A stretch of 64,000 nucleotides of DNA from Bacteroidota bacterium (lineage in GTDB: Bacteria; Bacteroidota; Bacteroidia; Chitinophagales; Chitinophagaceae). The position numbers and the translations under genes are program-made. The stretch lies in assembly GCA_037139075.1 (NCBI GenBank), contig JBAXHC010000001.1:2795-66794 (forward strand), read 5' to 3'. Shown in pieces: positions 1 to 64,000 of the stretch; positions within the stretch are counted from its first letter, which is position 1, and every line of letters starts with the position of its first letter. Below the pieces are notes generated by a model. That model saw nothing but the letters and a program-made list of their open reading frames with translations. It searched no databases and was not told the origin of the DNA.

Positions 1-269
1 TTGATTGCTTTGGCATGGTGGCATCTAGTGCAACTATTTTTGTACTTAGAAAAAGAACGAAACATTTAGATGGCACTGGCATCTATAAAATGAAACTATT
101 TCCCATACTGCCACTGATTTTTATGGCGGCCTATACATTTGTAGGCATTAGTATCAGCATTCAAACTCCCAGTATTGCATTAATCGGAATTTCTGTATTA
201 GCAGTTTTTATGGCTATCTATTTTATAAGTCGCCTATTCACAAAAAATACCGAACTACCTAAAGCATAA
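1..269 (+). CDS. C-terminal end of an APC-family amino acid permease (5' truncated by the window edge)
   Basis: Hydrophobic helices flanking a basic loop (IFVLRKR...YKMKLFPILPLIF), typical of APC permease C-termini; the frame is open back to the window start. Confidence 0.6.
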   Translation, partial: DCFGMVASSATIFVLRKRTKHLDGTGIYKMKLFPILPLIFMAAYTFVGISISIQTPSIALIGISVLAVFMAIYFISRLFTKNTELPKA

Positions 270-274
270 TTACA

Positions 275-1447
275 ATGGAACTTTCCTATATCATTAATGA
301 GTTAGCAGAATCAAGAGAAGATTATTTCAGGGCCATTGCACCACCCATCATACAGACCAGCAATTTTGCATTTAAAACAGTGGATGATTTGCGAAAATCA
401 TTCGAGGATGAATATAGTACCTGGTTGTATAGCCGGGGATTAAACCCAACAGTTGAAATCCTTCGTAAAAAATTAGCCGCATTAGATGGTGCTGATGACT
501 GTTTGGTTTTTAATAGCGGCGCTGCAGCAATCTTTGCTTCTGTATTGGCTAATGTAAAAACTGGTGATCATATCTTAAGTGTTAAGAATCCATATACCTG
601 GGCTAAAAAAATGTTTGAGGAAATTCTTCCCAGATTTCAGGTAACACATTCATATATTGATGGAACCGCGATAGAAAATTTCGAAAACGCCATTCAGCCT
701 AATACGGCTGTGATTTATTTAGAATCGCCAAATAGCTGGACTTACAACCTGCAGGATTTAGAAGCAGTTGCAAAATTGGCAAAGAAGCATAGTATCATTA
801 CTATCTGTGATAATAGTTATTGTACCCCTCTTTTTCAAAAGCCAATTGAATTGGGGATTGATCTGGTGTTACAATCTGCCACCAAATACATAGGTGGTCA
901 TAGCGATACGGTAGCTGGAGTGTTAACTGGCGAAAAGAAAATGATCGAGCGAATTTTTAATAGTGAATACATGAATATAGGTTCAGGTATTCAACCATTT
1001 AATGCTTGGTTATTGATCCGAGGTTTAAGAACATTGGAAGCCAGATTAGAAAGGATTGACCGAACTACTCAAGCATTGATCCCTCTTTTAAAAGCCCATC
1101 CGAGAATTGAAAAAGTAATTTTTCCGCTCGATCCCGAATTTCCACAGTATGAATTAGCGAAAAAGCAAATGAAAGGTGCTTGTGGTTTATTAACTATCAT
1201 TATAAAAGCTAATGAATGTGCTACCATAGAAAAATTCTGCAACTCATTAAAGCATATTCTAATGGCAGTAAGCTGGGGCGGTCATGAATCCCTAGTTATC
1301 CCAAAATGTGCCGGAATGAAACCTGCTGAATTTGATGGAACAAATCCGGAGCATAGAATGCTTAGATTCTATTTTGGATTGGAGTCGGTAGAATACCTAA
1401 TGGAGGACCTTAATCAAGCTTTTTTGGCTATTGAACACCTTTCATAA
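275..1447 (+). CDS. PLP-dependent trans-sulfuration enzyme (cystathionine beta-lyase/gamma-synthase family)
   Basis: YSRGLNPT, FNSGAAAI, DNSY and SATKYIGGHSD (PLP lysine) motifs of the Cys/Met metabolism family. Confidence 0.9.
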   Translation: MELSYIINELAESREDYFRAIAPPIIQTSNFAFKTVDDLRKSFEDEYSTWLYSRGLNPTVEILRKKLAALDGADDCLVFNSGAAAIFASVLANVKTGDHILSVKNPYTWAKKMFEEILPRFQVTHSYIDGTAIENFENAIQPNTAVIYLESPNSWTYNLQDLEAVAKLAKKHSIITICDNSYCTPLFQKPIELGIDLVLQSATKYIGGHSDTVAGVLTGEKKMIERIFNSEYMNIGSGIQPFNAWLLIRGLRTLEARLERIDRTTQALIPLLKAHPRIEKVIFPLDPEFPQYELAKKQMKGACGLLTIIIKANECATIEKFCNSLKHILMAVSWGGHESLVIPKCAGMKPAEFDGTNPEHRMLRFYFGLESVEYLMEDLNQAFLAIEHLS

Positions 1448-1517
1448 GATTTTTTAGCTGTTTTAGTCTTATTCCTTTCCGTCTGTCTAATTTTTCTAGA
1501 CAAGAAGTTCTTTCGTG

Positions 1518-1525
1518 TATTTTTG
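1518..1525 (+). promoter_or_regulatory. Bacteroidota -7 promoter element (TATTTTTG) for the tolC-adaptor operon
   Basis: Exact TAnnTTTG match, 6 nt before ATG 1532. Confidence 0.5.
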
Positions 1526-1531
1526 TTTTAT

Positions 1532-2953
1532 ATGAAGAAGTTTTTGACCTTAATAGCTTTAACAGCTTCCCTTCATTCCTTCTCTCAGGAAAAGTGGGAT
1601 TTAAGAAAATGCGTTGATTATGCATTGCAGAATAATATTTCTGTGAAGCAGGCAGATGTGCAGGCACGTTTGTCGAAGTTATTGGCCGATCAGTCTAGGT
1701 TGACTCGTTTGCCCAATGCAAATGCAAGTGTTAGTACAACCTATCAGCATGGTTTAAACATCAACCCAACCACCAACGTCTTTGAAAACGTAGATATTTC
1801 GGGAGGTAATTTGGGTTTTCAATCGTCTTATACCATTTTCAACTGGTTTGCTCGTAAGAACAATATCGAGTCAAATGCTATCACAGCTAAAGCCGATGAG
1901 TTGAATATTGAAAGGACTAAGAATGATTTGGCATTGTCTGTTGCTAATGCATTTTTGCAGGTGATGTTAAGGCGAGAGCAAGCTAATGTAAGTGGCGTTC
2001 AATTAAAACAATCACAAGAGCAATTAAGAAATACGCGCAAGTTTGTGGAAGCTGGAAGTCAGCCTGAACTTAATGCAATTCAATTAGAAGCCCAGGTAGA
2101 AAGAGATAGTGCCACCTATATTCAGGCATTAGCTTCTGCCGAACAGGGTATTATTAACTTGAAAGCATTTATGAATTTTGATTTTGCTTCTCAGTTTGAT
2201 ATTGTGTATCCAGCTGTTGAAAGTATTCCTGTTGATAATATTTTAGATCTTCAACCTCAGGCTGTTTACGAGTTAGCTTTATTAAATCAACCTCAGCAAA
2301 AAGTTACAGCCTTACGTATTGAATCATCACAAAAATTAGTAGGAGCTGCTCGAGGATCTATGTATCCAACCCTTAGTGCATCGGGCTCATTGAATACCCG
2401 ATTTGCTAATAATGTATATGACTATAGAAGTCAAACTATACTTGGACCAACAAGCGCATATGCTTTGGATAATGCAAATAAGTATCCAGTATATGCTTAT
2501 CAAAATAGCATTACAGGAATTGATAAAGTAAGTTTAGGAAATCAGTTGAATAGATATTTTGGACAGGCGTTAGGATTGAATTTAAGTATCCCTTTATTCA
2601 ATGCACACCAAGCACGTACTCAGTGGGAGAGAGCAAAAATTAATGTTCGCCAAACACAATTACAAGACGATCAGGAAAAACAAACTTTAAGATCTAATGT
2701 ATTTATCTCTTATCAAGATGCCTTTTCAGCATTACAGAAATATAACTCTTCAAAGAAAAGTGTAGTTGTATCAGAGAAAGCGTTGGAATTTGCACAAAAG
2801 CGTTATGATGTTGGTTTATTAGGTACGCTTGATTTGATCACAACTAGAAACAATGTGTTTACTGCAAAGATTCAGGAATTAAGTAACCACTATGAATATG
2901 TATTTAAACTAAAAGTACTGGAGTTCTTCAAAGGCCAGGGCATTAGATTATAA
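1532..2953 (+). CDS. TolC-family outer membrane efflux protein
   Basis: Signal peptide MKKFLTLIALTASLHSFSQ; two OEP repeats (LRKCVDYALQNN; AQKRYDVGLLGTLD). ATG 1532 preferred over TTG 1523. Confidence 0.9.
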   Translation: MKKFLTLIALTASLHSFSQEKWDLRKCVDYALQNNISVKQADVQARLSKLLADQSRLTRLPNANASVSTTYQHGLNINPTTNVFENVDISGGNLGFQSSYTIFNWFARKNNIESNAITAKADELNIERTKNDLALSVANAFLQVMLRREQANVSGVQLKQSQEQLRNTRKFVEAGSQPELNAIQLEAQVERDSATYIQALASAEQGIINLKAFMNFDFASQFDIVYPAVESIPVDNILDLQPQAVYELALLNQPQQKVTALRIESSQKLVGAARGSMYPTLSASGSLNTRFANNVYDYRSQTILGPTSAYALDNANKYPVYAYQNSITGIDKVSLGNQLNRYFGQALGLNLSIPLFNAHQARTQWERAKINVRQTQLQDDQEKQTLRSNVFISYQDAFSALQKYNSSKKSVVVSEKALEFAQKRYDVGLLGTLDLITTRNNVFTAKIQELSNHYEYVFKLKVLEFFKGQGIRL

Positions 2954-2994
2954 AAGCAAACATCAAAATTAACACACAAGAAACACTGTTTTAT

Positions 2995-4362
2995 ATGAGT
3001 AAGAAATTGATTTGGATTATCGTAGCATTAGTTGTTGTAATTGGGGTATTAATCGGCCTCAAAAAGGGCGGCGTGATAGGTAAAGAAGAAGGTACAAAAG
3101 TAACTACTGAAAAAGCTATTAAGCGCACTATCATCGAGACTGTGAACGCAAGTGGTAAAGTATATCCAGAAGTGGAAGTAAAAGTAAGTCCGGATATTAG
3201 TGGTGAGATTACTGAACTTTATGTAAACGAAGGTGATACCGTTAAAAAGGGTCAGGTGTTAGCACGTATATATGCTGATATCTATTCTACTCAACGTGAT
3301 CAGGTTGCTGCAGGAGTTAACCAGGCGAAAGCTCAATTATCTAATTCAAATGCAAATTTGGTGGGATTAAAAGCTGTTTTGGATAATGCAAAAGCAGTGT
3401 ATGACCGTCAGAAAAAACTAGTTGATGATAAAGTTATTTCTCGCTCTGAATTTGAGCAGTCACAGCAAACCTATCTTTCTGCAATGGCATCTTATAATGC
3501 TGCAAAAGAAGGATTGAAAAGTGGAGAGGCAAGTATTCAGGGAGCTCAAGCGCAATTAAATAAAGCAGATAAGGACATGTCTCGTACTGTTATTACTGCG
3601 CCAATGGATGGTTTAATTAGTTTGATGAGTGTAAAAAAAGGAGAGCGTGTAGCTGGTAACAGTTTTAATGTGGGTACTGAAATGATGCGTATTTCAGATA
3701 TGAGAAGTATTGAAGTACGTGTGGATGTTGGTGAAAATGATATTCCAAAAGTAAAAATTGGAGATACTGCAATTGTTGAAGTTGATGCGTATACAAATAG
3801 AAAATTCAAAGGTGTAGTATATAAGATAGCGAACCCAAATACTGGTACTTCTCTTACTACCTCTTCAACTGATGTAACAAATTATAAAGTACATATTCGT
3901 TTATTGACATCATCATACGAAGATTTGATTACTCCTAAAAAGAGTTTTCCTTTCCGCCCGGGTATGAGTGCAAGTGCTGATATCCAAACTAAAACAAAAG
4001 CTAATGTTTTATCAGTTGCATTGAATGCTGTAACTACTCGTGATAAGAATGGTGATGCTAAAGCTAGTAGCACTGATAAAAAAGACGAAAAGAAAGCAGA
4101 TGACAATGCAGTAAAATCTGTAACTGCAAATGATGATATTGAAGAAGTGGTGTTCGTACTTCAAAAAGATAATACAGTTAAAAAGATCAAAGTTAGAACT
4201 GCTGTTCAGGACTTGAATAATATTGAAATTCTTGCAGGATTGAAAGAGGGAGATGAAGTTATTACTGGTCCATATACCATTGTAAGTAAAACTTTAAAAG
4301 ATGGTGCTAAAGTTATGGTAGTGGCAAAAGATAAATTATACGACGAAAAGAAGAAAGATTAA
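2995..4362 (+). CDS. Efflux periplasmic adaptor (MacA/HlyD-like membrane fusion protein)
   Basis: N-terminal anchor, lipoyl halves (VSPDISGEITELYVNEGDTVKKGQVL; ITAPMDG), coiled-coil hairpin, FRPGMSA. Confidence 0.9.
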   Translation: MSKKLIWIIVALVVVIGVLIGLKKGGVIGKEEGTKVTTEKAIKRTIIETVNASGKVYPEVEVKVSPDISGEITELYVNEGDTVKKGQVLARIYADIYSTQRDQVAAGVNQAKAQLSNSNANLVGLKAVLDNAKAVYDRQKKLVDDKVISRSEFEQSQQTYLSAMASYNAAKEGLKSGEASIQGAQAQLNKADKDMSRTVITAPMDGLISLMSVKKGERVAGNSFNVGTEMMRISDMRSIEVRVDVGENDIPKVKIGDTAIVEVDAYTNRKFKGVVYKIANPNTGTSLTTSSTDVTNYKVHIRLLTSSYEDLITPKKSFPFRPGMSASADIQTKTKANVLSVALNAVTTRDKNGDAKASSTDKKDEKKADDNAVKSVTANDDIEEVVFVLQKDNTVKKIKVRTAVQDLNNIEILAGLKEGDEVITGPYTIVSKTLKDGAKVMVVAKDKLYDEKKKD

Positions 4363-4384
4363 TTTTTTGAGGTAATCGATATAC

Positions 4385-4415
4385 AGCGACCCCAATTCGG
4401 GGTCGTTTGTTTTTT
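4385..4415 (+). terminator. Intrinsic terminator after the adaptor gene
   Basis: AGCGACCCC-aattc-GGGGTCGTT stem followed by a T-rich tract. Confidence 0.8.
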
Positions 4416-4430
4416 AATAACAGTCTTTCG

Positions 4431-4438
4431 TATCTTTG
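4431..4438 (+). promoter_or_regulatory. -7 promoter element (TATCTTTG) for gpsA
   Basis: Exact TAnnTTTG match just after the terminator, 21 nt before the ATG. Confidence 0.6.
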
Positions 4439-4459
4439 TAATGAAATAAAAAAGCATAA

Positions 4460-5464
4460 ATGCGGATTGGAATTATTGGAAGCGGAAGCTGGGCTACAGC
4501 ATTGGCAAAAATTTTAACCGATAATGGCAATTCAATTAATTGGTGGATCCGGAATGCCGATACCATTGAATTGATGAAGAAGAGAAAGCACAATCCGCAC
4601 TACTTAAGCGTTGCCTATTTCGATCCCTCTCAATTATTTTTAAGTAACAATATCACAGAAATTGTTGAAAAATCTGATACCCTTGTAATTGCCGTACCCT
4701 CTGCTTTTGTGTTAGCTGCATTGTCTTCCTTACCTAAAGACGCATTGAAGGGGAAACAAATTGTTTCTGCTATTAAAGGTATTTTGCCAGAAACCAATGA
4801 ACTTTTAAATGACTATCTCTTAAAAGAATTTAATGTTCCCATCGAAAAATATTTTTCTGTATTAGGGCCTTGTCATGCAGAAGAAGTAGCTGCTGAAAAA
4901 TTATCTTACCTAACTTTTTCTGGAGTCAATGAATCAAACGCATATAATATTGCTAGGTATTTTCAAACCGAATATTTGAATACAGTTGTGAATCATGATG
5001 TAATGGGTGTTCAATATGCAGCAGTTCTAAAAAACATTTATGCACTGGGTGCAGGGATTGCACATGGCTTGGATTATGGCGATAATTTTCTGAGCGTTTA
5101 TATAGCTAACAGTGCCAATGAAATGACAACATTCTTGAAATGTTTATTGCCTGCAAATAATAAAGAAAACCCAGAAATTAATTACAGTGCTTCTGTTTAT
5201 TTAGGAGATCTATTAGTTACCTGTTATTCTTTATACAGCAGAAACAGAACATTCGGAAATATGATTGGGAAAGGTTATTCTGTGAAAGCAGCGCAACTTG
5301 AATTGAGTATGATAGCAGAAGGGTACAATGCCAGTAAATGTATCGTAAAGACTAATGAAAAGATTCAAGCTGAGATTCCTATTGCATATACTATTTATCA
5401 GATTTTATGGGAACATTTATCTGCAGCTGAAGGATTTAAAAAAATTGAAGGGTATCTGTTTTAA
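4460..5464 (+). CDS. gpsA: NAD(P)H-dependent glycerol-3-phosphate dehydrogenase
   Basis: IIGSGSWATALA Rossmann motif; GPCHAEEV, LKNIYAL, GDLLVT, SRNRTFG, AEGY. Confidence 0.95.
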   Translation: MRIGIIGSGSWATALAKILTDNGNSINWWIRNADTIELMKKRKHNPHYLSVAYFDPSQLFLSNNITEIVEKSDTLVIAVPSAFVLAALSSLPKDALKGKQIVSAIKGILPETNELLNDYLLKEFNVPIEKYFSVLGPCHAEEVAAEKLSYLTFSGVNESNAYNIARYFQTEYLNTVVNHDVMGVQYAAVLKNIYALGAGIAHGLDYGDNFLSVYIANSANEMTTFLKCLLPANNKENPEINYSASVYLGDLLVTCYSLYSRNRTFGNMIGKGYSVKAAQLELSMIAEGYNASKCIVKTNEKIQAEIPIAYTIYQILWEHLSAAEGFKKIEGYLF

Positions 5465-6585
5465 ATAAAGAATAAGTCTGAAGCAATCCCATCTGCCATT
5501 AGCTTGCCAGCATTTGTTAAGATCAAGTTTTTATCCTTAAGAATCATATATCCTTGCAGGATTGGTTTCTGAGCTATTTCGATAATTTGATGCAATTCTT
5601 TTTCACTCCATTTTCGACTTACTGTTTCCAATGAAAGTCCTTCCATGGTGCGAAGACTAGTCATGATGTATTCATTGAGTTGTTCCATGGAACTGAGTAT
5701 TTCCAATTCAAAGGGCACTTGATCTTTTGCAAGACTTTGAATATACAATGCATTATTCGCAATATTCCATTGACGAGATCTGCCATTGAAAGAATGTGCT
5801 GAAGGACCTAGTCCTAAATAGTCTACACCATTCCAGTAATTACTATTGTGTTTACTTTTTTTTCCAGGCTTTGAAAAATTAGATATTTCATAATGATCAA
5901 ATCCCGCTTCTGCTAGCCATTGCATTAACAAACTAAAATGCCTCGCTTGTTTATCAGGATCAACTGCTTCTATTTTTTTTTGTTGAATCATTTTCTCGAG
6001 TCCGGTTTTCGGCTCAACCGTAAGTGCGTAACAAGAAATATGATCAATACCAAGAGACAGGGCTTTATCTACATTTTCTTTCCATGCTTCATCAGTTAAA
6101 GTTGGGGTGCCATAAATAAGGTCGATTGTGATATTATCAAAACCAGCATCTTTTGCCATTCTAATACAGGAATCTGCCTGTGATGCATTATGGGCTCTAT
6201 TCATCCATTGAAGATCTGCTTCGAAAAATGATTGAATCCCAATACTGAGTCGATTGATCCCCATTTTTTTCCAGGCCTCCAGTTTTTCTTCTTCAAAATC
6301 GTCGGGATTTGTTTCAATGGTTATTTCAGCATTTACTGCAATTTGATATTCTGATTGAAGTATTTCCATTACTTTTTGGAGCTGATGGATGGAAAGCAAA
6401 GAAGGAGTGCCGCCTCCAAAATATATAGTTTCTATCGGTTCAGACAAATAGTCCTTTTGTAAAACTGCTTCTTTCTCAATGGCAGCCATCATCGGTTCGA
6501 TCTGATGGTGCGTTGTTGAAAAATGAAAATTACAATAATGACAGGCTTTTCTGCAAAAAGGGATATGAATATAAATGCCTGCCAT
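5461..6585 (-). CDS. hemW: Radical SAM heme chaperone HemW (HemN-like)
   Basis: YIHIPFCRKACHYCNF radical SAM motif; YFGGGTPS, YEISNF, HNSNYW. Confidence 0.92.
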   Translation of the reverse strand: MAGIYIHIPFCRKACHYCNFHFSTTHHQIEPMMAAIEKEAVLQKDYLSEPIETIYFGGGTPSLLSIHQLQKVMEILQSEYQIAVNAEITIETNPDDFEEEKLEAWKKMGINRLSIGIQSFFEADLQWMNRAHNASQADSCIRMAKDAGFDNITIDLIYGTPTLTDEAWKENVDKALSLGIDHISCYALTVEPKTGLEKMIQQKKIEAVDPDKQARHFSLLMQWLAEAGFDHYEISNFSKPGKKSKHNSNYWNGVDYLGLGPSAHSFNGRSRQWNIANNALYIQSLAKDQVPFELEILSSMEQLNEYIMTSLRTMEGLSLETVSRKWSEKELHQIIEIAQKPILQGYMILKDKNLILTNAGKLMADGIASDLFFI

Positions 6586-6590
6586 AGCTA

Positions 6591-6598
6591 CAAAAGTA
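6591..6598 (-). promoter_or_regulatory. -7 promoter element (TACTTTTG on minus strand) for hemW
   Basis: Exact TAnnTTTG match, 5 nt before ATG 6585. Confidence 0.55.
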
Positions 6599-6697
6599 AA
6601 TGGTTCTGATTTGCTTACATAGAAAGGGAATATTTAAATTGTGAACTAATGGGTTAAATGCGTTCAGTTCAATATTTTTGCGCAAATATTTGTCGCC

Positions 6698-7723
6698 TTG
6701 AAGCAAATTCTTCTTTTACTCGTTTCGCTGTTTACTATCGGAATAGCTTTTGGGCAAACCGATACAATCAGTCAAACTGACTCAACTCAAAAAAAAATAA
6801 AGGCAATCCCTGAATCTACCCGAACATTAATTATTGCACCTGTTCAGAAAGACACTCAATCCATAGTTGCTGCTAATCCTATAACAATAGTAGAGGACAG
6901 TTTGAAAATAGATAGTATCAGAAAGGACAGCATTGCGCGAATGGCAGTAAAATATCCTATTGTTACCAATACCGATACCCTGACCTATGAAAAATATTAT
7001 ACTTCTGCCTGGCTGCCATTTGAAAAGACACCCGTTTTTGATATTATAGCTGAAAGAAAACCCTCAGGGAAAGAATTGTTATTTTATATCCTAACAGGCT
7101 TAGTAGCTTTATTGGCCGCTATCAGATTGATTTTTCCAAAGTACTTTAAGAATTTGTTTTTGCTATTTATGCAGACCTCCATTCGGCAAAAGCAAACCAG
7201 AGAACAGCTATTACAAAACAACCTTGCCTCTGTTTTTTTGAATATATTATCCATTGCAAGTGCCGGACTATATATAACCCTCCTCATTCAATATAAACAG
7301 TGGGTAGATCTTCCTTTTTATCATTTGTTGTTATATAGTGAAGGGTTTTTATTTATCGTTTACTTAGGAAAATATATTTTTCTTGCATTTTCGGGATGGG
7401 TATTTAATGTTCAAGAAGCAACAAGCGCATATTCTTTTATTGTTTTCATGGTAAATAAAGTATTAGGGATTGTTTTAATACCATTTGTGCTGGTGATTAC
7501 ATTCTCTCCATTGCCCATCAAACAGGTATCTATAACTATTTCCGCAGCGATTGTATTAGCACTTTTCTTTTACCGTTATTTGATTTCATTTGGAGTGATC
7601 AGAACAAATTTGAAAGTGAGCGCCTTTCACTTTTTCTTGTACCTTTGTGCTGTTGAACTACTTCCGCTCGTATTGATATATAAACTTTTAGTCAATTTTG
7701 CAACGGGAAGTATTTTATTATAA
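6698..7723 (+). CDS. DUF4271-like membrane protein with N-terminal signal peptide and stalk
   Basis: Signal peptide, ~100-aa polar stalk, several TM helices, C-terminal HFFLYLCAVELLP motif; directly upstream of a uroS-like gene. TTG start. Confidence 0.7.
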   Translation: MKQILLLLVSLFTIGIAFGQTDTISQTDSTQKKIKAIPESTRTLIIAPVQKDTQSIVAANPITIVEDSLKIDSIRKDSIARMAVKYPIVTNTDTLTYEKYYTSAWLPFEKTPVFDIIAERKPSGKELLFYILTGLVALLAAIRLIFPKYFKNLFLLFMQTSIRQKQTREQLLQNNLASVFLNILSIASAGLYITLLIQYKQWVDLPFYHLLLYSEGFLFIVYLGKYIFLAFSGWVFNVQEATSAYSFIVFMVNKVLGIVLIPFVLVITFSPLPIKQVSITISAAIVLALFFYRYLISFGVIRTNLKVSAFHFFLYLCAVELLPLVLIYKLLVNFATGSILL

Positions 7724-7745
7724 CCATTTTTTTTAGACTAGAAGC

Positions 7746-8543
7746 ATGGCAAAAAGCGGTTCAAAAATTTCAGGAACGACGAAGAAAGCTAGGAAGATTC
7801 TAATTTCTCAGCCCAAACCCGAAAGTGATAAATCACCTTATTTCGATTTAGAACGCAAGCACCAAGTTGAGTTAGTTTTTCTTCCTTTTATTAAGTTAGA
7901 GGGCATTCCAGCAAGAGAATTCCGGAAACAGAAAATCGATATTCTGTTTTATACAGCAGTTATTTTTACAAGTAGAAATGCAATTGACCATTTTTTTCGC
8001 ACTTGCGAAGAGATGAAGATTAGTATCGGTCAGGATACAAAATATTTCTGTATCACTGAGGCAGTTGCACTTTATCTACAAAAATTTATCTTATATAGAA
8101 AACGCAAAGTGTTTTATGGTGCTGATGGCACTAATAAAAGCATGTTTGAAGTGATTAATAAACATAAAGAGAATGAGAAATTCCTTTATGTATGTAGCGA
8201 AAACCAGCAGGATAACGAAATAGTTGGTTGGATGAAAAATAACAAATGCGAGTTTCAATTAGGATTTATGTATCGTAGTATCAGCAATGATATTAGACAT
8301 GTCATTGAAAAAATCGATTATGATGTGATCTGTTTCTTTACGCCAAGTGGTGTAAAAAGTTTGTTCGATAATATGCCTGATTTTAAACAAAATGGCACTG
8401 TTATTGGAGCTTTTGGAAGTAATACCTCAAAGGCAGTGGAAGAGGCAGGTTTGAATTTGGAAATTAAAGTTCCTTCCCCTCAAAGACCAAGCATGTGTGC
8501 TGCTTTAGATCATTTCTTGAGTACACCCACTCCAAAAAAATAG
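7746..8543 (+). CDS. hemD: Uroporphyrinogen-III synthase-like protein (Bacteroidota UroS/HemD type)
   Basis: ILISQPKP...SPYF, FTSRNAIDHFFR, KYFCITEAVALYLQKFI, FFTPSGVKSL motifs. Confidence 0.8.
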   Translation: MAKSGSKISGTTKKARKILISQPKPESDKSPYFDLERKHQVELVFLPFIKLEGIPAREFRKQKIDILFYTAVIFTSRNAIDHFFRTCEEMKISIGQDTKYFCITEAVALYLQKFILYRKRKVFYGADGTNKSMFEVINKHKENEKFLYVCSENQQDNEIVGWMKNNKCEFQLGFMYRSISNDIRHVIEKIDYDVICFFTPSGVKSLFDNMPDFKQNGTVIGAFGSNTSKAVEEAGLNLEIKVPSPQRPSMCAALDHFLSTPTPKK

Positions 8544-8566
8544 TATTCATTGATAACTTATTATAA

Positions 8567-8600
8567 CCCTCTCCATTAAACAGGAGGGGGATTTTTATTT
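8567..8600 (+). terminator. Probable intrinsic terminator after hemD/uroS
   Basis: CCCTCTCC-attaaaca-GGAGGGGG followed by atttttattt. Confidence 0.6.
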
Positions 8601-8633
8601 TAACTTGTTTATTTTGCCCTATAATTATAAAAA

Positions 8634-10682
8634 ATGCAGTCAAAACATACGAATCGATTGGTTCATGAAACCAGCCCTTACTTATTACAACATGCTCATA
8701 ATCCGGTAGACTGGTTTCCATGGGGCGAAGAAGCATTGCTAAAGGCAAAGCTTGAAGACAAGCCGATTTTGGTAAGTATTGGTTATGCTGCTTGTCATTG
8801 GTGTCATGTGATGGAAAGAGAAAGTTTTGAAGACGAAACCACGGCTTCCATGATGAACCAATATTTTATCAATATCAAAATTGATAGAGAGGAGCGGCCC
8901 GATTTAGATCATATTTATATGGATGCTGTTCAATCCATCACTGGCGCTGGTGGCTGGCCCTTGAATGTATTTTTAACTCCAGAAGCGAAACCTTTTTATG
9001 GGGGCACTTATTTCCCTCCAGAAAGAGCGTATAACCGGGCTAGTTGGAAAGAAACTTTAGAGGGAATTCATAAAGCGTATCAGGAGAAAAAGCACGAGAT
9101 CTTATCACAGGCGGAGAACCTAACAGAACATTTACAATCTGCCAACTCATTTGGAATTCAAATAAAATCCAGCGACCATCAAAACAGTTCTGTTACTGTG
9201 GAACAGCTTGATGTAATTACAAAAAACCTACTGCAATCTGGAGACAAAGTCTGGGGTGGTTTTGGGAAAGCTCCAAAATTTCCTCAAACATTTTCGATTC
9301 AATTTTTATTAAGGCAATATCATTTTACAAAAAACGAAGATGCTTTAAATCAGGCTTTGTTAAGCATTGATAAAATGATCGATGGTGGAATTCATGATCA
9401 ATTGGGTGGAGGATTCTCGAGGTATAGTACTGATAATGAATGGTTGGCACCTCATTTTGAGAAGATGTTATATGATAATGCCTTGTTGATTTCTGTAATA
9501 GCGGAAGCTTATCAAATTACTGGTAATCCTGTTTATGCTTCAACAATTCAAAATTGCATTGTATTTATAGAAAGAGAACTAAGAAGTGAAGAGGGTGGAT
9601 GCTTTAGTGCATTGGATGCAGATAGTGAGGGGGTGGAAGGCAAATTCTATACATGGTCATTCGAAGAAATCAGAGAACTTCTTAAAGAAGATGCAATCAT
9701 TTTTTGTAAGTATTATCAGGTACAAGAAGGAGGAAATTGGGAACACACAAATATTTTATGGGTTAAAGAAAGTCCGGAAAAATTTGCACAGCTAAATGAA
9801 CTTATTCCTGCTGACTTTATAAAATTATTGGACCACTCAAAAAAGATCTTATTTGATGCAAGGGCTAAAAGAATAAGGCCTGCTTTAGATGATAAAATAT
9901 TACTGGGGTGGAATGCTCTGATGAGCACTGCATATTCAAAAGCCTATGCGGCGTTAGGGGTAAATGCTTATAAAGAAACTGCGAAAAAGCATATGACTTT
10001 TTTGGAGCAAAGTTTCCGACAGCCTGATGGCAATTGGTATCATACATATAAAAATGGGGTAGCAAAGCAACCAGCGTTTCTGGACGATTACGCATATCTC
10101 ATACAAGCACTTATTCATTTACAAGAAATAACTGGTGACGCATCTTATTTAATAAAATCTAGAGAGTTAACTGAGATGTTAATTGCACATTTTACAGAGG
10201 CAGAAACTGGCTTTTTTTACTTTACCCACGACCAGCAAAATGACGTGATTTTAAGAAAAAAAGAAGTCTATGATGGTGCTACTCCAAGTGGAAATGGTAT
10301 TATGGCATCAAATTTGCTTTACTTGTCAAAGGTTTTTGATAGGAAAGATTGGGCAGATCTGGCTAAAAAGCTGAGTTATACCTTGCAAGAGAGCACCCTT
10401 AAATACCCGGGTTCATTTGGAATATGGGCTTCTCTATTGCAATTATATTGTTTTGAGGTATTGGAAATTGCCATAACTGGAAGGGAATTCGAACAAAATC
10501 TCCCCTCAGTCATGAAAAAATACATACCCAATAAAATAATTCAGTCCGGAGAAACTAATTTGAGCAATTTCTCGTTATTAGCAAACAGAGAAACAGCTAT
10601 TCCGGTAGCTTTTTATATCTGTAAGAATTTTACCTGTTTGAGACCTTTTTATAATATTGTTGACTTTTTAGCAAATGTGTAA
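8634..10682 (+). CDS. YyaL/SSP411-family thioredoxin-domain protein with C-terminal alpha/alpha-barrel
   Basis: [65 protein letters not shown]. Confidence 0.9.
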
Positions 10683-10835
10683 CAGATTTTGTTCTAATTT
10701 GCTGCAAATGACAACGGTATCTGATGCCGAAAATGTTTTTTTTCGCACAAAAAAGTAACCCCATAGGTAGATTTCTACACGATTAAATTTATTGGTAACA
10801 AAATCTCAAATAAGGTTTAGAGCCAATGAAAAACT

Positions 10836-10843
10836 TATATTTG
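10836..10843 (+). promoter_or_regulatory. -7 promoter element (TATATTTG) for gldKLMN
   Basis: Exact TAnnTTTG match, 29 nt before ATG 10873. Confidence 0.6.
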
Positions 10844-10872
10844 TCACTGTCATAAAAAATCATTCTGATCAA

Positions 10873-12159
10873 ATGAAAGGGTACTTAACTATAATACTAT
10901 TAGCGGCATTTTCACTAAGCATGAGTTCCTGCTTTTTCAAAAAAGGAGGCAACACAAAATCATCTATGCCCGATGATGGACAGTTACATGGTTTAGCGCC
11001 AGCTGCTAAACAGAGCATGAATCGTCCGCTGCACATGGTGTACATTCCACCGGGAACATTTCATATGGGACCTAGTGATGAGGATATCAGTTATAACATG
11101 ACTACTCGTAACAGACAAGTTTCTATTCCTGGTTTCTGGATGGATGCAACTGAGATTACTAATAATGAGTATCGTCAGTTTGTTAGCTGGACAAGAGATT
11201 CTCTAGCTTTTAAAATCCTCTTCGGACAGGGGATTAATAAAGATGATGATACCATGGCTGTTGATCCTAAAAAAGTGGCTACCATCAAATACGATAGAAA
11301 TACCATCGAAAAATTAAACGAATTGAATCTTGCGCCAGATAATAGATTATATGGTAAAGCTGAGATCGATCCTGAAAAATTGGTATATAGAATCGAGTAT
11401 TTCGATTTACAAGCTGCTGCAAAAAGAGAAAATACAGGGCATCCTCGCAAAGAATTCATAGTAAAAAGAGATCAACAAGTGTATCCAGATACATTGGTTT
11501 GGATGAGAGACTTCTCTTATTCTTATAATGAACCAATGACAAAAAGATATTTTTCTCACCCTTCATTTGGAAATTATCCAGTAGTTGGGGTAACCTGGAA
11601 GCAGGCTGTTGCCTTCTGTCATTGGCGCTCTCATTATTTGAATAGCTTTTTAGAAAGAAAAAAATTAGCTGTTGAAAGTGATTTCAGATTGCCAAGTGAA
11701 GCAGAATGGGAATACGCCGCAAGAGGTGCTCGTACAAATTCCATGTATCCTTGGGGTAACTACTATTTAAGAAACAAAAAAGGTTGTTTATTAGCCAACT
11801 TTAAGCCAGGTCGTGGTAATTACGCAGAAGATGGCGGATTCTATACCGTACGTGCAGATGCTTATTGGCCTAACGATTATGGTTTATACAATATGGCTGG
11901 AAACGTGGCTGAGTGGACCAATTCTTATTTCTATGAAGGAGCTTACAACTTTGTTAGCGACATGAGTCCTGATGTTCGTATAGATGCGAAAGACTCTGAT
12001 CCCCCAAGAATGAAACGTAAAGTAATTCGTGGAGGCAGCTGGAAAGATGTAGGATATTTCTTGCAAGTAAGTACCAGAAACTTTGAGTATCAGGATACTG
12101 CAAAATCTTATATAGGATTCCGTTGTGTAATCGACTTAGCTCCTAAGACTAAAAAATAA
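10873..12159 (+). CDS. gldK: T9SS/gliding ring lipoprotein GldK/PorK (FGE-sulfatase fold)
   Basis: Lipobox LSMSSC after ATG 10873; FWMDATEITNNEYRQFV, YPDTLVW, RLPSEAEWEYAARG, GLYNMAGNVAEW; first gene of a KLMN cluster. Confidence 0.92.
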   Translation: MKGYLTIILLAAFSLSMSSCFFKKGGNTKSSMPDDGQLHGLAPAAKQSMNRPLHMVYIPPGTFHMGPSDEDISYNMTTRNRQVSIPGFWMDATEITNNEYRQFVSWTRDSLAFKILFGQGINKDDDTMAVDPKKVATIKYDRNTIEKLNELNLAPDNRLYGKAEIDPEKLVYRIEYFDLQAAAKRENTGHPRKEFIVKRDQQVYPDTLVWMRDFSYSYNEPMTKRYFSHPSFGNYPVVGVTWKQAVAFCHWRSHYLNSFLERKKLAVESDFRLPSEAEWEYAARGARTNSMYPWGNYYLRNKKGCLLANFKPGRGNYAEDGGFYTVRADAYWPNDYGLYNMAGNVAEWTNSYFYEGAYNFVSDMSPDVRIDAKDSDPPRMKRKVIRGGSWKDVGYFLQVSTRNFEYQDTAKSYIGFRCVIDLAPKTKK

Positions 12160-12254
12160 TTACTCTAATAAATTCGCTGAAAATTGAAAGGTATAATCAT
12201 AAATTATACTGGCTTTAAAAAAAACGTTTTAACTAATATTAAAAAATAACCGTT

Positions 12255-13004
12255 ATGGCCCAAGGTGTTTCTCCAACTGTAAATAGAGCAGTTAACGTAA
12301 TTGTATGTGTTGGTGCTGCTGTTGTAATTTTTGGTGCAATGGGTAAGATTCTGCACTTATCTTGGGCAGATGTTGCATTAAAAGTTGGTTTGAGTACAGA
12401 AGCTCTTATCTTTTTAGTGTATGCTATTTTACCTCCTCCTGATATGGGCCCTTCTTATGCTCCAGCTCCTGTTGATAAAGGAAATCCTGCATTAAAGCAA
12501 TTGGATAAAATGTTACAAGACGCAGAAATTACTCCAGCTAACTTAAGTAAGTTGAGTAGTAGTTTTCAAAAATTAGGAACCACTGTAGAACATATGGGTG
12601 AGATTGGTGATGTGGTTAAATCTACTACTGATTTCTCATCAAAAGCTAAAGAAGCAGCTGTAGCATTTGTAGCATTTAAAGATGCAACTCAACATGCTAG
12701 TCATTCATTAGCTGGCTTTAGTGGTGCTGCGGAATCTGCAAAGAATTTTCATGAACAAATGCAAGGTTTGAATAAGAACCTTACATCTTTAAATACAATT
12801 TACGAATTGGAATTACAGGAGAGTAATAATCACCTGAAAGCACTGAATCAATTCTATGGTAAACTGTCGCAAGCTTCTGCTGCAATGACAGGCACTGCAG
12901 ATGATGCACTCAAAGCAAAAGCAGAGATTGCAGCACTTGCAAATAACCTAGGCAAATTAAATCAGGTTTATGGCAGCATGTTAACTGCTATGCAGGGAAA
13001 ATAA
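12255..13004 (+). CDS. gldL: T9SS/gliding motor stator subunit GldL/PorL
   Basis: Two N-terminal TM helices (GAAVVIFGAMGKILH...GLSTEALIF), cytoplasmic coiled coil, C-terminal VYGSMLTAM. Confidence 0.92.
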   Translation: MAQGVSPTVNRAVNVIVCVGAAVVIFGAMGKILHLSWADVALKVGLSTEALIFLVYAILPPPDMGPSYAPAPVDKGNPALKQLDKMLQDAEITPANLSKLSSSFQKLGTTVEHMGEIGDVVKSTTDFSSKAKEAAVAFVAFKDATQHASHSLAGFSGAAESAKNFHEQMQGLNKNLTSLNTIYELELQESNNHLKALNQFYGKLSQASAAMTGTADDALKAKAEIAALANNLGKLNQVYGSMLTAMQGK

Positions 13005-13056
13005 TAAGCGCAAGCTGAACCAATTCAAAAATTTGTATTTCTAAATTTAAGTTAGC

Positions 13057-14607
13057 ATGTCATTACCTAAGGAGCCGCGGCAGAAGATGATCAACATGAT
13101 GTACCTAGTGCTTACAGCATTACTGGCACTGAATGTTTCTAACGAAATCTTGAACGCATTCAAAACTGTGAATAACAGTTTGAACACCGCTAGTTCAATG
13201 GTGGAGAGAAAGAATGTTGATATCTTCAAGTCATTTCAGAAAAAATTAGAAGACCCTAAGACAAAAGAAAAAGCTGAGATTTGGATGCCAAAAGCACAAA
13301 AAGCTAAGGCAATATCCGATGAGCTCTATGCTTATATTGAGGCATTAAAGCTTGAATTAAAGCAAGAATCAGGGTTGAAATTAGTAGAAGGGGTAGAAGA
13401 TTATAAAGAAGACGATTTGGAAGCAGCTACTCGATTGTTAGTAGAAAATGCACCAACTGGAAAAGGCAAAGGGAAAATTTTATTCGACAAACTGAAAAAG
13501 TATAAAGAAGATCTATTAGCTATTGATCCAGATGTGGCAAAAGAAGTCGGACCTACTTTGCCTTTAGATTTAACGCCTCCTCCTACAAAGAATAAAGCAG
13601 TTAAAGATGATTTGGCTTACCTCTATTTTCATATGACACCTACTGTTGCTGCAATAACTATTTTGAGTAAGTTTCAAAACGATATTAAAAATAGTGAAGC
13701 ACAAGTTGTAGAATATTGTCATAAAGAAATTGGAGAAGTTGAATTGATTTATGATGAGTTTCAGGCATTCGCTGGAACAAACTCTCAGTATTTGATGCCT
13801 GGTGAAGAATTAATTATCACTACAGGTATTGGTGCCTTTAGTAAAGCCGCAAAACCAAATATTACCATTGATGGCGCGCCTGTTAGTGTTAAAGAAGATG
13901 GTTCTGCTGAATATAAAACTACTGTAAGCGGCTCTGGCCCGGCAGTTAAAAGAGTAAGCATTTCATTTGTGAAACCAGATGGCACTATTGCTAAAGTTGA
14001 TAAAGAAGTAAGATATACGGTTGGTGTTCCTTCAGGTTTAGTTGTATCTACCGATAAAACACGCGTTTTCTATCAAGGCCTTGATAATCCATTAAGCGTT
14101 ACAGGTGGTGGTGGTGATGAAAAAGTAAATGTATCTGTTGATGGTAATGGAGTGAGTTCTAGAAAAGACGGACCTGGACAATATATTGTTAGTTGTAATA
14201 ATTTAGGTTCTGCTATCGTTACCGCTTCTGATGGCAAAACCTCTCAAAAAATTACAATACCAATCAAAAGAGTTCCGGATCCATTGGCAACAGTGGGTGG
14301 AAAAGCTGGTGGACCAATTGCAGCCAATGTTTTTCGCGTTCAAAAAGGGGTTGCTGCTGAATTACGTGATTTCGTTTTCGAAGGCGTTAGATATGAGGTT
14401 ACATCTTTTACATTAATCTGCACAGGTAAAGGCTTTGATGATGGATTGGGTGTTGCAGAAGTAACCGGTTATTATTTTAATGCTGAAGCACAAACTTTAC
14501 TTAAAAGATGTCAACCTGGTTCAACTGTTGTAATTGATGAAATTAAAGTGAAAGGACCTGGTGGAAATAGACAATTAGATCAAAATATTTCGTTTACACT
14601 TCAATAA
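13057..14607 (+). CDS. gldM: T9SS/gliding motor rotor subunit GldM/PorM
   Basis: PKEPRQKMINMMYLVLTALLALNVSNEIL signature; KRVPDP. Confidence 0.95.
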   Translation: MSLPKEPRQKMINMMYLVLTALLALNVSNEILNAFKTVNNSLNTASSMVERKNVDIFKSFQKKLEDPKTKEKAEIWMPKAQKAKAISDELYAYIEALKLELKQESGLKLVEGVEDYKEDDLEAATRLLVENAPTGKGKGKILFDKLKKYKEDLLAIDPDVAKEVGPTLPLDLTPPPTKNKAVKDDLAYLYFHMTPTVAAITILSKFQNDIKNSEAQVVEYCHKEIGEVELIYDEFQAFAGTNSQYLMPGEELIITTGIGAFSKAAKPNITIDGAPVSVKEDGSAEYKTTVSGSGPAVKRVSISFVKPDGTIAKVDKEVRYTVGVPSGLVVSTDKTRVFYQGLDNPLSVTGGGGDEKVNVSVDGNGVSSRKDGPGQYIVSCNNLGSAIVTASDGKTSQKITIPIKRVPDPLATVGGKAGGPIAANVFRVQKGVAAELRDFVFEGVRYEVTSFTLICTGKGFDDGLGVAEVTGYYFNAEAQTLLKRCQPGSTVVIDEIKVKGPGGNRQLDQNISFTLQ

Positions 14608-14609
14608 AT

Positions 14610-15716
14610 GTGGGTATGAAAAAATTAATAGTATTTGGTTTGGTGTTTTTTGTTGGGATGAATGCTATTGTGCATGCTCAATCAAAATATAAGACAGGTG
14701 GTGCAAAAACAACCGCAGCACCTACAGCTGCGCCGCCAACCACCGCACCAGCAACAAATACGAATGCTAAGCCTAGAACTAAGTCAGCGTATTTAAATAA
14801 TAATGCAGCTAATACTGTGTCTCCAGATACTACAAGACCTGCAACAGGTGCTGTGACAAGTACGCCTCCTCCAAATTCTACCGTTAATGTTAGATTCGAT
14901 ACCACTATCGTTGGCGGATTTGATACGAAACAGGAAGTTTCTTTGAGAAGCAACTATGCAGTAGAGCGTCAATTGACAAAAGACAGAAAACCCCTGGATT
15001 ATGATTATATCCGTGAGGATGATCAGGTTTGGAGTCAGTTTGTTTGGGAAGAAATTGATGGACATGAAAAAATGAACCAAGGGTTTATGTATCCGGGTAA
15101 AGACGATAATGGAGATCAACGCTTTTTTTCTATATTATTGAATGCAATTAAGTATGATAGTGTTGTAGCATTCTCTCCTGATAACGATTTGTTTAAAACA
15201 CCTCTAACTGCTGATCAGGTTGCTAATCTTACTGCCGGTGCTTTAGATACGGTTGAAGTAGCAGATCCAGTGAGTGGTGTTATAGAAAGAGTAATTACCA
15301 GAAAACCAAGATTCGCTCCTGATTCTGTTTATACTTTCCGCGTTAAAGAACAATGGATTTTTGATAAAGAATCAAGTAAAATGACTTGTAGAATAATTGG
15401 AATTGCTCCAATTGCAAAACAAGTTGTGGCAGGTAAATCTCAACCAAGAACTTTGTTTTGGATTTATTATCCAGACTTAAGAAAATCATTGGTGAAATAC
15501 GAGGTATACAATCCCAAAAACTTTGCAGGACGTATGTCTTGGGAGGAACTTTTTGAAAGCCGCTATTTTTCGGGATATGTTATTAAATCAACCATTAATA
15601 ATCCTGGAGATAAATACTTAAATGGTTTAATAAAAGATCCTTTGATGCGTTTGTTAGAAGGACAAAATATCAAAGAGAAGATATTCAATTACGAGCAGGA
15701 TCTTTGGGCATACTAG
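14610..15716 (+). CDS. gldN: T9SS/gliding ring protein GldN/PorN
   Basis: Signal peptide; YIREDD..WS..VWEEID, FRVKEQWIFDKESS, RIIGIAP, FWIYYP, LFESRYF, FNYEQDLW. Start is GTG 14610 or ATG 14616. Confidence 0.92.
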   Translation: MGMKKLIVFGLVFFVGMNAIVHAQSKYKTGGAKTTAAPTAAPPTTAPATNTNAKPRTKSAYLNNNAANTVSPDTTRPATGAVTSTPPPNSTVNVRFDTTIVGGFDTKQEVSLRSNYAVERQLTKDRKPLDYDYIREDDQVWSQFVWEEIDGHEKMNQGFMYPGKDDNGDQRFFSILLNAIKYDSVVAFSPDNDLFKTPLTADQVANLTAGALDTVEVADPVSGVIERVITRKPRFAPDSVYTFRVKEQWIFDKESSKMTCRIIGIAPIAKQVVAGKSQPRTLFWIYYPDLRKSLVKYEVYNPKNFAGRMSWEELFESRYFSGYVIKSTINNPGDKYLNGLIKDPLMRLLEGQNIKEKIFNYEQDLWAY

Positions 15717-15738
15717 TTTAAAGAGAAAATAATTTTTA

Positions 15739-15768
15739 AAAAAGAGGCATTTTTGCCTCTTTTTTTTT
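15739..15768 (+). terminator. Intrinsic terminator of gldKLMN
   Basis: AAAGAGGCA-tttt-TGCCTCTTT followed by a long T run. Confidence 0.8.
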
Positions 15769-15842
15769 GAAAATCGTCAAAAAAATGCTGTTTTTAGAGT
15801 AAGTTCTCTTTTTTTAATGCAATAGATTACTTAACTTAGTTA

Positions 15843-15904
15843 TGGTTTTTCATAGGATATTGGATTTTAAAACGGGGCTGGATGTTCATCCTGGCCCCTT
15901 TTTT
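15843..15904 (+). ncRNA. Candidate small RNA (~60 nt) between gldN and uvrC
   Basis: TAACTTAG -7-like element (15832-15839) downstream of the gldN terminator, then a second GC-rich hairpin with a plus-strand T6 tract. Confidence 0.3.
15874..15904. terminator. GC-rich hairpin, likely bidirectional terminator at the uvrC 3' end
   Basis: GGGGCTGGATG-tt-CATCCTGGCCCC flanked by ttttaaaa and tttttt. Confidence 0.7.
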
Positions 15905-17723
15905 ATGTTTTCTCCTCTTCAGATTGGTTGAAATGATTAAAAATCAATCCCGCTTTCTGAGGTCCAATTATGCTACTTAAATTATCTAAGGATTGCTCTC
16001 TAACATTTTTTACAGACTTAAACTGTTTCAATAATTGTTCTGCTGTTTGCTTACCAATTCCAGTAATCGTTTCTAATTCATTCTTAAAACTTCCTTTCGA
16101 GCGTTGATTTCTATGAAATGTTATTCCAAAGCGATGCACTTCATCTCTAATCCTTCTTACAAGTTTTAAACTATCGCTATCCCATGGCATTTTGATAGAG
16201 CTACTATCACCAGGAAAAAATAATTCTTCTTCGTTTTTTGCTAAACCCACTACGGTTGTTCTACCATGCAAGCCCAACTTATGAATGCTCTCCATAGCAG
16301 CGCTTAATTGCCCCTTGCCTCCATCAATGATTATCAATTGAGGAATTGGGAGAGATTCGTCCAGTACCCGCTTATATCGCCTGTAAACGACTTCTGTCAT
16401 GGTTGCGAAATCATTAATGCCTACAACCGTTTTTACATTATAGTGTCGGTAGTCGTTCTTACTTGGCATACCATCTTTGAAGCATACCATTGCTGAAACC
16501 GGAAAGCTTCCCTGAAAATTACTATTATCAAAACACTCGATATGTGTAGGTACTTCTGAAAGCTGTAAATAATCCTGTAACTCGTACAAAACTTTTTTCT
16601 TTTCCTGATCTGTTTTTCCTTCTAAATGCAATAATTGTTTTCTGTGTAATGCCTCTTTAAAATAATAAACGTTTTTTTCTGAGAGTTCCAGTAGCTTCTT
16701 TTTATCCCCCGCTTTTGGAATAGTGATCGTTATTGATGGGTCTGGATAGTCAATTGCAATAGGAACAATAATCTCGTTTGATAAGCTATTAAATGTGCTA
16801 CGCAAATTAGCTACTGCAAAACTCAGAACCTCTTCATCTGTTTCCTCGAGTTTTGTTTCTAAAGGAACCGTATGTGTTTGAACGATTGTACCATTCTGAA
16901 CCATCAGATAGTTTACGTATCCCCATTGTGCTTCTCTTACAATCGAGAAGACATCCAGATTGGAAAGATGCTTACTAACTATTATTGATTTTGCCTCATA
17001 GTTTTCTAAATGCTCAATTTTTTTACGCATCAGCTCTGCTTTTTCAAATGCCATATCTGAAGCCGATTGTTGCATTTCTCTTTTGAAATGAGCAATTACA
17101 GGATTTAGATTTCCTTTTAGCATGTTGCGCATTTGTTGTAACCCATCATCATAATCAGATGCATTCTGTAAAGCAACACAAGGTGCTTTGCAGTTGCCTA
17201 AATGATATTCAAGACAAACCTTGAATTTTCCTTTTTGAATATTTGATTCTGTTAAAGGAAGTTTACAGGTTCTAAGGGGTATAAATTGTTTTATAAAAGA
17301 AATAAGTTCACGCACATTACCAGCAGAAGTAAATGGTCCGAGATATTCTGAACCATCGTTTATTTTATTACGGGTCAGAAATACCCTTGGATAAGGTTCT
17401 TTCTTAATTACAATAAAAGGATAAGTTTTGTCATCCTTTAAATTAATATTGTACTTAGGCTGATATTCTTTGATCAAAGAATTTTCTAATAAAAATGCAT
17501 CCTGCTCTGAATCAACGATGGTGAATTGAATTTTTTTGATTCGTATTACAAGTTCGTGTGTTTTATAAGTGGTGAATGTCTTTGAAAAATAAGAGCTAAC
17601 GCGCTTGCGAAGATCTTTCGCTTTTCCTACATATAACAACACGTCATTATTGTCATAGTATTTATAAATACCAGGATTTGTGGGAATAGTGTGTGCTATT
17701 TTTTGAAACTCAATTGCGGTCAT
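15903..17723 (-). CDS. uvrC: Excinuclease ABC subunit C
   Basis: GIY-YIG (PGIYKY...YVGKAKDLRKRVSSYF), HIECFDNS, IIIDGGKGQL, IRDEVHRFGITFHR, C-terminal HhH. Confidence 0.97.
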   Translation of the reverse strand: MTAIEFQKIAHTIPTNPGIYKYYDNNDVLLYVGKAKDLRKRVSSYFSKTFTTYKTHELVIRIKKIQFTIVDSEQDAFLLENSLIKEYQPKYNINLKDDKTYPFIVIKKEPYPRVFLTRNKINDGSEYLGPFTSAGNVRELISFIKQFIPLRTCKLPLTESNIQKGKFKVCLEYHLGNCKAPCVALQNASDYDDGLQQMRNMLKGNLNPVIAHFKREMQQSASDMAFEKAELMRKKIEHLENYEAKSIIVSKHLSNLDVFSIVREAQWGYVNYLMVQNGTIVQTHTVPLETKLEETDEEVLSFAVANLRSTFNSLSNEIIVPIAIDYPDPSITITIPKAGDKKKLLELSEKNVYYFKEALHRKQLLHLEGKTDQEKKKVLYELQDYLQLSEVPTHIECFDNSNFQGSFPVSAMVCFKDGMPSKNDYRHYNVKTVVGINDFATMTEVVYRRYKRVLDESLPIPQLIIIDGGKGQLSAAMESIHKLGLHGRTTVVGLAKNEEELFFPGDSSSIKMPWDSDSLKLVRRIRDEVHRFGITFHRNQRSKGSFKNELETITGIGKQTAEQLLKQFKSVKNVREQSLDNLSSIIGPQKAGLIFNHFNQSEEEKT

Positions 17724-17732
17724 CCTGCGCTA

Positions 17733-18317
17733 TCATTTTTTTCGATCATTCCAATTGACATAATTAAATTCATTGGACACATAACCAGAAGGGGTCTTGG
17801 AAAATCGATTTATCTGAAAACTTTTACCAGCTTTCCAATTCCATTGTTCCACAATACTAGTGTCTTTATTCATTGTTTCAATTCTGATAAAAACACGTTT
17901 TACAATATTGGTATTTTCATCCAATAAAATATCAATGTTTTGAATGGGTTCATCTACCGACTTTGGTCGATAATTTAAAGTGTAACTATTAGTACTTAAA
18001 TCATGAAAAACAGATTCTGTGAATTTATCATGCATTTCTGGAGTACTAATATCTTTATTTAAAAAAGCAGAAGCCATGGATTTAAATAATTCTTTATCAA
18101 TTCCAATAGAATCTCTTTTCCCGTTCCGTTCTTTGATTAGGTAAATAGGATATGCCCTTAAATCAACATCTACAATTTGTTCATTAAAGAAACTATGAAG
18201 GGCGTAAAATTTTGTAGTATCTGAATTCGGCTTTTCGTTTTTAATGGCTTTTTTATTCTTGCAACCAGCCATTATAAACAGAATCACAATTAAGTAGAAG
18301 CAATTTTTCATAACCAA
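17733..18317 (-). CDS. Uncharacterised lipoprotein
   Basis: Lipoprotein signal (LIVILFIMAGC) followed by KNKK; no recognised domain. Confidence 0.65.
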   Translation of the reverse strand: MVMKNCFYLIVILFIMAGCKNKKAIKNEKPNSDTTKFYALHSFFNEQIVDVDLRAYPIYLIKERNGKRDSIGIDKELFKSMASAFLNKDISTPEMHDKFTESVFHDLSTNSYTLNYRPKSVDEPIQNIDILLDENTNIVKRVFIRIETMNKDTSIVEQWNWKAGKSFQINRFSKTPSGYVSNEFNYVNWNDRKK

Positions 18318-18389
18318 AAATATTCAAAAGCAGGTAAGTGCCATCAAATTTTTCAATTGATGGTACTGCTTTAACAAAGTGATGATAAA

Positions 18390-19877
18390 TTATTTAATCT
18401 GTTTGATAAAGCCAAGTCGAATACCATAGTCCATCAGGTATTCTGTAATCGGATATTTATTGGAATACGTAGGCAGGTGTTGGAATCTAGCCTGTGGCCC
18501 TAAGAACCATTGATAAACACCTGTTTGGTAGGTAAGGTTTATTCCCAAAGAACTATTGATATTCCATTTGCGCATAAGGCTATTGCCGTCAGCGTAGTGC
18601 TTATAATCAGTTGATAATAAATACAAGGATTTATTCAAGGTAAAAGTGGGCTGAATAGATGCTTCTGCTGTAACTCCTATGTGCTTCCCTTTTATGATAT
18701 CATATTGGAATCCTATAGGAATAGATACCTGGTACATTTTATTGTCTAATTCTGCATTACGGTATCCATTATTATTATTATAAAGCGATAAAACACTTAC
18801 GTTTTCTATGCCATGATTATTCACCAATGAAATGGTAGTTACATCTGCCACTGATTGAAAAGTTTCAATATAATATTGTCGGATATTGAATTGAATGCCA
18901 GTTTTGAATTTAATACGGTTTGACATATTATACAAAACAGCAAATCCTAATTCCAAACCAACAGCTGGTTTATGACGAACAATTTCGTTAATGTTAGTAG
19001 TATAGTTCAAACCAACAGGGGCTGTTGCCGGAGCGGTTCCCAGAATTTCTTTGGCTTTAAAGTCTGATAAACTCCGATAGCTTGTTGAAGGTGTGATAAA
19101 GAAGCCAAATCCAAATTTCGAATTCTTTGTACTTACTGTTGTGATTGGTTTATACGCGAATTCTTTAAGGTATTCGTCTGTTGAAATAGCTTCTATTTTA
19201 TTGTTCTCTGCAACTTGCACTAAAGCATTGTTTTGAGTGGCATTATTTTCTGCTGAAAGTTTTTTGATTCCTGTTTTTGATTCAAAAGCTGAATTTGATT
19301 CGGGCACATCTATAAGAAGATTTGCATTCTTATTTGATCCTTCTTCTTTAACTATTGTTGTTGCAGCACTATTATTTGAGTTTGATTCTTCTAAAAAAGA
19401 AGGTTTTGTAGGTAATTGAATTTCTTTCAGTATTTGTTCAGGAACAGCAGTTGCTGCAACTTCTTTTATAAACCGGATAGGTATAATTGGTGCTTCTGAA
19501 ACAACCCTATTGGCTTCATCCTTTAATTGTTGTTGTTCAATTTGAGCGATAGTAGATGCAGTTACTTGTTCAGCAGAAATGGCATTGAAATCAGAACTAA
19601 CTGAAGGCTGATCTGTTGGAATAATTTTTTTATCGTAGCCGTTTTTAAGAACAACCAGTTTGCCTGCTTTTTGTGCCGGATGATTATTAATAAGCGTAGC
19701 TACAGTAAGTGCTGAAATGATGAATATGGAAATAAAAGTAAGTGCTGGCCAGGTTTGAGGACCGTGAACCTCATTCTGTATATTTCTCCAGATCTGGTCA
19801 GAAGGATACATTCGATGGTCTTTAACCTCATCCTGAAGAAATTCTTCCAATTCGTCTTGGTACATATTGTTATCCAT
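18390..19877 (-). CDS. Putative dual-membrane-spanning anti-sigma factor (N-terminal anti-sigma segment, TM helix, long polar linker, C-terminal OM beta-barrel)
   Basis: Residues 1-42 acidic with a PSDQIWRNI motif; TM ~43-63; ~190-aa low-complexity linker; amphipathic beta-strand domain from ~aa 255; 17 bp downstream of an ECF sigma gene. Confidence 0.7.
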   Translation of the reverse strand: MDNNMYQDELEEFLQDEVKDHRMYPSDQIWRNIQNEVHGPQTWPALTFISIFIISALTVATLINNHPAQKAGKLVVLKNGYDKKIIPTDQPSVSSDFNAISAEQVTASTIAQIEQQQLKDEANRVVSEAPIIPIRFIKEVAATAVPEQILKEIQLPTKPSFLEESNSNNSAATTIVKEEGSNKNANLLIDVPESNSAFESKTGIKKLSAENNATQNNALVQVAENNKIEAISTDEYLKEFAYKPITTVSTKNSKFGFGFFITPSTSYRSLSDFKAKEILGTAPATAPVGLNYTTNINEIVRHKPAVGLELGFAVLYNMSNRIKFKTGIQFNIRQYYIETFQSVADVTTISLVNNHGIENVSVLSLYNNNNGYRNAELDNKMYQVSIPIGFQYDIIKGKHIGVTAEASIQPTFTLNKSLYLLSTDYKHYADGNSLMRKWNINSSLGINLTYQTGVYQWFLGPQARFQHLPTYSNKYPITEYLMDYGIRLGFIKQIK

Positions 19878-19894
19878 ATACAGGGCAGCAGCAA

Positions 19895-20473
19895 CTATTT
19901 TTTCAACGTGGCCAATAAGTTGAATTCTTCTTTTGGCTTTTCGATGATTTGTTTTCTTATTAGGATATTCTCTAGCATTGTTTTGGCTCTGGTGTATTGG
20001 CTTCTGCTGGTACTCTCTTCGATGTCCAACATTGCGCCAATCTCTTTATGGCTGTAACCTTCCAAAGCGTACAAATTCAATACCGTTCGGTAACCTAATG
20101 GCAATAATCTAATACATTCAACAATTTGGCGCGCCTGCATGATAGAGGGAACTGTTTCTTCTTTTACTTGTAAATAACTTGCATAATCCAAATCAACACT
20201 TTCGTTGAATTTCTTATACTTCTTTAAAAAATTGATACAAGTATGAACAACGATTCTTCTAATCCATCCCTCAAAAGCACCTTTATTTTGAAAAGTATGT
20301 ATCTGGGTGAATACTTTGATAAATCCTTCTTGCAGCATATCCTCACCGTCTTCGCGACTTTGAGCAAAGCGATAACAAACACTGAGCATTTTAGGACTAT
20401 ATCGGTTATACAACTCCCGTTGCGCAGCAACGTCATTGTGTAAACAACCCGAGATAATTGCCTGTTCGGTCAT
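19895..20473 (-). CDS. ECF (sigma-70 group 4) RNA polymerase sigma factor
   Basis: Region 2 (AQRELYNRY...EDMLQEGFIKVF...FEGWIRRI) and region 4 (LPLGYRTVLNLYALEGYSHKEIGAML...STSRSQYTRAK). Confidence 0.95.
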   Translation of the reverse strand: MTEQAIISGCLHNDVAAQRELYNRYSPKMLSVCYRFAQSREDGEDMLQEGFIKVFTQIHTFQNKGAFEGWIRRIVVHTCINFLKKYKKFNESVDLDYASYLQVKEETVPSIMQARQIVECIRLLPLGYRTVLNLYALEGYSHKEIGAMLDIEESTSRSQYTRAKTMLENILIRKQIIEKPKEEFNLLATLKK

Positions 20474-20684
20474 GAGGGGAATTTAAGTTCCCCTAAATAT
20501 AGACATAAAATGCTTTTAATTGCTGCATCCTAAAGCAGATTTATTGCTTAAAACCTCAAAAAAACTTCATTTTTTGTCAAAAAATTGTAATAATTGGAGG
20601 GCCAAGCCAGGATTATGGTTTATAGCGAACTGATATACATTCGTTAAAATAGTAAAATGGAACATAGAATCTTTAATGCTACAA

Positions 20685-20692
20685 TATATTTG
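20685..20692 (+). promoter_or_regulatory. -7 promoter element (TATATTTG) for the TonB-dependent receptor, implying a ~70-nt leader
   Basis: Exact TAnnTTTG match, 74 nt upstream of ATG 20767. Confidence 0.5.
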
Positions 20693-20766
20693 CAGTCCTA
20701 GATTCGCTTTTGAATCAGCATTTACTACATGCTTTATACTTTAATCAGTAGTCCTAAAATGTAACA

Positions 20767-23208
20767 ATGCGCAATTTTATATATCAGCTATTTATTGGAT
20801 TTACGGTATTAATTGGCATTTCAAATGCACAACAAAACCAACATACTGTAAAAGGCAATACGCCTTCTGGAAATAATAAATCATTTTTAACCGGGAAAAT
20901 AATCGATCAAAAAACGGGTGATCCCCTTGTTGGAGCAAGCATTTTTTTTCATGAATCTAAATCTGGAACCATTTCTGATAGCAAAGGATTCTTTGTTAGT
21001 CAGGGTATCCCAGCTGGAAAATATCTGGTAGAAATATCATTTCAAGGATTTGCAACCATCATTGAAAATATTGATATCAATGGGAAAGTAGAGAAGAATT
21101 TTAGCATGACAGAAACTGTTGTTGAACATGAAGAAGTTACAGTTACCGGTGTGGCATCTGCAACAAAAACAAAACTATCATCTCAGCCAATCTCAATTCT
21201 TAAAAGATCCGACTTATTGCAATCATCTTCTACTAATATTATTGATGCAATCAGCAAATTGGTTCCTGGTGTGGCAAGTTTAGGAACCGGACCGGCAATT
21301 AGTAAACCAGTGATTCGTGGACTAGGATATAACCGAGTAGTAACAGTTCATGATGGTGTTAGGCAAGAGGGGCAACAATGGGGAGACGAACATGGTATCG
21401 AAGTAGATGAATACAGCATTCAAAAAGTAGAACTTCTAAAAGGCCCAGCTTCACTTTTTTATGGAAGCGATGCCATGGCTGGAGTTGTGCATTTGATTAC
21501 CAATGTGCCTGTTCAAAGAGGAACAATAAGTGGTAATATAATGGGCACGTTCAATGGAAACAATGGCTTGTTTGGAACAAATGCAAATCTTGCGGGGCAT
21601 TTGAAAAACGGTTTCAATTTCAACGCTTATGGCACTTATAAAAATGCGGGTGATTATCAGAATGCATATGATGGAAAAGTTTTCAATAGCAGATTCAATG
21701 AAAGGAATTTTGGAGGCTATATTGGCGTCAATAAATCCTGGGGATACAGCCATATCATAATCAGCAATTTCAATCAACATATTGGAGTAATAGAAGGTGC
21801 AAGAGATGCAAATACAGGGCAGTTTCTTGTTTACCCGGAAACGATTCTTTCACATATAGCTACAAGTGACGAGTTGAATAGTAGAATCCTTTATACACCT
21901 TATCAACAAGTCACTCATTTTAAAATTGCGAGTGATAATAATTTTGTTGTACCTGGAGGAAGAATGACGGTAAACTTAGGATATCAGGATAATAAAAGAA
22001 GGGAATTTGGTGACCAGGCAAATTCACTTATACCAGATCTTTTCTTTGATTTAAAAACCATTAATTATAATTTCCAATATCATATCACTGAAAACAATGG
22101 CTGGCTTAATTCAATTGGAATTACTGGTATGTACCAACAGAATCAAAATCTTGCAAAAGAAGTACTCATTCCTGAATATAATTTGTTTGATGTAGGTGCT
22201 TTCTTTTATACCAAAAAAACCTTTGATAATTTAACAGTGAGCGGTGGAATAAGAGCAGATCACAGAAGTTTGCACGGTTTTAAATACATGGAGAATGCTG
22301 TAACACGATTTGATGATTTTAGTCGCTCTTTCTCAAACCTAAGTGGAAGTGTTGGTATCAGTTATTCAGTTAATGAGTCTTTAACTTGGAAAATAAATGT
22401 GGCAAGAAGTTATAGGGCCCCTAGTGTTTCTGAATTAGCAAGTAATGGAGCTCATGAAGGAACCAATCGTTTTGAATACGGAGAACAAAACTTAAAGTCC
22501 GAAACTGCTTTTCAGATTGATGCAGGTTTCGAATATAATGAAGACCATATTAGTTTTGCTGTTAGTACATTCTATAATAACATACAGAACTATATTTTTT
22601 ACAGCAAACTAGAATCAGTACTTGGCGGTGATTCATTGGTGAATCAAGGTGGAAACGATTTAACTGCATTCAAATTTCGCCAGGCAATAGCATCGTTATA
22701 CGGATTTGAGGCAAAACTTGATATCCATCCACATCCACTTGACTGGTTACACTTTGAAAATAATTTTTCATTAGTTGCTGCCCATTTTAATCAGGAGTTT
22801 GAAGGGACTAATAAAATTCCTTTTGTGCCTTCTCCAAGATTATTGAGTGTGTTAAGGGCTAATTTTAATAAGAAAGATAAATATTTAAGGAATAGTTATT
22901 TGAAACTTGAATTGGATAATGTTGCTGCACAAAACAGGGTGTTTTCTGCTTATAATACAGAAACTGCCACACCTGGATATACCTTACTAAACTTCGGAAC
23001 TGGAACAGATTTTGTACATGATGGAAAAATTGTTTTCAGTATTTATATTGGCATCAATAATCTTACTGATGTGGCATATCAGAGCCATTTGAGTCGCTTA
23101 AAATACACTGATGTTAATCCTGTTACCGGCAGGATGGGTGTATTTAATATGGGTCGTAACTTTAGTGTAAAACTCAATATGCCATTGAGTTTTAAAACAA
23201 AAGCCTAA
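20767..23208 (+). CDS. TonB-dependent receptor with N-terminal carboxypeptidase-regulatory-like domain
   Basis: Signal peptide; TGKIIDQKTGDPLVGA; plug motif PVIRGLGYNRV...RQEGQQWGDEHG...VELLKGPASLFYGSDAMAGV; C-terminal MGRNF. Confidence 0.9.
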   Translation: MRNFIYQLFIGFTVLIGISNAQQNQHTVKGNTPSGNNKSFLTGKIIDQKTGDPLVGASIFFHESKSGTISDSKGFFVSQGIPAGKYLVEISFQGFATIIENIDINGKVEKNFSMTETVVEHEEVTVTGVASATKTKLSSQPISILKRSDLLQSSSTNIIDAISKLVPGVASLGTGPAISKPVIRGLGYNRVVTVHDGVRQEGQQWGDEHGIEVDEYSIQKVELLKGPASLFYGSDAMAGVVHLITNVPVQRGTISGNIMGTFNGNNGLFGTNANLAGHLKNGFNFNAYGTYKNAGDYQNAYDGKVFNSRFNERNFGGYIGVNKSWGYSHIIISNFNQHIGVIEGARDANTGQFLVYPETILSHIATSDELNSRILYTPYQQVTHFKIASDNNFVVPGGRMTVNLGYQDNKRREFGDQANSLIPDLFFDLKTINYNFQYHITENNGWLNSIGITGMYQQNQNLAKEVLIPEYNLFDVGAFFYTKKTFDNLTVSGGIRADHRSLHGFKYMENAVTRFDDFSRSFSNLSGSVGISYSVNESLTWKINVARSYRAPSVSELASNGAHEGTNRFEYGEQNLKSETAFQIDAGFEYNEDHISFAVSTFYNNIQNYIFYSKLESVLGGDSLVNQGGNDLTAFKFRQAIASLYGFEAKLDIHPHPLDWLHFENNFSLVAAHFNQEFEGTNKIPFVPSPRLLSVLRANFNKKDKYLRNSYLKLELDNVAAQNRVFSAYNTETATPGYTLLNFGTGTDFVHDGKIVFSIYIGINNLTDVAYQSHLSRLKYTDVNPVTGRMGVFNMGRNFSVKLNMPLSFKTKA

Positions 23209-23216
23209 TTTTAAGT

Positions 23217-23654
23217 ATGGACATTTCTATAAACACCCCTGCACTTTTATTCCCTGCAATTAGTTTGGTAATGCTTGCATATACTAATAGATTTCTTGCA
23301 TTGTCGAATCGTGTTAGAAGCCTTCATGATAAATATATAGACACTAAGCAAGAGAATAAAACGATACACGCTCAGATCAAAAGTTTGCGTTATCGATTGA
23401 AATTGATCAAACATATGCAAGGCTTAGGGATCATAACTTTTATTGCAGCAATTTTTTCCATATTTCTATTTTATATCGATGAAAAATTTGTAGCTAATAT
23501 TTTCTTTGCAGCTAGTTTACTCGCTTTTACAGTATCGCTTATTTTTTCATTTATTGAAATAATGATGAGCAATAAAGCTATTGAACTGGAACTAAGCGAT
23601 ATGGAGGGATTGGAAAACCCAAATATGATTGAGTATATTAAAAGTAAATTTTAA
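23217..23654 (+). CDS. DUF2721-like small membrane protein
   Basis: TPALLFPAISLVMLAYTNRFLAL signature; three hydrophobic segments. Confidence 0.75.
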   Translation: MDISINTPALLFPAISLVMLAYTNRFLALSNRVRSLHDKYIDTKQENKTIHAQIKSLRYRLKLIKHMQGLGIITFIAAIFSIFLFYIDEKFVANIFFAASLLAFTVSLIFSFIEIMMSNKAIELELSDMEGLENPNMIEYIKSKF

Positions 23655-23692
23655 AAAGAAAAGGCAGGAATTATTTTCCTGCCTTTTCTTTT
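23654..23692. terminator. Bidirectional terminator (perfect 17-bp inverted repeat)
   Basis: AAAAGAAAAGGCAGGAA-ttatt-TTCCTGCCTTTTCTTTT between convergent genes. Confidence 0.9.
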
Positions 23693-25466
23693 AAACTGTA
23701 GCTAACATTTTTCTTTCTCCAATTTGCTGACGCCACATCGCATAATACAATCCTTTTTCTTCCAGTAAATGATGGTGACTGCCAGTTTCTACTACCTGCC
23801 CTTTTTCAAGTACATAGATTCTGTCTGCGTGCATGATTGTACTTAAACGGTGAGCAATCATTACAGTGATCTGTTCTTTTTCTGTAGAGATTCTGCGTAT
23901 AGTATTGGTGATTTCTTCTTCAGTAATACTATCTAATGACGAAGTTGCTTCATCAAATATGAGCAAATGTGGATGACGCAAAAGTGCTCTGGCTATAGAC
24001 AATCTTTGTTTTTCTCCTCCACTTAATTTTAGACCACCTTCACCAATCATAGTATCTAATCCTTTTTCGGCTCTGGATAAAAGATTGTCACAGCTTGCTT
24101 TATGAAGTGCATCTCTAACTTCATCATCTGTTGCTTCTGGGAATACAAAAGTTAGATTCTCCCGAATGGTTCCTGCAAATAACTGTGTGTCTTGTGTAAC
24201 AAACCCTATTTGATTACGAAGCTCATCGAAATCTATTTCATGACCATCAATTCCATTATAGAATATTGTTCCATCCTGTGTTCTATATAACCCTACTAAG
24301 AGTTTAACTAAAGTGCTTTTCCCAGCGCCGGATGGCCCTACAAAAGCAATAGTTTCACCCCTCTTTACATTAAATGAAATATCGTCGAGCGCTTTGTATT
24401 GAGCTGTTTGATGTTTGAAGGCAATATTTTTGAATTCTAATTCTTCAATCATACCAACTTGTTTAGGCTCTAATGGTTTAGGCTCTACACTTTTTAGCAT
24501 GAGGTTGTGAAAATTACTCATTGATGCTTCGGCTTCACGATAACTAATAATAATACTTCCAATTTCTTGTAACGGTCCAAAAATGAAGAAGCTATAGAAT
24601 TGTAGGGATATCAGCTGACCAACAGTTAATACTTCTCTGAACAATAACCACATCAATGTGAACGTAATTACCTGACGTAAAAAATTCACCATTGTTCCCT
24701 GAATAAAACTCAGAGAGCGAATGTTTTTTACTTTTCTAAGTTCTAATCCAAGAATCTTATAGGTATTCGTGTTTAATCTTTTTACCTCCTGATCAGTAAG
24801 TCCAAGACTTTTTACTAATTCAATATTGCGTAAACTTTCGGTGGTAGAACCAGCAAGCGAAGTAGTTTCTTTGACAATATTTTTTTGAATGGATTTTATT
24901 TTTTTGCTCAATAAATTGGTCACTATCGCAATTAAAAAAGCACCCCCCATGTAGATAGGCATAATTGACCAATGTAAACGGGTAGCATAAATGGAAACAA
25001 AAATCACACTTACTAAAATTCCAAATAATACATTAATTACATATCCAATAAACTTCTCTGTATCACTTCTTACTTTTGTTAAGATCGATAAGGTTTCACC
25101 ACTTCTTTGGTCTTCAAATTCCTGGTAGGGAAGTCGCATTGAATGCTTTAGCCCATCAGTAAAAATCTTAGCACCAAATTTCTGAATAATCACGTTTACA
25201 GTATAATCCTGAAATGCCTTAGCAATTCTACTAACCATTGCAGTTCCAACTAATAAAAACAGCATAAAGCCAAGACCTCTTACATAAGTGCTTTCATCCC
25301 TGATAGCACCATTGTCTGCAACTTTAGGATGACTTGCAAAACGGTCGATCAGCTTCCCAAAGATCATGGGGTCGAACATCGAAAAGGTTTGGTTAATTCC
25401 GGCAAGTGCTAATGCCAGAATAATATGCCATTTATATGGCTTGAGATAGGTTAAGAGTATTTTCAT
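23691..25466 (-). CDS. ABC exporter, fused TMD-NBD (MsbA/multidrug-like)
   Basis: Six-TM domain; Walker A GPSGAGKST, LSGGEKQR signature, LIFDEATSSLD, IAHRLST. Confidence 0.93.
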   Translation of the reverse strand: MKILLTYLKPYKWHIILALALAGINQTFSMFDPMIFGKLIDRFASHPKVADNGAIRDESTYVRGLGFMLFLLVGTAMVSRIAKAFQDYTVNVIIQKFGAKIFTDGLKHSMRLPYQEFEDQRSGETLSILTKVRSDTEKFIGYVINVLFGILVSVIFVSIYATRLHWSIMPIYMGGAFLIAIVTNLLSKKIKSIQKNIVKETTSLAGSTTESLRNIELVKSLGLTDQEVKRLNTNTYKILGLELRKVKNIRSLSFIQGTMVNFLRQVITFTLMWLLFREVLTVGQLISLQFYSFFIFGPLQEIGSIIISYREAEASMSNFHNLMLKSVEPKPLEPKQVGMIEELEFKNIAFKHQTAQYKALDDISFNVKRGETIAFVGPSGAGKSTLVKLLVGLYRTQDGTIFYNGIDGHEIDFDELRNQIGFVTQDTQLFAGTIRENLTFVFPEATDDEVRDALHKASCDNLLSRAEKGLDTMIGEGGLKLSGGEKQRLSIARALLRHPHLLIFDEATSSLDSITEEEITNTIRRISTEKEQITVMIAHRLSTIMHADRIYVLEKGQVVETGSHHHLLEEKGLYYAMWRQQIGERKMLATV

Positions 25467-25655
25467 TGAATTATATTAAGTTTTACAGTATAACAATATC
25501 CGTACTATTCTTTAAAATATGACAATATTGCTTACTTAGATACTCCGAATGCGCCATATTTTTTTTGAGGTTTTCCACCCTCTGTTAATAATAACATCAT
25601 TTACAAGTAAAGGTTTCGCAGACTTTATTTGGTAAATTACAAAAACATCAATCTT

Positions 25656-26129
25656 ATGCGTTGGCGAAAATTTAACGGTGAGCTGATTAATTTACCCATC
25701 AAACAAGCGGTGGAAGATGCTATTATTCAAGAGACAGAAAAACGTATTAAACTTAAAGTATGTATCGGCACTGATAGTCAGGTAAAAGGTGAGGATACAG
25801 AATTTGCAACTGTAATTGTTTTTTTAAGAGAGCACAATGGTGGATTTATGTATATCCACAATGAAAAAACAAAAACAAAATACCACATTAAAGAAAGAAT
25901 GTTGGTGGAAGTTGCAAAAAGTATTGAAATTGCTTATGAATTGTGTGACCTGTTCATTGAACATCATATTGAAATGGAAGTTCATGCAGACATTAATACC
26001 AATCCGCAATTCAAAAGCAATGACGCATTACGCGAAGCAATGGGTTATATTTTAGGAATGGGTTTTGCCTTCAAAGCCAAGCCTGAAGCATTTGCTAGCA
26101 GTTGTTGTGCAGATAAAATCTGCAATTAA
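25656..26129 (+). CDS. YkuK/DUF458 RNase H-like protein
   Basis: VCIGTDSQ, ATVIV, ERMLVEVAKS, EVHADIN, KPEAFASS..AD motifs. ATG 25656 preferred over the track start at 25629. Confidence 0.75.
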   Translation: MRWRKFNGELINLPIKQAVEDAIIQETEKRIKLKVCIGTDSQVKGEDTEFATVIVFLREHNGGFMYIHNEKTKTKYHIKERMLVEVAKSIEIAYELCDLFIEHHIEMEVHADINTNPQFKSNDALREAMGYILGMGFAFKAKPEAFASSCCADKICN

Positions 26130-26190
26130 ATTGAAGTGTGCATATAAGTCTTGTTGTTTCATTTCTGATTCAACTGTAACTCCATCCGCT

Positions 26191-26829
26191 TTATTCTTTC
26201 GTGTTTTTGAATTCGTTATTCATTTGCTGCAATAATGCTAAGATTTCTTCTCTGCCCATTTTCTTTTCTGCACTTGTTACAAAATGTCGTGGAAGAAATT
26301 GCCATGTTTCTCTAAGCTTATCCATAAATGCCTGTACATTTCTGGCCACAACACCTGGTTTCTCTTTATCTGATTTTGTAAAGATTAAACTGAAAGGGAT
26401 TTGCCAATGATCTAGTTGGTTTACAAATTCTAAATCATTTTTCTGTGGGGTATGGCGGCTATCGATTAATACAAAAACCTGCATCAAATTTTCTCTTTTG
26501 CGGATGTATCCATCTATCATTTGCTCCCAACGATTCCTATCAGAAATGGATCGTTTTGCATAACCATAACCTGGAAGATCCACTAAATACCATTTTTCTT
26601 TAGGCCCTTTTAATGCCCCTGAGCTTTCGATATCAAAATGATTAATCAATTGCGTTTTTCCAGGGGTACCCGAAGTTTTGGCCAGGTTTTTTTGTTTAGT
26701 GAGCAGATTAATCAGTGATGATTTACCTACATTACTCCTACCTATAAAAGCATATTCCGGCCGGTCTGGTTTCGGACATTGGGTAATCAGGGCGGATGAT
26801 ATATTGTATTTGGCAGAAGTAATTTCCAT
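26191..26829 (-). CDS. yihA: Ribosome biogenesis GTPase YihA/YsxC
   Basis: GRSNVGKSSLIN, TPGKTQLIN, DLPGYGYA, TKSDK. Confidence 0.95.
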   Translation of the reverse strand: MEITSAKYNISSALITQCPKPDRPEYAFIGRSNVGKSSLINLLTKQKNLAKTSGTPGKTQLINHFDIESSGALKGPKEKWYLVDLPGYGYAKRSISDRNRWEQMIDGYIRKRENLMQVFVLIDSRHTPQKNDLEFVNQLDHWQIPFSLIFTKSDKEKPGVVARNVQAFMDKLRETWQFLPRHFVTSAEKKMGREEILALLQQMNNEFKNTKE

Positions 26830-26831
26830 AT

Positions 26832-27317
26832 TTATTTTCTTTTCGGTAAAACCAAACTATCAGCAGGATATCTTGCTTTAATAGTATCCCTTACTGTTGT
26901 GCACCAGTCAAATAATTTTTGTTTTTCATTATCAGTCAATTTAGCCTCTTTATGAATCAGCGTATAGGATTCCAAAGGCATTTCACCTTCTTTGACCTGC
27001 TCGATACATTCGTCCAATTTTTTATACTGACGGGCAATTTGGTAACTATTGAACTCATTGAAATTCATATGTCTTTTCCCATCGTTCACATGATTATCTA
27101 ACCAAAGTCTTACTGGTTGAATATTACTATACCAAGGATATGTGGTGTTATTACTATGACAATCGTTACATGCTTTTGCAATAATCTGCTTCACATCATC
27201 TGGAACTACATAAGACTTTGAGATATCATTATCCAGTTTTTTAGAATCGTTTTTTGCTGGTCGGTAGGCTTGTAATAAAACTAGAATTACTAGAAGCCCA
27301 ATTCCTACTTTTTTCAT
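26832..27317 (-). CDS. Haem-binding (monoheme cytochrome c-like) domain protein
   Basis: N-terminal membrane anchor; CNDCH heme-attachment motif, YPWYS, MPLESY. Confidence 0.8.
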   Translation of the reverse strand: MKKVGIGLLVILVLLQAYRPAKNDSKKLDNDISKSYVVPDDVKQIIAKACNDCHSNNTTYPWYSNIQPVRLWLDNHVNDGKRHMNFNEFNSYQIARQYKKLDECIEQVKEGEMPLESYTLIHKEAKLTDNEKQKLFDWCTTVRDTIKARYPADSLVLPKRK

Positions 27318-27327
27318 GATGATATGT

Positions 27328-28848
27328 TTAGATGAGAATATTACCTGTCATTTCTTTTGGAATATCAAGACCCATAACCTTTAAAATAGTGGGTGCCAGA
27401 TCGCCTAATTTACCTGATTTTATAGGGCCTCTCCATTCTTTATCAATAATAAAAAATGGTACTGGATTCAAAGTATGTGCTGTATTAGGGGTGCCATCTT
27501 CGTTAATCATGAAATCGGCATTACCATGGTCTGCGGTTAGGAATACAGTATAATCATGTGCTAAAGCAGCTGTTACTACTCTTTTTACACAAGCATCTAC
27601 AGTTTGGGCTGCAATCATTGCGGCACTGAATACGCCGGTATGACCTACCATATCTGTATTTGCAAAGTTCAGGCAAATGAAATCTGCTGTTTCATTTTCA
27701 ATTTCCGGCACCAGTTTATCGGTAATTTCAACGGCACTCATTTCAGGTTGTAGATCATAAGTGGCAACCTTTGGTGATGGTAACATGATTCTACTTTCGC
27801 CAGTATATGGATCCTCTCTGCCACCACTAAAGAAGAAAGTAACGTGCGGATATTTTTCAGTCTCAGCAATTCTAATTTGCTTCTTACCATTTGCCTCCAA
27901 CACTTGTCCCAGTGTGTTTAATAAATTATCATTTTCAAAAATTGCAGACACATTTTTGAATTTCTGATCATACATGGTCATGGTTGTATAAGTCAGATCT
28001 AATTTGTGCATTCCGAAATCTGTGTGGTCGTTCTGAGTAAGAACTTCAGTGATTTCTCTGCAACGATCGGTTCTGAAATTATAACAGATTGCCACATCAC
28101 CTGATTGAATCTTTGCAATTGGTTTTTTATTCGCATCAACAATAATTGTTGGTAGAATAAATTCATCCGAAACATTTGCAGCATAAGAACTTTCAACAGC
28201 TTCAATAGCGCTTGTGGCAGTAGGTCCAACTGCATTCACTAATCCATCATAAGCCAGTTTTACTCTTTCCCATCTTTTATCACGGTCCATTGCATAGTAT
28301 CTTCCACTAACTGTTGCGATTTTTCCTACAGAACCTGCTAAGAATTTCTCCAGGTCGGTTACATAACCTAATCCGCTCTTCGGATCGGTGTCTCTGCCGT
28401 CTGTAAACACATGAATATAAACTTCTGTTAATCCTTCGGCTTTACAAACATTTAGGACTGCTTTCAGATGACTTGTGTGTGAATGCACCCCACCGTCGCT
28501 TAATAATCCCAATAAATGAAGTGGTTTATTATTTGTTTTTGCTTTTCTAATAGTATTTAATAAAATCTCATTTGATGCCAATTCACCGGTACGGATCGCT
28601 ACATTAATACGTTGCAATTCCTGATAAACGATCCTGCCTGCACCGAGATTTAAGTGCCCTACTTCGCTGTTACCCATTTGTCCATCGGGCAAACCAACCT
28701 CTTCACCACAGGTTATTAGGGTAGAATTGGGGTACTGACTGTATAAACTACTTACAAATGGAGGGTGTGCTTGTTGAATGGCATCCGCGCTGGGAACTTT
28801 ACCTAATCCCCATCCGTCCATTATCGCTAAAATCACTTTCTTACTCAT
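27328..28848 (-). CDS. gpmI: 2,3-bisphosphoglycerate-independent phosphoglycerate mutase
   Basis: IMDGWG, GQMGNSEVGH, SDGGVHSH, AETEKYPHVTFFFSGG, TADHGNAD. Confidence 0.97.
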   Translation of the reverse strand: MSKKVILAIMDGWGLGKVPSADAIQQAHPPFVSSLYSQYPNSTLITCGEEVGLPDGQMGNSEVGHLNLGAGRIVYQELQRINVAIRTGELASNEILLNTIRKAKTNNKPLHLLGLLSDGGVHSHTSHLKAVLNVCKAEGLTEVYIHVFTDGRDTDPKSGLGYVTDLEKFLAGSVGKIATVSGRYYAMDRDKRWERVKLAYDGLVNAVGPTATSAIEAVESSYAANVSDEFILPTIIVDANKKPIAKIQSGDVAICYNFRTDRCREITEVLTQNDHTDFGMHKLDLTYTTMTMYDQKFKNVSAIFENDNLLNTLGQVLEANGKKQIRIAETEKYPHVTFFFSGGREDPYTGESRIMLPSPKVATYDLQPEMSAVEITDKLVPEIENETADFICLNFANTDMVGHTGVFSAAMIAAQTVDACVKRVVTAALAHDYTVFLTADHGNADFMINEDGTPNTAHTLNPVPFFIIDKEWRGPIKSGKLGDLAPTILKVMGLDIPKEMTGNILI

Positions 28849-28955
28849 CTCTAAAGGTTATTTTTTACTAGATATTTGCTGCTAATTTAGCCAAACAAGT
28901 TCAATGTATCGAATTTGGCATGTTTTATGTAACAGATAGATTAGAAAACAAGCAC

Positions 28956-29336
28956 ATGAAAAAAGTATTCTTAACAATTGGGTTAGCAGTCAGTTTCTTA
29001 GCATTTGCTCAACAGGGGGATACAGAAGCGGTTGTGAAAGCATTTAAATCTGCTAATACGGAAGAAATTGCTCAATATTTCGATGATTATATTGATTTAA
29101 AGTTTTTGGACAAGGAAGAGGTTAAGAATATGGGTCGTAACCAAGCCGGGCTGGCCTTAAAAATGTTCTTTGAAGATAATAATATCAATGGATTTGATAT
29201 GGGATCTAATCGTGAAATTGGAAGTACATTATATATAACAGGAAAACTTACCAGCTCTGGTAAACCATATAATATGACGGTATTGTTAAAAGCCAAAGGC
29301 GGGAAACACCAGATTATTACAATTCGAATCAACTAG
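28956..29336 (+). CDS. DUF4783-like exported protein
   Basis: Signal peptide MKKVFLTIGLAVSFLAFA; AFKSAN...LAQYFD-like and QAGLALKMFF pattern. ATG 28956 preferred. Confidence 0.6.
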   Translation: MKKVFLTIGLAVSFLAFAQQGDTEAVVKAFKSANTEEIAQYFDDYIDLKFLDKEEVKNMGRNQAGLALKMFFEDNNINGFDMGSNREIGSTLYITGKLTSSGKPYNMTVLLKAKGGKHQIITIRIN

Positions 29337-29352
29337 ATTTTAGTAGAAGTCC

Positions 29353-29360
29353 TAGATTTG
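29353..29360 (+). promoter_or_regulatory. -7 promoter element (TAGATTTG) for nadC
   Basis: Exact TAnnTTTG match, 4 nt before ATG 29365. Confidence 0.5.
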
Positions 29361-29364
29361 CAAC

Positions 29365-30225
29365 ATGCAATCTTATCAGGAACTCCTCGATCATTTAATT
29401 CTTTCTGCATTACATGAAGATATTGGTGACGGGGATCATTCAACTTTGAGTTGTATCGAACCCTCTGTTCAGGGGAAAGCAGTATTAAAAATAAAGCAAG
29501 ACGGAATATTGGCGGGCATAAAAGTTGCCGAACGAATTTTTCAATTAGTTGAACCTTCTGCTATTTTTAATGCAAAAAAAGTGGATGGAGATCAGATGGT
29601 TACTGGTGAAATAGCCTTTGATATTACTGCAAAAGTTGCTACCATTTTAAGTTGCGAAAGATTGGTTTTGAATTGTATGCAAAGAATGAGTGGTATTGCA
29701 ACACTTACAAAAAAGTATAGTTCCTTATTAGAGGGATTTCATACCCGGATACTAGACACCAGAAAAACAACACCCAATTTTAGACTTTTAGAAAAAGAAG
29801 CTGTTCGGATTGGAGGAGGTGTAAATCACCGTTATGCTTTGTATGATATGATTATGTTGAAAGACAATCATATTGATTATTGTGGCGGTATTGAACCAGC
29901 AATTAATAAAGCTTGGAACTATGTACAGTCGGGCAAAAAAGATTTAAAAATTGAAGTAGAAACCAGATCCTTGGCTGATGTTGAAAAAGTAATAGCCATT
30001 GGTAAAGGAAAAGTGTTTCGCATTATGTTGGATAATTTTAAACCAGCGGATGTGGCAATAGCTGTAAAATTAATCCATGGTGCATTTGAAACCGAAGCCA
30101 GTGGGGGAATTGATTTGAATAATATTAAAGAGTACGCTACAACTGGGGTCGATTATGTAAGTGTAGGAGCTCTGATTCATCAAGCCCAAAGTCTTGATCT
30201 TAGTTTAAAAGCTAGTTTCTCTTAG
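29365..30225 (+). CDS. nadC: Quinolinate phosphoribosyltransferase
   Basis: EDIGDGDHST, QRMSGIAT, DTRKTTP, NHRYALYD, MLKDNH, IEVE, MLDNF, EASGGI. Confidence 0.97.
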   Translation: MQSYQELLDHLILSALHEDIGDGDHSTLSCIEPSVQGKAVLKIKQDGILAGIKVAERIFQLVEPSAIFNAKKVDGDQMVTGEIAFDITAKVATILSCERLVLNCMQRMSGIATLTKKYSSLLEGFHTRILDTRKTTPNFRLLEKEAVRIGGGVNHRYALYDMIMLKDNHIDYCGGIEPAINKAWNYVQSGKKDLKIEVETRSLADVEKVIAIGKGKVFRIMLDNFKPADVAIAVKLIHGAFETEASGGIDLNNIKEYATTGVDYVSVGALIHQAQSLDLSLKASFS

Positions 30226-30247
30226 TTTTTTGATTCAAATATAACTT

Positions 30248-30583
30248 ATGTCAAAAAAGAACAAACCAGATACCCGGGGTTTTGTATTTAGTACGGATCC
30301 GAATTTTTCATTCGAATCTAATGATGAAATAATGAAAACACTTGTTCCTGCTCAACAGAAATTAAGGGTGCGTTTAGAAACCAAACATCGCGCAGGTAAA
30401 GCTGTAACATTAATAACTGGCTTTATAGGCACTGAATCTGATCTTGAAATATTGGGCAAGCAATTAAAAAATTTCTGCGGCACTGGTGGATCTGCAAAAG
30501 ATAGCGAGATCATTATACAAGGAGATCAGCGTATTAAAATTTTACCTTGGTTAATTAAAAATGGATACACTCAATCGAAGTAG
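30248..30583 (+). CDS. yciH: SUI1/YciH translation initiation factor-like protein
   Basis: RAGKAVTLITGF, LKNFCGTGGSAKD, IIQGDQR. Confidence 0.9.
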   Translation: MSKKNKPDTRGFVFSTDPNFSFESNDEIMKTLVPAQQKLRVRLETKHRAGKAVTLITGFIGTESDLEILGKQLKNFCGTGGSAKDSEIIIQGDQRIKILPWLIKNGYTQSK

Positions 30584-30586
30584 TTC

Positions 30587-32383
30587 TTAATAATCAATAT
30601 CCATCTTCAAACGATCTTTTAATTCTCGAACCAATGGGAATTGTTCAGCAATCCTTTCAAATTTTTGGCGACTGTTTAGCCTTAAGTGAACGGGTACTTC
30701 TTCTTGCTCGCTGGCATCTACCAATATTTCGAATGAAATACTTCTATTGTTAAAACCTTTTTGAAGATATTCAAGTAATGCCATTCTATCTTGTTCCACA
30801 AATTTTTGAGAAGTGATTGAGCCAACCGAAATGGTAAAAAATATATCGTTCTCAATAGATAGTCTGGCAATTTTAAAAGTACCAAAAGAAGAATGCTTTT
30901 TTTGCTCTTCTAATGTGATAGTAAATGCGTCCCATAAGGTTTTGAGTTTTTCCATATTCAAAACTTCGGCATCTTTTACTTCTTCAATGGTATATTGCTC
31001 ACCATATTTTTCTCTTAATGAATCAAGCAATCCTTTTTTTGTGCCACCTAATTGAATGGGAGTTTTTGGTTTAACAGGGTCAGTAGATGTTTTAATTACT
31101 TCTGCTGCTATAGGCTTATTTACAGGGGCAGTAGATTTTGGTGTTTCAATAAAAAGTTTTGAAGCAGGAACATCAACTGGCACCTGCGTGTTAATTTGGA
31201 TGGGAGGAACCTGTTTAAGTTTAAAAGCTATTGGCCCGTCAATTCGTTTTTTTTTTACAAGTTGGCCATTATCAACAGAAAGTTCAATTGCCTGTTGTAG
31301 AAAGTTCAGTTTAATCAATGTGAGTTCAACATGCAATCTTTTATTGCGCGCCATTTTATAATTAATCTCAGATTCATTTAAAATATTTAAGGCACTCACC
31401 AAAAAAGAGACTCCAGATTTTTCTGCAGCTTGTATGTATTTTGTCTGCATGCCTTCCACTACTTCTAAAAGCGAAGCTGATTTCGGGTCCTTACAAACTA
31501 ATAAATTCCTGATAAATTCCGCAAAACCATTCAGTACTAAATCACCTTCAAACCCTTTTCTATTTATTTCATCAAAAAGCAACATGGCTGCAGGCAGATC
31601 CTGTGCCTGCATAGATTCCAATAATTTGAAATAGTAATCGTCGTCTAAAATATTTAAATGTTCAAGGGTATTCTGATAGGTAACGATACCGTTTGTAAAA
31701 CTTACAATTTTATCAAGTATACTTAATGAATCGCGCATACAACCTTCGCTTTTTTGAGCGATAACTTGTAATGCTGCTTTATCAGCCTTGATAGATTCTT
31801 TGTCTACAATTTCTTGTAAGTGTTCAACTGTATCATTATTTGTGATTCTTTTAAAATCAAAAATTTGACAGCGACTTAAAATGGTAGGCAAAATTTTATG
31901 CTTCTCAGTAGTTGCCAAAATAAATATGGCGTAAGGCGGGGGTTCTTCCAATGTTTTTAAAAATGCATTGAAGGCACTAGCACTTAACATGTGTACCTCA
32001 TCTACTATATACACTTTGTATTTACCTGCCTGTGGCGCAAATCGAACCTGTTCTACTAATGCACGAATATCATCAACAGAGTTATTACTTGCCGCATCCA
32101 ATTCGTGTATGTTCATAGAAGTACCCGCATCAAATGAAGTACAACTGTTGCAGGTATTACAGGCTTCTCCTTCTGGCGTTTGATTGGTACAATTAATTGT
32201 TTTTGCAAGAATACGTGCACAGGTAGTTTTACCAACTCCTCTCGGGCCGCAAAATAAAAATGCATGTGCTAACTGGTTATTCCTGATAGCATTTTTTAAA
32301 GTGGTTGTTATATGCTGCTGCCCTACAACCGTATTAAAATTCTGTGGGCGGTACTTTCTTGCTGAAACGATGAAATTGTCCAT
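30587..32383 (-). CDS. dnaX: DNA polymerase III subunit tau/gamma
   Basis: ARKYRPQNF, GPRGVGKTT, zinc Cys cluster, DAASNNSVDDIR, DEVHML, LKTLEEPP, TILSRCQ. ATG 32383 preferred. Confidence 0.97.
   Translation of the reverse strand: MDNFIVSARKYRPQNFNTVVGQQHITTTLKNAIRNNQLAHAFLFCGPRGVGKTTCARILAKTINCTNQTPEGEACNTCNSCTSFDAGTSMNIHELDAASNNSVDDIRALVEQVRFAPQAGKYKVYIVDEVHMLSASAFNAFLKTLEEPPPYAIFILATTEKHKILPTILSRCQIFDFKRITNNDTVEHLQEIVDKESIKADKAALQVIAQKSEGCMRDSLSILDKIVSFTNGIVTYQNTLEHLNILDDDYYFKLLESMQAQDLPAAMLLFDEINRKGFEGDLVLNGFAEFIRNLLVCKDPKSASLLEVVEGMQTKYIQAAEKSGVSFLVSALNILNESEINYKMARNKRLHVELTLIKLNFLQQAIELSVDNGQLVKKKRIDGPIAFKLKQVPPIQINTQVPVDVPASKLFIETPKSTAPVNKPIAAEVIKTSTDPVKPKTPIQLGGTKKGLLDSLREKYGEQYTIEEVKDAEVLNMEKLKTLWDAFTITLEEQKKHSSFGTFKIARLSIENDIFFTISVGSITSQKFVEQDRMALLEYLQKGFNNRSISFEILVDASEQEEVPVHLRLNSRQKFERIAEQFPLVRELKDRLKMDIDY
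31228..31258 (-). other. Candidate programmed slippage/frameshift site in dnaX (A10 run with nearby stops in both shifted frames)
   Basis: mRNA GTA AAA AAA AAA CGA ATT GAC GGG CCA ATA G; the -1 frame reads ACG AAT TGA, the +1 frame AAC GAA TTG ACG GGC CAA TAG. Confidence 0.6.
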
Positions 32384-32543
32384 AATTGCTGAAACTGCTC
32401 CAAAAGTAAGCAATGGTAAGATTTTTGGAAGAGTAAGTTTTCGACATTATCTAATTCTGAAAAATATTTCGAAATGAATGCTGTTTCACCTATTTTGGTT
32501 ATTTTGAATATTACTTGAGAGATACATCTATAATTATTATACT

Positions 32544-33470
32544 ATGAGTTTACATACAATACTTGGAGCTGGTGGAGCCATTGCAAATGAATTATTGCCC
32601 ATCTTAATGAATGCGAATGAGAAGGTTCGGATCGTTGCGCGTCATCCGAAACAAATTATTGGGGTAGAATCAGTTGCTGCAGACCTCAGCGATGCAAAAC
32701 AGACACTTGAAGCTATAAAGGGATCCTCCATTGTTTATTTGCTGGTGGGACTTGAATACGATTATAAGGTATGGGCCCAGAAATGGCCACATGTAATGTC
32801 AAATACAATCAATGCTTGCAAAGCTTCAGGTGCTAAGCTCATATTTTTTGATAATGTGTATATGTACGGGAAAGTAAATGGCAAGATGACGGAAGAAACT
32901 GCTTTTAATCCCTGCAGTAAAAAAGGGGTATTGAGAGCAACCATTGTGAATGAATTATTAAGCGAAATAAAATCTGGTGCTCTGACAGGAATGGTGGCAA
33001 GAAGTGCAGATTTTTATGGATCGTCTGCCACCAAAACAAGTGTGCCAAATATGTTGGTTTTTGACAACTTTTCGAAAGGTAAAAAAGCACAGTGGTTAGT
33101 TAATGCTGATGTACCACATTCATTAACCTATATTCCAGATGCGGGCAAGGCTTTGTATTTATTAGCTAAAGATGAATCAGCATACAATCAAACTTGGCAT
33201 TTACCAACCAGGTCAAATCCTTTAACCGGCAAACAATTCATTGCATTAGCAGCGGAAGCAATGAATCAGCCTAATAAATATTCAGTGTTATCTAAACTAA
33301 TGATCCGATTAGCAGGATTATTTATTAAACCTATAAAAGAATCATATGAAATGATATATCAAAGCGATAGTGATTATCTTTTCGATTCCACAAAATTTGA
33401 GCAGCATTTTGGATTCGTGCCTACCAGCTATGAAGATGGCATAAAAGAAACAGCTAAATATTATTTATAA
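32544..33470 (+). CDS. Atypical SDR / NAD-dependent epimerase-dehydratase family protein
   Basis: ILGAGGAIA Rossmann motif; FFDNVYMYG, RSADFYG, TYIPDAG. Confidence 0.85.
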   Translation: MSLHTILGAGGAIANELLPILMNANEKVRIVARHPKQIIGVESVAADLSDAKQTLEAIKGSSIVYLLVGLEYDYKVWAQKWPHVMSNTINACKASGAKLIFFDNVYMYGKVNGKMTEETAFNPCSKKGVLRATIVNELLSEIKSGALTGMVARSADFYGSSATKTSVPNMLVFDNFSKGKKAQWLVNADVPHSLTYIPDAGKALYLLAKDESAYNQTWHLPTRSNPLTGKQFIALAAEAMNQPNKYSVLSKLMIRLAGLFIKPIKESYEMIYQSDSDYLFDSTKFEQHFGFVPTSYEDGIKETAKYYL

Positions 33471-34633
33471 ATCATATCAGGGTGTCTTTCAAATGGACGA
33501 TTCTGATCAAACAGGTATCGGAAAGTAATCATGCGCCTGCTTTGGTAACCGCCGAGGCTTTTATATATATTCAGCATTCTAGGATTCCAATCCCCGGCCC
33601 AACCCATCTCGTAACGGGTATACCAGCCCTTTCCTTGAGCAAATGAGCCACATTCTTGAATAATATAACTATCGATTCCCAATGCCTGATATTTTGGAAC
33701 AACCCCAAAAGCCAATCCAGTTAATTGTTTATTCGTACCCTTCCATTTCATCCACAACAGCTGAAGCTTTTCTTTCCAACCAAATTTGCCGTTGAAGTGT
33801 TTGAAGTATTGATTTAAATCTGGAATATTAATGAACATCGCAATTGGCTCTTCTTTGTAATATGCAAACCAAATAGTGCGTTCATCTAAAATTGGTTTCA
33901 TTTTTTTGAAAAGTTTAATAGCATTTTCTTCTGTAATTTCTTTTGCTTCGCCATGCTGTGCCCATGCCGCGTTATATACTTTAGTGAAATCACCTGCATA
34001 CTTTTCTAACTGATTTATTTTTGCATGCCTCGCAGAATAATCTGTTTTCGCCTTGATTCTAGCATGCCTTTCTAGAATTTTTTCAGAAAACGTATCATCA
34101 ACATTCATGAAATAGTAATACTGGTTATAATAATTTTTAAACCCATAATTATTGAATAGCGATTCATAGTAGGAGGGGTTAAAAGACATACCATACATTG
34201 GTTCATTATCGAAGCCCTCCACTAATAAGCCCCACCATTTGTCACGATCACCAAAATTGATCGGACCATCCATGGCTTCTGCTCCTTTTGATAATAACCA
34301 TTCTTTGGCTTGGTTAAATAAGGTATTTGCGGCTTCTTGATCATTGATGCAGTCAAAAAATCCGAAACCCCCTGTAGAAAAATCGGTGCCTTTATTAATG
34401 TATTTACTGCTGATGAATGCTGCTATACGACCAATCGTTTCTGATTGATCGTTTTGTAGAATCCATCTTTTGGCTTCGCCGCTTTTAAACAATTTGTTTT
34501 TTTCCGGATCGAAAACCTCGTTCACTTCATTATCGATAGGACGTATATATGCCTTATTAATACTGTTTATTTTGGCATTGATTTCTAGAAATTCCCTTAC
34601 AGTATTTTTATCATTTACTTCAATCAATCGCAT
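33461..34633 (-). CDS. YghO/bCerS-like double-GNAT acyltransferase
   Basis: GRIAAF, GFGFFDC, GPINFG...GLLVEGF, FNPSYY, FGVVPKYQALG, EMGW motifs. Confidence 0.7.
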   Translation of the reverse strand: MRLIEVNDKNTVREFLEINAKINSINKAYIRPIDNEVNEVFDPEKNKLFKSGEAKRWILQNDQSETIGRIAAFISSKYINKGTDFSTGGFGFFDCINDQEAANTLFNQAKEWLLSKGAEAMDGPINFGDRDKWWGLLVEGFDNEPMYGMSFNPSYYESLFNNYGFKNYYNQYYYFMNVDDTFSEKILERHARIKAKTDYSARHAKINQLEKYAGDFTKVYNAAWAQHGEAKEITEENAIKLFKKMKPILDERTIWFAYYKEEPIAMFINIPDLNQYFKHFNGKFGWKEKLQLLWMKWKGTNKQLTGLAFGVVPKYQALGIDSYIIQECGSFAQGKGWYTRYEMGWAGDWNPRMLNIYKSLGGYQSRRMITFRYLFDQNRPFERHPDMIYK

Positions 34634-34673
34634 AGTCCAACTTTTTACAAATATAGCAGGTTAGATAATTTAA

Positions 34674-36275
34674 TTATTTCGTGAAAAGTTTGGTTGCCAT
34701 TTTTTCATCATGGCCATAAATATCTTTTCTAAAATTAAGTTCCCCGGATTTATCAACCCAGGCTGTAAAGTATACGATTAAAACTGGAATCGTTTTCTTA
34801 AGGGTTACCCAGCGCTCTTTACTTAAATGCATTGAGCTATCGATATTATTACTATTCCAAGTTGAATCATATCGTAAAAGGTACTGAGCCATTTTCTTTG
34901 GTTCACTAATTCTAATACAACCATGACTTAAGCTTCTACTGGATTGAGAAAATAAATCACGGTTAGGAGTATCATGTAAATAAATGTCGTAGTTATTGGG
35001 GAATAAGAATTTCACTAGTCCCAATGAATTAAATGAACCTGGTATCTGGCGAACAAGCGGAAGCCCATTGCTTTTTCCGGTAATTTCCATATGATTTTTT
35101 TCGAGATAATTACTGTTCTTTTCAATGGATGGAACAATTTCTTTTTTAACAATACTTGTTGGGACATTCCAGTAGGGACTAAAAACGATATACTTCAAAT
35201 TGCCTGTAAAGATCACAGTGCTGTTTGCAGATTTACCCACAATTACATTCATATCCATTACCGTTTTACCACTATCAAAAACATGTAAGCGATATTCAGG
35301 AATATTTACTAGGATGTAATTACTATCTTTTTCTGGAGGCATCCAGCGAAGCCGTTCCATGTTTACAAGTAATTGTCTGATTCGCCATTTTATAGGAACA
35401 TTTAACTCTTCAATCATTTTATTTCCCACAGAACCATCGATACTCAAACCCATTCTTCTTTGAAACTTCTTTACTGCTATGATGGTTGAGGAGTCGAATT
35501 TCTGAGTTGTATCAGCAATTTTAATATCACCCAATACAAAAAGTCTTCTTTTGATCAAAGAAATTGTAAGAGAACTATCCCCTTTCTTAAAAGGTTTTTT
35601 AACGTAGGGGATGCTATCGAAAACTGAATTTTTTTCTATCTCATTATAACGTACCAAATTCTCCTGTAATTTTTTGTATTGAGGATTTTGTTTGGCATAG
35701 ATTTCAATATCTGTTGCTTTTGATTTGATACTTGAATCAAGTAGTGCACTCAGGTTTAGTTTTTTTCTTGGAATAAACCAACCTAAATCTGCGGCATCAA
35801 TATCACTACCCTTATAAACTTTTGCGGCATAAGCAAAGAATTGCCCAGTAAATGAAAGCTCTGTATTGATTATTTTTTCTTGAGATTGTTTGTGCAAACT
35901 ATCTGCAATTGCGGTATCGTACAATTGGGTTAATGTGGGATTATACAAACTACTATCTTGTAAATCTGAAACTGTAGAATTAAGTAGGTTTAAAAAATTA
36001 AAAGATTGCTCAGCGATGCCTTTATTATCGAACCATGCATATTGATAATTTCTTTCTTTATAAAAATCTATAAATTGTTCTTCGTAAGGTTTAAATTCAG
36101 GATGTGTTTTTATAAAGTCTTCTACCTGAACACTATCAAAAAATATATTATTGAAAGAAGTACTTGTATTGATAGAAGTATCTCTCACTACAAGCCTTTT
36201 AGATCTTTTAAAATTTTTGCAACTGATTACTCCTAAAACCAATAAGATAAGAATCAAAATAGAGTATTTTTTCAT
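34674..36275 (-). CDS. L,D-transpeptidase lipoprotein (YcbB/LdtD-like) with peptidoglycan-binding domain
   Basis: Lipobox GVISC; AVKKFQRRMGLSIDG (PG-binding); VNMERLRW, VNIPEY, IYLHDTP...SHGCIRI catalytic motif. Confidence 0.92.
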   Translation of the reverse strand: MKKYSILILILLVLGVISCKNFKRSKRLVVRDTSINTSTSFNNIFFDSVQVEDFIKTHPEFKPYEEQFIDFYKERNYQYAWFDNKGIAEQSFNFLNLLNSTVSDLQDSSLYNPTLTQLYDTAIADSLHKQSQEKIINTELSFTGQFFAYAAKVYKGSDIDAADLGWFIPRKKLNLSALLDSSIKSKATDIEIYAKQNPQYKKLQENLVRYNEIEKNSVFDSIPYVKKPFKKGDSSLTISLIKRRLFVLGDIKIADTTQKFDSSTIIAVKKFQRRMGLSIDGSVGNKMIEELNVPIKWRIRQLLVNMERLRWMPPEKDSNYILVNIPEYRLHVFDSGKTVMDMNVIVGKSANSTVIFTGNLKYIVFSPYWNVPTSIVKKEIVPSIEKNSNYLEKNHMEITGKSNGLPLVRQIPGSFNSLGLVKFLFPNNYDIYLHDTPNRDLFSQSSRSLSHGCIRISEPKKMAQYLLRYDSTWNSNNIDSSMHLSKERWVTLKKTIPVLIVYFTAWVDKSGELNFRKDIYGHDEKMATKLFTK

Positions 36276-36308
36276 ATATGTAATATACTGAAATAAATAA
36301 ATGTTCAA

Positions 36309-37010
36309 TCAAAAATTGGCTAAGATGGTAATTGCTACAAGACCTGCAGTTTCTGTTCTTAGTCTGGTATTGCCTAAACTTACCGGAACAAAATGAGACT
36401 GCATAGCTAGTGAAATTTCTTCATTTGTAAAATCTCCTTCTGGTCCTATTAGTATCAATGAATCTGTTGATTTAGGTAAATCAGTAAGCACCGTTTTCTT
36501 TGCATCTTCGCAGTGTGCAATTATTTTTTGATGATTATTGGATTGAAGAATGAGTTTATTAATAGCTATAGGTTCGTGCAGAATGGGAAGCCAACATTGT
36601 TGACTTTGCAACATGGCAGAAACTAAAATTTGTTGCATCCTCTCGGTTTTGAATCTTTGTTGCTCTGTTCTTTTACAAATGAGCGGAAAGATTTCAGTAA
36701 CACCTATCTCCGTAATTTTTTCGAACATCCATTCTAATCTGTCTGCATTTTTTAATAAAGAAATCCCAATACTTATTTTATTTGGATTTGCTTCAGTATA
36801 AATTGTTTGTTCAATAATTGCTACTGATTTATGTTTATCTGCGCTTATAATATTTGCTTTGAATAAATTTCCCTTTCCATCTGTTAAATGAATCAGCGCA
36901 TTTTCTTTCATGCGTAAAACCTGCACACAATGTTTGCTGGTACTTTCACTTAAAACATAAGGCTGTTTCGATTCTTGAATTGAAGGCTCGTAAAAGAATG
37001 GTATACTCAT
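36309..37010 (-). CDS. rsmE: 16S rRNA m3U1498 methyltransferase
   Basis: HCVQVLRM, EKITEIGV, SAMLQSQ, IGPEGDF, LGNTRLRTETAG. Confidence 0.95.
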   Translation of the reverse strand: MSIPFFYEPSIQESKQPYVLSESTSKHCVQVLRMKENALIHLTDGKGNLFKANIISADKHKSVAIIEQTIYTEANPNKISIGISLLKNADRLEWMFEKITEIGVTEIFPLICKRTEQQRFKTERMQQILVSAMLQSQQCWLPILHEPIAINKLILQSNNHQKIIAHCEDAKKTVLTDLPKSTDSLILIGPEGDFTNEEISLAMQSHFVPVSLGNTRLRTETAGLVAITILANF

Positions 37011-37015
37011 TCCTG

Positions 37016-37023
37016 CAAAAATA
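37016..37023 (-). promoter_or_regulatory. -7 promoter element (TATTTTTG on minus strand) for rsmE
   Basis: Exact TAnnTTTG match, 5 nt before ATG 37010; overlaps the U-tract of the dnaB terminator. Confidence 0.55.
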
Positions 37024-37053
37024 AATAAAGCGCCGGTAAATGAACCGGCGCTT
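37017..37053 (-). terminator. Intrinsic terminator of dnaB
   Basis: AAGCGCCGGT-aaatga-ACCGGCGCTT stem, followed on the minus strand by TTATTTATTTTT. Confidence 0.8.
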
Positions 37054-37069
37054 AGATAAGAAATATTAT

Positions 37070-38647
37070 TTAGAAAGGTTGTTCTGTTTCATAACCCTGA
37101 TCGAAGTCAACATCATTCATTTTACTCCCCTTCTGCAGATAGAATTTGGCCCCTTCACCAGCTCCGCCGGCAGATGGTGTAGGTATAGGTGCAATTGGTT
37201 TCCAGTTATTGCCAAGTCCTTCAATACTGCCACCATCACCTTCCCATTCTTCAAAACGCTGAATGGCTAAGTTTGCGCGGAGTTTAATAGTTTCTAAAGA
37301 TCCATTACGATGTTTTGCAATTCTGATATGCGTTTCACCACTTGTGCTTTCACCCATCTCATTACTCTTTACTTCGTAATATTCTGGACGATAGATGAAC
37401 ATTACCATATCCGCATCCTGCTCAATAGCACCCGATTCTCTCAAATCACTTAATTGAGGCATCTTACTTTCTTTTCGGGTTTCAACGGCACGACTTAACT
37501 GACTCAATGCAATGATAGGAACTCCTAATTCTTTAGCAAGTGCTTTAAGGTTTCTGGAGATATTACTGATTTCCTGTTCACGGTTTCCGCCCTTATCATT
37601 GGTTCCACTCATCAATTGTAAGTAGTCGATGATAATGATGCCTACTTTATGTTTGTGAACAAGCCTTCTTGCTTTTGCTCTAAATTCAAAAATATTTAGT
37701 GCTGCGGTATCATCGATATAGATTGGTGCTCTTTCTAATCTATTGATACCTTTTGAAATTAATTGTTGGTATTCGTGGTCTTCCAATTTACCGCGACTAA
37801 TTTTTTCCATTTTAATTTCACTCTCTGCACTTAAAATACGTTGTACTAATTGCGAAGCACTCATCTCCAATGAAAAGAAACCAACAGCAACGGGCTTTGT
37901 GGGATGTAATGCAGCATTGCGGGCAAGGTTAAGTGCAAATGCAGTTTTACCAACCGATGGACGTGCTGCAAGAATAATTAAATCTGTAGGTTGCCATCCA
38001 TAAGTAACACGATCTAATGACCCAAAACCACTCGGCACACCAGAAATTTCTTCTGTTTTGGTTCTTAACTCGTCAATCCGATTCATTGTTTTAGCAAGAA
38101 CCCCTAAAATTTCCTCGAAATTCTTTTTCAAGTAATTGTTAGTGATGTTGAACATTTTGGTTTCTGCTTCATCCAAAAGATCAAAAACGTCGGTACTGTC
38201 TTCGTATGCATCACCAATGATCTCACCACTTATGCGAATCAGTTCGCGCTGAATAAATTTCTGTAAAACTATTCTACAGTGTGCATCGATATTAGCAGTT
38301 GAAACTACTGAGTTCGTTAATTTTGTAACATAATAAGGACCACCCACTGCATCTAATTGTTCCTGAAATTTTAATTCTTCAACAACTGTTAAAAGGTCAA
38401 TTGGATCATTCTTTTGTTGTAATGCCTGCATGGCATGATAGATTGTTTTATGCGATTCCACATAAAAACATTCGGGTTTCAAAATTTCCGAAACGGTATC
38501 AAAAGCGCTTTTTTCAAGCATAATAGCTCCAAGAATAGCTTCTTCCAGCTCTTTTGCTTGTGGGGGTACTTTCCCATAAACCATGGTACTCAGGTCAACT
38601 GTAGTTTTTTTTCTCTTCCGGTCTTTGTTTAAACTTGTTAGGTCCAT
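37070..38647 (-). CDS. dnaB: Replicative DNA helicase
   Basis: PPQAKELEEAILG, AARPSVGKTAF, FFSLEMS, IIDYLQLM, LSQLSRAVE, SDLRESGAIEQDAD, IAKHRNG; no intein-sized insert. Confidence 0.98.
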   Translation of the reverse strand: MDLTSLNKDRKRKKTTVDLSTMVYGKVPPQAKELEEAILGAIMLEKSAFDTVSEILKPECFYVESHKTIYHAMQALQQKNDPIDLLTVVEELKFQEQLDAVGGPYYVTKLTNSVVSTANIDAHCRIVLQKFIQRELIRISGEIIGDAYEDSTDVFDLLDEAETKMFNITNNYLKKNFEEILGVLAKTMNRIDELRTKTEEISGVPSGFGSLDRVTYGWQPTDLIILAARPSVGKTAFALNLARNAALHPTKPVAVGFFSLEMSASQLVQRILSAESEIKMEKISRGKLEDHEYQQLISKGINRLERAPIYIDDTAALNIFEFRAKARRLVHKHKVGIIIIDYLQLMSGTNDKGGNREQEISNISRNLKALAKELGVPIIALSQLSRAVETRKESKMPQLSDLRESGAIEQDADMVMFIYRPEYYEVKSNEMGESTSGETHIRIAKHRNGSLETIKLRANLAIQRFEEWEGDGGSIEGLGNNWKPIAPIPTPSAGGAGEGAKFYLQKGSKMNDVDFDQGYETEQPF

Positions 38648-38791
38648 GGTTATCTAAGGGGTTAGTAGTAAACACTTGGTTGTTCGGGTGATCAAATTAA
38701 ATTTCCGGAAAACCTTTGTCGATGATTTATCGGTAAGGGGAACGAATATGCCTCAAGAAATCCGGTTGTTAAAATTTTTTAGTATCAATAT

Positions 38792-38921
38792 TCGTCCACA
38801 GGTTATTCCACCTTCATTCACATAAAAATAGCAACTATCCACAGAAAAAATAAGAGTTATACACTAATTTCAAAAGTTTTCCGCCCAAATCTAGCCATTT
38901 TGCACAAGTCCTTGTGCAGAA
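38792..38921. promoter_or_regulatory. Cluster of DnaA-box-like 9-mers (candidate oriC or DnaA-regulated site)
   Basis: TCGTCCACA 38792, TATTCCACC 38804, TCATTCACA 38814, CTATCCACA 38835, TTATACACT 38857, TTTTCCGCC 38877, TTTTGCACA 38898, and inverted TTCTGCACA 38913-38921. Confidence 0.6.
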
Positions 38922-39068
38922 AGATTTCTAAAATAATTGTACTGATTCTTCAAAATTAAATGTAAATGAAAAAGCATTTTTTTGATTTCTCTATTGTATA
39001 ATGGACTTTGGTTATACTGTAATAGGGGGCTAAAGTCAACTTAGACCTTATATCCCATTTTTATCACT

Positions 39069-39076
39069 TATTTTTG
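39069..39076 (+). promoter_or_regulatory. -7 promoter element (TATTTTTG) for pheT
   Basis: Exact TAnnTTTG match, 23 nt before ATG 39100. Confidence 0.55.
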
Positions 39077-39099
39077 AAACTCGAAAAGAGATTGATATT

Positions 39100-41508
39100 A
39101 TGACCATTAGTTACAACTGGCTTAGTGAGTACCTCCCTGAAACCTTAGATCCTGAAAAATTATCAAGGATACTTACGTCGATTGGATTAGAAGTAGAAAG
39201 TTTAGAAAGATTCCAATCTATTAAAGGCGGATTAGAAGGGCTTGTAATTGGAGAAGTATTAGCATGTGAGCAACATCCCAATGCAGATAAATTAAAAGTT
39301 ACAAAAGTAAATATTGGCAAAGAGGATTCTTTACAAATAGTTTGTGGCGCTTCTAATGTGGCTGTAGGACAAAAAGTAGTGGTTGCTACTTTGGGAACTA
39401 CTATTTATCCATCGAGCGGGGAGCCTTTAACAATGAAAATTGCAAAGATTCGTGGAGTTGAAAGTTATGGTATGATTTGTGCCGAAGACGAAATAGGAAT
39501 GGGCACAAGTCATGATGGAATTCTAATACTTCCAGAAGGCTTGAATCCCGGAACCCCTGCAACTACATATTTTCAGCCCTATAGTGATTGGATTTATGAA
39601 ATCGGGCTAACTCCAAACAGAATGGATGCCATGAGTCATTTTGGTGTGGCAAGAGACGTATGTGCTTATTTAACGCACCATCAAAAAGATGTGAGAGTTA
39701 AAACACCTTTCAGCAATGGATTTAAAATTGACAATACTAACCTGCCAATAAAAGTTACTGTTGAAAATACTGAAGCATGTCCCAGATATGCTGGTATAAG
39801 TATTAGTGGAGTTGAGGTAAAAGAATCTCCACAATCGTTAAAGAACAGGTTGCTTGCTATTGGATTGAGACCCATTAATAATATCGTAGACATCACCAAT
39901 TTTATATTGCATGAAACTGGACAGCCTTTGCATGCTTTTGATGCAGATGCAATAAAAGGTGCACATATAATAGTGAAAAATGAAGCAGAAGGAACTGTTT
40001 TTACAACACTGGATGGCAAAGAAAGAAAACTAAGTAGTAAAGATTTGATGATTTGCAATGCGGAGGAAGGCATGTGTATCGCTGGAGTATATGGCGGAAA
40101 AGAAAGTGGGGTATCAGCTACAACCAAAAATATCTTTTTGGAAAGTGCCTGGTTCAATCCTTCTAGTATTCGTATTAGTTCTGTGTTTCATGGATTAAGA
40201 ACAGATGCCGCTACTCGTTTTGAAAAAGGTGTTGATATTGATAATACAGTTAATGTATTAAAAAGAGCTGCACTGATGATCAAAGAATTGGCTGGTGGTG
40301 AAATTTCAAGTGAAATTGTAGATGTATATCCTTCCCCTCAACCAAAAACTGAAATTTCATTAAAACACCACTATCTCAAAAAACTCAGTGGCAAAAATTA
40401 TCATGCTGATAAAGTAAATAGAATTTTAACAGCACTTGGTTTTGAAATATTGAAAGAGGGAATGGATGAATTGCGTGTTGCTGTTCCTAGAAGCAAACCG
40501 GATATAAGTTTACCCTGCGATATTGTAGAAGAAATCATTCGGATAGATGGTTTGGATAATATTGAAATCCCTTCTACCATTTCTATAAGTCCAGCCACTG
40601 ATCTGTCTGCACTAAAGGAGAACCTGAAAGATAAAATTGCCAATTATTTAGTTGGGCAAGGGTTCATTGAAATCCTTACAAATAGCATTACAAATAGCAA
40701 ATATTTTGGTGAAGAAGTGTTGGGCAAGTCGGTTAAAATGATCAATAACTTAAGCGCTGATTTAGACATTTTAAGGCCATCCATGTTGGAAACAGGTTTG
40801 GAAACTATAGCTTATAATCTCAACAGAAAAAACAACAATCTTCAGTGTTTTGAATTTGGTAAAACCTATAGCAGCAATGGCCCTGGCGAATATAGCGAAG
40901 CAGAGCATTTGGCTTTATATTTTACCGGAATGGATCAAGAAGAAAGCTGGCATCAGAAAAGTAGAAGTTTTGATATTTATAAGGCCAAAGGAATTGTGGC
41001 AGCCATTATGCAATTGGCAGGAATAGGCGGATTGCAACTCAGTTTGCTGGAAAATACTATTTTGATCAAAGCGGGTAAAAAGGAATTGGGTAGCATTGTT
41101 ACAGTATCAAATAAACAGCTATTAAATTTTGATATTAAACAAGCCGTTTATTTTGTGGATATCGATTTTGTATCACTCTTAAATTTGGTAGAACAGCGTA
41201 AGATCGTATATAAAGAGGTAAATAAGTTTCCTGCAATGCAGCGCGACTTAGCGCTAGTAGTAGATCGATTAATAAGCTTTGACGCGATTGATCAGCAAGT
41301 TCGTAAAACACAAATATCGAAATTGAAACAGGTACGATTATTCGATGTGTTTGAAAGCGATAAATTAGGAGCTGATAAAAAATCCATGGCGGTGAGTTTT
41401 ACTTTTGAGGATGATCAAAAAACCCTTACCGACAAAGAAGTGGATGAGATGGTTGCAAAACTGATTCGTCAATTTGAAAAGGAATTGGGAGCAGAAATAA
41501 GAAAATAG
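39100..41508 (+). CDS. pheT: Phenylalanyl-tRNA synthetase beta subunit
   Basis: ISYNWL, HPNADKL, IRGVESYGMICA, TPNRMD, INNIVDITN, RFEKGVD, C-terminal FDX-ACB (RDLALVVD...KSMA). Confidence 0.98.
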   Translation: MTISYNWLSEYLPETLDPEKLSRILTSIGLEVESLERFQSIKGGLEGLVIGEVLACEQHPNADKLKVTKVNIGKEDSLQIVCGASNVAVGQKVVVATLGTTIYPSSGEPLTMKIAKIRGVESYGMICAEDEIGMGTSHDGILILPEGLNPGTPATTYFQPYSDWIYEIGLTPNRMDAMSHFGVARDVCAYLTHHQKDVRVKTPFSNGFKIDNTNLPIKVTVENTEACPRYAGISISGVEVKESPQSLKNRLLAIGLRPINNIVDITNFILHETGQPLHAFDADAIKGAHIIVKNEAEGTVFTTLDGKERKLSSKDLMICNAEEGMCIAGVYGGKESGVSATTKNIFLESAWFNPSSIRISSVFHGLRTDAATRFEKGVDIDNTVNVLKRAALMIKELAGGEISSEIVDVYPSPQPKTEISLKHHYLKKLSGKNYHADKVNRILTALGFEILKEGMDELRVAVPRSKPDISLPCDIVEEIIRIDGLDNIEIPSTISISPATDLSALKENLKDKIANYLVGQGFIEILTNSITNSKYFGEEVLGKSVKMINNLSADLDILRPSMLETGLETIAYNLNRKNNNLQCFEFGKTYSSNGPGEYSEAEHLALYFTGMDQEESWHQKSRSFDIYKAKGIVAAIMQLAGIGGLQLSLLENTILIKAGKKELGSIVTVSNKQLLNFDIKQAVYFVDIDFVSLLNLVEQRKIVYKEVNKFPAMQRDLALVVDRLISFDAIDQQVRKTQISKLKQVRLFDVFESDKLGADKKSMAVSFTFEDDQKTLTDKEVDEMVAKLIRQFEKELGAEIRK

Positions 41509-41562
41509 AGATTCCTAAAAACTATTAAATACCTTATTTTAGAGAAAGATTAATTTTAGTAG

Positions 41563-41850
41563 ATGGAAGAAATTTCTGTACAAATAAAATCTATTCAGGA
41601 AAAGCTGCAAGTATTGTTGAAGCAGCAGCAGCTTTTGCAGAAGGAGAACCAGAAATTAAAAAAGGATCTGGAGAAGTTGCAGACTGAAAATTTGCAAAAA
41701 GAAACTGATTTATCAGGAATGATTCATCAGTTGGAGTCTGCAAAAATTGGAGGTTCCCAATGGAATCCTGCAGATAAAATATTAATGGAGAAAAGGATTG
41801 ATGGTTATTTAAAAGAAATCGAGAAATGCCTTTTGTTACTGAACGCCTGA
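41563..41850 (+). CDS. Small coiled-coil protein upstream of zapA (ZapB-like by position)
   Basis: Heptad-rich 95 aa with C-terminal IDGYLKEIEKCL; 1 bp before zapA. Confidence 0.65.
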   Translation: MEEISVQIKSIQEKLQVLLKQQQLLQKENQKLKKDLEKLQTENLQKETDLSGMIHQLESAKIGGSQWNPADKILMEKRIDGYLKEIEKCLLLLNA

Positions 41851-41851
41851 T

Positions 41852-42151
41852 ATGATGGAAGAACTCATACCCGTAAATATTGTGATTGCCGACCGGACCT
41901 ACCGCCTTAAAATTGAGCCGGCAGATGAGGAGATGGTTCGAAAAACTGCCAGTCTTATTAATGACAAGATCTCGGAGTTCAAAAACAATTTTGCCGGAAA
42001 AGACATGCAAGACTATGTCTCTATGGCATTGCTTTGGTTCGCTACAGAACAAACCCAATCGGGCAACCTCCTCGTAAAATGGGGTGAATTAGCCCAACAA
42101 ATCAACTCTCTGGAAAAATCCATCGACAAAGCTTTACTGGAAAACAACTAA
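41852..42151 (+). CDS. zapA: Cell division protein ZapA
   Basis: VNIVIADRTYRLKI...EEMVRKTA...DMQDYVSMA pattern. Confidence 0.85.
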   Translation: MMEELIPVNIVIADRTYRLKIEPADEEMVRKTASLINDKISEFKNNFAGKDMQDYVSMALLWFATEQTQSGNLLVKWGELAQQINSLEKSIDKALLENN

Positions 42152-42281
42152 GGAAGGAGGGAACCAAATCTTTTCGCTTAATTTATTTAAGTATCTTCGC
42201 CTATTACGTATACTTATTAGGTTAAAATTAGATGTGTACGAGTGTATAGGATTTTGAATTATTATAAAAATTACCAAAACC

Positions 42282-43847
42282 ATGGATCAAAATGTTGTTT
42301 CTATTATAATTGGTGCCATTTCACTAATTGTTGGGGCTCTAGCGGGTAAGTATTTATTCGCCAAGAACACAAAAAAGCAGATCGAAGACGCAGAACATCA
42401 AGCGCAAACTATTTTAAAAGAAGCCGAATTAAGAGCTGAAACCGTTAAAAAGGAAAAGCAATTAGAGGCAAAAGAGCGTTTTGTACAATTAAAGTCAGAA
42501 CACGATAAAGATGTAATGGAGCGCAATCGCAAATTGGGCGAGGCGGAAAATAGAATTAAGCAAAAAGAGATTTCTATTAACCAGAAAGAAGCAGGCTTAG
42601 ACAAACAATCGAAAGAAAACGAAGCCATTAAAGAAAATCTGAACCGTCAGATTGAATTAGTGAACTTAAAGCGTACAGAACTTGAAAAACACCAGGAAGA
42701 GCATATTCGTCGTCTAGAAAAAATTGCTGGTTTAAGTGCAGAGGAAGCCAAGACTCAATTAATTGAAAGCTTGAAACAAGAAGCACATTCTCAGGCTTTA
42801 GGACTTCAGCAAGAAATTATTGAAGAAGCTAAACTGAAAGCAAATAAAGAAGCACGTAAGATTGTTATTCAGTCTATTCAACGAACTGCTGCAGAAGTTA
42901 CCATTGAAAACACTGTCACTGTGTTTAATCTGGAAACTGACGAAATAAAGGGCCAGATTATTGGAAGAGAGGGTAGAAATATCCGTGCTATTGAAGCAGC
43001 TACTGGTGTTGATCTGATTGTAGATGACACACCTGAAGCAATTATTTTATCTTCTTTCGATCCTTTGAGAAGAGAGATTGCTCGCTTAAGCTTGCAGCGC
43101 TTGGTGGCAGATGGTAGAATTCACCCGGCTCGTATTGAGGAAGTGGTTGAAAAAACACGTCGCCAATTAGAAGAGCAGGTAATGGAGATTGGTGAGAGAA
43201 CCGTGATTGAAATGGGTATCCATGGATTGCACAAGGAATTAGTAAGAATTGTAGGTAAAATGCGTTTCCGTTCTTCTTATGGTCAGAATTTATTGATGCA
43301 TAGCCGTGAAACAGCTAATCTATGTGGAATCATGGCTGCTGAACTAGGGATGAATCCTAAATTGGCTAAACGTGCCGGTTTACTGCACGATATCGGTAAA
43401 GTACCGGATGAGGAAACAGAATTGAGTCACGCATTATTAGGTGCCAAATTAGCCGAGAAATACGGAGAGAACCCAGCAGTGATTAATGCCATTGGAGCTC
43501 ACCATGATGAAATGGAAATGCAATATGTGATATCTCCAATCATTCAGGCCTGTGATGCCATTAGTGGGGCACGTCCTGGTGCAAGAAGAGAGATCATGCA
43601 GCAATATTTGCAGCGGATCAAAGACCTTGAAAACCTAGCAATGGCTTATCAGGGCGTTGAAAAAGCGTATGCGATTCAAGCTGGTAGAGAATTAAGGGTA
43701 ATCGTTGAGGCTGAGAAAGTTACGGATGGCGATAGCGATAAGCTTAGCTTCGAAATAGCACAAAAAATTCAGACAGAGATGACCTATCCTGGTCAGATCA
43801 AAGTAACAGTTATTAGAGAAAAAAGAGCGGTAAACGTAGCGAGATAA
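42282..43847 (+). CDS. rny: Ribonuclease Y
   Basis: N-terminal TM, coiled coil, KH domain ([13 protein letters not shown]), HD domain (GLLHDIGK...IGAHHD), IQAGRELRV. Confidence 0.97.
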
Positions 43848-43889
43848 AAAATATTCTGATTTAGCAGTAGTATTTTATAATTTTTTCTA

Positions 43890-43897
43890 TACCTTTG
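43890..43897 (+). promoter_or_regulatory. -7 promoter element (TACCTTTG) for rplS
   Basis: Exact TAnnTTTG match followed by CCGTCCGC, then an A-rich leader. Confidence 0.7.
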
Positions 43898-43919
43898 CCG
43901 TCCGCAAAAAAATAAAGTT

Positions 43920-44270
43920 ATGGACGCAGCAGTTCAGTTTGTACACGAGCAATTGACCGTGAAGAAAACATACCCTAAGTTTAAAGCAGGTGATAATATC
44001 ACTGTTAATTATAAAATCGTAGAGGGAGGTAAAGAACGTATTCAGAGTTTCCGTGGAGATGTAATTAAATTACAAGGCACCGGAGCTACTGCATCATTTA
44101 CTGTACGTAAGATCTCTGATGGTGTAGGTGTGGAGCGTTTGTTCCCTACCCTTTCACCAAACATTGATTCAATCTTATTGAACAAGTCTGGTAAGGTTCG
44201 CCGTGCCAAATTGTACTATTTGAGAGAGCGTAGTGGTAAAAGTGCTCGTATTAAAGAAAAACGTTTCTAA
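43920..44270 (+). CDS. rplS: 50S ribosomal protein L19
   Basis: [42 protein letters not shown]. Confidence 0.98.
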
Positions 44271-44289
44271 GAATTTCTTTGAAATAATT

Positions 44290-44328
44290 AAAAGCGGAAG
44301 ATTAGTTTTACTATTCTTCCGCTTTTTT
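44290..44328 (+). terminator. Intrinsic terminator after rplS
   Basis: AAAAGCGGAAGA...TCTTCCGCTTTT stem plus T tract. Confidence 0.85.
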
Positions 44329-44408
44329 GTTAAAACTTTTTTCTTTGGCATTATTTAATTGGAAGGCATGTCAATTGCCTTAACTTTGGTCACCTCAAAA
44401 CAAATTTT

Positions 44409-44609
44409 ATGGGCAATTTAGGATTTCAAGAAATTTTACTCATCGCAGTAGTAGTTTTAGTTTTGTTTGGCGGTCGTAAGATCCCAGAATTCATGAAAGG
44501 ACTTGGAAAAGGTATTCGTGAGTTTAACGATGCTAAAGACAATGTAAAGAAAGAATTAGAAGAAGGAATGAAAGAAAAAGATAAGACTGCAACACCTCCG
44601 CAAGCTTAG
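44409..44609 (+). CDS. tatA: Twin-arginine translocase TatA/TatE subunit
   Basis: [35 protein letters not shown]; preceded by TAACTTTG at 44381-44388. Confidence 0.95.
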
Positions 44610-44637
44610 TTTAGTTTAATTTAAAGACTCTTAGGCT

Positions 44638-46065
44638 TTGTTTCGGTTCAGCTCTATCAAAGACTACCATACCGCATTACAGAACGGCCAAACCACTTGT
44701 GTGGAAGCCGTTCATTTTTATTTGGAGGCCATCAAAGAAAGACCACAGCTGAATGCATTTTTGGAAGTATTCGAAGCAGAAGCTATTTCTGAGGCGGAAC
44801 GACTTGATGCCAGAAGAATTAGTGGTGCACCCATTGGTAAAATGCATGGGGTTGTTGTTGGTATCAAAGATGTTATTTGTTACAAAGGCCATACTGTTTC
44901 GGCCGGTTCAAAAATCCTAGAAAATTTCAAATCTATTTATAACAGCACTGTTGTAGAAAAATTATTGCAGGAAGAGGCCATTATTATAGGCCGACAAAAC
45001 TGCGACGAATTTGCAATGGGTAGTAGCAATGAAAATTCTGCATTTGGAGCTGTAAGAAATGCTTTAGATGAAACCCGTGTTCCAGGCGGTTCATCCGGCG
45101 GATCAGCTGTAAGTGTTCAAGCAGGATTCACAATGATTAGCCTGGGGAGTGATACTGGTGGATCAGTAAGACAACCAGCCGATTTCTGTGGTGTTGTGGG
45201 CCTGAAACCAAGCTATGGAAGAATTTCGCGTTATGGTTTGATTGCCTACGCTTCTTCTTTCGATCAAATAGGTATTTTTTCTAAAACAGTTGAAGATGCT
45301 GCTATTTGCTTGGAAGTGATTTCTGGTACGGATGATTTTGACAGTACTGTTTCAGAGATACCAGTTCCAGCCTATGCTTCAGAATTGAATCCAACTCCAC
45401 GTAAATATCGGATTGCCTTTTTTAAGCAAGCTTTAGAACATCCTGGTTTGGATCCTGAAATGCGTGCGGCTATTACAGAATTTATTGAACAACTACGCCA
45501 GGATGGCCATATTGTAGATCCTATTGAATTTGATTTGCTCAACCATATTGTACCAACCTATTATGTTTTAACAACTGCCGAAGCTTCGAGTAATCTATCA
45601 CGTTTTGACGGAGTTCGATTCGGTTATCGTGCTCCATTGGTGCATGCGGAATTAAATGATATGTATAAGGCATCCCGTAGTGCGGGTTTTGGTAAAGAAG
45701 TGCAAAGAAGAATTATGCTGGGAACTTTTGTGTTGAGTGCCGGATATTTTGATGCTTATTTTACCAAAGCACAACAAGTAAGACGTATATTATTAAATAA
45801 GTCAGTGGATGTTTTTAGTAAATATGAAGCCATCATTTCTCCAACAGTGCCTTCTACTGCTTTCAAAATAGGTGAAAAATCAGACGACCAAGTTGCTATG
45901 TTTTTAGCTGATATTTATACGGTTTTTGCCAATTTGGTTGGGATACCTGCTATTTCCATTCCATTATTTACCCATAGTAATGGGCTCCCATTTGGCTTGC
46001 AAATTATGACTAATCATTTTGAAGAGACTACCATGTTGCAATTATCTGATCAATTAATGAATTGA
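44638..46065 (+). CDS. gatA: Asp-tRNA(Asn)/Glu-tRNA(Gln) amidotransferase subunit A
   Basis: IKDVI, NCDEFAMGSS, PGGSSGGSA, GSDTGGSVRQPA, SNLSRFDGVRFG, EVQRRIMLGTFVLS. TTG start. Confidence 0.93.
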   Translation: MFRFSSIKDYHTALQNGQTTCVEAVHFYLEAIKERPQLNAFLEVFEAEAISEAERLDARRISGAPIGKMHGVVVGIKDVICYKGHTVSAGSKILENFKSIYNSTVVEKLLQEEAIIIGRQNCDEFAMGSSNENSAFGAVRNALDETRVPGGSSGGSAVSVQAGFTMISLGSDTGGSVRQPADFCGVVGLKPSYGRISRYGLIAYASSFDQIGIFSKTVEDAAICLEVISGTDDFDSTVSEIPVPAYASELNPTPRKYRIAFFKQALEHPGLDPEMRAAITEFIEQLRQDGHIVDPIEFDLLNHIVPTYYVLTTAEASSNLSRFDGVRFGYRAPLVHAELNDMYKASRSAGFGKEVQRRIMLGTFVLSAGYFDAYFTKAQQVRRILLNKSVDVFSKYEAIISPTVPSTAFKIGEKSDDQVAMFLADIYTVFANLVGIPAISIPLFTHSNGLPFGLQIMTNHFEETTMLQLSDQLMN

Positions 46066-46166
46066 TAGTCAGATAGTTAATTAATTTTCAGTTGCTTTAA
46101 AACCTCCTTTCACATCCCCTTAAGTTATTTCGCAGTAATTTTGCCACCCAGCAATTATTAGCAACC

Positions 46167-47231
46167 ATGAAGTGGTACGGCATATCTATTAAAACAAGGC
46201 ATTCAATCTCCCATTTTGTTTTGGGAGCTTTTGCTGTGTTGGCCGGAGCAATTGGTACAATGTCATTTGTTGGTGAACCTGCCTACAAGGAAAAGCCATT
46301 GGTGGATACTACCCATGATAAATATGGTTTTCAGAGTTTGTTTGTAGCTAATAAGTTCGATGCTTCCAAGCCATATATTAATCAATTAAACCCACAGGCG
46401 GTTTCTTTTGTACAGGAATACATCCGTAAACAAGGAAAAGAACTGGATCGGATGAAAAGCTGGGGCAAGCCTTATTTTGATTTGTACGACAATATATTAG
46501 TAATGTATGGCATACCCAAGGAAATGAAATACTTGAGTGTGATTGAGAGCCATTTGCAACCTGGATTGGTATCTTGGGCGGGGGCAGTGGGCCCTTGGCA
46601 ATTGATGGATTATGAAGCCAAACGTTTTGGTTTGAGGGTGGGTGTGAATGATGAGCGAATGGATTTCTATAAAAGCACACATGTGGCAGCAAAATTGATG
46701 AAAGAGTTATATGCCGAATTTGGAGATTGGTTATTGGTAGTTGCAGCATATAATGGGGGAGCTGGAAGGGTGCGTCAGTGTATAAAAAAATCCGGAAGCA
46801 GAGATTTTTGGGTGCTTCAATATTATTTAAAAGAAGAAACACGCACACACGTAAAGAAATTTATTGCTACCCACTATTTATTCGAAGGTGCTGGTGGTTG
46901 GACTACGCTCACAGCAGGTGAAACTGTAAAAGTAAAAGCTGCACAAATCTTGGATAACCAACAAGTAAGTTTATCGAATGATGAAATTGCAAGTACAACC
47001 ACCATTAATCTTAGTGGTAGATATAATTCTTTGGTGCTAACCAATAGTTTGGGAATGGAAATAAGTCAATTCAATAAATGGAATCCAGGTTTTGATAAAG
47101 CCCTTTCAGAGGGAAAGCCATACAATATGCGTATTGGCAAGGATAAGGTTTCCATTTTCGAATCGAAGAAGAGTCAAATTCTCATGGAATCTTTCCGCCT
47201 ATTAGTAGAGGGAACTGCCACTAACAAATAA
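46167..47231 (+). CDS. Lytic transglycosylase (MltD-like SLT domain)
   Basis: KYLSVIES, AGAVGPWQLM, DERMDFYKST, AAYNGGAG, ETRTHV; N-terminal membrane anchor. Confidence 0.88.
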   Translation: MKWYGISIKTRHSISHFVLGAFAVLAGAIGTMSFVGEPAYKEKPLVDTTHDKYGFQSLFVANKFDASKPYINQLNPQAVSFVQEYIRKQGKELDRMKSWGKPYFDLYDNILVMYGIPKEMKYLSVIESHLQPGLVSWAGAVGPWQLMDYEAKRFGLRVGVNDERMDFYKSTHVAAKLMKELYAEFGDWLLVVAAYNGGAGRVRQCIKKSGSRDFWVLQYYLKEETRTHVKKFIATHYLFEGAGGWTTLTAGETVKVKAAQILDNQQVSLSNDEIASTTTINLSGRYNSLVLTNSLGMEISQFNKWNPGFDKALSEGKPYNMRIGKDKVSIFESKKSQILMESFRLLVEGTATNK

Positions 47232-47258
47232 TCAAGAAAACTTAAAGTATAGCACAAA

Positions 47259-47296
47259 AAAATGTTGAATCAGGTGAGAACCCGATTCAACATTTT
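47259..47296. terminator. Bidirectional terminator between the transglycosylase and the acidic protein
   Basis: 13-bp perfect arms AAAATGTTGAATC / GATTCAACATTTT enclosing GGT-GAGA-ACC. Confidence 0.8.
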
Positions 47297-47314
47297 CAAT
47301 GTTATTTTAAGTGA

Positions 47315-47767
47315 CTAGAAGTCGTCATCCTCATCATCGTCGAAGCCACTATCCTTGTCATTGAACAAATCAAATTCTTTGAAGTCTTCGTCTAATTTAA
47401 AGTCGTCTTCATCATCTGCTTTTTTCTTTGCAGGACCAGTGCTTGGTGCTTTTTTGCCCTTACTTTTTGGAATATCGAATTCGTCGAAGTCTGGGTCCCA
47501 GTCATCGTCTTCTTCAGCTTTTTCCCAATCGTCTTCTACTTCGGTTTCATCATCATCGTCGTCGTCATCATCTTTTGGTTTTTTTGACGAAGATTTTGCC
47601 CCTTTCTTAGCGGGCTTGACGTCCAATGTTTCATCATCGTCGTCATCTAAATCATCATCATCATCCAATTGTTTTTTACTTTTTGGAGATGGTGTTGCAT
47701 CGGCATTCTTTGCCGGTGGTGTCTTTGGATTAGAGGATTTGCTATCCTTATCAGATTTCGCTGCCAT
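47315..47767 (-). CDS. Highly acidic, low-complexity, probably disordered protein
   Basis: 150 aa; Lys-rich patches alternate with poly-Asp tracts and DWDPDFDEFD / DFKLDEDFKEFDLF motifs; has its own downstream terminator. Confidence 0.75.
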   Translation of the reverse strand: MAAKSDKDSKSSNPKTPPAKNADATPSPKSKKQLDDDDDLDDDDDETLDVKPAKKGAKSSSKKPKDDDDDDDDETEVEDDWEKAEEDDDWDPDFDEFDIPKSKGKKAPSTGPAKKKADDEDDFKLDEDFKEFDLFNDKDSGFDDDEDDDF

Positions 47768-47855
47768 ATTCTAATAAGATTATTGCGTAAATTTTAAACG
47801 CAAAATTGTATTAACCAAAAATATTTTTTCTTTTCTTTTTAAAAATTAAAATTTC

Positions 47856-49181
<1,326 letters not shown>

Positions 49182-49221
49182 TTAATTACCATCAATTTTA
49201 AACAAAATGTGCAAATCCTTA

Positions 49222-51486
49222 TTAAGTGAGAGATTCTGTATCAAAACGATCAACTGTTTGTATTCCCTTTAACTGTTTTAATCGATCCACTAATTCCTCG
49301 AGTTCTTCTTTATCGTGCACAAAAACTTTAATAGTACCCCTGAAAATTCCTTCAGATGATTCAATGGTTAAAGCAGCAATATTTACGCGCATATCTCCAC
49401 TTATGATATTGGTTATTTTATTAATAACCCCCACATCATCCATGCCAATAATTTTTAAACCAGTTAAGAAAGAAATTTCTTTATTCTTAGCCCATTTTGT
49501 TTTTACAACCCGATGAGAATAGTTGGCCATTAATTGTGTGGCATTCGGGCAGGTAGTACGATGTATAATTAAACCTTTTCCAGTACTCACAAAACCAAAA
49601 ACGTCATCACCCGGAATAGGGTTACAACATTTAGCAAGATTATAAACAATTTTATCGCTGCTTTCTCCGAAGATGATCAGCTCAGAATCTTTTTTAGAAA
49701 AATGTTTAGCATGATTTTGTTCCACATTTAATTCATGCACTACAGGTTTTGGACGCGGATGCTCAATACGGTCGCCAATTAAATTAAAATCCTTTAGCTC
49801 TTTTAAATCGATAGATTTTGTTGCGATTTTATAAAGCAAATCTAATTGCGACGGAACTTTATAAAAGTGAATCAGCTCGTCAATATTGTGTTGATTTACT
49901 GCAGCACCAAATCCTTCTAATTTTCTTTGTAAAGTATATTTTCCATCATCTGCGATCTTGCGTTTTTCTTCACGCAGGGAATCTTTTATTTTGCTTTTTG
50001 CTTTGGCAGTTACAACAATGTTCAGCCAATCTTCCGAAGGTTTTTGTTTACCACTCGTTATAATTTCAATTTGATCACCACTTCGTAATTTATGACTGAT
50101 GGGCACCAGTTTGTGATGCACTTTTGCGCCAATACATTTAGTTCCAATAGCAGAGTGAATGGCGAATGCAAAATCCAGTGCTGTACTTCCAACAGGTAAC
50201 ATTTTTACGTCTCCTTTTGGGGTGTACACATAAATTTCTTCAGCAAGAAATGATGTTTTAAAATCTTGTAAGAAATCTACGGTATCTGTATCAGGTGTAG
50301 CTAATACTTCTCTGATCTGTCCAAACCATTTATCAAAACGATCTTCATCTCCGCCGCCCTCTTTGTATTTATAGTGCGCTGCCAAACCCTTCTCAGCAAT
50401 TTCGTTCATGCGTTTAGTTCGTATTTGCACTTCCACCCATTTACCCTGGGGCCCCATCACTGTTGTGTGCAATGCTTCATATCCATTGCTTTTAGGATTG
50501 CTCAACCAATCGCGCAAACGTTCTGGAGAAGGGTTGTATTCATCCGTGATTAAGGAATATACTTTCCAGCAATCTTCCTTTTCTTTTTCTGTAGTTGAAT
50601 TTAAAATAACTCTGATAGCAAAGAGATCATACACTTCTTCAAAAGCCACTGATTTCTTTTTTATTTTATTCCAGATACTATGAATACTTTTCGGCCTTCC
50701 ATAAATTTCAAAGTCAAAATTTGAGGCTTCTAATTTCTCTTTTAAAGGGCGAATAAATTCATTAATATATCTACTTCTTTCTCGCTTGGTTTCGGATAAT
50801 TTTTTTGCAATATCCCGATAGGCTTCTGGCTCCATGTATTTCATGGAAAGATCCTCGAGTTCTGTTTTTATGCTATACAATCCCATACGATGTGCGAGGG
50901 GTGCGTATACCCATACAGTCTCGGATGCGATCTTTAATTGCTTTTCACGCTTCATGTGATCTAGCGTTCGCATATTGTGTAATCGATCTGCCAGTTTAAT
51001 AAGAATCACCCGCGGATCGTCGGTCAACGTTAAGAGAATTTTTTTGAAATTTTCTGCTTGCTGACTAGTATTGGTATCAATAACGTTTGAGATCTTGGTA
51101 AGTCCGTCTACAATGCGCATAATCTCAGTACCAAATTCATTTTCCACATCATCAAGGGTGATATCTGTATCTTCTACCGTATCATGCAATAATGCACAAA
51201 TAGTACTTCTTACACCAAGGCCAATTTCTTCTACGCAAATCATTGCAACTGCAAGTGGGTGAATAATATAAGGCTCACCGCTTTTTCTGCGCATCGTTTT
51301 ATGCGCTTCAACAGCCATTTCAAATGCATGTCGAACTAATTCTTTATCCCCTCTTTTAAGTTTTGGGCGAAGGCTACGCAGTAATGCCCGATAATGCCGG
51401 AGTATTTCGTTTTTCTCCTGATCAACGGTGAGATTATATTTTGGAAGCGCTGCTTCTGAAGATTGGTTTTCCACTGCTTGTTCCAT
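49222..51486 (-). CDS. spoT: Long RelA/SpoT homologue ((p)ppGpp synthetase/hydrolase)
   Basis: RKSGEPYIIHP, intact ALLHDTVED HD motif, KLADRLHNMRT, GRPKS, YDLFAIR, PKSNGYEALHT, EVQIRT, TGS and ACT domains. ATG 51486 preferred. Confidence 0.93.
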   Translation of the reverse strand: MEQAVENQSSEAALPKYNLTVDQEKNEILRHYRALLRSLRPKLKRGDKELVRHAFEMAVEAHKTMRRKSGEPYIIHPLAVAMICVEEIGLGVRSTICALLHDTVEDTDITLDDVENEFGTEIMRIVDGLTKISNVIDTNTSQQAENFKKILLTLTDDPRVILIKLADRLHNMRTLDHMKREKQLKIASETVWVYAPLAHRMGLYSIKTELEDLSMKYMEPEAYRDIAKKLSETKRERSRYINEFIRPLKEKLEASNFDFEIYGRPKSIHSIWNKIKKKSVAFEEVYDLFAIRVILNSTTEKEKEDCWKVYSLITDEYNPSPERLRDWLSNPKSNGYEALHTTVMGPQGKWVEVQIRTKRMNEIAEKGLAAHYKYKEGGGDEDRFDKWFGQIREVLATPDTDTVDFLQDFKTSFLAEEIYVYTPKGDVKMLPVGSTALDFAFAIHSAIGTKCIGAKVHHKLVPISHKLRSGDQIEIITSGKQKPSEDWLNIVVTAKAKSKIKDSLREEKRKIADDGKYTLQRKLEGFGAAVNQHNIDELIHFYKVPSQLDLLYKIATKSIDLKELKDFNLIGDRIEHPRPKPVVHELNVEQNHAKHFSKKDSELIIFGESSDKIVYNLAKCCNPIPGDDVFGFVSTGKGLIIHRTTCPNATQLMANYSHRVVKTKWAKNKEISFLTGLKIIGMDDVGVINKITNIISGDMRVNIAALTIESSEGIFRGTIKVFVHDKEELEELVDRLKQLKGIQTVDRFDTESLT

Positions 51487-51607
51487 CGAATAGCGAATAT
51501 AAGCAATAAGCCGTATTTGCCACCGGCGCGAATACATGAAAAACTGTTGATTAATTTTTAAGAGTGGTGAACCCGATGTATGCTTAGTTGTTACATTTGT
51601 ACAGACC

Positions 51608-53425
51608 ATGCAAAAAGCAAAGACCAAAAAAATATTTGAATTTTCTCTGTTTCGCAGAATTTTTCGATTTGTAAAACCCTATTCCGCCAAATTTTATGGT
51701 AGTATAGTACTAGCTATCATTATGGCAGTATTTGCCCCCATCAGGCCTTATTTGATTCAACTAACAATTGATAGTGCTTCCGGAAAATCAATGCATATTC
51801 CGGCATGGCTGAAAGCTGTTTTGTTTAATACTGACCTAACAGATGTAACAAAATTCATTATTGCTGTCACAATTTTTCAGGTTGTATTCCTTTTTATTGA
51901 AACCAGTGTGCGCTTTGTTTTTAGTTTTATTACATCCTGGATGGGGCAGAGTGTGGTAAGAGATATGCGTGTGGCAGTTTTCGAAAAAGTATTAGGATTA
52001 AATCTTTCTCAGTTTGATAAAACGCCCATTGGGACACTTACCACAAGAACAATTAATGATATAGAAAGTATCAATGATATTTTTTCGGATGGCCTGATAC
52101 CTATTATAGCAGATTTATTAATCATCATTATTACATTGGGAACGATGTTTTGGATGGACTGGCGCCTCACATTAATTAGTTTGGTGCCATTTCCTATTAT
52201 GATTGTAGCTACTTATTATTTTAAGGAAAGTGTGAACAAGAGTTTTATCCGTGTAAGGAATGCGGTGGCTGCTTTAAATGCATTTGTACAAGAGCATATC
52301 ACTGGAATGCAGGTGGTACAGGCATTTGCGTCGGAAGACAGGGAATTCAATAAGTTTAATAAGATCAATACCGAACATCGAAATGCTAATATCAATGCCA
52401 TTTTTGCCTACTCTGTTTTTTTTCCAGTGGTAGAAGTTGTATTGGCAGTGAGTACTGGTTTGCTCGTTTGGTGGATTGCAGGAAAGGCATTGGATGCGGG
52501 GCTGCTCGTAGCTTTCATTTTATATCTTAATCAGATTTTCAGACCATTAAGAGTAATTGCTGATAAGTTCAATGTGTTGCAAATGGGAATGATCGCAGCA
52601 GAGCGCGTATTTGTTGTGTTAGATAATCCTGACTTTTCACCTGCTTCTACATCAGATGCATTTAAACCTGAAATCATGAAAGGTGCAATTGCTTTTGATC
52701 ATGTTTGTTTTGCTTATACCGATGAAAATTATGTATTGAAGGATATCAATTTTACCGTGAATGCTGGGGAAACGGTTGCATTAGTTGGTCATACAGGTAG
52801 CGGGAAAACCAGCATCATTAGTCTATTGAATAAATTATACCATATCCAAAAGGGCTCCATTTTAGTAGATGGCGTAAATATCAACGATTATAATCTGGAT
52901 GCTTTAAGAAAAGGTATTGGAGTGGTGCTACAGGATGTATTTTTATTTAGCGGATCTATATTAGATAATATCACCCTACGTAATGCAGAAATTAAAAGGG
53001 AACAGGTTATAGAAGCTGCAAAAATGATCGGTGTACATGATTTTATTATGCAATTACCCAATGGGTATGATTATCACGTAATGGAAAGGGGCAATACCCT
53101 GAGTTTAGGTCAACGCCAGATCTTATCTTTTATAAGGGCATTATTATATAACCCGGCGATCCTGATTTTAGATGAAGCCACTTCTTCCATTGATACGGAA
53201 AGTGAACTTATGATTGAAAAAGCTACCGATACCTTGATTTCAGGCAGAACATCTATCATTATTGCACACCGGTTATCTACCATTCGAAAAGCTGATAAAA
53301 TATTGGTTTTAGACAAAGGAGAACTCAAAGAAGTGGGGAATCACGAAAGTTTACTGGCTTTGGGCGGACTTTATGCTAAACTTCATGAGATGCAATTTGA
53401 AAAGAAAACCCCCATTTCGGCTTAG
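51608..53425 (+). CDS. ABC exporter, fused TMD-NBD (MsbA/multidrug-like)
   Basis: TM domain; GHTGSGKTS, LSLGQRQ, ILDEATSSID, IAHRLSTI; TACATTTG promoter at 51592-51599. Confidence 0.93.
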   Translation: MQKAKTKKIFEFSLFRRIFRFVKPYSAKFYGSIVLAIIMAVFAPIRPYLIQLTIDSASGKSMHIPAWLKAVLFNTDLTDVTKFIIAVTIFQVVFLFIETSVRFVFSFITSWMGQSVVRDMRVAVFEKVLGLNLSQFDKTPIGTLTTRTINDIESINDIFSDGLIPIIADLLIIIITLGTMFWMDWRLTLISLVPFPIMIVATYYFKESVNKSFIRVRNAVAALNAFVQEHITGMQVVQAFASEDREFNKFNKINTEHRNANINAIFAYSVFFPVVEVVLAVSTGLLVWWIAGKALDAGLLVAFILYLNQIFRPLRVIADKFNVLQMGMIAAERVFVVLDNPDFSPASTSDAFKPEIMKGAIAFDHVCFAYTDENYVLKDINFTVNAGETVALVGHTGSGKTSIISLLNKLYHIQKGSILVDGVNINDYNLDALRKGIGVVLQDVFLFSGSILDNITLRNAEIKREQVIEAAKMIGVHDFIMQLPNGYDYHVMERGNTLSLGQRQILSFIRALLYNPAILILDEATSSIDTESELMIEKATDTLISGRTSIIIAHRLSTIRKADKILVLDKGELKEVGNHESLLALGGLYAKLHEMQFEKKTPISA

Positions 53426-53515
53426 AAAACAAGGGTTTGTGAGCATTCCCACTTCAAAGAAATATCCCTGCAATATTTTCTGCTATTTTGCTTCGAATTT
53501 TCGAGGCCTTACCCC

Positions 53516-53523
53516 TATCTTTG
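53516..53523 (+). promoter_or_regulatory. -7 promoter element (TATCTTTG) for the atp operon
   Basis: Exact TAnnTTTG followed by CGCC, 20 nt before ATG 53544. Confidence 0.7.
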
Positions 53524-53543
53524 CGCCAAATTTCGAGACAGGT

Positions 53544-54644
53544 ATGGCCCTTAGAAGCGTAAAATCTTTATTGGTAGTGACGTTTAGCGTATTAAGTATG
53601 CTATTTATCACTACGCTGCATGCACAAAATGAGCCCGAAAAAGCGGCTACTCAAACCGAACAAGCTGGAAAAGAGAAAAAAGAAGGTGCGTTTGACCCTG
53701 CAGAACTTATTATGGAGCATATTTTAGATGCCCATGAATTTCATTTCTTTTCAATTGGTGAAACAGATATCGTTATTCCGTTACCTGTAATTGTGTATTC
53801 TAAAGAAAGAGGCGTTGCTGTTTTTTCTTATGGCAATTTGCATCATGGTGCTATTTACAATGGATATAAAAGTGAAGAGGGTAAAATTGTAGCGGTTGAT
53901 GAAGCTGGTAAAGTTGCAGAATCTGTTTCTTTATATGACTTTAGTTTAACCAGAAATGTGGTACAGATGATGTTGGCCTTGATATTGCTTTCTGTAATCA
54001 TGATCAATGTTGCAAATAAGTATAAAAAAGGTGGTGCAAGAACTGCTCCCTCTGGTTTTCAAAATGCCATTGAGCCTGTTATTACTTTTGTAAGGGACGA
54101 TGTAGCAAAGCCAAATCTGGGATCGGCTTATGAAAAGTACATGCCTTATTTGCTAACTGTATTTTTCTTCATCCTTATAAATAACTTGATTGGGTTAATT
54201 CCAGGAACAGCAAATGTTACTGGTAATATTGCTTTTACTGTTGTGTTGGGTGTGATTAGTTTCTTTGTGATTTTATTCAGCACGAACCGTCATTTCTGGG
54301 CTCATATTTTTAATCCTCCGGTACCTGGTTTTGTAAAACCAATACTGGTGCCTGTTGAGTTTTTAGGAATTTTCACAAAACCATTTGCATTGATTATTCG
54401 TCTTTTTGCCAATATGGTGGCCGGGCACATTATCATTACATGTTTTGTAATGTTGATCTTTATTTTTGGTGCTATGAGTCAGACAGCAGGTTGGGGATTT
54501 GCTCCTGTTTCAATAGCTTTTACAGTATTTATTTATTTCATTGAAATATTGGTTGCGTTTATTCAGGCATTCATCTTTACTAATTTAACAGCAGTGTTTA
54601 TTGGTCAGTCAAGAGAAGGTGCTCACGAAGAAGCACACCACTAA
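53544..54644 (+). CDS. atpB: F0 ATP synthase subunit a with N-terminal extension
   Basis: FQNAIEP, LIGLIPG, IIRLFANMVAGH (essential Arg), EILVAFIQAFIF. ATG 53544 follows the promoter. Confidence 0.95.
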   Translation: MALRSVKSLLVVTFSVLSMLFITTLHAQNEPEKAATQTEQAGKEKKEGAFDPAELIMEHILDAHEFHFFSIGETDIVIPLPVIVYSKERGVAVFSYGNLHHGAIYNGYKSEEGKIVAVDEAGKVAESVSLYDFSLTRNVVQMMLALILLSVIMINVANKYKKGGARTAPSGFQNAIEPVITFVRDDVAKPNLGSAYEKYMPYLLTVFFFILINNLIGLIPGTANVTGNIAFTVVLGVISFFVILFSTNRHFWAHIFNPPVPGFVKPILVPVEFLGIFTKPFALIIRLFANMVAGHIIITCFVMLIFIFGAMSQTAGWGFAPVSIAFTVFIYFIEILVAFIQAFIFTNLTAVFIGQSREGAHEEAHH

Positions 54645-54660
54645 ATCTTTTTTTTCATAA

Positions 54661-54921
<261 letters not shown>

Positions 54922-54940
54922 GCCTGTAGCACAAACTTTT

Positions 54941-54975
54941 CACTGCATTCAAAGCAAAGGGCGATGGATGCAGTG
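54941..54975 (+). other. Stem-loop in the atpE-atpF spacer
   Basis: CACTGCATTC...GGATGCAGTG 10-bp stem (one G-U pair) followed by atctttt. Confidence 0.55.
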
Positions 54976-55015
54976 ATCTTTTAAAAAACAGAATCTAACC
55001 ATTCAAATAGAGAGT

Positions 55016-55510
55016 ATGCAATTGTTATTACCCGGTTTGGGATTATTATTCTGGACGCTTGTAGCTTTCCTGATCGTTTTTTTCATCTTGAAAAAATTCG
55101 CTTGGGTACCCATTTTAGCAACCCTTAAAGAAAGGGAAACTGGTATTGCTGATGCAATTGCTTCTGCTGATAAAATCAAAGCAGAAATGGCAGCATTAAA
55201 AAACGAGAACGAAGCTATGATGGTGCAGGCACGCGAGGAAAGAGCTGTGATGATTAAGGAAGCAAAAGAAACTTCTAATAAGATGTTATCTGATGCGAAA
55301 GATAAAGCAAGAGTAGAATACGATCGTATTGTATCTGATGCACAGTCTGCAATTCTACAGCAAAAAAATGCAGCTTTAACTGAAGTAAAAAATCAGGTTG
55401 GTTCATTAGTAGTTGAAGTAGCTGAAAAAGTATTACGTAGAGAATTGGCTAATAAAGCTGATCAGGAAGCATATATCAAAGGATTAGCTGAAGTAGTAAA
55501 ATTGAATTAA
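55016..55510 (+). CDS. atpF: F0 ATP synthase subunit b
   Basis: N-terminal TM (GLLFWTLVAFLIVFFILKKFAW), then coiled coil. Confidence 0.95.
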   Translation: MQLLLPGLGLLFWTLVAFLIVFFILKKFAWVPILATLKERETGIADAIASADKIKAEMAALKNENEAMMVQAREERAVMIKEAKETSNKMLSDAKDKARVEYDRIVSDAQSAILQQKNAALTEVKNQVGSLVVEVAEKVLRRELANKADQEAYIKGLAEVVKLN

Positions 55511-55511
55511 G

Positions 55512-56075
55512 ATGCCCAATCCACGTTTAGCAGGCAGATACGCAAAAAGTTTAATTGACCTATCCATCGAGAAGGGTCAGTTAGAAGCTGTATATGCTGA
55601 TATGAAATACCTGCAAGAACTGTGCAAGCTGAGCAAAGAGTTTGTAACGTTAATGCGCAGTCCGATTGTTCGTAACGATCAGAAAAATGCGATTTTACTT
55701 GCGTTAACAAAAGGAAAGATCAGCGAATTAACTACAGCCTTCAGTGCCCTATTGGTAAGAAAAGGCCGTGAAGGAGATTTGCCAGAAATCGCTGTTGCAT
55801 TTGTGGAACAGTATAATGAGATGAAAGGAATTCATGTAGTTAAGTTAGCTACTGCAACTGAATTAACTAAAGAGTTAAAAGAAGCAATTGAATCAAGAAT
55901 TACCAAGGCACAGGGTTTCCCAACAATTGAATTAGAAACAAGTGTTGATGAAAAGCTGATTGGTGGTTTTGTTTTGGAGTTCGATAATAAATTGGTTGAT
56001 GCAAGTATTCTGAATGATCTGAAAGTAATCAAACAACAATTCTTGCAGAATCATTTTGTAGAAAAAATTAAATAA
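55512..56075 (+). CDS. atpH: F1 ATP synthase subunit delta
   Basis: RLAGRYAKSL, VDEKLIGGFV, DASI. Confidence 0.95.
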   Translation: MPNPRLAGRYAKSLIDLSIEKGQLEAVYADMKYLQELCKLSKEFVTLMRSPIVRNDQKNAILLALTKGKISELTTAFSALLVRKGREGDLPEIAVAFVEQYNEMKGIHVVKLATATELTKELKEAIESRITKAQGFPTIELETSVDEKLIGGFVLEFDNKLVDASILNDLKVIKQQFLQNHFVEKIK

Positions 56076-56116
56076 TAATACAAATCAATAACGATAATTT
56101 TTAAAAGTAGATAATC

Positions 56117-57694
56117 ATGGTTGACATTAAGCCCGATGAAATATCCGCGATCCTCAGACAACAGTTAAGCAACTTCAATGTAAGTGCTGATCTGGAAGAA
56201 GTAGGAACCGTATTACAGGTAGGAGATGGTATTGCCCGTGTGTATGGCCTTAACGGTGTGCGCAGTGGTGAACTAGTAGTGTTTGAAAATGGCGTAAAAG
56301 CTATTGCATTGAACTTGGAAGAAGACAATGTGGGTGTGGTATTGATGGGAGAAAGTGGAGACATCAAGGAAGGTGCTAAAGTAAAAAGAACCGGACAGAT
56401 CGCCTCTATTAAAGTAGGGGAAGGCTTGGTTGGTCGCGTGATCAATACCTTGGGTGAACCAATAGATGGAAAGGGTCCAATCACTGGCGAATTATATGAA
56501 ATGCCATTGGAGCGTAAAGCTCCTGGTGTTATCTTTCGTGAGCCGGTTAAAGAACCTTTACAAACTGGTATCAAAGCTATCGATGCAATGATTCCAATCG
56601 GACGTGGTCAGCGTGAGTTGGTGATTGGTGACCGTCAGACTGGTAAAACTGCCATCTGTGTGGATACCATCATTAATCAGAAAGAATTCTTCGATGCAGG
56701 CAAGCCTGTATATTGTATATATGTTGCGATCGGACAAAAAGCATCTACCGTTGCTGGTGTGATGAAAACTTTGACTGATAGTGGTGCGATGGCTTACTCA
56801 ACTATTGTTTGTGCTTCTGCATCAGATCCTGCTCCATTGCAGTTCTACGCGCCATTTGCAGGTGCAGCAATTGGAGAATTTTTCCGTGATACCGGTAGAC
56901 CAGCATTGATTGTATTTGATGACTTAAGTAAACAAGCGGTTGCGTATCGTGAAGTTTCTTTGTTGTTAAGAAGACCTCCAGGACGTGAAGCATATCCTGG
57001 TGATGTATTCTATCTGCATAGCCGTTTATTAGAAAGAGCTGCAAAAGTTATTGCTAATGATGATGTAGCTAAAAACATGAACGATTTACCTGAGTCAATC
57101 AGACATCTGGTAAAAGGTGGCGGATCATTAACTGCATTGCCAATTATTGAAACACAAGCGGGTGACGTATCTGCTTATATCCCTACCAATGTAATCTCAA
57201 TTACTGATGGTCAGATCTTTTTGGAGGGTAACTTGTTCAATGCAGGTATTCGTCCAGCGATCAACGTAGGTATTTCTGTTAGCCGTGTGGGTGGTAATGC
57301 ACAGATCAAATCCATGAAGAAAGTAGCAGGTACTTTGAAATTGGATCAGGCACTTTACCGTGAGTTGGAAGCCTTCTCTAAATTTGGGGGCGACTTAGAT
57401 GCTGCTACCAAGTCTGTAATCGACAAGGGTGCACGTAACGTGGAAATCCTGAAGCAGTTGCAGTACTCACCAATGAGTGTTGAAAATCAGGTTGCTATTA
57501 TATATTTAGGTACACAGGGTTTATTGCGTGAAGTAGCAGTAAAGAATGTGAAGGAATTTGAAGCACATTTCTTAACTGAAATGGCTAATAAATTACCTGA
57601 TGTATTAGCTGAATTTAAGAAAGGACAGTTGAATGATGCTAGTTTGGCAAAATTGACTGACCTGGCTAAATCTATCATGCCTCAGTACAAATAA
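56117..57694 (+). CDS. atpA: F1 ATP synthase subunit alpha
   Basis: [40 protein letters not shown]. Confidence 0.99.
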
Positions 57695-57718
57695 TCAATT
57701 ATTCAAATTTTGATATGG

Positions 57719-57750
57719 AACGGTCCCGAGTAATCAGGACCGTTTTTTTA
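57719..57750 (+). terminator. Intrinsic terminator directly after atpA
   Basis: AACGGTCC-cgagtaatca-GGACCGTT followed by a T run. Confidence 0.8.
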
Positions 57751-57783
57751 TTAAATTATTTTGGTTTATAAAATAAACTACTT

Positions 57784-57791
57784 TATGTTTG
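57784..57791 (+). promoter_or_regulatory. -7 promoter element (TATGTTTG) for the second TBDR
   Basis: Exact TAnnTTTG match, 19 nt before ATG 57811. Confidence 0.55.
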
Positions 57792-57810
57792 TGATGAATT
57801 AATCAGAAAC

Positions 57811-60024
57811 ATGAAATATTTAGTCATACTTATAAGTTCTTTATTGTTGGTTTTAGCTGCAAAAGCGCAAACCAAAATCAGTGGAACCGTGAGGGACATG
57901 AAAAGTCATATTGTAGCTGGGGCTAGTATTCAGATCAAAGGTTCATACGACGGATCGGTAAGTGATTCTACAAGTCATTTCAACTTTAAAAGCTTTGAAA
58001 AAGGAACCCAAACCATTGTTGTGAGCAATATTGGATTCAAAACGCTGGAACAAATTATCGAATTAAAAGGCGAACCCATTGAAATTAATTTTGCATTGAA
58101 GGAAGAAGTGAGTGAATTAAAAGCGGTTACTGTTACAGCGGGTAGTTTTGAAGCAGGCGACAAAAAAAGAGCTGCAACTGTTTTAAATACTTTGGATGTA
58201 TTAACAACGGGCGGGGCCAATGCAGATATTACATCTGTTTTAAAAACTTTACCTGGAGCGCAACAGGTTGGCGATCAGGAAGGATTGTTTGTTCGTGGAG
58301 GTGCTGGTTATGAAGCCAAACAATTTATCGATGGCACACTGGTAAACAACCCGTATTATAGCAGTGTTCCAGATATCGCACAACGTGGAAGATTTTCTCC
58401 TAACCTTTTTAAAGGAACCGTTTTTAGCACAGGAGGTTATTCTGCTTTATATGGTCAGGCACTTTCTTCTGCTGTGATTTTAGAATCGATTGACCTCCCG
58501 GATCAATCTCAGGTGAATGCTTCCATCAGTACTGTATTTGTGGGATTGGGTTTACAAGAACTTGCAAAAAATAAAAAGTCATCCTGGGGTTTTAATTATG
58601 GATATACTAATGTGTGGCCTTATTTTCAAATTGTGAAACAGGGTGTTGACTATTTTAGAATCCCTGAGTTTCATTCTGCTGATGCAAACTTTCGCATCAA
58701 AACAAAATCAGGTGGCATTATAAAATATTATACCACATTTAGTCATAATCAATTGGGTCTTCGTCGCCCAGATATCGATAGCTTATTATTAAAAGATGCT
58801 TTTAGCTTAACCAACTATAACTGGTATAATAATTTGAGTTGGAGAGAAAATTTAGGGAATGGCTGGAAAATGAATCTGGGTTTGAGTTACAGCACAGATC
58901 ATAATGATATCAATCAAAATATTCAGAATCAACAGAATCAGAATACGAACACTGGAATATCATATATCGATGCCAAAAATTTTACTCTAGAAAACAAATC
59001 AGACTTATCTCAATTAAAATTAGTGTTTGATAAAAGAATCTCAGGAATCAGTGTGATTCGTTTTGGTAGTGAGTATATGTATGCTTACAATAAAAGCATT
59101 TATAGCGGATTGAACTCTTTATTAAAAGATAATTTTCTTGCTTCTTTTGCTGAAGCAGACTTATACATCACCAATGCCTTAGCATTAAAAACAGGAGTTC
59201 GATTAGAGCAATCATCATTATTGAACAAAATGAATATTGCGCCGCGAATCTCACTTGCTTATAAACTAGGGAATGGTGCACAAATGTCTATGGCGTATGG
59301 CGATTTTTATCAGAAACCAGAAAACAATCAATTAATATATACCACTCAATTAGGTTATACAAAAGCTACGCACTATATCATAAATTATATGAAAGTTACT
59401 ACGCTACAAACATTTCGTGTGGAAGCATTTTATAAAAAATATACTGATCTGGTTAAAACATTTCCAGCCTATAACAATACTGGAACTGGCGATGCTAAAG
59501 GAATTGAGCTTTTCTGGAGAGATAAAAAAACAATCAAGGGCATGGATTACTGGATTAGTTATTCTTATCTCGATACCCAAAGAGATTATCTAAACTATCC
59601 AAAACCTTTGCAACCAAATTTTGCTGCAAATCATACAGCTAGTTTTGTATTGAAAAAGTTTTATAGCAAAATCAACACAGGGTTCAATTTTACTTATACT
59701 TATGCAACTGGTAGACCTTATTACGATATCCGTTACAATTCTAACACATTAAAATATTCCATTGCTGATCAGGGTAAAACCATTGATTATCATAACCTGG
59801 GTTTTAGTATGAACTGGCTCACTAATATCTTTAAATCATACGCAGTTGTAGTTGCATCTGTAACAAATGTGCTTGGGAGTAATCAAGTGTTTGGATATAA
59901 TTATTCAAATAATGGATCTTATAAAGAAGCCATCACACCAGTTACTCCAAGATTCTTTTTCTTAGGGGTCTTCCTTAGTTGGGGAGTAGATAGGAGACAG
60001 GATGCGATTAATAATAACCTTTAG
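57811..60024 (+). CDS. TonB-dependent receptor with N-terminal carboxypeptidase-regulatory-like domain
   Basis: Signal peptide; ISGTVRD; plug (LKTLPGA...LFVRGG...FIDG...FSTGGYSALYGQALSS); beta-barrel. Confidence 0.88.
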   Translation: MKYLVILISSLLLVLAAKAQTKISGTVRDMKSHIVAGASIQIKGSYDGSVSDSTSHFNFKSFEKGTQTIVVSNIGFKTLEQIIELKGEPIEINFALKEEVSELKAVTVTAGSFEAGDKKRAATVLNTLDVLTTGGANADITSVLKTLPGAQQVGDQEGLFVRGGAGYEAKQFIDGTLVNNPYYSSVPDIAQRGRFSPNLFKGTVFSTGGYSALYGQALSSAVILESIDLPDQSQVNASISTVFVGLGLQELAKNKKSSWGFNYGYTNVWPYFQIVKQGVDYFRIPEFHSADANFRIKTKSGGIIKYYTTFSHNQLGLRRPDIDSLLLKDAFSLTNYNWYNNLSWRENLGNGWKMNLGLSYSTDHNDINQNIQNQQNQNTNTGISYIDAKNFTLENKSDLSQLKLVFDKRISGISVIRFGSEYMYAYNKSIYSGLNSLLKDNFLASFAEADLYITNALALKTGVRLEQSSLLNKMNIAPRISLAYKLGNGAQMSMAYGDFYQKPENNQLIYTTQLGYTKATHYIINYMKVTTLQTFRVEAFYKKYTDLVKTFPAYNNTGTGDAKGIELFWRDKKTIKGMDYWISYSYLDTQRDYLNYPKPLQPNFAANHTASFVLKKFYSKINTGFNFTYTYATGRPYYDIRYNSNTLKYSIADQGKTIDYHNLGFSMNWLTNIFKSYAVVVASVTNVLGSNQVFGYNYSNNGSYKEAITPVTPRFFFLGVFLSWGVDRRQDAINNNL

Positions 60025-60106
60025 AAAATTTAAAAGTAAAAATTAAAAATTAAAAAGAAGAGTGAAGAGAAATTAAATAAAAAATGTAGGTATAAAAAAA
60101 AGGTTT

Positions 60107-60165
60107 CCCCTCCATCGCATGCGATGGAGGGGTGGCTGGAGCGACTGAGCGAACAGACGGGGTGG
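60107..60165. repeat. GC-rich REP-like element containing a perfect 26-bp palindrome
   Basis: CCCCTCCATCGCATGCGATGGAGGGG (60107-60132) is self-complementary and continues as TGGC...CGGGGTGG within an A-rich spacer. Confidence 0.6.
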
Positions 60166-60218
60166 AAAAAAACATGAAAATTAAAATAGATTTTAAAAAA
60201 ATAAAAAAAAACACAAAC

Positions 60219-60848
60219 ATGAAAAATTTACTTTTTGGAGCAATGATGCTGATTGTTGGAATTGTTTCTGCACAATCTAAATACGAAGCAGGTATGGGAA
60301 AAGCATTTGAACAAATGAAAGCCGTTAAAACAGCTGAAGACATGACTACTACTGCGGCATTTTTTGAAAGAATTGCAGATGCAGAGCAAGACAAATGGTT
60401 GCCTTATTATTATGCGGCTTATTGTAATTATTTAACAGGATGGATGAACCCCAATGCAGACAAAGATGCTGTGGGAGAAAAAGCAAAAGCATTAGTTGTA
60501 AAAGCGGAAGTGTTAGAAAAAAATAATTCAGAATTGTACATACTACGTCAAATGATAGCAGTTCAACAATTAACAGTTGATCCAATGTCTCGTTTCCAAA
60601 CTTATGGTGCTCAGGCGAATGAAGCTTTGGAGAAAGCAATACAGGCTGATCCAAACAATCCAAGAATTTATTTAGTAGATGGACAATATAAAATGAATGT
60701 GCCTGATGCTTTTGGTGGCGGAAAAGAAGTAGGTAAAAAGCTTTTTACAAAATCACTTGAATTATTTAAAACATTTAAGCCAGCTTCAGAAATGCATCCA
60801 AGCTGGGGCGCTGATCAGGCAGAAAAATTATTGGCACAGTGTCAATAA
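60219..60848 (+). CDS. Secreted alpha-helical (TPR-like) protein
   Basis: Signal peptide MKNLLFGAMMLIVGIVSA; FERIA..E..KWLPYYYAAY; KAIQADPNNPRIY; C-terminal HPSWG. ATG 60219 preferred. Confidence 0.7.
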   Translation: MKNLLFGAMMLIVGIVSAQSKYEAGMGKAFEQMKAVKTAEDMTTTAAFFERIADAEQDKWLPYYYAAYCNYLTGWMNPNADKDAVGEKAKALVVKAEVLEKNNSELYILRQMIAVQQLTVDPMSRFQTYGAQANEALEKAIQADPNNPRIYLVDGQYKMNVPDAFGGGKEVGKKLFTKSLELFKTFKPASEMHPSWGADQAEKLLAQCQ

Positions 60849-60985
60849 TTAGTTGTCATTAAACGCTCACAAATAGTGCCATAGAAAAGTGCAAAGTCTG
60901 TGTAAAATAGGAGCTTCCTAAAAAGGTATTAGAAATTGATTATCAGCATATTTGTAACTGAAAGGTCAAATCAAATTATTAAGAT

Positions 60986-61672
60986 ATGCCCAACGAAAAA
61001 CAACTATCAGAGAAAGAGAGCTTACAGCTCATCACTGATATGATTCAAAAAGTGAAAAATAGTTACCATGATAAGGGGGTTGGTCCGCTTTTATGGGGAA
61101 CAGTTGTTGCAATTGCTTCTTTTGTAAGCTATTTACAATTGCAATTTAATTTTAGCCTTCCTTTTGATATTTGGTGGATCGTAATGGGTGCTATTATACC
61201 TCAGATAATTTTGATTAATCAAGATGCAAAGACTCAGAAGATCAAACGTCATGAAGACGCTGCGCTAAACGCGGTTTGGTTAGTTTATGCAATAACTATT
61301 TTTGGATTGAGTTTTTTTCAAGCGATAGTTCCAAACGCTGCCGAACAAATCATGCAATTAAATGGTTGGCAAATAATAAAGCACGAAATCAATAATAGTA
61401 AGCCCGACGAAGTAATCAAACCGTTTACGCCTAGCTTTTATTCTATGTATATTTTGATTTATGGTTTCCCGACTTTGGTAACAGGAATAGTAAAGAAATT
61501 TTGGCCAATGACCATTGGGGCCATCATCGCTTACATACTTTTTATGGTCTCTTGTTTTACAGAAACTAAATACGATTTTTTATTGGGGGCAGTTGCAGCG
61601 ATTGCTTGCTGGTTTATTCCTGGCATCATTTTACAAACGAAGTATCAGAAACAAAAGCGTGCGAATGTTTAA
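60986..61672 (+). CDS. Uncharacterised multi-pass membrane protein
   Basis: N-terminal amphipathic LSEKESLQLITDMI, about six hydrophobic helices; overlaps the next gene by 8 bp. Confidence 0.75.
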   Translation: MPNEKQLSEKESLQLITDMIQKVKNSYHDKGVGPLLWGTVVAIASFVSYLQLQFNFSLPFDIWWIVMGAIIPQIILINQDAKTQKIKRHEDAALNAVWLVYAITIFGLSFFQAIVPNAAEQIMQLNGWQIIKHEINNSKPDEVIKPFTPSFYSMYILIYGFPTLVTGIVKKFWPMTIGAIIAYILFMVSCFTETKYDFLLGAVAAIACWFIPGIILQTKYQKQKRANV

Positions 61673-61949
61673 GGAGCTAGATCCCATATTACATTCTCAA
61701 TTACGGTTAGCTGTGATGAGTTTATTAATAAGTGTAAAGGAGGCGGAGTTCACTTTTATTAAAGAAAAGACGAATTCCACTGCAGGTAACCTAAGCGTGC
61801 AGGTTCAAAAACTGAAAGAAGTGGGGTATATCGATGTAAACAAACAATTTAAAGACAACTATCCTCAAACTACCTGTAAAATCACAGCTAAAGGAATTGA
61901 GGCTTTTGAAAATTATGTCAAAGCGCTGCAAGAATATTTAAAAGTATAA
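61665..61949 (+). CDS. Small winged-helix transcription regulator (MarR/ArsR-like, HTH_34 type)
   Basis: LDPILHSQLRLAVMSLL...EFTFIKE...TAGNLSVQVQKL...PQTTCKIT.KG..AF..Y. ATG 61665 overlaps the upstream stop. Confidence 0.85.
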   Translation: MFKELDPILHSQLRLAVMSLLISVKEAEFTFIKEKTNSTAGNLSVQVQKLKEVGYIDVNKQFKDNYPQTTCKITAKGIEAFENYVKALQEYLKV

Positions 61950-62005
61950 CTGTTTTTTTTGCCGTAACTACAACCTCTTAGTTATTTTTGATGTTATATA
62001 CTAAG

Positions 62006-62941
62006 ATGCAACAAATCGTTCAGGTAACTGACCTCACTAAACAGTTTAAAAATCTCATAGCCGTTAATCACCTGTCTTTTTCTGTAAATGAAGGCGATGT
62101 GTATGGATTTCTTGGGCAGAATGGCGCTGGGAAAAGTACGAGTATTCGTATGATGTTAACGCTGATTGAACCTTCAGAGGGGGATATTGAAATTTTTGGA
62201 ATGAATCTTGCCAAACATCGCAGGGAAATTTTACGAAATATTGGTGCTGTGATTGAAAAACCAGATGTATATAAATACCTCTCTGCATATGAAAATCTCC
62301 AATTATTTGCCCGATTGAGCGGCATTAAGCCAACCCGCAAACTTTTAATGGACCAACTGGAAATGGTAGGCCTTGCACAGCGTGCAGACGATAAAGTGAA
62401 AACATTCTCTCAGGGAATGAAGCAAAGATTGGGTATTGGAATTGCACTTGTTCATAACCCCAAACTGATAATCCTTGACGAACCTACTAATGGGTTAGAC
62501 CCTCAGGGAATTGCAGATATCAGAAATTTAATTCTGCATTTGAGTCGCGAAATGAATAAGACAATAATTGTGTCGTCGCATTTATTGAGCGAAATAGAAC
62601 AGATTGCTACCCGAGTTTTAATTATCGACAAGGGTATGAAATTGGTTGAGGGTAATGCATCTGAATTATTAGATCCTTCTCAAACAATTGTAGAATTGCA
62701 AACAATGGATAATGTTTTTGCTTTGCAACAATTGAAATTGAGTAAATGGACCGATAAAGTACAAGGCCAGAGGAATAACAACATTGTTATAAAATTGGAT
62801 CGAAAAGAAATTCCTGCTTTGCATACCGATATTGCGAGTATGCAAATCCAACTATTATCACTTCAACCAAGGCATTCTTTGGAAGATTATTTTTTACAAG
62901 TAACATCCGGCAATCAACATGTTGACACTTATACAAATTGA
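62006..62941 (+). CDS. ABC-2 type ATP-binding protein (BcrA-like)
   Basis: GQNGAGKST, FSQGMKQRLGI, ILDEPTNGLDPQG, VSSHLLSE; TATTTTTG promoter at 61983-61990. Confidence 0.92.
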   Translation: MQQIVQVTDLTKQFKNLIAVNHLSFSVNEGDVYGFLGQNGAGKSTSIRMMLTLIEPSEGDIEIFGMNLAKHRREILRNIGAVIEKPDVYKYLSAYENLQLFARLSGIKPTRKLLMDQLEMVGLAQRADDKVKTFSQGMKQRLGIGIALVHNPKLIILDEPTNGLDPQGIADIRNLILHLSREMNKTIIVSSHLLSEIEQIATRVLIIDKGMKLVEGNASELLDPSQTIVELQTMDNVFALQQLKLSKWTDKVQGQRNNNIVIKLDRKEIPALHTDIASMQIQLLSLQPRHSLEDYFLQVTSGNQHVDTYTN

Positions 62942-63794
62942 GCTTTATAAAATATTTCGCAGGCCAAGAACCTACATCGCGTTCGGGGCTATTGCTGCAT
63001 TAATTCTGATTATTCAATTCGGATTAAAGGTTGATGGTAAAAGCTACGCCGACTTTTTAATGAAAGACGTTGGGGGTACGATGGAAATTGATGGAAATAT
63101 CATTAACGGATATCTGATCTGTTATATCATGTTGCAATTACTATTGGTACACGTTCCTTTATTAGTGGCATTGATTGCTGCTGATATGATTTCGGGCGAA
63201 GCCAATATGGGAACATTAAGATTGCTGTTATCAAAACCTTATAGCAGAACAGAATTGTTGATCGCAAAATTTCTAGCCGCAACTGTATATACTATCATGC
63301 TTTTAATTTGGTTAGCGATACTGGCTTTATTTGTTAGCATGTGGATCTTTGGAGTGGGTGATATGTTTTTAATGAAGAGTAGTTATGTGGTATTGATTAG
63401 TCAGAATGATGTATTCTGGCGTTATGCTGGTGCTTTTGTATTTGCCGCATTGGCAATGGTAACAGTTGCAGCACTGGGATTCTTATTGTCAATCTTTGCC
63501 GAAAATAGTATTGGACCAATCGTTGCTACAATGAGTGTTATTGTTTTCTTTACTATTTTGAGTACGCTGAATATTCCTATGTTCAATGCTTTGAAACCTT
63601 ATTTGTTTACCACTCATTTAATTAGCTGGAAAGAATTCTTTGACTTGAAAGTGAATGATGCAAATGAAGCTATTATTGGCAGTATTCAAAACCCTCAGCG
63701 TATCATCACATCTGCATTAGTATTATTGTTACATATAGTTGGGTTTGTAGGCGGGGCTATTTTTATCTTTAATAAAAAAGACGTACTGAGCTAA
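62919..63794 (+). CDS. ABC-2 type permease
   Basis: IQIELYKIF..., ISGEANMGTLRLLLSKPYSR..LLIAKF; multiple TM helices; overlaps the ATPase gene. Confidence 0.88.
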   Translation: MLTLIQIELYKIFRRPRTYIAFGAIAALILIIQFGLKVDGKSYADFLMKDVGGTMEIDGNIINGYLICYIMLQLLLVHVPLLVALIAADMISGEANMGTLRLLLSKPYSRTELLIAKFLAATVYTIMLLIWLAILALFVSMWIFGVGDMFLMKSSYVVLISQNDVFWRYAGAFVFAALAMVTVAALGFLLSIFAENSIGPIVATMSVIVFFTILSTLNIPMFNALKPYLFTTHLISWKEFFDLKVNDANEAIIGSIQNPQRIITSALVLLLHIVGFVGGAIFIFNKKDVLS

Positions 63795-63813
63795 TTAATT
63801 TTAAAGTATTCAC

Positions 63814-64000
63814 ATGTATAAAATATTTCTTTTTGTTGTTGCATTTCAATTTTCTGTTTTTACGCAGGCTCAGGACATGACTGGTTTGGTAATGAAGGTG
63901 AAAGCAAAATTAGATCAGGTAAATGATTATGAAGCAGATGGTAATATGAAAACCGATGTAAGTTTTATTAAAGCACCCATCGGTAAAGTAAAAATTTATT
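63814..64000 (+). CDS. Exported protein, LolA-like/lipoprotein-sorting fold suspected (3' truncated by the window edge)
   Basis: Not in the ORF track. My translation: MYKIFLFVVAFQFSVFTQAQDMTGLVMKVKAKLDQVNDYEADGNMKTDVSFIK...; signal peptide plus helix-then-strand start typical of LolA-like proteins. Confidence 0.5.
   Translation, partial: MYKIFLFVVAFQFSVFTQAQDMTGLVMKVKAKLDQVNDYEADGNMKTDVSFIKAPIGKVKIY

Follow-up and report, generated by a model that had tools for sequence, protein, structure and literature searches.

The gene pair at positions 18390–20473 of the 64,000-nucleotide stretch of Chitinophagaceae DNA analysed here (the window) is very probably a Dma-type (dual membrane-spanning) ECF sigma/anti-sigma module, working by the mechanism outlined in this paragraph. 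Both genes lie on the minus strand, with open reading frames exactly where the earlier note had placed them: an ECF sigma gene (19895–20473, 192 aa), called with Pfam and NCBIfam, and, 17 nt past it, an anti-sigma gene (18390–19877, 495 aa). The pair had been called correctly and is an ordinary addition to a design described in gut Bacteroides in 2024. By analogy with Bacteroides, the N-terminus of the anti-sigma factor would hold the sigma factor at the inner membrane at rest, its barrel being lodged in the outer membrane; when the cell surface or outer membrane is disturbed, tether and anchor would be proteolysed; and the freed sigma factor would transcribe from its own GCAGC-N16-TGTCTA promoter, in positive feedback. 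Read-through would extend into the anti-sigma gene, the gene for a LolA-like lipoprotein and probably uvrC, in addition to a further regulon. That a single chain sits in both membranes and acts as an anti-sigma factor is likewise an expectation carried over from Bacteroides.

The sigma factor belongs with the Das proteins. It matches Sigma70_r2 (4e-17) and Sigma70_r4_2 (6.5e-13) in Pfam and the ECF family TIGR02937 (4.9e-26), and is 36% identical both to Das1 (E 2e-36) and to Das2 of Bacteroides thetaiotaomicron. Within the B. thetaiotaomicron genome its top matches are Das1 (2.9e-30) and Das2 (6.9e-27), followed by a third at 1.6e-13, and the reverse search agrees, making the match with Das1/Das2 reciprocally best. 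In a phylogenetic tree, the three fall in one clade with support of 100/98; Das1 and Das2 having been classed as ECF21 by Pardue et al. (PMC10927553), the window sigma factor is by proxy of this shared clade assigned as ECF21-like. Its orthologues are 72–91% identical between genera and form a clade separate from the Bacteroidales Das clade, which is joined (90/75) by a paralogue on contig C21 of the same genome. As in known Dma systems, this Das-clade sigma gene adjoins that of its putative anti-sigma factor, and near-identical contigs from freshwater metatranscriptomes cover the sigma gene, parts of the anti-sigma gene and the junction between them; in the four small metatranscriptomes examined, contigs are absent over the lipoprotein gene and uvrC.

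The N-terminal segment of the anti-sigma factor (residues 1–43, 19749–19877) is predicted to be cytoplasmic, and is delimited by a conserved motif and by profile alignment. Its acidic character and the PSDQIWRNI signature had been pointed out before and are confirmed: the first 44 residues carry a net charge of −7, with the signature at 25–33. Two short helices (9–19 and 27–38) are predicted, and the motif D.FE.FL......HRMYPSD.VW.NI...LHG...WP is conserved in an alignment of 75 homologues. When compared by hhalign with residues 1–44 of the Dma1 family, the segment, taken without its transmembrane helix, gave a probability of 90.3% (E 1.5e-6) and a score of 27.4, whereas none of 20 column shuffles scored above 13.5, and W30 paired with the near-invariant W27 of Dma1. 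Residues 1–40 of Dma1 bind Das1 (PMC10927553). From these profiles we judge the segment of about 40 residues to be homologous to the sigma-binding part of Dma1, and binding is predicted here also.

A single transmembrane helix follows (residues 44–64 in the AlphaFold2 model, 19686–19748). The only segment exceeding 1.6 on the Kyte-Doolittle scale spans residues 45–63 (maximum 2.39), in keeping with the one helix at about 43–63 and the lack of a cleavable signal that the earlier note had described; the hydrophobic stretch begins past a conserved acidic domain of 43 residues and is therefore not a classical signal peptide. On average, family members carry 2.9 lysines or arginines in the 15 residues preceding the helix versus 1.6 following it, and the family thus obeys the positive-inside rule. 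In the window protein itself, positive charges are scarce immediately ahead of the helix, a point against the Dma-type reading.

Between helix and barrel lies a putative periplasmic linker (residues 65–254, 19116–19685), recognized by low pLDDT and low conservation. In the family alignment, residues 66–255 have the lowest conservation and the highest share of gaps. A length of about 190 aa had been proposed and stands, whereas the proposed richness in S, N, E, Q, K and T is only modest (0.51 versus 0.42 in the whole protein), the commonest residue being alanine. AlphaFold2 pLDDT falls below 50 at 69–99 and 130–232, excepting one semi-conserved helix at 102–125, and the model thus suggests a feature typical of Dma proteins, a long stretch of intrinsic disorder joining anchor to barrel.

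Such a linker is an easy protease target, being unconserved and disordered, and the protein might instead be a processed two-piece system. A constitutive cut after export would leave an OmpA-like protein free in the outer membrane and, separately, a short membrane-bound anti-sigma stub, the helix serving as a signal anchor, with no working bridge. In B. thetaiotaomicron, C-terminal fragments of about 20 and 17 kDa dominate in stationary phase and are the only forms to reach OMVs, but full-length Dma1 with both tags is detected in membranes (PMC10927553). Moreover, some 1,000 clusters formed at 50% identity keep the N-terminal segment, transmembrane helix and barrel fused in one open reading frame, as do 88 of the 120 genera sampled, a conservation which argues that the covalent link matters. 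We consider the two-piece arrangement unlikely, and favour a tether that is cut upon a signal.

The C-terminal domain (residues 255–495, 18393–19115) had been expected to form an outer-membrane beta-barrel, and an AlphaFold check bore this out, with residues 255–493 modelled as an OmpA-like barrel at pLDDT >90. The Pfam family OMP_b-brl_2 matches residues 288–465 with 36.9 bits, above its gathering score of 27; the domain agrees with the small, eight-stranded barrel of this family, although DSSP divides the model into 11–13 strand segments, which counts against the reading. An hhalign comparison with the Dma1/Dma2 barrel gave a probability of 95.5% (E 1.5e-8), marking the two as homologous. 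AlphaFold2 cannot separate a lipid-embedded from a soluble barrel, and the C-terminal end (...LGFIKQIK) lacks the final aromatic residue that BAM substrates usually have, unlike B. thetaiotaomicron Dma1 and Dma2, which end ...TY. Both points would suit a conventional anti-sigma factor with one membrane pass, carrying at its C-terminus a soluble, beta-rich sensor in the periplasm. Set against them, besides the Pfam score, all 67 significant Foldseek matches in the PDB, as well as the best VIA matches, are either integral barrels of the outer membrane or designed transmembrane barrels, stand-alone PorT-type barrels superpose on the domain (TM 0.72–0.75), and the homologous Dma1 barrel has itself been found in OMVs (PMC10927553). 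A soluble sensor is accordingly very improbable, and we treat the domain as a predicted membrane barrel.

The sigma gene is preceded by a candidate ECF-type self-promoter (20500–20526, minus strand), with a −35 element GCAGC at 20522–20526, a 16-nt spacer and a −10 element TGTCTA at 20500–20505, starting 53 nt ahead of the ATG. Sixteen of 21 orthologous loci, taken from different genera, keep GCAGC-N16-TGTC at the same position, and the region upstream of B. thetaiotaomicron das2 holds the nearly equal GCAGC-N16-CGTCTA. Within the window the exact motif occurs once, ahead of the sigma gene, and when one mismatch is allowed the self-promoter is still the only site before a relevant gene. A genome-wide scan for GCAGC-N16-TGTC returned 10 matches where base composition predicts about 6.6; among the 10, the self-promoter alone is convincing, and no regulon can be called from these numbers. 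The metatranscriptome contigs end at or before 20487. The 5' leader also holds a stem-loop (GGGGAA/TTCCCC, 20475–20494, minus strand) that ends 1 nt ahead of the sigma start codon. The hairpin has an MFE of −10.0 kcal/mol (z −4.3), and single-sequence folds place a hairpin there, with differing stem sequences, in 12–13 of 16 orthologous leaders; RNAalifold found no consensus hairpin on a MAFFT alignment of the leaders.

Downstream, two conserved partners share the strand of the pair and follow it closely: a lipoprotein gene (17733–18317, 194 aa, lipobox MAGC with Cys19) and then uvrC (15903–17723, TIGR00194 4.1e-152), which starts 9 nt past the lipoprotein gene. The identities of uvrC and of gldK, L, M and N match NCBIfam equivalogs. 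Among 20 genera, 18 have uvrC downstream on the same strand, the gap before it being at most 29 nt in 12 of 15, and a search of the minus strand between 15500 and 21000 found no terminator-like sites; uvrC is probably the last gene of the predicted transcription unit. A NigD identity was rejected for the lipoprotein, which has no NigD match in Pfam or NCBIfam and whose model instead bears a weak likeness to the LolA superfamily; NigD_N and NigD_C adjoin B. thetaiotaomicron das1. This weak likeness offers a lead towards an RseB-like function, in which the lipoprotein might engage the periplasmic tether, for example at its helix 102–125. A possible but doubtful extension is that, in Chitinophagaceae, the Dma-type sensor heads a sigma/anti-sigma/LolA-like lipoprotein/uvrC unit in which a surface or outer-membrane signal switches on nucleotide excision repair. 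Excision repair would then be induced by an envelope signal instead of, or besides, DNA damage.

The nearness of gldKLMN had led to the suggestion that the module regulates the type IX secretion system (T9SS), which found no support. T9SS genes of Porphyromonas are under ECF sigma control, and gldKLMN lie within 7 kb of the module in 10–11 of 20 genera sampled, as might be expected had the module been placed there to regulate gliding motility or type IX secretion. In the window, however, gldKLMN are on the opposite strand and convergent, with uvrC intervening, and the gld region carries no copy of the self-promoter motif; neither a shared transcription unit nor a sigma promoter at gld/por genes was found there. 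In about half of the genera, gld lies beyond the 7-kb flanks even though sigma, anti-sigma and uvrC are still linked, and core genes inherited vertically within a single family are expected to stay linked. Regulation of gliding or secretion is thus highly unlikely, and the link to gldKLMN is conserved synteny only.

The closest described systems are those of Bacteroides. Dma1/Das1 (BT_4721/BT_4720) and B. fragilis Reo/EcfO likewise consist of an ECF sigma factor followed by an N-terminus of about 40 aa, a transmembrane helix, a disordered linker and an OMP_b-brl_2 barrel, and Dma1 controls vesiculation in B. thetaiotaomicron (PMC10927553). Dma1/Das1 also has a lipoprotein gene beside the pair, although this partner is NigD, whereas the window pair has the LolA-like protein followed by uvrC. 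Dma1 is shorter (419 versus 495 aa), and the barrel of the window family has a hairpin insertion of about 35 aa relative to it. Dma2/Das2 (BT_1558/BT_1559) has the same architecture as the window pair and a closely similar promoter, but Dma2 is shorter still (350 aa), occurs in the genus Bacteroides only and is tied to DUF4943/DUF4858 genes and PUL expression (PMC13088901). For these comparisons, the B. thetaiotaomicron Dma1 locus was located independently via PF13568 and a flanking NigD2 gene, and the Dma2 locus via the dma2 primer published in the table of a 2026 paper.

More distant analogies can be drawn with two classical systems. In Escherichia coli RpoE-RseA-RseB, an ECF sigma factor and a single-pass anti-sigma factor are joined by a co-transcribed LolA-like envelope protein, and an outer-membrane signal leads to release through regulated proteolysis; the window module may be likened to it in all three components. 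FecA-FecR-FecI is comparable in that an outer-membrane barrel signals to an inner-membrane anti-sigma factor and an ECF sigma factor is freed. Fec, however, uses three proteins and TonB, whereas the window anti-sigma factor is not FecR-like, and the TonB-dependent receptor encoded divergently from the sigma gene (20767–23208) has a CarboxypepD_reg N-terminus without an STN signalling domain.

Pairwise similarity to Bacteroides Dma proteins is marginal. A tblastn search of four Bacteroides genomes with the 495-aa protein gave no significant match, and BLASTP against B. thetaiotaomicron Dma1 reached E 0.007 over the barrel only, so that kinship rests on profiles. Taken with the adjacent Das-clade sigma gene, the single transmembrane helix, the disordered linker and the barrel model, the profile homology of N-terminus and barrel upholds the Dma-type architecture and kinship proposed in the earlier note. 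The novelty it implied for a free-living lineage was overstated, since Dma1-like proteins are known from 27 of 29 Bacteroidota, soil dwellers included (Pardue et al. 2024, PMC10927553). One-to-one orthology to Dma1/Das1 (the BT_4721/Reo group) was rejected, given these search results, the separate sigma clade and the closer position of the C21 paralogue. We regard the window module as a paralogous lineage of Dma1, a reading that follows from sequence comparison. Unlike Dma1, this lineage is confined to one taxonomic family, having been found only in Chitinophagaceae, in 88 of the 120 genera sampled. The locus defines a large, family-wide paralogous branch with a highly conserved sigma factor, a recognizable self-promoter and a fixed set of partner genes that differs from that in Bacteroides, which provides tractable comparative material and leaves the concept unchanged. 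At least two further Dma-type modules are carried by the same genome, which shows that a single free-living bacterium can harbour three or four of them.

The ECF sigma factor and its putative anti-sigma factor begin a run of four consecutive minus-strand ORFs, with intergenic gaps of 17, 72 and 9 nt in the order sigma to uvrC. The run comprises the sigma gene (192 aa, 19895-20473; Sigma70_r2 4e-17, Sigma70_r4_2 6.5e-13, TIGR02937 4.9e-26), the 495-aa anti-sigma gene (18390-19877), a 194-aa lipoprotein gene (17733-18317) with weak LolA likeness, and uvrC (606 aa, 15903-17723; TIGR00194, 4.1e-152), and no minus-strand terminator-like sites were found between 15500 and 21000. Convergent with uvrC are gldK, gldL, gldM and gldN (10792-15716, plus strand; NCBIfam equivalogs), and divergent from the sigma gene is a TonB-dependent receptor (20767-23208, plus strand) with a CarboxypepD_reg N-terminus and without an STN domain. 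A DUF2721 gene follows the receptor, and the 682-aa ORF immediately 5' of gldK (8634-10682, plus strand) has no NCBIfam match at E <=1e-10.

The architecture that the earlier note had read in the 495-aa protein was borne out. Residues 1-44 carry a net charge of -7 and contain the quoted PSDQIWRNI string, the sole hydrophobic segment is at 45-63, and Pfam OMP_b-brl_2 covers residues 288-465 above the gathering threshold. An exhaustive search returned 995 homologue clusters (50% identity) at E <=1e-3 and 544 at E <=1e-30, nearly all with members of 440-520 aa. Across an alignment of 75 of these clusters, residues 1-45 (D.FE.FL......HRMYPSD.VW.NI...LHG...WP, with W30 invariant) and 256-495 are conserved, and residues 66-255 show the lowest conservation and the most gaps. 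Family averages of 2.9 K/R residues before the helix versus 1.6 after it fit an N-in topology; the window copy has fewer of these charges than the family. In an AlphaFold2 model built with the same alignment (mean pLDDT 76.5), two short helices (9-19 and 27-38) precede a TM helix at 44-64, and disorder is predicted at 69-99 and 130-232. The earlier reading depended on the C-terminal domain modelling as a membrane beta-barrel, and AlphaFold2 gives a beta-barrel there, with a beta domain at 255-493 at pLDDT >90. Within the otherwise disordered linker, a helix at 102-125 (19503-19574, minus strand) has a pLDDT of ~80-86 and conservation slightly above its surroundings; this modelled helix could serve for docking or as a point of cleavage.

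Bacteroides thetaiotaomicron reference sequences were located with the dma2 (BT_1558) cloning primer from the supplement of PMC13088901, which matched 27 Bacteroides genomes. In one B. thetaiotaomicron MAG, the primer matches the beginning of an ORF that encodes a 350-aa TM-linker-barrel protein and follows an ECF sigma gene; this pair is Dma2/Das2. A PF13568 search of the same MAG yielded one further long-frame barrel behind a sigma gene, divergent from which lies a lipoprotein gene with NigD_N and NigD_C; because this layout reproduces the published BT_4719-4721 arrangement, we assigned the second pair as Das1/Dma1.

The window sigma shares 36% identity with Das1 (E 2e-36), and its top two matches in the B. 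thetaiotaomicron genome are Das1 and Das2, with the next ECF 13 orders of magnitude off. Reverse searches from the B. thetaiotaomicron sigmas picked four sigmas of the source genome, including that of the window, once more far ahead of the next ECF. A maximum-likelihood tree groups the 33 sigmas preceding a TM-linker-barrel gene, without exception, in one clade (support 100/98), and eight other ECFs of the source genome fall outside it. Pairwise similarity of the anti-sigma to Dma1 is marginal (E 0.007), and tblastn of the 495-aa protein found no match in four Bacteroides genomes. When the family profile was compared with one built from 18 Bacteroidales Dma1/Dma2 proteins, the barrels aligned over their full length (probability 95.5%, E 1.5e-8), with a ~35-residue insertion at 338-372 in the window family. 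The cytoplasmic N-termini, with the TM helix left out, also match (probability 90.3%, E 1.5e-6), scoring 27.4 versus <=13.5 for 20 column-shuffled profiles. The matched segment corresponds to the Das1-binding part of Dma1, residues 1-40 of which pull down Das1 (Pardue et al. 2024, PMC10927553). The window protein ends in a non-aromatic residue (...LGFIKQIK), unlike Dma1 and Dma2, which finish in an aromatic one. These sigma and anti-sigma comparisons thus recover every defining Dma feature that sequence can address, in agreement with the Dma-type reading; by analogy with the Bacteroides experiments, we infer that the protein would bind the sigma, reside in both membranes and free the sigma on proteolysis.

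The Dma assignment is right but ordinary: of 29 Bacteroidota, 27 have Dma1-like proteins according to Pardue et al. 2024 (PMC10927553), with lifestyles ranging from gut commensal to soil dweller. Modestly new are only the family-restricted paralogous branch, its candidate self-promoter, and the fixed LolA-like lipoprotein and uvrC partners. On the sigma phylogeny, the window module is a paralogue of Dma1, not its orthologue: the 19 sequences of the window clade, each from a different genus, branch apart from the Bacteroidales Das clade (98/93), and it is the sigma of a second module, on contig C21, that joins this Das clade (90/75). The source genome holds at least three complete triplets of sigma, TM-linker-barrel and lipoprotein genes, namely that of the window, that on C21 (338-3400), nearer to Bacteroides Das1/Dma1 than the window module, and one on contig C20 (704-3166); the lipoprotein of one of the latter two has a cytochrome c domain. 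A further sigma of the Das clade, the fourth, lies on contig C163 (3859-4410) and is truncated by the contig end.

Gene order was compared across 20 genera with 7-kb flanks. Sigma and anti-sigma genes are adjacent in all 20, a co-oriented uvrC follows in 18, a homologous ~190-205-aa lipoprotein gene stands between anti-sigma and uvrC in 15-16, a divergent TonB receptor gene flanks the sigma gene in 13, and gldKLMN lies past uvrC, convergent, in 10-11. Conservation across genera is unusually high for the sigma (72-91% identity), compared with 25-61% for the anti-sigma. The 9-nt gap in the window, the recurrent same-strand position and lipoprotein-uvrC gaps of <=29 nt in 12 of 15 genera suggest that nucleotide excision repair (uvrC) may share a transcript with a sigma unit that senses the envelope.

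A motif, GCAGC-N16-TGTCTA (20500-20526, minus strand), has its 5' end 53 nt ahead of the sigma start codon, recurs at the equivalent position in 16 of 21 orthologous loci, and resembles the GCAGC-N16-CGTCTA of B. thetaiotaomicron das2; it is a putative ECF-type promoter for the sigma itself. Genome-wide, the strict motif is not commoner than chance (10 matches versus ~6.6 expected), and the window has no further convincing site, so nothing ties the regulon to gld, and the T9SS regulation suggested in the earlier note found no backing. The sigma leader contains a stem-loop (20475-20494, minus strand; GGGGAA...TTCCCC, -10 kcal/mol, z -4.3) ending 1 nt before the ATG, and 12-13 of 16 orthologous leaders can form hairpins at the same place, in the stretch from the -10 element to the ATG, with differing stem sequences; it may stabilise the 5' end of the mRNA or gate translation.

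Contigs >=99% identical to the window, from four small freshwater metatranscriptomes (two samples), span the entire sigma gene as well as several stretches within the anti-sigma gene, and one contig in one run crosses their junction (19744-19941). Given this presence in RNA libraries, the pair seems to be expressed, probably as one transcript. No contig extends past 20487, a limit that fits transcription starting just after the -10 element; the lipoprotein gene and uvrC have no contigs in these small datasets, which are uninformative either way on uvrC.

In a survey of one genome per genus (completeness >=90%), the window subfamily turned up in 88 of the 120 genera covered within its taxonomic family, and at E <=1e-20 it was found in none of 78 genomes from >50 other families of the class. 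Within its own genus, 11 of 24 genomes, mostly larger ones, carry the module; absence mostly from small genomes (1.3-2.4 Mb), several of them incomplete, suggests loss through genome streamlining. The nearest named homologues are in Sediminibacterium MAGs.

Follow-up and report, generated by a model that had tools for sequence, protein, structure and literature searches.

In Thermus thermophilus, a run of nine A's within dnaX gives rise to tau and gamma at a ratio of about 1:1 by transcriptional slippage (Larsen 2000 PNAS 97:1683, as related in PMC1088944 and PMC5009743). A second group of poly-A dnaX genes comes from Antonov et al. 2013 (NAR 41:6514, PMC3711429; Supplementary Figure S3), who reported 17 two-ORF dnaX genes from 12 genera; A10 runs occur in nine of these, namely in Flavobacterium johnsoniae, F. 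psychrophilum, Cytophaga hutchinsonii, Capnocytophaga ochracea, several Chlorobi and Coraliomargarita. The two-ORF genes of that study are distributed over Bacteroidetes, Chlorobi and Verrucomicrobia, and transcriptional realignment was predicted for them, the criterion given in the same source being a need for both +1-nt and -1-nt events. Recoding of dnaX at a poly-A run is thus not a new idea, having already been put forward for Bacteroidetes and Chlorobi (Antonov et al. 2013, PMC3711429), and the gene described below is one more instance. The third point of reference is Escherichia coli, in which gamma is produced by -1 programmed ribosomal frameshifting on the heptamer A_AAA_AAG, accompanied by an upstream Shine-Dalgarno element and a downstream stem-loop; gamma is cut there just past domain III, at a stop 1-2 codons into the -1 frame. 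The literature that we searched contained no report in which dnaX slippage had been put to an experimental test in Bacteroidota.

The gene studied here lies in a window of 64,000 nucleotides, the whole stretch of DNA that was analysed, taken from a metagenome-assembled genome (MAG) of a member of the Chitinophagaceae (3.37 Mb, 35.5% GC, 197 contigs). The nearest named dnaX loci belong to freshwater Sediminibacterium and Chitinophagaceae MAGs, and the window sequence is found in many lake metagenomes. On the minus strand, the open reading frame (ORF) listing gives a dnaX coding sequence at 30587..32383, running from an ATG at 32383 to a stop at 30587 and encoding full-length tau in the zero frame (598 aa, 67.4 kDa). 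Its identity is supported over the full length of the product by NCBIfam model NF011531 (DNA polymerase III subunit gamma/tau), which scores 705.8 bits (cut-off 685) and aligns dnaX residues 1-596 with profile positions 1-613 of 614, and by the Pfam clamp-loader domains DNA_pol3_delta2, DNAX_ATPase_lid and DNA_pol3_gamma3, whose matches extend over residues 22-363.

The product can be divided into two parts. The clamp-loader core that tau and gamma would share, consisting of the AAA+ ATPase, the lid and domain III (collar), is encoded at 31257..32383 on the minus strand; TIGR02397 (dnaX_nterm) matches residues 6-359, and residue 363 is the last of domain III (PF12169). The tau-only part, a linker followed by the C-terminal domains, is encoded at 30587..31246 on the same strand. 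When the C-terminal 213 aa that follow the run were searched alone, they matched NF011531 positions 440-613 (E 5e-13) and hence correspond to the tau-specific region. The C-terminal domains of E. coli tau bind DnaB and Pol III alpha, and by homology the tau-only part of the present protein would do the same.

Between domain III and the tau-specific part stands a homopolymer of ten A's (31247..31256, minus strand), a proposed slippage site that occupies codons 376-379 and lies 13 codons past domain III. Counted from the ATG, codons 376-380 read GTA AAA AAA AAA CGA. Both non-zero frames are closed shortly beyond it. One additional A, or a -1 ribosomal shift, would lead through V K K K T N to a TGA in the -1 frame (31239..31241, minus strand) two codons past the run, ending a product of 381 aa and 42.7 kDa. 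Loss of one A would lead through V K K N E L T G Q to a TAG in the +1 frame (31228..31230, minus strand) six codons past the run, ending a product of 384 aa and 43.0 kDa; two additional A's would give 385 aa (...VKKKNELTGQ) and the same TAG, while a gain or loss of three would restore the tau frame. The preliminary description of this DNA had placed the run at these nucleotides and codons, which proved exact to the base, and all of its coordinates for the 381-aa and 384-aa products were correct when the sequence was read again. Its statement that the site lies where the AAA+ and collar domains end is likewise borne out by the Pfam boundary at residue 363.

We estimate at roughly three in four the probability that one gene yields both tau and gamma here through programmed recoding, by transcriptional slippage at the A10 run. 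On this model, RNA polymerase would realign the nascent RNA on the template within the run, so that the resulting mRNAs would contain 9, 10, 11 or 12 A's. Full-length tau, whose C-terminal domains act as a tether for polymerase and helicase, would be translated from messages of 10 (or 7 or 13) A's; those with 11 or 8 would terminate two codons on, at the TGA, and those with 9 or 12 would terminate six codons on, at the TAG. Either off-frame outcome would leave a gamma-like protein of about 43 kDa comprising the clamp-loader core only. The slippage, its transcriptional nature, the gamma protein and the tau:gamma ratio are features that we infer.

This arrangement resembles that of T. thermophilus in several respects. 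The gene is the same, tau is encoded by a single ORF, a sense-strand poly-A tract stands after the clamp-loader core (A9 in Thermus, A10 in the window), and close stops occupy both other frames, so that any change in length that is not a multiple of three would produce gamma. The differences are that the present gene belongs to another phylum and to a low-GC genome, that its run is one base longer, and that slippage and gamma are experimental findings in Thermus, whereas here they are predicted. With the two-ORF genes of Antonov et al. 2013, the locus shares the phylum-level lineage, the A10-type run, its place in dnaX and the predicted mechanism, which is a prediction in that source also. The roles of the frames are, however, reversed: in the two-ORF genes the zero frame encodes gamma and a slip is needed for tau, while in the window the zero frame continues through the run as a single 598-aa ORF, tau is in frame and gamma would come from the slip. 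The window gene is therefore, as its sequence indicates, a Thermus-like, tau-in-frame version within the Bacteroidota lineage of Antonov et al. 2013. What it has in common with dnaX of E. coli is the gene itself and a predicted gamma cut just past domain III, with the stop 1-2 codons into the -1 frame. It differs from the latter in carrying A_AAA_AAA and A_AAA_AAC inside an A10 run, the heptamer A_AAA_AAG being absent, in the lack of a conserved stem-loop, in the closure of both alternative frames, and in having relatives that need shifts in either direction.

As homopolymers are prone to sequencing errors and the genome is a MAG of 197 contigs, one might suspect in the run an artefact of assembly or sequencing, or else a phase-variable tract of unequal length from cell to cell at the DNA level. 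Such explanations are next to negligible in our estimation. An independent freshwater metagenome contig (X4) spans 30400-31361 with five substitutions and without a gap across the identical A10, which places the run in an independently assembled strain. Runs of the same length class are found in about 150 other genomes, including single-contig assemblies, and heritable on/off switching of an essential gene such as dnaX is implausible.

The comparison with relatives was begun with a set of 30, made up of 18 congeners and representatives of 12 other families of the order. A run of A9-A11 was present at the homologous position of dnaX in 29 of the 30, including all 18 congeners. Together with 80 named Chitinophagales loci, these make an order-level set of 110, in which 98 loci carry such a run (A9 in 46, A10 in 50 and A11 in 2), with the understanding that relatives are non-independent samples. 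The run starts in codon phase 0 in 42 loci and in phase 1 or 2 in the others, so that all three phases are represented. Where it starts in phase 2, the preceding codon may be GTA, TCA, ATA, ACA, CTA or TTA, the third-position A alone being constant. The alignments thus indicate that the run is preserved as nucleotides while its phase and the adjoining residues vary.

A further sample of the phylum, 80 loci from 37 families drawn from a search of 200 genomes, extends this picture. Runs of A9-A11 at aligned residues 360-392 were found in 53 of the 80, and the carriers reach 64% GC, at which a run of this length is very improbable from composition. All sampled members carry it in 19 of the 37 families, some members in four and none in 14; mean GC is higher in the families without it. 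The preliminary description had called for orthologues to be compared as to whether they keep AAA or change to AAG codons, and in this comparison the uninterrupted run was retained in the 98 of 110 order-level and 53 of 80 phylum-level loci just given. The nearby off-frame stops, about which the same question had been raised, were retained too.

These stops were counted in the 92 loci that have a single ORF and a complete N-terminus. A -1-frame stop exactly two codons past the run is present in 80 of the 92 (87%), where stops within two codons have a background frequency of 24%, and a +1-frame stop within eight codons is present in 89%, against a background of 50%. In one clade the sequence is A10-C-TAG-T-TGA, which closes both alternative frames within 8 nt.

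Such figures bear on the notion that the run has no recoding role at all, being a patch of three lysines encoded in an AT-rich genome that prefers AAA, with any slippage amounting to unselected noise. KKK is indeed conserved as a protein motif in the Chitinophagaceae, and AAA accounts for 76-79% of lysine codons, so that part of the persistence of the run could be due to codon bias; off-frame stops are frequent in AT-rich DNA, the background median being 7-9 codons, and the run has been lost in some lineages. We nevertheless consider this explanation highly improbable, since the -1 stop stands at a fixed distance in 87% of loci, and since the run persists at up to 64% GC, in three codon phases and amid varied flanking residues.

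Codon statistics from the genome itself weigh further against it. As proxies for genes we used non-overlapping ORFs of at least 120 aa (n=2603, 89% of the genome), in which AAA makes up 79% of lysine codons. KKK is written as AAA-AAA-AAA in only 19 of 364 cases (5.2%), compared with an expected 49%, and is thus about nine times rarer in this form than codon usage predicts, while AAA-AAG-AAA and AAG-AAA-AAA together account for 62%. The coding DNA of this genome clearly selects against A9-type runs, an indication that they are costly and the signature to be expected if they cause slippage (Baranov 2005, PMC1088944). As an observation in its own right, the avoidance suggests that the transcription or translation machinery of the organism does in fact slip at runs of this kind.

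The whole genome contains only 13 A/T runs of at least ten nucleotides. Within the proxy ORFs, sense-strand A10 runs number only five. Four of them are confined to codons 9-93, two of which (codons 9 and 16) may precede the true start, and that of dnaX alone is located far into a long gene. Two of the other four, both outside the window, deserve separate mention. One (G000 C47:16360-16369) is at codon 93 of 266 in a gene whose product resembles, by eye, a WecB/TagA-type glycosyltransferase, and the other (G000 C67:5190-5199) is at codon 29 of 296 in a gene whose product similarly resembles an ABC-2 polysaccharide-export permease. These could be phase-variable or slippage-prone surface-polysaccharide genes.

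The window provides two internal controls. The preliminary description had cautioned that A9 runs also occur in hemW and in DUF4271, and both exist: at codon 202 of hemW (5461-6585, minus strand) and at codon 31 of the DUF4271 gene (6698-7723, plus strand). The hemW run is absent in all five of the closest congeners, and the DUF4271 run is absent in all three congeners whose alignment reaches the site; in the congeners even the local protein sequence differs at these places. Both runs look like unselected occurrences, and because they are not conserved they do not weaken the case for dnaX. Taken together, the conservation of the dnaX run, the figures for KKK (5% versus 49%) and the controls point to a run that is under selection and is not a by-product of composition. 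Codon bias alone, by which a KKK with 76% AAA would appear as A9 in about 44% of lineages, was rejected on account of the avoidance across the genome, the changes of phase, the carriers with high GC, the -1 stop at its fixed distance and the split-ORF relatives described below.

The run is missing from 12 of the 110 Chitinophagales loci, in some of which KKK is retained but interrupted by AAG. These absences, along with those in 14 of the 37 families, lead us to the view that the putative slippage device is dispensable or replaceable in some lineages. Two side observations concern individual genera. In Ilyomonas, two MAGs (L044 and L053) keep KKK in AAG-broken form (GTG AAA AAG AAG and ATA AAA AAG AAA) but no longer have a -1 stop close by, while Ilyomonas limi (L041) retains A9; it looks as if the slippage site had recently disappeared inside one genus. 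In dnaX of Ginsengibacter hankyongi BR5-29 (L088:~1501-3321), eight A's are succeeded by a G (AAT AAA AAA AAG CAG GTT GAG), which creates an in-phase E. coli-type heptamer, A_AAA_AAG, with a -1-frame TGA two codons on; a change from transcriptional slippage to ribosomal frameshifting may have taken place here within the Chitinophagaceae.

Relatives in which tau is out of frame provide a different type of evidence. Among the 53 run carriers of the phylum sample, the tau frame is zero in 32, -1 in 20 and +1 in one. Within Chitinophagales, one locus (L027) has tau in the -1 frame and requires an extra A, whereas two (L022 and L029) have it in the +1 frame and require one fewer; L123 is a further relative with tau in the +1 frame. 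The split-ORF layout, in which the zero frame stops at the run, is seen in L022, L027, L029, L115 and 21 phylum-wide loci, and that of L022, L027 and L029 is exactly the two-ORF arrangement of Antonov et al. 2013. In these three, the out-of-frame ORFs past the run are 178-230 aa long and match NF011531 in its C-terminal portion. For their recognition the NCBIfam profile was required, as a tblastn search of the split relatives with the window's C-terminal 213 aa gave one weak match. Split layouts are common to whole families (5/5 in f22, 4/4 in f44 and 2/2 in f32) and so are not assembly errors.

Tau is essential. The split-ORF relatives must therefore slip at the run, and they must do so in both directions. 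In more than 20 of the sampled genomes tau is obtainable only in this manner, a circumstance for which a run without a recoding role offers no account. The preliminary description had suggested a likely tau/gamma recoding site, a proposal that gains support from the run in orthologues, the off-frame stops and the split-ORF relatives, with gamma itself as a predicted product.

The nature of the slip is a separate matter. Gamma could instead be made from a uniform mRNA by -1 programmed ribosomal frameshifting on an in-phase A_AAA_AAA, after the manner of E. coli dnaX. That heptamer is present here and in all run-bearing relatives, the -1 stop is better conserved than the +1 stop (80 of 92 at exactly two codons), tau is in the -1 frame in 20 phylum-wide loci, and the A8-G of Ginsengibacter hankyongi, with its -1 TGA, furnishes A_AAA_AAG. 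An upstream Shine-Dalgarno stimulator is unlikely, however, as Bacteroidota make little use of Shine-Dalgarno pairing. A downstream stem-loop of the E. coli type was not found either: folding of the flanking RNA gave mean z-scores relative to shuffled sequences of -0.38 upstream and -0.33 downstream, which is no excess, and RNAalifold on 96 aligned flanks returned no pairs and 0.0 kcal/mol, so that neither a stem-loop nor any other consensus structure is conserved. A UGGCC/GGCCA pairing around the run of the window, spotted by eye, was rejected for want of support in the alignment. Furthermore, A_AAA_AAA is far less shift-prone than A_AAA_AAG in E. coli (PMC5009743), and a -1 shift leaves unexplained the +1-frame tau of L022, L029 and L123 and the conserved +1 stops, as well as the selection for 9 to 11 A's where seven would do. 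Gamma made from a uniform mRNA by ribosomal frameshifting is accordingly improbable in our judgement, but some contribution of such shifting may occur, as the in-phase heptamer is never missing from the run.

Transcriptional slippage of the Thermus type is favoured over E. coli-type frameshifting by the lack of conserved RNA structure in the flanks. It is also a better fit than one ribosomal shift to relatives that need slips in both directions, and realignment during transcription is what the selection for 9-11 A's, rather than merely seven, and the closure of both alternative frames favour. The tRNA complement does not contribute to this question: aragorn identified 21 tRNAs in the MAG, among them one tRNA-Lys(UUU), a set too incomplete for an argument from shiftiness.

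Three freshwater metatranscriptomes and one DNA metagenome were compared with positions 30400-32500. The metatranscriptomes yielded contigs over ~31734-32380 and a piece near 30867-30898, all of which fall outside 31247-31256; these are assembler contigs, in which minor length variants would be hidden. Short contigs from the three metatranscriptomes are identical to the 5' part of dnaX (32036-32380), and the gene may thus be transcribed in situ, carry-over of DNA being an alternative source of the contigs.

A more far-reaching conjecture, which we regard as improbable, is that the poly-A site dates to the common ancestor of Bacteroidota and Chlorobi, that slippage is near 50%, and that single-A insertions and deletions flip tau among the three frames, with the tau:gamma ratio set by run length (9, 10 or 11) and potentially responsive to NTP pools or growth rate. 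All three states of the tau frame (zero, -1 and +1) do occur within one order. On this conjecture, the run would not be a device fixed at 1:1 but a means of regulating, in a tunable way, what the replisome is composed of.

Genes with the two-ORF layout in relatives would be called truncated genes or pseudogenes by annotation unless slippage is recognized. The reason for which a short gamma accompanies the essential tau in bacteria is still open (bioRxiv 10.1101/2022.11.10.516041), and our survey adds comparative weight to the view that the production of two DnaX forms is under selection, in that most Chitinophagales and many other families of Bacteroidota retain the putative site despite strong avoidance of such runs in the genome as a whole, while the product encoded in frame flips between tau and gamma.

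What the first reader, a model, noticed from the sequence alone, without database searches (positions are those of the whole stretch)
38648..39099. Helically phased DnaA-box array between divergent dnaB and pheT: candidate oriC
Seen: co-oriented TTWTNCACA-like boxes start at 38792, 38814, 38835, 38857, 38877 and 38898, spaced 22/21/22/20/21 bp (two helical turns). An extra box lies at 38804 and an inverted box at 38913-38921, forming the palindrome TGCACAAG-tc-CTTGTGCA. Mismatches are 0-2 per box. An AT-rich tract follows, with GATTTCT/GATTCTT at 38923, 38944 and 38984. Most nearby genes point away from the site. My rough hand counts of 300-nt samples gave G about equal to C in plus-strand genes to the left and G>C to the right, but these are noisy. 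Established: phased DnaA boxes plus an AT-rich unwinding element define oriC. Inference: a dnaA-unlinked origin beside the helicase gene, or alternatively a DnaA-repressed dnaB promoter (TAGATTTG, minus strand, 38886-38893) or a titration site.
Basis: partly seen in the sequence, partly recalled or inferred. Interest (0 to 1): 0.7.

Follow-up and report, generated by a model that had tools for sequence, protein, structure and literature searches.

The report
DnaA-box array upstream of dnaB
The evenly spaced row of binding sites for the replication initiator DnaA in front of the helicase gene dnaB is real and conserved across a whole bacterial family. It is not the chromosome's replication origin; it most likely lets DnaA tune helicase supply, a link already known in other bacteria.

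Summary
Window 38792-38921 carries six co-oriented DnaA-box-like 9-mers at 20-22 bp steps, one extra box and one inverted box. It is the only chain of five or more such boxes in the 3.37 Mb genome.

The oriC reading fails. In three complete relatives (two Sediminibacterium, one other Chitinophagaceae genus) GC skew keeps the same sign on both sides of dnaB. In the cleanest one, the cumulative skew minimum falls 466 kb away, in the box-rich nadA-ppiD spacer. That spacer is orthologous to this genome's contig C8:33452-34027. On the window's own contig, orientation-corrected GC3 skew is positive on both sides of the site.

The AT-rich tract is ordinary for this genome and is not conserved.

The array is conserved upstream of dnaB in 98 Chitinophagaceae loci. 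It keeps a strong strand bias and spacings that are multiples of about 10.5 bp, and it stays with dnaB when pheT is not the neighbour.

Best reading: a non-origin DnaA-box cluster at the dnaB promoter that couples helicase expression to initiator status and also titrates DnaA. DnaA binding upstream of dnaB is documented in mycobacteria and reported for Caulobacter, and this scan has noted similar arrays in other phyla. It is a new member of a known kind.

The parts
37070..38647 (-). dnaB, the replicative helicase gene (525 aa), the gene the array travels with
   Evidence: Pfam DnaB_C 9e-104 and DnaB N-terminal domain 1e-31
38743..38749 (-). Conserved element CGAATAT (GCGAATAT in relatives; dnaB strand ATATTCG). 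Candidate -7-like promoter element or other protein site, in helical register with the boxes
   Evidence: Invariant in 9 close relatives. The 7-mer is present in 51 of 98 loci in this orientation against 1 on the other strand. The offset to the next box is 49-50 bp in 26 loci, otherwise 72-73 or 92-94 bp
38771..38780 (.). Conserved A/T block AAAATTTTTT between the CGAATAT element and box 1 (possible -33 region of a dnaB promoter)
   Evidence: Conserved in the alignment of the close group. Assignment as a promoter element is inference
38792..38800 (+). DnaA box 1 (TCGTCCACA)
   Evidence: Aligned box conserved in 9 close relatives as T(A/C)(T/A)TCCACA
38804..38812 (+). Intermediate weak box (TATTCCACC), 12 and 10 bp from its neighbours
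   Evidence: Only partly conserved. An 11-12 bp spacing class is seen family-wide
38814..38822 (+). DnaA box 2 (TCATTCACA)
38835..38843 (+). DnaA box 3 (CTATCCACA), the best match to TTATCCACA
38857..38865 (+). DnaA box 4 (TTATACACT; TTATCCAC/TTATCCCC in relatives)
38870..38882 (.). Conserved block TCAAAAGTTTTCC. On the dnaB strand it reads AACTTTTG, a second candidate -7-like element
   Evidence: Conserved in all 9 close relatives. AAAAGTT is present in 44 of 98 loci against 9 on the other strand. Function is inferred
38898..38906 (+). DnaA box 6 (TTTTGCACA), the plus-strand member of a convergent pair
   Evidence: A plus box followed by an inverted box at a 14-15 bp offset recurs in 15 loci of several genera
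38913..38921 (-). Inverted DnaA box (TTCTGCACA on the minus strand). Together with box 6 it forms the palindrome at 38901-38918
   Evidence: TGTGCAGAAAGA is conserved in the close group
38922..39068 (.). Variable AT-rich spacer. Not a conserved unwinding element
   Evidence: 26% GC overall (38922-39099). Its AT-richest 80 bp is matched by 36% of comparable intergenic regions. It is not alignable among relatives. In G018, G003 and G019 it is interrupted by 0.9-2.5 kb carrying other genes
39069..39076 (+). Probable pheT promoter -7 element TATTTTTG (Bacteroidota consensus TAnnTTTG), 24 bp before the pheT start codon
   Evidence: Read. GTATTTTTGAA is conserved at the same place in 11 relatives. 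The consensus itself is from my own knowledge of Bacteroidetes promoters
39100..41508 (+). pheT (phenylalanyl-tRNA synthetase beta chain), the divergent neighbour. It is not linked to the array in all relatives
   Evidence: Pfam B3_4, tRNA_synthFbeta, FDX-ACB, B5. pheT is not the neighbour in about 25 of the family loci that still carry the array

Best explanation
This is a non-origin DnaA-box cluster attached to the dnaB promoter region.

Four to six DnaA boxes all point the same way (TTATNCACA reading away from dnaB). They are spaced two helical turns apart, with occasional one-turn intermediates. A convergent box pair closes the array at its far end.

Shown here: the motif, its phasing, its uniqueness in the genome, its conservation across Chitinophagaceae, its linkage to dnaB and not to pheT, and its position away from the skew switch.

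Inferred: DnaA, presumably as a cooperative ATP-DnaA oligomer on one face of the helix, occupies the array. Occupancy then sets dnaB transcription according to initiator level or activity. As a by-product the array sequesters several DnaA molecules on an origin-proximal part of the chromosome.

The sign of control is not resolved. If the conserved ATATTCG element (38743-38749, dnaB strand) is the -7 box, the array sits at about -55 to -180 and an activator-type or promoter-occluding oligomer geometry applies. If transcription starts upstream of box 4, as one weak metatranscriptome contig would allow, boxes 1-4 lie in the leader and DnaA would act as a roadblock repressor.
For: Array is real and unique:
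- It is the only phased chain of >=5 boxes in the genome, against 0.25 per genome in simulations.

Conservation:
- All 20 congeneric intergenic regions carry co-oriented boxes at 21-22 bp steps.
- In 98 Chitinophagaceae dnaB upstream regions there are 352 boxes in this orientation against 86 inverted.
- Spacing peaks fall at 21-22, 11-12 and 41-43 bp.
- 71 of 98 loci have >=3 co-oriented boxes, against 18 of 654 control intergenic orientations in this genome.
- Unbiased 7-mer counts put ATCCACA (53 loci vs 1) and TATCCAC (46 vs 0) on top.

Linkage to dnaB:
- The array persists where pheT is not adjacent.
- It also persists where other genes are inserted next to it.
- It keeps a fixed 49-50 bp register to the conserved CGAATAT element.

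Same motif type in the inferred true origin spacer of this genome.

Not an origin.

Precedent: DnaA binds upstream of dnaB in M. tuberculosis in vitro and M. smegmatis in vivo. That paper cites the same for Caulobacter (PMC7738170).
Against: - No binding or expression data exist for this organism.
- The dnaB promoter is not mapped. No exact TAnnTTTG on the dnaB strand is conserved, so the geometry relative to RNA polymerase is uncertain.
- Most individual boxes in this genome deviate from TTATCCACA by 1-2 bases, so occupancy may need high or ATP-bound DnaA.
- A 21-22 bp spacing does not allow direct domain III contacts between neighbouring DnaA molecules unless intermediate weak sites are filled.
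- Outside Chitinophagaceae only 0-3 boxes precede dnaB in other Bacteroidota, so the arrangement is not phylum-wide.
Confidence: 0.7

Rival explanations
1. It is the chromosomal replication origin (oriC) or one half of a bipartite origin. DnaA oligomerises on the array and unwinds the neighbouring AT-rich tract.
For: There is a phased, co-oriented box array with an inverted terminal box and an AT-rich tract beside it. dnaA itself lies on another contig with few boxes upstream, so a dnaA-unlinked origin is expected in this lineage.
Against: G017 (complete, 3.72 Mb):
- Skew is negative from 2.9 Mb through 0 to 0.95 Mb and positive from 0.95 to about 2.8 Mb.
- The cumulative minimum is at about 950 kb, in the nadA-ppiD spacer.
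- dnaB-pheT sits at 1,416 kb, with positive skew for at least 150 kb on both sides.

G018: skew is negative on both sides of the locus from 2,756 to 3,115 kb.

G078 (another genus): skew is positive on both sides for +/-100 kb.

Own contig: GC3 replication term is +0.039 on the left (95% bootstrap -0.001 to 0.081) and +0.087 on the right. An origin would predict about -0.085 on the left.

The AT tract is ordinary, is not conserved, and is split by inserted genes in three relatives.
Confidence: 0.03
2. It is a pure DnaA-management element with no role in dnaB transcription. It would be a titration sink, or a datA-like or DARS-like site that changes the nucleotide state of DnaA, kept near dnaB only by history.
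For: - The main boxes share one direction, as in datA. The terminal head-to-head pair is reminiscent of DARS boxes I-II (PMC5742627).
- The locus is on the origin-proximal part of a replichore in three complete relatives, about 150 to at least 300-470 kb from the skew switch. datA is similarly origin-proximal.
- Non-origin box clusters that restrain initiation exist in B. subtilis (PMC3245932).
Against: - The strict family-wide linkage to the dnaB start, 70-300 bp away, survives rearrangements that change the other neighbour.
- The array keeps a fixed helical register to a conserved element next to dnaB.
- Both points are what a promoter-linked site predicts and are not needed for a sink.
- No IHF-type site can be assessed.
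Confidence: 0.15
3. The repeats bind a regulator other than DnaA whose site happens to resemble the DnaA box.
For: No binding data exist. Many boxes deviate at positions 1-3. Additional conserved blocks (CGAATAT, TCAAAAGTTTTCC) show that other factors act here.
Against: - The family-wide position frequencies give T T A/T T N C A C A.
- Several relatives have perfect TTATCCACA boxes in the array.
- The same motif fills the spacer at the skew minimum.
- DnaA binding upstream of dnaB is documented in other phyla.
Confidence: 0.07

Closest known systems
DnaA-bound region upstream of dnaB in Mycobacterium tuberculosis / M. smegmatis (Hicks et al. 2020, PMC7738170), said there to agree with Caulobacter crescentus
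   Same: A cluster of DnaA sites directly upstream of the replicative helicase gene. It lies away from oriC and is conserved between species. In mycobacteria it is one of the five strongest DnaA targets in vitro and in vivo.
   Different: The phylum is different (Bacteroidota) and so is the gene neighbourhood (pheT rather than rplI). Here binding is only inferred. The strict two-turn phasing and the convergent terminal pair are described from sequence only.
Bacillus subtilis DnaA-box clusters (DBCs) outside oriC (Ishikawa 2007, PMC2533591; Okumura 2012, PMC3245932)
   Same: Intergenic clusters of DnaA boxes that regulate neighbouring genes and together restrain initiation.
   Different: As far as the abstracts read here show, the B. 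subtilis DBCs are not at the replicative helicase gene. Any effect of this array on initiation is untested.
E. coli datA and DARS1/2 (review PMC5742627)
   Same: Non-coding DnaA-box clusters. datA is origin-proximal with co-oriented essential boxes, and DARS has a head-to-head box pair.
   Different: Those elements act on the nucleotide state of DnaA and depend on IHF/Fis sites. Neither can be assessed here. They are also not tied to a replication gene's promoter.
Low-affinity DnaA-box arrays of oriC (E. coli left and right DnaA-oligomerisation regions)
   Same: Co-oriented, helically phased 9-mers that suit a DnaA oligomer.
   Different: The oriC arrays use a period of about 11 bp and flank an unwinding element at the skew switch. 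This array mainly uses 21-22 bp, has no conserved unwinding element, and is not at the skew switch.

Membership tests
Chromosomal replication origin (oriC) | Cluster of DnaA boxes | tested here: met
   Six phased boxes plus two more
Chromosomal replication origin (oriC) | Lies at the strand-composition switch (cumulative GC-skew minimum) | tested here: not met
   There is no sign change at the locus in G017, G018, G078 or on the own contig C1. The minimum in G017 is at the nadA-ppiD spacer, 466 kb away
Chromosomal replication origin (oriC) | Adjacent conserved AT-rich unwinding element | tested here: not met
   The AT tract is no richer than in 36% of comparable spacers. It is not conserved and is interrupted by inserted genes in relatives
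Chromosomal replication origin (oriC) | Supports initiation (unwinding, autonomous replication, marker-frequency peak) | not testable with these tools
   Needs experiment
Non-origin DnaA-box cluster at a DnaA-controlled promoter (as upstream of dnaB in mycobacteria) | Several consensus-like DnaA boxes within the promoter-proximal upstream region of the gene | tested here: met
   The boxes lie 145-275 bp upstream of the dnaB start codon. The same is seen at 70-300 bp in 98 family loci
Non-origin DnaA-box cluster at a DnaA-controlled promoter (as upstream of dnaB in mycobacteria) | Conservation of the sites with the gene across species | tested here: met
   94 of 98 loci have >=2 co-oriented boxes and 71 of 98 have >=3. 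The array persists when the other neighbour differs
Non-origin DnaA-box cluster at a DnaA-controlled promoter (as upstream of dnaB in mycobacteria) | DnaA binds the region in vitro or in vivo | not testable with these tools
   No ChIP or footprint data for this lineage
Non-origin DnaA-box cluster at a DnaA-controlled promoter (as upstream of dnaB in mycobacteria) | Gene expression responds to DnaA level or to box mutation | not testable with these tools
   Only two low-depth unstranded metatranscriptome contigs were found
datA-like DnaA-inactivating or titrating locus | Co-oriented essential boxes with an IHF site between them, and an origin-proximal position | tested here: inconclusive
   Co-orientation is met. 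The distance from the skew switch is about 150 kb (G018), 466 kb (G017) and at least about 300 kb (G078). An IHF-type site cannot be judged for this phylum
DARS-like DnaA-reactivating sequence | Core of three boxes with a head-to-head pair that binds ADP-DnaA | tested here: inconclusive
   A conserved convergent pair exists (38898/38913; the 14-15 bp offset recurs in 15 loci). Nucleotide-state preference is untestable here

The most novel reading that the evidence does not exclude
The array is more than a promoter operator. It would be the Chitinophagaceae counterpart of datA/DARS: an origin-proximal DnaA-assembly site, with a head-to-tail array closed by a head-to-head pair, that changes DnaA availability or nucleotide state once per cycle. 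It would be physically coupled to the helicase gene so that initiator activity and helicase supply are set together. Similar arrays noted by this scan upstream of dnaB in several unrelated phyla would then point to an ancient, widespread initiator-helicase control module.
Probability: 0.15. Interest if true: 0.6.

Novelty: new member of a known kind. Interest (0 to 1): 0.3.

Why it matters
Almost nothing is known experimentally about replication control in Bacteroidota. This locus offers a clean, conserved and easily mutable DnaA target in front of the helicase gene in a family with cultured members (Sediminibacterium, Ferruginibacter, Segetibacter and others). It could be used to define the DnaA box, DnaA's role as a transcription factor, and initiator-helicase coupling in this phylum.

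The analysis also cautions that a textbook-looking phased DnaA-box array is not enough to call an origin. As a by-product it places the likely oriC of this genus at the nadA-ppiD spacer, far from dnaA.

DnaA binding upstream of dnaB is already documented in mycobacteria and Caulobacter. The finding therefore extends a known theme and does not open a new one.

Tried and rejected
- Strict TTATCCACA <=1 mismatch clustering finds only one box here. No cluster of more than 3 exists anywhere in the genome, so it was uninformative.
- Loose box counts per 150-300 bp do not single out the site. The other top clusters are degenerate AT-rich hits inside genes.
- Whole-genome cumulative skew could not be done on this genome, which is in 197 contigs. 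I used orientation-corrected GC3 skew per contig and complete relatives instead.
- The GC3 term in 40-kb windows of the low-GC relative G018 was too noisy to place its origin precisely. It even gave the wrong sign around nadA-ppiD. Only raw skew and gene-orientation bias were interpretable there.
- The right side of own contig C8 is not clearly positive. The nadA-ppiD origin assignment for this genome therefore rests mainly on orthology to G017.
- Rfam found no RNA family in the spacer.
- A search for an exact Bacteroidota -7 motif on the dnaB strand found none conserved across the family. The promoter is left unassigned between two candidates.
- Metatranscriptome runs gave only two short unstranded contigs at depth under 3, too weak to map a start site.
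- Literature searches for a described Bacteroidota or Chitinophagaceae oriC returned nothing usable.
- A look-up of earlier notes on this genome returned nothing.

Full report
**What is there**

The window is G000:C1:2795-66794 of a 197-contig, 3.37 Mb, 35% GC draft genome. Titles of near-relative records place it in Sediminibacterium (Chitinophagaceae, Bacteroidota).

The finding lies in the 452-bp spacer between dnaB (37070-38647, minus) and pheT (39100-41508, plus). Both genes are confirmed by Pfam.

- six co-oriented DnaA-box-like 9-mers at 38792, 38814, 38835, 38857, 38877 and 38898, with steps of 22/21/22/20/21 bp
- an intermediate box at 38804
- an inverted box at 38913-38921
- the palindrome at 38901-38918
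- the three GATTYYT heptamers

**Is it more than chance?**

Box density alone is not special. Only one box is within one mismatch of TTATCCACA. Five are within one mismatch of TTWTNCACA, a count reached at about 20 other places. The top-ranked of those I inspected are degenerate AT-rich hits, mostly inside genes.

The phasing is special. Allowing two mismatches and 20-22 bp steps, this is the only chain of five or more boxes on either strand of the genome (length 6). Order-2 Markov genomes gave 0.25 five-chains and no six-chains per genome.

**Is it the origin?**

The draft state rules out a whole-genome skew curve, so I used two approaches.

Own genome. I separated the replication term from the coding-strand term using third-codon-position skew of plus- and minus-strand genes.
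- Across contigs the replication term is bimodal, at about +/-0.085.
- On contig C1 it is +0.087 to the right of the site (95% bootstrap 0.052 to 0.127).
- To the left it is +0.039 (-0.001 to 0.081), not the roughly -0.085 an origin would require.
- Gene orientation to the left is mixed, and further out it points mostly toward the site.

Complete relatives that keep the locus:
- G017 (one contig, 3,715,967 bp). Coarse sampling plus 620 kb of contiguous sequence show negative skew from 2.9 Mb through the start to 0.95 Mb, and positive skew from 0.95 to about 2.8 Mb. The cumulative minimum is at about 950,000. dnaB-pheT lies at 1,416 kb, with positive skew on both sides (GC3 term +0.018 left, +0.075 right).
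- G018 (chromosome contig 3,115,496 bp, 36% GC). Skew is negative throughout 2,756-3,115 kb, which includes the locus at 3,016 kb. The change in raw skew and gene orientation comes at roughly 50-90 kb.
- G078, another genus of the family (4,381,590 bp). Skew is positive for 100 kb on each side of dnaB, and the switch lies somewhere between 0.4 and 1.0 Mb.

The AT-rich tract next to the array does not help the origin reading. Its AT-richest 80 bp (19% GC) is matched by 36% of comparable spacers. It does not align among close relatives. In G018, G003 and G019 it is replaced by 0.9-2.5 kb carrying other genes. The origin reading is therefore rejected.

**Where the origin probably is**

The G017 skew minimum coincides with the nadA-ppiD spacer, which carries many DnaA boxes.

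It is collinear with G000 contig C8:33452-34027. That is a 576-bp spacer between divergent genes, with about ten TCCAC-core boxes.

On C8 the GC3 term changes from -0.149 on the left to -0.039 on the right. The shift is in the right direction, but the right side is not clearly positive.

dnaA lies elsewhere (contig C59; 1,812 kb in G017, 2,671 kb in G018) and has few boxes upstream.

**What the array is**

The decisive evidence is comparative.
- All 20 congeneric spacers I could extract carry co-oriented boxes, several of them perfect TTATCCACA. In the close group the steps are 21-22 bp. In a more distant group with a 200-bp spacer the steps are 22-24/21/11 bp.
- An alignment of nine close relatives shows boxes 1-4 conserved.
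- I pooled those 20 spacers with 78 usable dnaB upstream regions from other Chitinophagaceae genomes, giving 98 loci. Record titles among them include Hydrotalea, Parafilimonas, Segetibacter, Ilyomonas, Deminuibacter, Ferruginibacter, Puia, Ginsengibacter and Flavihumibacter. They hold 352 boxes in the window's orientation against 86 inverted.
- Spacings between successive boxes peak at 21-22 bp (79 cases), 11-12 (29), 41-43 (31) and 31-32 (15).
- A plus box followed by an inverted box at a 14-15 bp offset recurs in 15 loci.
- 71 of 98 loci have three or more co-oriented boxes within 340 bp of the dnaB start. Only 18 of 654 control spacer orientations in this genome do.
- Unbiased strand-specific 7-mer counting puts ATCCACA (53 loci vs 1 on the other strand), CGAATAT (51 vs 1) and TATCCAC (46 vs 0) on top.
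- The array remains where pheT is not the neighbour (about 25 loci) and where other genes have been inserted beside it. So it belongs to dnaB.
- It keeps a 49-50 bp register to the CGAATAT element, or that register plus one or two further 21-22 bp steps.
- Six further genera of the family sampled independently show the same pattern. Other Bacteroidota families show only 0-3 boxes upstream of dnaB.

**How it most likely works**

Shown: a conserved, strand-biased, helically phased set of DnaA-type sites fixed 70-300 bp upstream of dnaB, and not at the origin.

Inferred: DnaA occupies the array cooperatively on one face of the helix and modulates dnaB transcription. Holding several DnaA molecules on an origin-proximal locus also contributes to titration.

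The promoter is not mapped. There are two candidates on the dnaB strand:
- ATATTCG at 38743-38749, with the A/T block about 20 nt upstream. This would put the boxes at about -55 to -180.
- AACTTTTG at 38871-38878. This would put boxes 1-4 in the leader.

A single 164-nt metatranscriptome contig covering 38693-38856 at 100% identity would favour the second. But it is unstranded, has depth 2.6, and could be DNA carry-over. No Rfam family matches the spacer.

pheT has its own well-placed and conserved -7 element, TATTTTTG at 39069-39076.

**Comparison with what is known**

- DnaA binding upstream of dnaB is one of the five strongest DnaA targets in M. tuberculosis (in vitro) and M. smegmatis (ChIP-seq). 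That paper says it agrees with Caulobacter (PMC7738170).
- Non-origin DnaA-box clusters that regulate neighbouring genes and restrain initiation are known in B. subtilis (PMC3245932 and PMC2533591).
- datA and DARS of E. coli are box clusters that act on DnaA itself (PMC5742627).
- Earlier notes of this scan report similar phased arrays upstream of dnaB in Actinomycetota, Rhodocyclaceae, Anaeromyxobacter, Krumholzibacteria, Rokubacteria and an uncultured phylum. I used them as a lead to the mycobacterial paper, which I then read myself. They are not independent evidence.

**Verdict**

The oriC interpretation is rejected. This is a new member, in Bacteroidota, of a known kind of element. Interest is modest.

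Noticed in passing
G000 contig C8:33452-34027 (outside the window; L084:3453-4028): A 576-bp spacer between divergent nadA and ppiD-like genes carries about ten TCCAC-core DnaA boxes. It is orthologous to the spacer at the cumulative GC-skew minimum of the complete relative G017 (about 950 kb). It is the probable oriC of this genus, and it is unlinked to dnaA (about 0.8 Mb away in G017). In this genome the skew shifts in the right direction at the spacer, but the right side is not clearly positive.
   Followed up: partly
L006, L007, L009, L011, L012 (relatives), about 65-85 bp upstream of dnaB; the G000 counterpart at window ~38712-38735 is degenerate: Close relatives share a conserved block ATGTTACCGAATTGTTACC, a direct repeat GTTAC(C) with an 11-bp period. 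It lies between the dnaB start and the CGAATAT element and is largely lost in this genome. It may be a site for another regulator of dnaB.
   Followed up: no
L007:1949-3336 (G018), L013:1955-3449 (G019), L008 (G003): In three congeners 0.9-2.5 kb are inserted between the array and pheT. In G018 the insert encodes a 66-aa XRE-type helix-turn-helix protein and a 156-aa membrane protein on the dnaB strand. In G019 it encodes a 259-aa protein on the other strand. The box array stays next to dnaB.
   Followed up: partly
window 38693-38856 and 38034-38342: Two freshwater metatranscriptome runs each hold one short contig essentially identical to the window (0 and 1 mismatch, depth under 3). One covers boxes 1-3 and the CGAATAT element. 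If it is RNA, the box array is transcribed. Strand and DNA carry-over are unresolved.
   Followed up: partly
L198-L201 (one genus of another family of the same class), 56-201 bp upstream of dnaB: Four genomes share three sites TTATMAACA upstream of dnaB, in the orientation opposite to the Chitinophagaceae boxes. Two of them are 21 bp apart. This may be a diverged counterpart of the array with an AACA core.
   Followed up: no
G000 contig C59:14819-15452 (outside the window): The spacer upstream of dnaA is 634 bp at 26% GC. It has only one TTWTNCACA match (TTTTCCACA) and a few one-mismatch sites. Two tRNA-like sequences follow dnaA. It is AT-rich but box-poor, and dnaA is far from the skew switch in relatives.
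   Followed up: partly
G017:1,246,000-1,266,000 and G017:1,566,000-1,596,000: These are local dips in skew or GC content (38-41% against 46%) within an otherwise uniform replichore of the relative. They are probably acquired islands. They lower the left-hand skew estimate near dnaB.
   Followed up: no
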